From: Campylobacterota bacterium
Lineage (GTDB): Bacteria; Campylobacterota; Campylobacteria; Campylobacterales; Sulfurovaceae
Direction of reading: 5' to 3'
NCBI GenBank assembly: GCA_034722955.1
Contig: JAYEOM010000084.1
Coordinates: 1-12,082 of the forward strand
Length of the DNA stretch: 12,082 nucleotides
Shown here: positions 1-12,082 of the stretch, one piece after another
Layout of the letters: each line of letters begins with the position of its first letter
Numbering within the stretch: the first letter of the stretch is position 1
Notes under the pieces: generated by a model
Database searches by the model: none
What the model was told of the DNA's origin: nothing
What the model saw: the letters and a program-made list of their open reading frames with translations, nothing else
Made by a program: the position numbers and the translations under genes

Positions 1-731
1 TTGCTCATGAGTATGACTGTATCGTTAGTAGATGTATCTCCATCTACTGAGATACGGTTGAAAGAGTCATCTACAGCCTCTTCTAAAACACTCTGCATCT
101 CCTTGGCTGGTATAGCTGCATCGGTTGTGATAAAACAGAGCATAGTAGCCATAGCCGGATTGATCATGCCTGCACCCTTGCAGATAGCAGCTATATGAAA
201 CAGTTCACCATTCTCCAGCTCCACTCTGAAGCATAGCTCTTTTTTGAAGCTATCTGTAGTCATAATGGCACGAGCACTCTTGTCACTCTCTTTAGCTTTG
301 TAGTCAAATCGATCAAAAGCAGAGCTGATCTTCTCTCTGTTTAGGCGATATCCGATGACACCCGTAGAGCTCATGATGGGGTTGGTGATGGAGATCTTTT
401 GACCTAGTGTATCGAAAAGAGTATCAATATCCTCTACACCTCTCTCTCCCGTCATAGCATTTGCATTTTTTGCATTGATCAGTATAAAATCTGTCTGAAA
501 TCCTTCAGGATAACGCTGGAAATGTTTGATCGGTGCTGCCTGAAAATGGTTTTTGGTAAAAACAGCAGCAACATCACAAAGAGATTCACTTCTGATAAAA
601 GCGACATCTCCATCTACCTCGCTACTGTCAGTACTATTGGCCGGATTGGTTCGCATACCAACATTGACTGCATCAGAGTAAAATCCGGAGACACTATCGA
701 GCCCATTTTTTAGGGGAAATAGTTTAAACAT
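1..731 (-). CDS. argJ: Ornithine acetyltransferase / N-acetylglutamate synthase ArgJ (3' end outside the window)
   Basis: Not in the ORF track; translated by hand from ATG at 731: MFKLFPLKNGLDSVSGFYSDAVNVGMR...VFTKNHFQAAP...INAKNANAMTG...SSTGVIG...AIMTTD...KGAGMINPAMATMLCFITTDA...SFNRISVDGDTSTNDTV. All are ArgJ signature motifs, including the autocleavage ATML. The start overlaps the K+ channel stop (ATGTTTAA). Confidence 0.96.
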   Translation of the reverse strand, partial: MFKLFPLKNGLDSVSGFYSDAVNVGMRTNPANSTDSSEVDGDVAFIRSESLCDVAAVFTKNHFQAAPIKHFQRYPEGFQTDFILINAKNANAMTGERGVEDIDTLFDTLGQKISITNPIMSSTGVIGYRLNREKISSAFDRFDYKAKESDKSARAIMTTDSFKKELCFRVELENGELFHIAAICKGAGMINPAMATMLCFITTDAAIPAKEMQSVLEEAVDDSFNRISVDGDTSTNDTVILMS

Positions 732-1854
732 ACTTTAGCTCCTCGGGTTTCTCTTTTTTTCGTATGATCTTTTTGGCTTTGTATATACCGTCACTAGTAC
801 CGATGAGGAGTAGTTTGCTCTCAGGCAGGATGATAGTATCTCCTTGTGGCATAGGTATAAATTTGTCATCTTTTTGACGGATACCGATGACTGTCACATT
901 TGCTACATCTCTAAATCGTGCTGTTTTGATCTTTTTGAGTGTTAGCCAACTGGTCTTTGAAACTTTTGCCTCTTCCATATCCAGAGGAGTATCTTTTTTA
1001 TATAGAAACTCCTGTAGAAGGTTTTCCATCTCGGGTCTGACTGCCATAGCATTGATCCGTTGTGCCATGAGTTTGGTAGCAGTCACGACCTTGTTGGCAC
1101 CAAGCTTTAGAAGCCTCTGCTCATCTTCAGGTCCTTTGGCGTTGGCTATGATCAGATATTTTCGTTTTCTGCCTATCTCTTTTTCGTAGAGTCTTGCAGA
1201 TGCTATCATCGCGATATTATCTGCAACATTGTCTGCTAGGGTGATAGCCCCCTTGGCACTAGAGAGATGTGACTTGAGTATACCCGCATCTGTATGAGGC
1301 TCCTCCTGTACAAAGTATGGATAGTGATACTTTTTGGCGATCTCTTCGAGATCTTCTCTTGCATCAACCACAACAAAAGGAACTTGATTGGCTCGCAATT
1401 GCTTGGTGACTTGTATAGTAAAGTCATTATGGTAGCAGACAACAAAATGATGCTTAAGTCTTGCGATTTCATAAAGCATACGACGCTCCTTGGAAATTTT
1501 TTGGAATTCACCTTTTTTGATCACTTCAACTATGATACCAATAGCGATAGAGAAGACAATAAACCCAAATATAATCAGTGTGATAGTAAAGATACGACCA
1601 GCATCTGAGATAGGGTGTATCTCCCCAAATCCAACAGTAGTAAAGGTGATACCTGTTTGATAGATAGCATCCATCAGTGGAAATTGATCGATGATCATAT
1701 ATCCTAGCGTACCTAGAAGCATCGTTAGAACGGTGAGTATAATAGGAAGTCTAAAGGGGGCTAACTGCTCATAGTATTCATCATTTAGGGTGATATGCGG
1801 TTTTGGAGAGCTTCTCCAGCCGAGAAACTCTTTGATCTTTTGAGTGGGAGTCAA
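724..1854 (-). CDS. Two-TM potassium channel with RCK (TrkA_N/TrkA_C) domains, Kch/MthK-like
   Basis: Two hydrophobic helices flank the selectivity filter TTVGFGE, followed by an RCK domain (HHFVVCYHN..., LGANKVV) and a TrkA_C-like end. TTG start with AAGGGG SD. Adjacency to rpmB matches the Helicobacter arrangement. Confidence 0.93.
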   Translation of the reverse strand: MTPTQKIKEFLGWRSSPKPHITLNDEYYEQLAPFRLPIILTVLTMLLGTLGYMIIDQFPLMDAIYQTGITFTTVGFGEIHPISDAGRIFTITLIIFGFIVFSIAIGIIVEVIKKGEFQKISKERRMLYEIARLKHHFVVCYHNDFTIQVTKQLRANQVPFVVVDAREDLEEIAKKYHYPYFVQEEPHTDAGILKSHLSSAKGAITLADNVADNIAMIASARLYEKEIGRKRKYLIIANAKGPEDEQRLLKLGANKVVTATKLMAQRINAMAVRPEMENLLQEFLYKKDTPLDMEEAKVSKTSWLTLKKIKTARFRDVANVTVIGIRQKDDKFIPMPQGDTIILPESKLLLIGTSDGIYKAKKIIRKKEKPEELKYV

Positions 1855-1881
1855 TTGCCTAACCCCTTAAGTTTTTGTGGT

Positions 1882-2091
1882 TTAGCTGGCTGTTGCAGCT
1901 TGAGCAGCTTTTTTCTTCATAGTCCTGAGTTCAGAAGCAGCAACTTTGATCCTCTTGGTTGTACCATCTTCTAGTGTGATCTTTACTGATCTAAGATTTG
2001 GAAGTTGTCTTCTCTTTGTCTTATTGTTTGCATGACTTACATTGTTTCCTGTTAGTGGCCCTTTGCCACTTATATCGCATCTTCTTGCCAT
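1882..2091 (-). CDS. rpmB: 50S ribosomal protein L28
   Basis: [33 protein letters not shown] is the L28 signature; AAGG SD upstream. Confidence 0.98.
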
Positions 2092-2166
2092 TATCTTACC
2101 TTTTTGTCTTAAATGTCACCTCTCGACCCAAATAGTATCAGATCCAGTCCGTGAATAATTTTTGCG

Positions 2167-2172
2167 ATTATA
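2167..2172 (-). promoter_or_regulatory. Probable sigma70 -10 box (TATAAT) for the rpmB-K channel-argJ transcript
   Basis: Perfect TATAAT on the minus strand about 75 nt upstream of rpmB, preceded by periodic T-tracts as in Campylobacterota promoters. Confidence 0.6.
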
Positions 2173-2237
2173 GCTGAAAAAGTCTAAAAAAATCTTTAAG
2201 GGGAGCAGGATATAAATTGTTAGAAAAAGTTTGTTTA

Positions 2238-2246
2238 TGTTACAAT
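2238..2246 (+). promoter_or_regulatory. Extended -10 promoter (TGnTACAAT) for the caspase-family gene
   Basis: TGTTACAAT ends 31 nt before the ATG at 2278. Confidence 0.55.
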
Positions 2247-2277
2247 AACCTAAATCTATACATAGGGTGTATCATCT

Positions 2278-3723
2278 ATGCATAAAATACTCTTTGCATC
2301 TTTTCTTATATTTGCTCTTACAGCAGGAGTGATAGCTAACTCTTATGGACTGCTGATAGGTATCGATAGATACAAGAGTGCTACTCGTCTGGGTGGAGCT
2401 GTAGCAGATGCTGTAGAGTTGGAAAAACTTCTCAAAAGACATGGTATCCATAATACAGTTGTGCTTCTTGATAATAATGCAACCAAACAGGCTATTGTTA
2501 CAGCACTCAAGTCTATAGCATACAACATAAAGAGAGGTGATCTTTTCTATATGTTTTTTAGCGGACATGGCACCAGCTTGGAGGACAAAGGTTTTCAATC
2601 TATTGTTGACAGAGAGAGCAGATTGCTTACACTTTTAGAGAATTCTGGTGCACTGCTGCCTTATGATTTTGATAAAAACAGTGCCAGTCGCTCTCTGCTT
2701 ATAGGGAGTCGAGATCTGAGACCTCTTTTTGAAAAGATAGATGCTAAAGGGGCTCTCTCTCTAGTGGTGTTTGATGCTTGCTTCTCTGGTATGTCCTACC
2801 GTAGTCTGCCGAGTAAACGCAAAAGAAGACGGCACTATACTATGCCTACATATGATATAAGTTTTAATGTTAAAAAGTCACACCCATACAAGAGTCTCGT
2901 ATATGTAGCATCAACATCTGCTTCAGATTGGGCAGTTGAAGATACAAAGACCCATCGTGGTTATCTTATGCAGCAGCTTGAATATTGCTTGAATGGTACT
3001 GCCGATAGCAATGGTGACAAACGCATCTTAAAGCAAGAGCTTAAACACTGTATCGACAACTCAGATCTTCCGCAATCTCCTCAAGTTTATCCTGATGATC
3101 TAAAGGTGAATCCACAGGTTTTTAAAGTCTATACGCCCACAGGAAAAAATAGTCCAAAACAAGATACAGGGGTTAGTTTGAGTAGCTCTCTTGGTGGCGG
3201 AGGCTATATAGTTCAAGATCAATATGGCAAGATCGCCTCTTTTTCACGAGAAGAGCAGTTGCGTCGCTATAGAGAGGCTTATAAGATCATGCAGTTAAAA
3301 GGTCAAAAGCAGTTCTCCCTTCAGGCTATCAATCAAAAAGGGGTCAATCAGAAGATGTATACGGTTGGGGATGAGATAGATATCACTGTTCAAAGTTCAC
3401 GAGAGGGGTATTTGGTTCTTTTTGACCTTGATGCCGAGGGAAATCTTTTTATGATAGAGCCATATCCAGATAAGTTTACCAATATTTCAAAAAATAAAAA
3501 GATTAACTATACGGATTTGACTATTGCTGAACCTGTAGGTGTAGAGATAATGAAGGGGTTTATCGTCTCTGATCTGAAGGTTATCGAAAAGATACAACAA
3601 CTCTCACCCAATAATGATACAGGTCTGATCGATGACCCTACAGCTATCTATCAGCTTCTCAGCACTCTTCCAAAGCAGAGTTATGATAGTGCCTTGCTTA
3701 AACTAACTACATATAAAAAGTAG
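2278..3723 (+). CDS. Exported caspase-family (peptidase C14, ortho/metacaspase-like) protease with C-terminal DUF4384-like domain
   Basis: Signal peptide MHKILFASFLIFALTAGVIA; GLLIGIDRY, L.GAVADA and AT...I motifs; catalytic dyad FSGHG (H97) and FDACFSG (C168); ADSNGDKRILKQEL motif; C-terminal YTVGDEIDITVQSSREGYLVLFDLDAEG...EPVGVE resembles DUF4384. Confidence 0.88.
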   Translation: MHKILFASFLIFALTAGVIANSYGLLIGIDRYKSATRLGGAVADAVELEKLLKRHGIHNTVVLLDNNATKQAIVTALKSIAYNIKRGDLFYMFFSGHGTSLEDKGFQSIVDRESRLLTLLENSGALLPYDFDKNSASRSLLIGSRDLRPLFEKIDAKGALSLVVFDACFSGMSYRSLPSKRKRRRHYTMPTYDISFNVKKSHPYKSLVYVASTSASDWAVEDTKTHRGYLMQQLEYCLNGTADSNGDKRILKQELKHCIDNSDLPQSPQVYPDDLKVNPQVFKVYTPTGKNSPKQDTGVSLSSSLGGGGYIVQDQYGKIASFSREEQLRRYREAYKIMQLKGQKQFSLQAINQKGVNQKMYTVGDEIDITVQSSREGYLVLFDLDAEGNLFMIEPYPDKFTNISKNKKINYTDLTIAEPVGVEIMKGFIVSDLKVIEKIQQLSPNNDTGLIDDPTAIYQLLSTLPKQSYDSALLKLTTYKK

Positions 3724-3737
3724 TACCAAACAAAGGG

Positions 3738-3764
3738 AAAAAAGTGTACCTCAAGAGAGGCACA
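3738..3764 (-). terminator. Rho-independent terminator of the sqr + small ORF transcript
   Basis: Minus strand TGTGCCTC-TCTT-GAGGTACA (8-bp stem, one G-U) followed by CTTTTTT, beginning 6 nt after the small ORF stop. Confidence 0.7.
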
Positions 3765-3770
3765 AGAGTT

Positions 3771-3938
3771 TTAGTGGTGACTCTTTAGTATAAGAATAGT
3801 CATTCTGATATTGATAGCGACAAATCTGACAATTTGCCAAAGAACACAAGTTCTTAAGAATTTCTGTCCGCCCATTGGGATCATTGTCCCAAATTGTGGG
3901 CTGTATGGTTCGATATGATTTACATGTTTTGATGCCAT
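3771..3938 (-). CDS. 55-aa small protein downstream of sqr (unknown function; probably membrane-associated)
   Basis: Hand translation: MASKHVNHIEPYSPQFGTMIPMGGQKFLRTCVLWQIVRFVAINIRMTILILKSHH*. AGGAGA SD 5 nt before the ATG; fits between the sqr stop and the terminator. Shorter than any ORF in the supplied track. Confidence 0.8.
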   Translation of the reverse strand: MASKHVNHIEPYSPQFGTMIPMGGQKFLRTCVLWQIVRFVAINIRMTILILKSHH

Positions 3939-3964
3939 TGCATTCTCCTAATATTATATTTTGA

Positions 3965-3987
3965 TAAGTGAGGATAACCCTCACCTA
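3965..3987 (-). other. Intercistronic stem-loop between sqr and the small ORF
   Basis: Minus strand TAGGTGAGG-GTTAT-CCTCACTTA (9 bp, one G-U), with no U-tract after it. Confidence 0.55.
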
Positions 3988-3995
3988 AGTTATCT

Positions 3996-5465
3996 CTACT
4001 CTGGTATTAGAGTCCAGCCTGGCTTGAGCTTGGCTTTCCATATAAAGACATGGTGAAGGATATGCTTTACCCAGTGTGCAGCAAGACCTAACTCACCGGT
4101 TGTTCCATTGAGATCCCTACCGGTACCAGGGTACTTTTCAAAATCCTGGACGATGGGATAGACAGTCATAGCAGCAGCAGTACCACTCAAGAGACCTTTG
4201 CCGGCAGAAGCTACACATGCAGCACCCATCTCAGCCATACAGGCAGTGTGTGTAGGTTCGGTTGCTCCATTTTGCATCATATCAACAACACTCTTGGCAA
4301 CAGCTTTACCCATCATAGCAGATGGCATACCTGTTCTAGGTGGCGTAGGGTTGATAGGAGTACCATTTGGTGAACTCATAGGCTTTGAGATTGTATGTGG
4401 TGGTGCAAAAGCGATACCAACAGCAAATACATTCTTGTATGCAGGAGTCTGAAGCGTTCGAGGCCAGTCAGATGCCTTCCAGTTCTCATAAGCACCAGCA
4501 GCGTAGTTTGCATCAACTTTCATAAAGCCATTTGGAGCAAATACATCACTAGTAATATCAGAGCCATCTTTAGCAAAAGCTTGTAGACCTACACCAGCAA
4601 ATGGTGGGATAAGCATAGCAAAGTCAAACTCTTGAGTATCCATCTCACCATCAAGTGATTCATAAGTTACCTTGCCCTCTTCTACCTTGTTGACATGCGC
4701 CCCAAGGATCCAATCCATACCTCTCTCAGCATAGAGAGACTCAGCAAAGATTTTACTCGAAGTTGCGTAACCACCCATCTTGAAGTGGATACCACCCATA
4801 CCAAAGTCACCCAAGAATGATTCATTGGTGATAAAGATGATCTCTGCCATATCTCTCACACCAGCCTCTTTTAGTGTATGTTCGATGTTGAAGATATACT
4901 CAAATGCAGCACCCTGACAAGTACACATACCGTGACCTGTACCTATAAGGAATATCTGCTTTTCGCCATTTTTCATCTTTTCGATGCAGTTTTGAAGCTC
5001 TACATTGGCATGGAGTGCATGATCTGCTGTACAGACAGAGACTGTGTGTTGACCTAGCTCTGTACCTTCACCAAGCCCCGGTGTAGCTCCAAAGTTTAGT
5101 TTTGGTCCAGTTGCATTGATAAGATAGTCATAGGTGAGCTCTTCACTCTCACCAGTTTTGTCGTCACCTGTATATTCAATGACGATATAAGGTGTATCTG
5201 AATCTGTTTTACCCTCTGGGTGAATAGCGGTCGCCTTGGCTTGTCTGTAGTCAATGCCTGCTTTTTCATATACAGGAGCAAGCGGAAAGACAACATCATC
5301 TCTGCCCATGCCTCCTACACCTACCCAGATATTGGATGGAATCCAGTTCCACATACTGTTTGGTGTGACAACAACCACTTCGTGATCTTTGCCAAGCATA
5401 TCTCTTGCAAATGTTGCTGCTGTGTGTCCTGATACGCCGCCACCCATTACTACTAATCGTGCCAT
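3996..5465 (-). CDS. sqr: Sulfide:quinone oxidoreductase, type IV (SqrD)-like, 489 aa
   Basis: Start reassigned to ATG 5465 (AAAGGA SD). FAD-binding MARLVVMGGGVSG, WIPSNIWVGVG, NATGPKL, SVCT, TCQGAAFEY, PPRTGMPS, GAACVASAG and the C-terminal amphipathic helix ending W.LIPE all resemble my recollection of Chlorobium SqrD. Confidence 0.92.
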   Translation of the reverse strand: MARLVVMGGGVSGHTAATFARDMLGKDHEVVVVTPNSMWNWIPSNIWVGVGGMGRDDVVFPLAPVYEKAGIDYRQAKATAIHPEGKTDSDTPYIVIEYTGDDKTGESEELTYDYLINATGPKLNFGATPGLGEGTELGQHTVSVCTADHALHANVELQNCIEKMKNGEKQIFLIGTGHGMCTCQGAAFEYIFNIEHTLKEAGVRDMAEIIFITNESFLGDFGMGGIHFKMGGYATSSKIFAESLYAERGMDWILGAHVNKVEEGKVTYESLDGEMDTQEFDFAMLIPPFAGVGLQAFAKDGSDITSDVFAPNGFMKVDANYAAGAYENWKASDWPRTLQTPAYKNVFAVGIAFAPPHTISKPMSSPNGTPINPTPPRTGMPSAMMGKAVAKSVVDMMQNGATEPTHTACMAEMGAACVASAGKGLLSGTAAAMTVYPIVQDFEKYPGTGRDLNGTTGELGLAAHWVKHILHHVFIWKAKLKPGWTLIPE

Positions 5466-5644
5466 AGCAATCCTTTTAAAATCAATTTTTTTATTAAACA
5501 TAATATTTTAGGGGATTCTTGATTAAACTAAAATTAAATTTTGTAAATTTGTAATATTAATTATACTGTATTATTTAAATAATAAAATAGAATTATACAA
5601 ATATCAAATTTGTGGTCAAGCAGCTCTTTTTTTAGGACAAATTA

Positions 5645-5653
5645 TGATAAAAT
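5645..5653 (+). promoter_or_regulatory. Extended -10 promoter (TGnTAAAAT) for the substrate-binding protein/HAD genes
   Basis: TGATAAAAT ends 25 nt before GTG 5679. Confidence 0.6.
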
Positions 5654-5678
5654 ATGCTTATACAATCAGGGGGCTTTG

Positions 5679-7184
5679 GTGCGTTACATTTTTTATATAC
5701 TCTTATTTTCTACGATAACACTCTGGTCAAGTACACTGCAACTCTCTATCTCCTCCTCTCCAGCTAGGATCAACCCCCTATTGGCAACAGATTCAGCTAG
5801 TTCTGAGGTGGTGGGATATATATTTAATGGTTTAGTTAAGTTTGATAAAAATGGTACTATAGTCGGTGATTTGGCAGAGAAGTTCTATTTTGAAAATAAT
5901 ACAACACTGATATTTGAACTACGCAAGGGTGTCAAATGGCATGACGGCAAACTCTTCAGTGCAGATGATGTAGTCTCTACCTATGAACTACTGCACTCTC
6001 CCAAGCTAGTCACACCCTATAAAGATGACTTTAAATATGTTAAAAAAGTAGAGAGATTGGATGAGTATCGTATCCGGGTCAGCTATAAGCAACCATACTT
6101 CAAAGCTCTCTCTATCTGGATGATGGGGATATTGCCAAAGCATCTATGGGAGAAGGTAGATGATCCTATGACCACTTCACTCAACAAACTCCCGGTAGGA
6201 ACCGGTCCCTATAAATTGACTAAGCCATTCAGAGTCAATGAGAGGATCGTACTAGAAGCAAATCCTGACTACTTCATCCATCCGCCTCATATATCAAAGA
6301 TAAATATGCACTATATCAGTGATCCATCTACACAGTTTATCACTCTCAAGGCAGAGGAGTTGGATGTAGGGGGGCTAGATCCTCTGCAGATGGAGCGGCA
6401 ACTCAATAGAGAGTTTAAAGCTTACTATCAGCTGATAGAGCAGCCCTCCTATGCTTATACATATATGGGGTTCAATCTCCGCCGAAAACTTTTTCAAGAT
6501 AGGAGAGTGAGAGAGGCTATAGCACTTGCGATTGACAGGATAGAGATCATAGATCTTCTATTTTTTTCTCATGGGACGGTTTGTCAGGGACCTTTCATGC
6601 CAGGGAGTGATGCATATCCTAAAGATTTCATACCATATAGATATGATCCCAAAAAGGCAAAGAGTATACTCCGTTCGTTAGGATATAACCAAAGCAACCC
6701 TCTACGCTTTGAGCTTGTTACCAATACAGGGAATGATACGCGTGTCTATGCTGCTCAGATCATCCAGCATCAATTGCAAAAAGTAGGTATAGAGATGACG
6801 ATACGGACGATGGAGTGGCAAGCTTTTCTCAATACTGTAGTGATGCCCCATCAGTTTGATGCTGTGTTATTGGGGTGGAGTCTATCACTTATCCCTGATG
6901 CCTACAGTATTTGGCATAGTGATGGAGATAAAAAAGGGGGATTTAACTTCATAGGTTATCATAACGATGATGTAGATCGTATGATCATAGAGTCAGAAAA
7001 AATAGTTGACCATAAGCGGTTTGATGCCATCTATCAGAAGATATTCCGACAGATCGTGAGTGATTATCCCTATGTTTTTCTCTATATACCTAGCTCTATT
7101 ACGGCAGTCAGTAGGGATATCAAAGGTATAGAACCCTCGATTATAGGTATAAAGCACAATCAAATCGATTGGATTAAAAATTGA
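5679..7184 (+). CDS. Peptide/nickel-type ABC transporter substrate-binding protein (SBP family 5, AppA/OppA-like)
   Basis: Start reassigned to GTG 5679 (AGGGGG SD, then a signal peptide). Family-5 motifs: INPLLATDSAS, LRKGVKWHDGKLFSADDV, PVGTGPYKL, FQDRRVREAIALAIDR, YDPKKAK. Confidence 0.92.
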   Translation: MRYIFYILLFSTITLWSSTLQLSISSSPARINPLLATDSASSEVVGYIFNGLVKFDKNGTIVGDLAEKFYFENNTTLIFELRKGVKWHDGKLFSADDVVSTYELLHSPKLVTPYKDDFKYVKKVERLDEYRIRVSYKQPYFKALSIWMMGILPKHLWEKVDDPMTTSLNKLPVGTGPYKLTKPFRVNERIVLEANPDYFIHPPHISKINMHYISDPSTQFITLKAEELDVGGLDPLQMERQLNREFKAYYQLIEQPSYAYTYMGFNLRRKLFQDRRVREAIALAIDRIEIIDLLFFSHGTVCQGPFMPGSDAYPKDFIPYRYDPKKAKSILRSLGYNQSNPLRFELVTNTGNDTRVYAAQIIQHQLQKVGIEMTIRTMEWQAFLNTVVMPHQFDAVLLGWSLSLIPDAYSIWHSDGDKKGGFNFIGYHNDDVDRMIIESEKIVDHKRFDAIYQKIFRQIVSDYPYVFLYIPSSITAVSRDIKGIEPSIIGIKHNQIDWIKN

Positions 7185-7210
7185 TAAATAATATAACAAG
7201 GTAGATAACA

Positions 7211-7855
7211 GTGCAGAAAAAACAGGTGATTTTATTTGATCTTGATGGTACGCTGATAGATTCAACAGAGGCGATTTTGGAGAGTTTTGATCAAGCTTTT
7301 AAATATTTTGATCTAGAGACACCCCCTTCAGAGGATATCACGGCAGAGATCGGGCATCCGCTTGATGTGATGTTTCTCTCTTTGGGTGTCAACAAAGCAG
7401 AGATATGGGAGTATGTAGCAGTCTACAAAGTACACTATCGTAAGATCAGCAGAGAGAAGACATCTCTGCTGCCTGGTGCTAGAGAGGCGGTAGAGAGGGC
7501 ATCTCAAATTGCCAGACTTGGAGTAGTCACGACTAAAACAGCAAAATATTCAATTGAGTTACTGGAGTACTTTGATCTGATGGAGTACTTTGAAGTATTG
7601 ATAGGAAGAGAAGATGTAGAGCACCCCAAGCCGCATCCTGAGCCTCTGCTTAAAGCTTTGTCGGAGTTGAAACTCGAAACATATGAGTGTTGGATGATTG
7701 GTGATACATGCATGGATATGATAGCAGCACAATCAGCAGGAGTCAATGGTATTGCTGTAACTTCCGGTTATGGTTTGAGAGAGCAGTTATCAGAGTGCTC
7801 TTCTCTTGTAACAGAAAGTGCGTTGGATGCAGTCGTTTCTATAACAAGAGATTAA
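7211..7855 (+). CDS. HAD-superfamily hydrolase (phosphoglycolate phosphatase-like)
   Basis: Motif I FDLDGTLIDS, motif II VVTTK, KPHPEP, and motif IV MIGDTCMD. GTG start. Confidence 0.92.
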   Translation: MQKKQVILFDLDGTLIDSTEAILESFDQAFKYFDLETPPSEDITAEIGHPLDVMFLSLGVNKAEIWEYVAVYKVHYRKISREKTSLLPGAREAVERASQIARLGVVTTKTAKYSIELLEYFDLMEYFEVLIGREDVEHPKPHPEPLLKALSELKLETYECWMIGDTCMDMIAAQSAGVNGIAVTSGYGLREQLSECSSLVTESALDAVVSITRD

Positions 7856-7885
7856 AAAATTGTGATTTCAAGCATTCTTTAAGAG

Positions 7886-7894
7886 TGCTAAGAT
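7886..7894 (+). promoter_or_regulatory. Extended -10 promoter (TGnTAAGAT) for the por operon
   Basis: TGCTAAGAT ends 38 nt before ATG 7933. Confidence 0.5.
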
Positions 7895-7932
7895 TACAAT
7901 AAACAGAACACTATATTTTGATAGGAGATAAA

Positions 7933-8496
7933 ATGGTAGAAATAAGATGGCACAGCCGTGCTGGTCAGGGTGCTGTATCTGGTGCAAAAGGTCTAGGAGA
8001 TGTTGTTGCAACCACTGGGAAGGAGGTTCAAGCTTTTGCACTTTATGGTTCAGCAAAAAGAGGGGCTGCGCTGAGAGCCTATAATAGAATTGCTGATGAA
8101 CAGATTTATAATCATGCAAAATTTATGCATCCTGACTTTGTTTTGGTAATTGATCCGGCATTGGCATTTTCAGATAGTATTACTGAAAATGAAGATGAAA
8201 ATACAAAGTATATTATTACCACTCACCTCACTAAAGAGGAGCTGATTGAAGGCATTCCGGAGCTTGAAGGTAAAGAGGATAGAGTTTTTGTTCTTGACTG
8301 TGTGCAGATATCTCTGGATACTATCGGAAGATCAATGCCAAATTCACCTATGCTTGGTGCTTTTGTTAAGATGTCAGGTATGTTTGAGCTTGATTATTTC
8401 CTTGAAAATATGAAAAGAGTACTCAGCAAGTTTCCACCAAAAATTATTGATGCTAATATGGATGCGATTACCAGAGCATATAATGAAGTAAAGTAG
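7933..8496 (+). CDS. porC: Pyruvate:ferredoxin/flavodoxin oxidoreductase gamma subunit
   Basis: Start reassigned to ATG 7933 (AGGAGA SD). EIRWHSRAGQGAV, YGSAKRGA, PDFVLVIDP, PNSPMLGA. Also called porG. Confidence 0.95.
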   Translation: MVEIRWHSRAGQGAVSGAKGLGDVVATTGKEVQAFALYGSAKRGAALRAYNRIADEQIYNHAKFMHPDFVLVIDPALAFSDSITENEDENTKYIITTHLTKEELIEGIPELEGKEDRVFVLDCVQISLDTIGRSMPNSPMLGAFVKMSGMFELDYFLENMKRVLSKFPPKIIDANMDAITRAYNEVK

Positions 8497-8506
8497 AGGA
8501 GTTAAG

Positions 8507-8965
8507 ATGCAAGATTTAAACTTATTGGCAAATGATAACAGAGGACAGAGTGAGCTGGAAAACGGTAGTGGACTTGTCGGTTGGGATGAAGTTACACAAG
8601 GAAGTATTCTACCTTCATTTGTCGGTGATGCGACAGAGATAGTATATCAAAAATCAGAAGAGAGAGTATACTCTAACTACAACACTTATACAGCTACAGT
8701 AGCATCATGGCGTGTAGAGAAGCCAATATTTAATATAGATGTATGTATTGATTGTCAAAACTGTTGGGTATGGTGTCCTGATACATCTATCCTCTCAAGA
8801 GATAAACAGATGCTAGGTATCGACTATGATCACTGTAAAGGGTGTGGTGTTTGTGCAGAGGTTTGTCCTACAAATCCAAAATCACTTATAATGTTCAATG
8901 AGCATGCAGTGTTGGATGAAGCGATTGCTAGTTGGCCAGAGAAAAAGAAAAAAGAAGAGAAGTAA
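8507..8965 (+). CDS. porD: Pyruvate:ferredoxin/flavodoxin oxidoreductase delta subunit (2x[4Fe-4S])
   Basis: SWRVEKP, CIDCQNCWVWCPD and DYDHCKGCGVCAEVCP; GAGGAG SD. Confidence 0.95.
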   Translation: MQDLNLLANDNRGQSELENGSGLVGWDEVTQGSILPSFVGDATEIVYQKSEERVYSNYNTYTATVASWRVEKPIFNIDVCIDCQNCWVWCPDTSILSRDKQMLGIDYDHCKGCGVCAEVCPTNPKSLIMFNEHAVLDEAIASWPEKKKKEEK

Positions 8966-8974
8966 GGAACTGTA

Positions 8975-10210
8975 ATGGCAGAAAAATATGATTTACAAGA
9001 GAGAGAAGTTTGGGATGGCAACTTTGCTTCTTCTCAGGCACTAAGACAAGCACAGGTTGATGTTGTTGCTGCGTATCCTATTACGCCCTCAACACCTATC
9101 GTTGAAAACTATGGTTCATATGTTGCGAACGGATATATAGATGGTGAGTTCGTTATGGTTGAGTCTGAGCATGCTGCTATGTCAGGATGTATCGGTGCTT
9201 CTGCTGCAGGCGGGCGTGTATCTACTGCAACATCTTCACAAGGTTTTGCATTGATGGCAGAGGTACTCTACCAAGCATCTGGTATGAGGCTTCCTATCGT
9301 ACTAAATGTAGTAAATAGAGCTCTTGCTTCTCCGCTCAATGTTCGTGGTGACCATGCCGATATGTATCTAGGGCGTGACTCTGGCTGGATTCAGTTTGGT
9401 GCATTTAATGCACAAGAGGCATACGATCTTGCACTTTGTGCATTTAAGGTTGGTGAAAACCACTCTGTAAGACTTCCGGTAATGGTACACCAAGATGGTT
9501 TCATAACTTCACACACTGCACAAAATGTCTATCCATTGACAGATGAAGCAGCATACAATTTTTTAGGTGACTTTAAACCTGTAGATGATATGTTGGATTT
9601 CTCTCGTCCTGTAACTTATGGTGCACAGACTGAAGAGGATTGGCATTTTGAGCATAAGGCAAAACAACATAAAGCACTAATGGATTCTCGCCCAGTTATC
9701 GATGAGGTATTTGCTGAATTTGAAAAGCTCACAGGCAGAGAGTACAAGAGAGTAGAGTCTTACAATATGGAAGATGCCGATGTAGCTATCGTAGCACTTG
9801 GAACAACAGTTGAGACTGCTAGAGTAGCAGCTGAACAAATCAGAGAAGAGACAGGTGTCAAAGCCGGTGTTGTAGCTATCAGATGCTTCAGACCATTCCC
9901 TTATGATGAGGTTAGAAATGCTTTGGAAAATACAAAATGTATTGCTGTGACAGATCGTTCAAGTCCTGGTGGAGCTATGGGCGCATTCTACAATGAAGTA
10001 TCCGCAGCACTCTACACAACACCATCTAGACCGCTTGTAACAAACTTCATTTATGGACTCGGTGGGCGTGATTTCTCTATCGATGAAGCAAAAAGAATCT
10101 TCACTGAACAGCAGGCACATGCAGATGCTGGTCATATTACAACAGATATCCAACAGTTCTCTGGACTCAGAGGTCCATACCTTGGATACTTTCAAACAAA
10201 AAGAGGTTAA
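8975..10210 (+). CDS. porA: Pyruvate:ferredoxin/flavodoxin oxidoreductase alpha subunit
   Basis: AAYPITPST, VESEHAAMS, TATSSQG, NRAL, RPFP and YGLGGRD motifs. Confidence 0.97.
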   Translation: MAEKYDLQEREVWDGNFASSQALRQAQVDVVAAYPITPSTPIVENYGSYVANGYIDGEFVMVESEHAAMSGCIGASAAGGRVSTATSSQGFALMAEVLYQASGMRLPIVLNVVNRALASPLNVRGDHADMYLGRDSGWIQFGAFNAQEAYDLALCAFKVGENHSVRLPVMVHQDGFITSHTAQNVYPLTDEAAYNFLGDFKPVDDMLDFSRPVTYGAQTEEDWHFEHKAKQHKALMDSRPVIDEVFAEFEKLTGREYKRVESYNMEDADVAIVALGTTVETARVAAEQIREETGVKAGVVAIRCFRPFPYDEVRNALENTKCIAVTDRSSPGGAMGAFYNEVSAALYTTPSRPLVTNFIYGLGGRDFSIDEAKRIFTEQQAHADAGHITTDIQQFSGLRGPYLGYFQTKRG

Positions 10211-10212
10211 AA

Positions 10213-11166
10213 ATGGCAATTACTTCAATAAAAAACTTAAAAGAGTTTTCAACAAATAACGACAGATTTGAGGGTGCACATACTCTCTGTCCCGGTTGTG
10301 CTCACTCTATGATCGTTAGAGAGCTTATGAACTGTACAGATGACAACCTTGTGATTTCATCAAACACTGGTTGTCTAGAGGTATCTACAGCAGTATATCC
10401 ATTTACTTCATGGGATACATCTTGGATCCATATCGGTTTTGAAAATGCAGCTACAGCAGTAACTGGTGCAGAGTCTATGCACAAAGCTAGAAAGAGAAAA
10501 GGGACACTTAAAGACAATGATGCTCCTGTAAAATTCGTTGCTTTTGGTGGTGACGGTTCTACATTTGATATCGGTTTCCAGTGGCTAAGCGGAGCGATGG
10601 AGAGAGGTCATGACTTTACATATATCTGTCTAGACAATGAGAACTATGCAAATACAGGTGGACAGAGATCATCTGCAACACCTATTGGTTCTACAACTTC
10701 AACTGCTCAAGCAGGTACACACAGTTATGGTAAAAAAGAGCAGAAGAAAGATATAGTCTCTATTATGGCGGCTCATGGTGCTCCTTATGTTGCACAGTTA
10801 GCTCCAAACAAATGGAAATCTATGGCGAAAGGTTTTCAAAAAGCACTAGAGACTGAGGGACCATGCTTTATCAATACAGTCTCTCCATGTACAACAGAGT
10901 GGAGATTTGATCCGAAAGATACTATTGCTATTACTGACTTGGCGACAGATTCATTGATGTTCCCAATATATGAGATTATTGATGCTCATGAGCTCAATAT
11001 CCTCTATAGACCTAAAAATATCATTTCAGCTGAAGATTATCTTGGTGCTCAAGGACGATATAAACATCTATTTAAGCCTGAGTATAGACATATTATCGAA
11101 GAGATTCAAAAAGGTATCGACTCAAATTGGGATATGCTACAGCGTCGCGAAGAGGCTCGTATCTAA
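10213..11166 (+). CDS. porB: Pyruvate:ferredoxin/flavodoxin oxidoreductase beta subunit (TPP-binding)
   Basis: LCPGCAH, TGCLEV, GGDG...DNENYANTGGQRS TPP-binding motif, and SPC. Confidence 0.97.
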   Translation: MAITSIKNLKEFSTNNDRFEGAHTLCPGCAHSMIVRELMNCTDDNLVISSNTGCLEVSTAVYPFTSWDTSWIHIGFENAATAVTGAESMHKARKRKGTLKDNDAPVKFVAFGGDGSTFDIGFQWLSGAMERGHDFTYICLDNENYANTGGQRSSATPIGSTTSTAQAGTHSYGKKEQKKDIVSIMAAHGAPYVAQLAPNKWKSMAKGFQKALETEGPCFINTVSPCTTEWRFDPKDTIAITDLATDSLMFPIYEIIDAHELNILYRPKNIISAEDYLGAQGRYKHLFKPEYRHIIEEIQKGIDSNWDMLQRREEARI

Positions 11167-11187
11167 GAGATTTTCTCCCTTTCTTAT

Positions 11188-11206
11188 TACGGCGGTCTCC
11201 GTCGTA
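11188..11206 (+). terminator. Probable terminator or stabilising hairpin after porB
   Basis: TACGGCGG-TCT-CCGTCGTA stem followed by a weak U-rich tail (TTACTTCT). Confidence 0.55.
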
Positions 11207-11423
11207 TTACTTCTATCACTTACCTAATCTGCCTTAAGTTATCTAAAGCTAAGATAAAAATAAGTACAATTTTTTTGGTGATGTAAATGATTGGGCGAGA
11301 TACTCATATTCTATTACTTAAAACTAGAGTCAAGAGCCAAAGGATCATAGAGGTGCTAAATAGTTAATATCGCCAGTGAGGCTATATATAGCAAAATATC
11401 AATCAAAAATATAAAGGAAAAAA

Positions 11424-11900
11424 ATGAAGAGTATAATTTTATCAACAGCAGTTATCGCAACTTTGGGAGTTGCAACATTTGCTATGGCAGAGTCAGTAGC
11501 ACATGCAGAGAAGAGAGTTGCAAAAGAGACAATAAAGACAGAAAAAGCTGCAGTGGAAGAGGTAATCACTGTAGGCAAAAGTGTAAATAAAGCAGAGAAG
11601 AATATGGATAAGGCTATCGCAAAAGAGGCGAATAAGCTCGACAAACTCATCGATAAAGATATAGCTAAAGAGGAGAAAGCTGAAGCAAAGGCTGATAAGA
11701 AAGTGGATAAACTCACCGATAAAAATATAGCTAAAGAGGAGAAAGCTGAAGCAAAGGCTATGAAGAGATTAGAAAAAAAGGCTGAAAAAGAGGCTAAAAA
11801 GATAGAGAAGCAGGCAGTAAAGGCAGCAAAAAAGACAGATAAGGCTGCTGCAAAGCTAGATAAAGCTGTAGAGAAAGAGTTGAAAGCTTCTGTAAAATAG
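11424..11900 (+). CDS. Exported low-complexity Lys/Ala/Glu-rich helical repeat protein, unknown function
   Basis: AAAGGA SD; signal peptide MKSIILSTAVIATLGVATFAMA; the mature part is K/A/E/D-rich with 11-residue periodicity. Confidence 0.85.
   Translation: MKSIILSTAVIATLGVATFAMAESVAHAEKRVAKETIKTEKAAVEEVITVGKSVNKAEKNMDKAIAKEANKLDKLIDKDIAKEEKAEAKADKKVDKLTDKNIAKEEKAEAKAMKRLEKKAEKEAKKIEKQAVKAAKKTDKAAAKLDKAVEKELKASVK
11643..11759 (+). repeat. In-frame tandem duplication, 66-nt period
   Basis: 11643-11693 and 11709-11759 are 51-nt copies with 2 mismatches (KL[I/T]DK[D/N]IAKEEKAEAKA). Confidence 0.9.
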
Positions 11901-11930
11901 ATACACCCTGGAGAGGATATAGGTAAGATA

Positions 11931-12082
11931 ATGGAACTCATAAACGAAGTACTTGAAATAGACACTTTCCTGACTGTCACGCTTGGTATTATTGTACTCT
12001 TTGTTGGCAAACGCGTCAATGAATCTTTTGGGTTTCTCCAAGAGTATAGTATTCCTGAACCAGTTACTGGTGGTTTGATCTT
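11931..12082 (+). CDS. gltS: Sodium/glutamate symporter, 5' part only
   Basis: Not in the ORF track. Hand translation MELINEVLEIDTFLTVTLGIIVLFVGKRVNESFGFLQEYSIPEPVTGGLI carries the GltS N-terminal IPEPVxGGL motif. Confidence 0.88.
   Translation, partial: MELINEVLEIDTFLTVTLGIIVLFVGKRVNESFGFLQEYSIPEPVTGGLI

What the first reader, a model, noticed from the sequence alone, without database searches (positions are those of the whole stretch)
3738..5465. Hidden 55-aa protein apparently co-transcribed with type IV SQR: candidate accessory subunit of sulfide oxidation
Seen: an ORF at 3938-3771 (-) starts 57 nt after the sqr stop, has an AGGAGA SD, and is followed directly by a U-tailed terminator. 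The hairpin between sqr and this ORF has no U-tract, so the layout reads as a two-gene operon. The C-terminal half (KFLRTCVLWQIVRFVAINIRMTILILKSHH) is a basic/hydrophobic helix with one Cys and a terminal His-His. Established: characterised SQRs are single-gene monotopic membrane flavoproteins. Inference: this peptide may be an overlooked membrane anchor, quinone-site partner, persulfide carrier or assembly factor for SqrD-type enzymes. I recall similar RT..WQ..RF..IN..M....SH hypothetical peptides next to sqr genes elsewhere, but have not verified this.
Basis: partly seen in the sequence, partly recalled or inferred. Interest (0 to 1): 0.8.

Follow-up and report, generated by a model that had tools for sequence, protein, structure and literature searches.

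The report
Conserved small partner protein of SQR
A 55-residue protein encoded right behind a sulfide:quinone reductase gene is real, strongly conserved and always travels with this enzyme type across many bacterial phyla, so this "single-subunit" enzyme probably has an unrecognised second subunit.

Summary
ORF 3938-3771(-) lies 57 nt after the sqr stop, has an AGGAGA ribosome site and ends at a U-tailed terminator.

It is a real gene under purifying selection (dN/dS 0.017 against the closest relative). It founds a wide, unnamed family: 231 clusters in a profile search, with no Pfam, NCBIfam or PDB match.

The same SQR type lies directly upstream on the same strand in 30 of 30 Campylobacterota loci. 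The same holds in 79 of 80 loci from Acidobacteriota, Actinomycetota, Planctomycetota, Myxococcota and others.

Presence and absence match in three genome samples. In GC-rich phyla the genes are 2-5 nt apart or overlap by 4 nt.

A complex model supports binding: score 0.69 against best control 0.01. The conserved face of the peptide helix sits on the SQR C-terminal quinone and membrane domain.

Cys31 and the His-His end are not family-wide, so a persulfide-carrier role is unlikely. No experiment, RNA or proteome data were available.

An earlier scan note on another genome described the third gene of this cluster, a deformylase-like protein.

The parts
5592..5619 (-). promoter-like site upstream of sqr (TTGACC, 16 nt, TATAAT)
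   Evidence: Consensus scan, 11 of 12 matches. A consensus match only: 8 such sites were found in the region against 5.9 expected from shuffles.
3996..5501 (-). sulfide:quinone reductase gene. The longest ORF is 501 aa. The likely true start is the ATG at 5465 (489 aa).
   Evidence: Pyr_redox_2 match. Best PDB sequence matches are type I SQRs 3HYV (3.3e-41) and 3SZ0 (2.7e-33). The AF2 model has pLDDT 90 and aligns to type I SQRs at Z 42-43, rmsd about 2 A, about 400 residues. Cys157, Cys195 and Cys429 are invariant in 87 homologues. By the alignment they match the three cysteines of the Aquifex enzyme. The invariant C-terminus is W496...I499-P500-E501.
3965..3987 (-). intergenic hairpin between sqr and the small gene (9 bp, 5-nt loop, no U-tract)
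   Evidence: Fold -12.2 kcal/mol, z -1.37. Hairpin-like GC-rich inverted repeats with different sequences occur at the same place in the closest relatives L002-L006, L011 and L015, by eye. They are absent where the gap is 16-31 nt.
3944..3949 (-). Shine-Dalgarno AGGAGA, 5 nt before the ATG
   Evidence: Sequence. An AGGAG/AAGGA-like site sits before the start in the 30 related loci.
3771..3938 (-). gene for the 55-aa SQR-associated small protein. Residues 1-22 are extended. A kinked helix covers 23-30 and 32-54.
   Evidence: Homologues in 30 of 30 loci with an intact frame. Profile search: 231 clusters at E<=1e-3. dN/dS 0.017-0.15 for close pairs. AF2 secondary structure. Invariant in 87 sequences: P21, R29, Q35, F39, N43, M46.
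3735..3764 (-). intrinsic terminator closing the two-gene unit (8-bp stem, 4-nt loop, T6)
   Evidence: Terminator scan. Fold -12.3 kcal/mol, z -5.6, 0 of 200 shuffles as stable. It is followed by the end of the convergent gene 2278-3723(+).

Best explanation
The small gene encodes a second subunit of this (type IV-like) sulfide:quinone reductase.

Shown:
- The two genes form one unit, bounded in this window by a promoter-like site and a terminator.
- This unit is the only part of the neighbourhood kept across phyla.
- The peptide is under purifying selection.
- Its occurrence tracks this SQR clade and no other SQR paralogue.

Inferred from a model:
- The peptide's N-terminal 22 residues lie extended on the enzyme.
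- Its kinked helix (23-54) packs with one conserved face (Q35, R38, F39, I42, N43, M46, I50, S53, H54) against the SQR C-terminal domain. The contacts are the strand around the third redox cysteine (424-428, next to C429), strand 440-447, the start of the single C-terminal helix (470-478, including invariant H476 and W477) and the invariant C-terminal P500-E501.
- The opposite, variable hydrophobic face and a stripe of basic residues (R38, K/R45, K52) would face lipid.

In type I SQRs the residues flanking the corresponding cysteine, together with the first C-terminal helix, wall the quinone channel. I therefore infer that the peptide adds a helix in trans to the membrane-docking and quinone-entry site. 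It would stabilise membrane attachment and shape quinone access.

Not shown: stoichiometry, and any effect on activity.
For: Synteny:
- The SQR orthologue is directly upstream on the same strand in 30 of 30 Campylobacterota loci.
- The same holds in 79 of 80 loci from other phyla. The one miss (L098) has the match 24 nt from a contig end.

Co-occurrence:
- Order-level relatives (61 genomes): SQR in 48, with the peptide adjacent in 47. G033 is cut by a contig end. G043 was seen only with a focused HMM search (2e-5). In G012 the peptide sits at a contig end. The remaining 12 genomes have neither.
- Acidobacteriota sample (121 genomes): the same 5 genomes hold both. They are adjacent in 4, and in G168 both lie at contig ends.
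- Actinomycetota class sample (151 genomes): 7 genomes carry this SQR clade, and all 7 have the small ORF downstream. None of the 25 genomes with only weaker SQR-like hits has it.
- Own genome: two distant paralogues and no second peptide.

Coupling: in GC-rich phyla the gap is 2-5 nt or a 4-nt overlap in most loci. The SQR's last codons (..CCGGAG, stop) supply a GGAG site.

Selection: L001 against L002 gives dN 0.011, dS 0.667, ratio 0.017. The median ratio is 0.22 over the 158 of 435 pairs with unsaturated dS.

Complex model:
- Score 0.69 (runs 0.69, 0.66, 0.72); best of 3 controls 0.01.
- That mark was reached by 116 of 157 solved complexes and 2 of 215 mismatched pairs. These counts hold only roughly, because my own alignments were used.
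- The runs agree in at least 82% of contacts; partner pLDDT is at least 69.
- No similar solved complex exists by sequence (0 PDB hits), so a pass from memory is unlikely.
- The interface uses the invariant residues of both proteins.

Quinone site in type I SQR: Ile346, Ile348 and Phe385 flank the conserved Cys and lie on the first C-terminal helix (PMC9666304, passages read). A428-C429-V430 here align to I346-C347-I348.
Against: - No experimental datum. No RNA run was available, and no proteomics or co-purification exists.
- The complex score is a model's confidence, obtained with my own alignments, and the partner pLDDT is only about 70.
- In this window the genes are 57 nt apart with a hairpin between them, so translational coupling does not apply here and some termination is possible.
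- The type IV SQR of Sulfurimonas denitrificans was expressed heterologously. I saw only the title of Han & Perner 2016 in reference lists; the paper is not held. If the sqr ORF alone gave activity, the peptide is not strictly required.
- The AF2 model of SQR alone is already confident (pLDDT 90).
- I could not obtain model coordinates, so the placement relative to FAD and quinone rests on residue lists and on alignment to 3HYV.
- Whether the reference type IV enzymes of green and purple sulfur bacteria carry the peptide was not testable.
Confidence: 0.7

Rival explanations
1. The peptide is a transient assembly, membrane-insertion or stability factor. It helps the flavoprotein fold, acquire FAD or dock to the membrane, and is not part of the working enzyme.
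For: The same synteny, co-occurrence and tight gene spacing would be expected for a dedicated helper. The AF2 model of SQR alone is confident without it.
Against: The predicted interface is large (91-104 contacts, 75-78 of them confident). It uses invariant residues on the mature enzyme's membrane face and its free C-terminus, which looks like a stable interface. A 38-90 aa single helix has no feature of a known chaperone or flavinylation factor, and no family matches.
Confidence: 0.15
2. The peptide is a sulfur (persulfide or polysulfide) acceptor or relay that uses Cys31, perhaps with the terminal histidines.
For: Cys31 is invariant in the 30 Campylobacterota sequences. The K-S-H end is nearly invariant (S53 0.91, H54 0.90 of 87).
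Against: Across the family Cys31 is mostly Phe (0.69 of 87 rows) or N, S or L. A 38-aa version in a divergent subclade lacks both Cys and the SH end. Cys31 is not among the confident interface residues, and the sulfide-oxidising site is not at the predicted interface. The second His is present in only 0.34 of rows.
Confidence: 0.04
3. The peptide is a small membrane protein with its own job, for example modulating another respiratory complex or a transporter. It merely shares the sqr transcript.
For: Downstream genes vary by phylum and include cytochrome bd subunit I, TauE, OsmC, DUF302 and rhodanese-thioredoxin. A role toward a variable partner cannot be excluded.
Against: The only invariant neighbour is the SQR. 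No genome in the three samples has the peptide without this SQR clade, apart from contig-end cases. The complex model scores 0.00 when the SQR is replaced by an unrelated protein.
Confidence: 0.08
4. The ORF is a chance reading frame or a non-coding 3' region of the sqr transcript.
For: It is short and has no Pfam or NCBIfam family.
Against: The frame is intact and SD-preceded in 30 of 30 loci. dN is far below dS. The amino-acid motif is conserved from 30%-GC to 70%-GC genomes. A profile search finds 231 clusters.
Confidence: 0.01

Closest known systems
Helical membrane plugin (HMP) proteins: YjlC with NDH-II, the scaffold subunit of the ForCE formate dehydrogenase, HucM with Huc hydrogenase (PMC13433803, passages read)
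   Same: - An accessory protein encoded next to a monotopic quinone reductase of the same flavoprotein superfamily.
- The paper states that most HMP genes lie adjacent to SQR genes.
- In YjlC/Ndh the enzyme docks through its C-terminal domain.
- The quinone is placed in a pocket formed by a C-terminal helix of the enzyme and a helix of the helper.
- The predicted interface here is likewise the SQR C-terminal domain.
   Different: - No detectable sequence relation. None of 87 members matches any relevant Pfam model at E<=10, and there are no PDB hits.
- DUF1641 (PF07849), which I recall to be the HMP domain, was not found in this genome. It does ring in Bacillus, Thermus, Haloferax and Sulfolobus controls.
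- Size is 38-90 aa with one kinked helix. The HMP alignment used in that paper has 132 sites and HMPs form tetrameric tubes.
- Different taxa. By the paper, HMP is enriched in Firmicutes and Crenarchaeota.
- Tube formation is not testable here.
Small single-helix subunits of respiratory enzymes, such as CydX of cytochrome bd oxidase
   Same: A protein under 60 aa, encoded at the end of the enzyme's operon, long overlooked, consisting of one hydrophobic helix that binds the large subunit.
   Different: CydX is a transmembrane helix that binds an integral membrane enzyme. Here the partner is a monotopic flavoprotein. The helix carries conserved Arg, Gln and Asn residues, and its best 19-residue hydropathy is only 1.66, so an in-plane or shallow position is as likely as a membrane span. 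There is no sequence relation.
The cis C-terminal amphipathic helices of type I SQR (Aquifex 3HYV/3HYW, Acidithiobacillus 3T31)
   Same: They bind the membrane and wall the quinone channel (PMC9666304). The peptide helix is predicted to sit on the equivalent surface.
   Different: In type I both helices belong to the enzyme chain. By the AF2 model the SQR here has a single C-terminal helix (473-490) followed by a short tail. Whether the peptide replaces the second helix could not be decided: the structural alignment gives only range ends (model 13-501 to chain 2-415).

Membership tests
HMP (helical membrane plugin) accessory proteins | Sequence match to the family profile (DUF1641 as I recall it) or to solved HMP chains | tested here: not met
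   0 of 87 family members match DUF1641 at E<=10. There are no PDB sequence hits with profiles A1 or A5 at E<=10 apart from designed repeat proteins and an apolipoprotein. That HMP equals DUF1641 is recalled, not taken from a call.
HMP (helical membrane plugin) accessory proteins | Multi-helix protein of roughly 130-200 aa that forms a tetrameric tube | tested here: not met
   Family lengths are 38-90 aa. The AF2 model shows one kinked helix, 23-30 and 32-54. Oligomerisation itself is not testable here.
HMP (helical membrane plugin) accessory proteins | Gene adjacent to, and co-oriented with, a quinone-reducing flavoprotein (SQR or NDH-II) | tested here: met
   30 of 30 and 79 of 80 loci.
HMP (helical membrane plugin) accessory proteins | Docks on the C-terminal domain of the flavoprotein | tested here: inconclusive
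   Predicted only: score 0.69 against best control 0.01, with the interface on SQR residues 424-448, 463-478 and 500-501. No structure or binding assay exists.
Type IV SQR (SqrD), for the large gene | SQR fold with an FAD-binding Rossmann domain | tested here: met
   Pyr_redox_2 match. Sequence matches to 3HYV and 3SZ0. Structural Z 42-43 to type I SQRs over about 400 residues.
Type IV SQR (SqrD), for the large gene | The three cysteines shared by types I and IV (FAD-linking and redox pair) | tested here: met
   C157, C195 and C429 are invariant in 87 sequences. They align to the three cysteines of the Aquifex enzyme. The review PMC4584964 (passages read) states that types I and IV share these cysteines, that Epsilonproteobacteria lack type I, and that type IV is kept in all Sulfurimonas.
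Type IV SQR (SqrD), for the large gene | Groups with the reference enzyme CT0117 of Chlorobaculum tepidum in a tree, apart from types I, II, III, V and VI | not testable with these tools
   No reference sequences of typed SQRs could be fetched by name.

The most novel reading that the evidence does not exclude
Type IV-like SQRs are obligate two-subunit enzymes. The small protein supplies, in trans, the helix that completes the quinone channel and membrane anchor. On this reading sqr expressed alone is mis-localised or kinetically crippled. Every kinetic, structural and ecological statement about 'SqrD' would then concern a heterodimer whose second gene has been ignored in genome annotation and pathway models across at least ten phyla.
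Probability: 0.4. Interest if true: 0.85.

Novelty: new variant of a known kind. Interest (0 to 1): 0.74.

Why it matters
SQR is the entry point of sulfide into respiratory and photosynthetic electron transport. It is treated in textbooks, pathway databases and metagenome surveys as a single-gene marker.

A second subunit that is strictly linked across phyla would change three things:
- how type IV enzymes should be cloned, purified and assayed
- the explanation for poor yields or odd kinetics of heterologous SqrD
- the structural target, which would become the heterocomplex, for the only major SQR type close to type I that has no structure

It also extends a very recent idea: that monotopic quinone reductases recruit helical helpers at their C-terminal domain. 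That idea would now reach a new, much smaller protein family and phyla where it was not described.

The family deserves a name and a profile so that annotation pipelines stop calling it 'hypothetical' or missing it.

Tried and rejected
- RNA evidence: the look-up of sequencing runs listed no RNA holder for 3700-5560.
- Fused forms: a 'longer' search found no fused forms; 6 candidates, none scored. This is weak evidence. An apparent 561-aa SQR-peptide fusion in G028 is an artefact of an N-run that shifts the frame.
- Protein atlas: it returned only unnamed 'hypothetical protein' clusters and no structure.
The narrower A3 worked.
- Notes of this scan: none near this place. A look-up by sequence gave one note on another genome.
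- Literature: eight searches found no paper describing a small protein with SQR. led to the HMP paper. Han & Perner 2016 is not held.
- The overlapping 77-aa ORF 3751-3984(-) has no family match. It is not the conserved frame.
- Second helix in trans: I could not decide this, because the structural search gives only range ends and the complex tool returns no coordinates.
- Intergenic hairpin as a regulated attenuator: not pursued. It is not more stable than shuffles and is absent in most lineages.
Full report
**1. What is in the window**

On the minus strand a promoter-like site (5619-5592, 11 of 12 consensus matches) precedes a 501-aa ORF (5501-3996). This ORF is a sulfide:quinone reductase.
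- It has a Pyr_redox_2 match.
- Its best solved relatives by sequence are the type I SQRs of Aquifex (3HYV, 3.3e-41) and Acidithiobacillus (2.7e-33).
- Its AF2 model (pLDDT 90.2) aligns to those structures at Z 42-43 over about 400 residues.
- The family profile starts at the ATG at 5465, so the real protein is probably 489 aa.

After the TAG stop come 57 nt holding a 9-bp hairpin without a U-tract (3987-3965; -12.2 kcal/mol, z -1.37). Next is AGGAGA (3949-3944) and, 5 nt later, the ATG of a 55-aa ORF (3938-3771). Six nucleotides after its stop stands a clean intrinsic terminator (3764-3735; z -5.6; 0 of 200 shuffles as stable). Then the end of a convergent gene follows.

**2. The small ORF is a gene**

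A six-frame search of 61 related genomes found it with an intact frame in all 36 other genomes of the same family and in many other families.
- In the 30 loci fetched, each copy has an SD-like site and a start at the equivalent place.
- The 30-sequence alignment has Y12, P21, R29, C31, Q35, F39, I42, N43, M46, K52, S53 and H54 invariant.
- Against the closest relative, dN is 0.011 and dS 0.667 (ratio 0.017). Over the 158 of 435 pairs whose dS is not saturated, the median ratio is 0.22.
- Gene callers already list it as 'hypothetical protein' in many records. It is unnamed rather than unseen.

**3. It is a large, unnamed family**

A profile of the 30 sequences, scored against 1.84 billion cluster representatives, found 231 clusters at E<=1e-3 and 44 at E<=1e-10. 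Nearly all are 40-90 aa. The shared core reads P-T..T.F.R-T-(F/C)..W-Q..R-F..I-N.(K/R)-M......(K/R)-S-H.

No family model or solved structure matches:
- the window protein
- 20 diverse members
- any of 87 members at E<=10
- PDB searches with two profiles gave nothing relevant

Records with names place members in these groups:
- Campylobacterota
- Acidobacteriota
- Actinomycetota (Thermoleophilia, Solirubrobacterales)
- Planctomycetota
- Myxococcota
- Gemmatimonadota
- Eisenbacteria
- Dormiibacterota
- Leptospira
- Bdellovibrionales

**4. It always travels with one SQR clade**

Ascertained by the peptide:
- The SQR orthologue (66-91% identical) is directly upstream on the same strand in 30 of 30 Campylobacterota loci.
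- The orthologue (56-64% identical) is directly upstream in 79 of 80 loci from the other phyla. The single miss has the peptide 24 nt from a contig end.

Ascertained by the SQR:
- In the 61 relatives, 48 genomes have the orthologue, and 47 of them have the peptide next to it. G043 was seen only with a focused HMM search (2e-5). In G033 the SQR ends 75 nt from a contig end. G012 has the peptide at a contig end. The remaining 12 genomes have neither.
- In an even sample of 121 Acidobacteriota, 5 genomes have the SQR and the same 5 have the peptide. They are adjacent in 4. In G168 both lie at contig ends.
- In 151 genomes of the class of a Solirubrobacteraceae record, 7 genomes carry this clade. 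One copy has in-frame stops. All 7 have the small ORF downstream: 6 at E<=1e-3 and G271 in a focused search.
- In that same sample, the 25 genomes whose only hits are weaker SQR-like proteins have none.
- The window's own genome has two distant paralogues and only one peptide.
- A divergent SQR subclade keeps a 38-aa version that retains Q..R-F..L-N.K.

These genomes are related to one another, so I give counts, not a probability.

**5. Only the pair is conserved**

Downstream genes differ by lineage.
- In 21 of the 28 Campylobacterota loci with enough DNA, a deformylase-like protein of about 273 aa follows (Pfam Pep_deformylase in the two checked).
- That gene is missing here. The only match in this 99.97%-complete genome is an ordinary 178-aa deformylase-sized frame elsewhere.
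- In other phyla the next gene is cytochrome bd subunit I, OsmC, sulfatase, TauE, DUF302, rhodanese-thioredoxin, a P-type ATPase and others.

**6. Gene spacing**

In the GC-rich phyla the small gene mostly starts 2-5 nt after the SQR stop or overlaps it by 4 nt. The invariant last codons of the SQR (Pro-Glu..CCGGAG) supply a GGAG before the start (C-terminal W496, I499, P500, E501 invariant). That layout is typical of translationally coupled subunits (an inference from general knowledge).

In Campylobacterota gaps are 16-151 nt, each with its own SD. The closest relatives of the window carry a hairpin of differing sequence in the gap (by eye).

**7. Predicted binding**

With 87-row alignments for both chains, the complex model scored 0.69 (runs 0.69, 0.66, 0.72). 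The three controls scored 0.01, 0.00 and 0.00.
- The tool's mark was reached by 116 of 157 solved complexes and 2 of 215 mismatched pairs. These counts hold only roughly with my own alignments.
- The runs agree in at least 82% of contacts, and the partner pLDDT is 69-71.
- The model supports binding; it does not show it.

The interface on the peptide is residues 15, 17-21 and 29-55. On the SQR it is 251-259, 392, 396, 424-428, 438-448, 463-478 and 500-501. The tightest pairs join peptide Q35, R38, F39, I42, N43 and M46 to SQR 473-478 (which includes H476 and W477), and I49 and K52 to 426-428 and 446-448.

These are the invariant residues of both families. On a helical wheel they form one face. 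A basic stripe (R38, K/R45, K52) and a variable hydrophobic face lie elsewhere. Alone, the peptide is predicted as a coil (1-22) plus a helix kinked at 31. Most family members have Pro at position 33.

**8. Mechanistic reading**

In type I SQRs the residues on both sides of the third conserved cysteine, plus a Phe on the first C-terminal helix, line the quinone head-group site. The C-terminal helices also bind the membrane (PMC9666304, passages read). By the 3HYV alignment, A428-C429-V430 here correspond to I346-C347-I348.

The AF2 model shows a single C-terminal helix, 473-490. The peptide is predicted to lie on exactly these elements. I therefore propose that it is a stable subunit that adds a helix to the membrane-docking and quinone-entry surface.

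The steps 'binds' and 'where' are model-based. The steps 'affects quinone access or anchoring' are inference. Whether it replaces the second amphipathic helix of type I could not be decided.

**9. What the evidence disfavours**
- A family-wide sulfur-carrier role. Cys31 is Phe in 0.69 of 87 rows, and the second His is present in 0.34. The 38-aa version lacks both. Cys31 is outside the confident interface. Its invariance within Campylobacterota may still mark a lineage-specific extra.
- A chance ORF.

**10. Comparison with what is known**

The nearest concept is the helical membrane plugin (HMP) family. A 2026 paper shows that YjlC forms a tube on which NDH-II docks by its C-terminal domain. 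It states that most HMP genes lie next to SQR genes (PMC13433803, passages read).

The present family behaves like a helper of that sort but fails the membership tests I could run:
- no profile or PDB similarity
- a third of the size, with one helix
- different taxa
- DUF1641 was not found in this genome, while it rings in Bacillus, Thermus, Haloferax and Sulfolobus controls. That DUF1641 is the HMP domain is my recollection.

Eight full-text searches found no description of a small protein partner of type IV SQR. Subscription papers and supplements were not covered.

**11. The 'type IV' label**

A review states three things (PMC4584964, passages read):
- types I and IV form one clade sharing the cysteines
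- Epsilonproteobacteria lack type I
- type IV is kept in all Sulfurimonas

This SQR has the type I cysteine pattern and is closest to type I structures. It was found in 35 of 36 other same-family genomes, and the 36th is cut by a contig end. The label fits, but no tree with CT0117 could be made.

**12. Verdict**

This is a real, widespread, unnamed small-protein family that is the constant companion of one SQR clade and is predicted to bind it. What remains open is experimental proof of binding, the effect on activity, and whether the classic SqrD enzymes of phototrophs have it.

Noticed in passing
window 3735-3770 and relatives L002-L030: In 21 of 28 related Campylobacterota loci with enough downstream DNA, a deformylase-like gene of about 273 aa follows the small gene on the same strand (Pfam Pep_deformylase in two checked). 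In this window it is replaced by a terminator. The only match in the whole genome is a 178-aa frame at 35% identity, likely the ordinary deformylase.
   Followed up: partly
window 2278-3723 (+): Convergent 481-aa protein with an N-terminal hydrophobic stretch, a caspase (Peptidase_C14) domain and DUF4384. It has a weak match to the NCBIfam EACC1-associated caspase model, below cut-off.
   Followed up: no
window 5465-5501 (-): The longest sqr ORF starts at 5501, but homologues and the family profile begin at the ATG at 5465 (MARLVV..), which is preceded by AAAGGA. The extra 12 codons are probably not translated.
   Followed up: partly
L031-L110 (for example L036:3960-3975, L039:3990-4001): The invariant SQR C-terminus Ile-Pro-Glu is encoded as ..CCGGAG followed by the stop. 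This GGAG sits 5-9 nt before the small gene's start in most GC-rich loci. One stretch therefore serves as both protein end and ribosome site.
   Followed up: partly
L122 (G271:C178) and L123 (G211:C3): A divergent SQR subclade (profile E about 1e-160) carries a 38-aa version of the small protein. It lacks the N-terminal arm, the R-T motif and the K-S-H end but keeps Q..R-F..L-N.K.
   Followed up: partly
G272:C9:408-2016: An SQR copy is broken by in-frame TGA codons and split into three matches, while the small ORF downstream is intact. This could be a pseudogene, a sequencing error or recoding.
   Followed up: no
L073 and L099: Two records titled Arcobacter sp. MAGs carry GC-rich loci whose small proteins look like the Bryobacterales/Acidobacteriota ones. 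The contigs may be mis-binned.
   Followed up: no
L117 (G028:C229:420-2105): An apparent 561-aa SQR-peptide fusion is produced by a run of N that shifts the frame near the SQR C-terminus. It is not a natural fusion.
   Followed up: yes
window 7918-11166 (+): Four consecutive ORFs (192, 152, 411 and 317 aa) look, from their translations, like the gamma, delta (two 4Fe-4S motifs), alpha and beta subunits of a 2-oxoacid:ferredoxin oxidoreductase. No family search was run.
   Followed up: no
window 11424-11900 (+): A 158-aa Lys/Ala/Glu-rich repetitive protein with an N-terminal signal-like stretch. The long ORFs on the opposite strand (11399-12082) are probably its mirror artefact.
   Followed up: no
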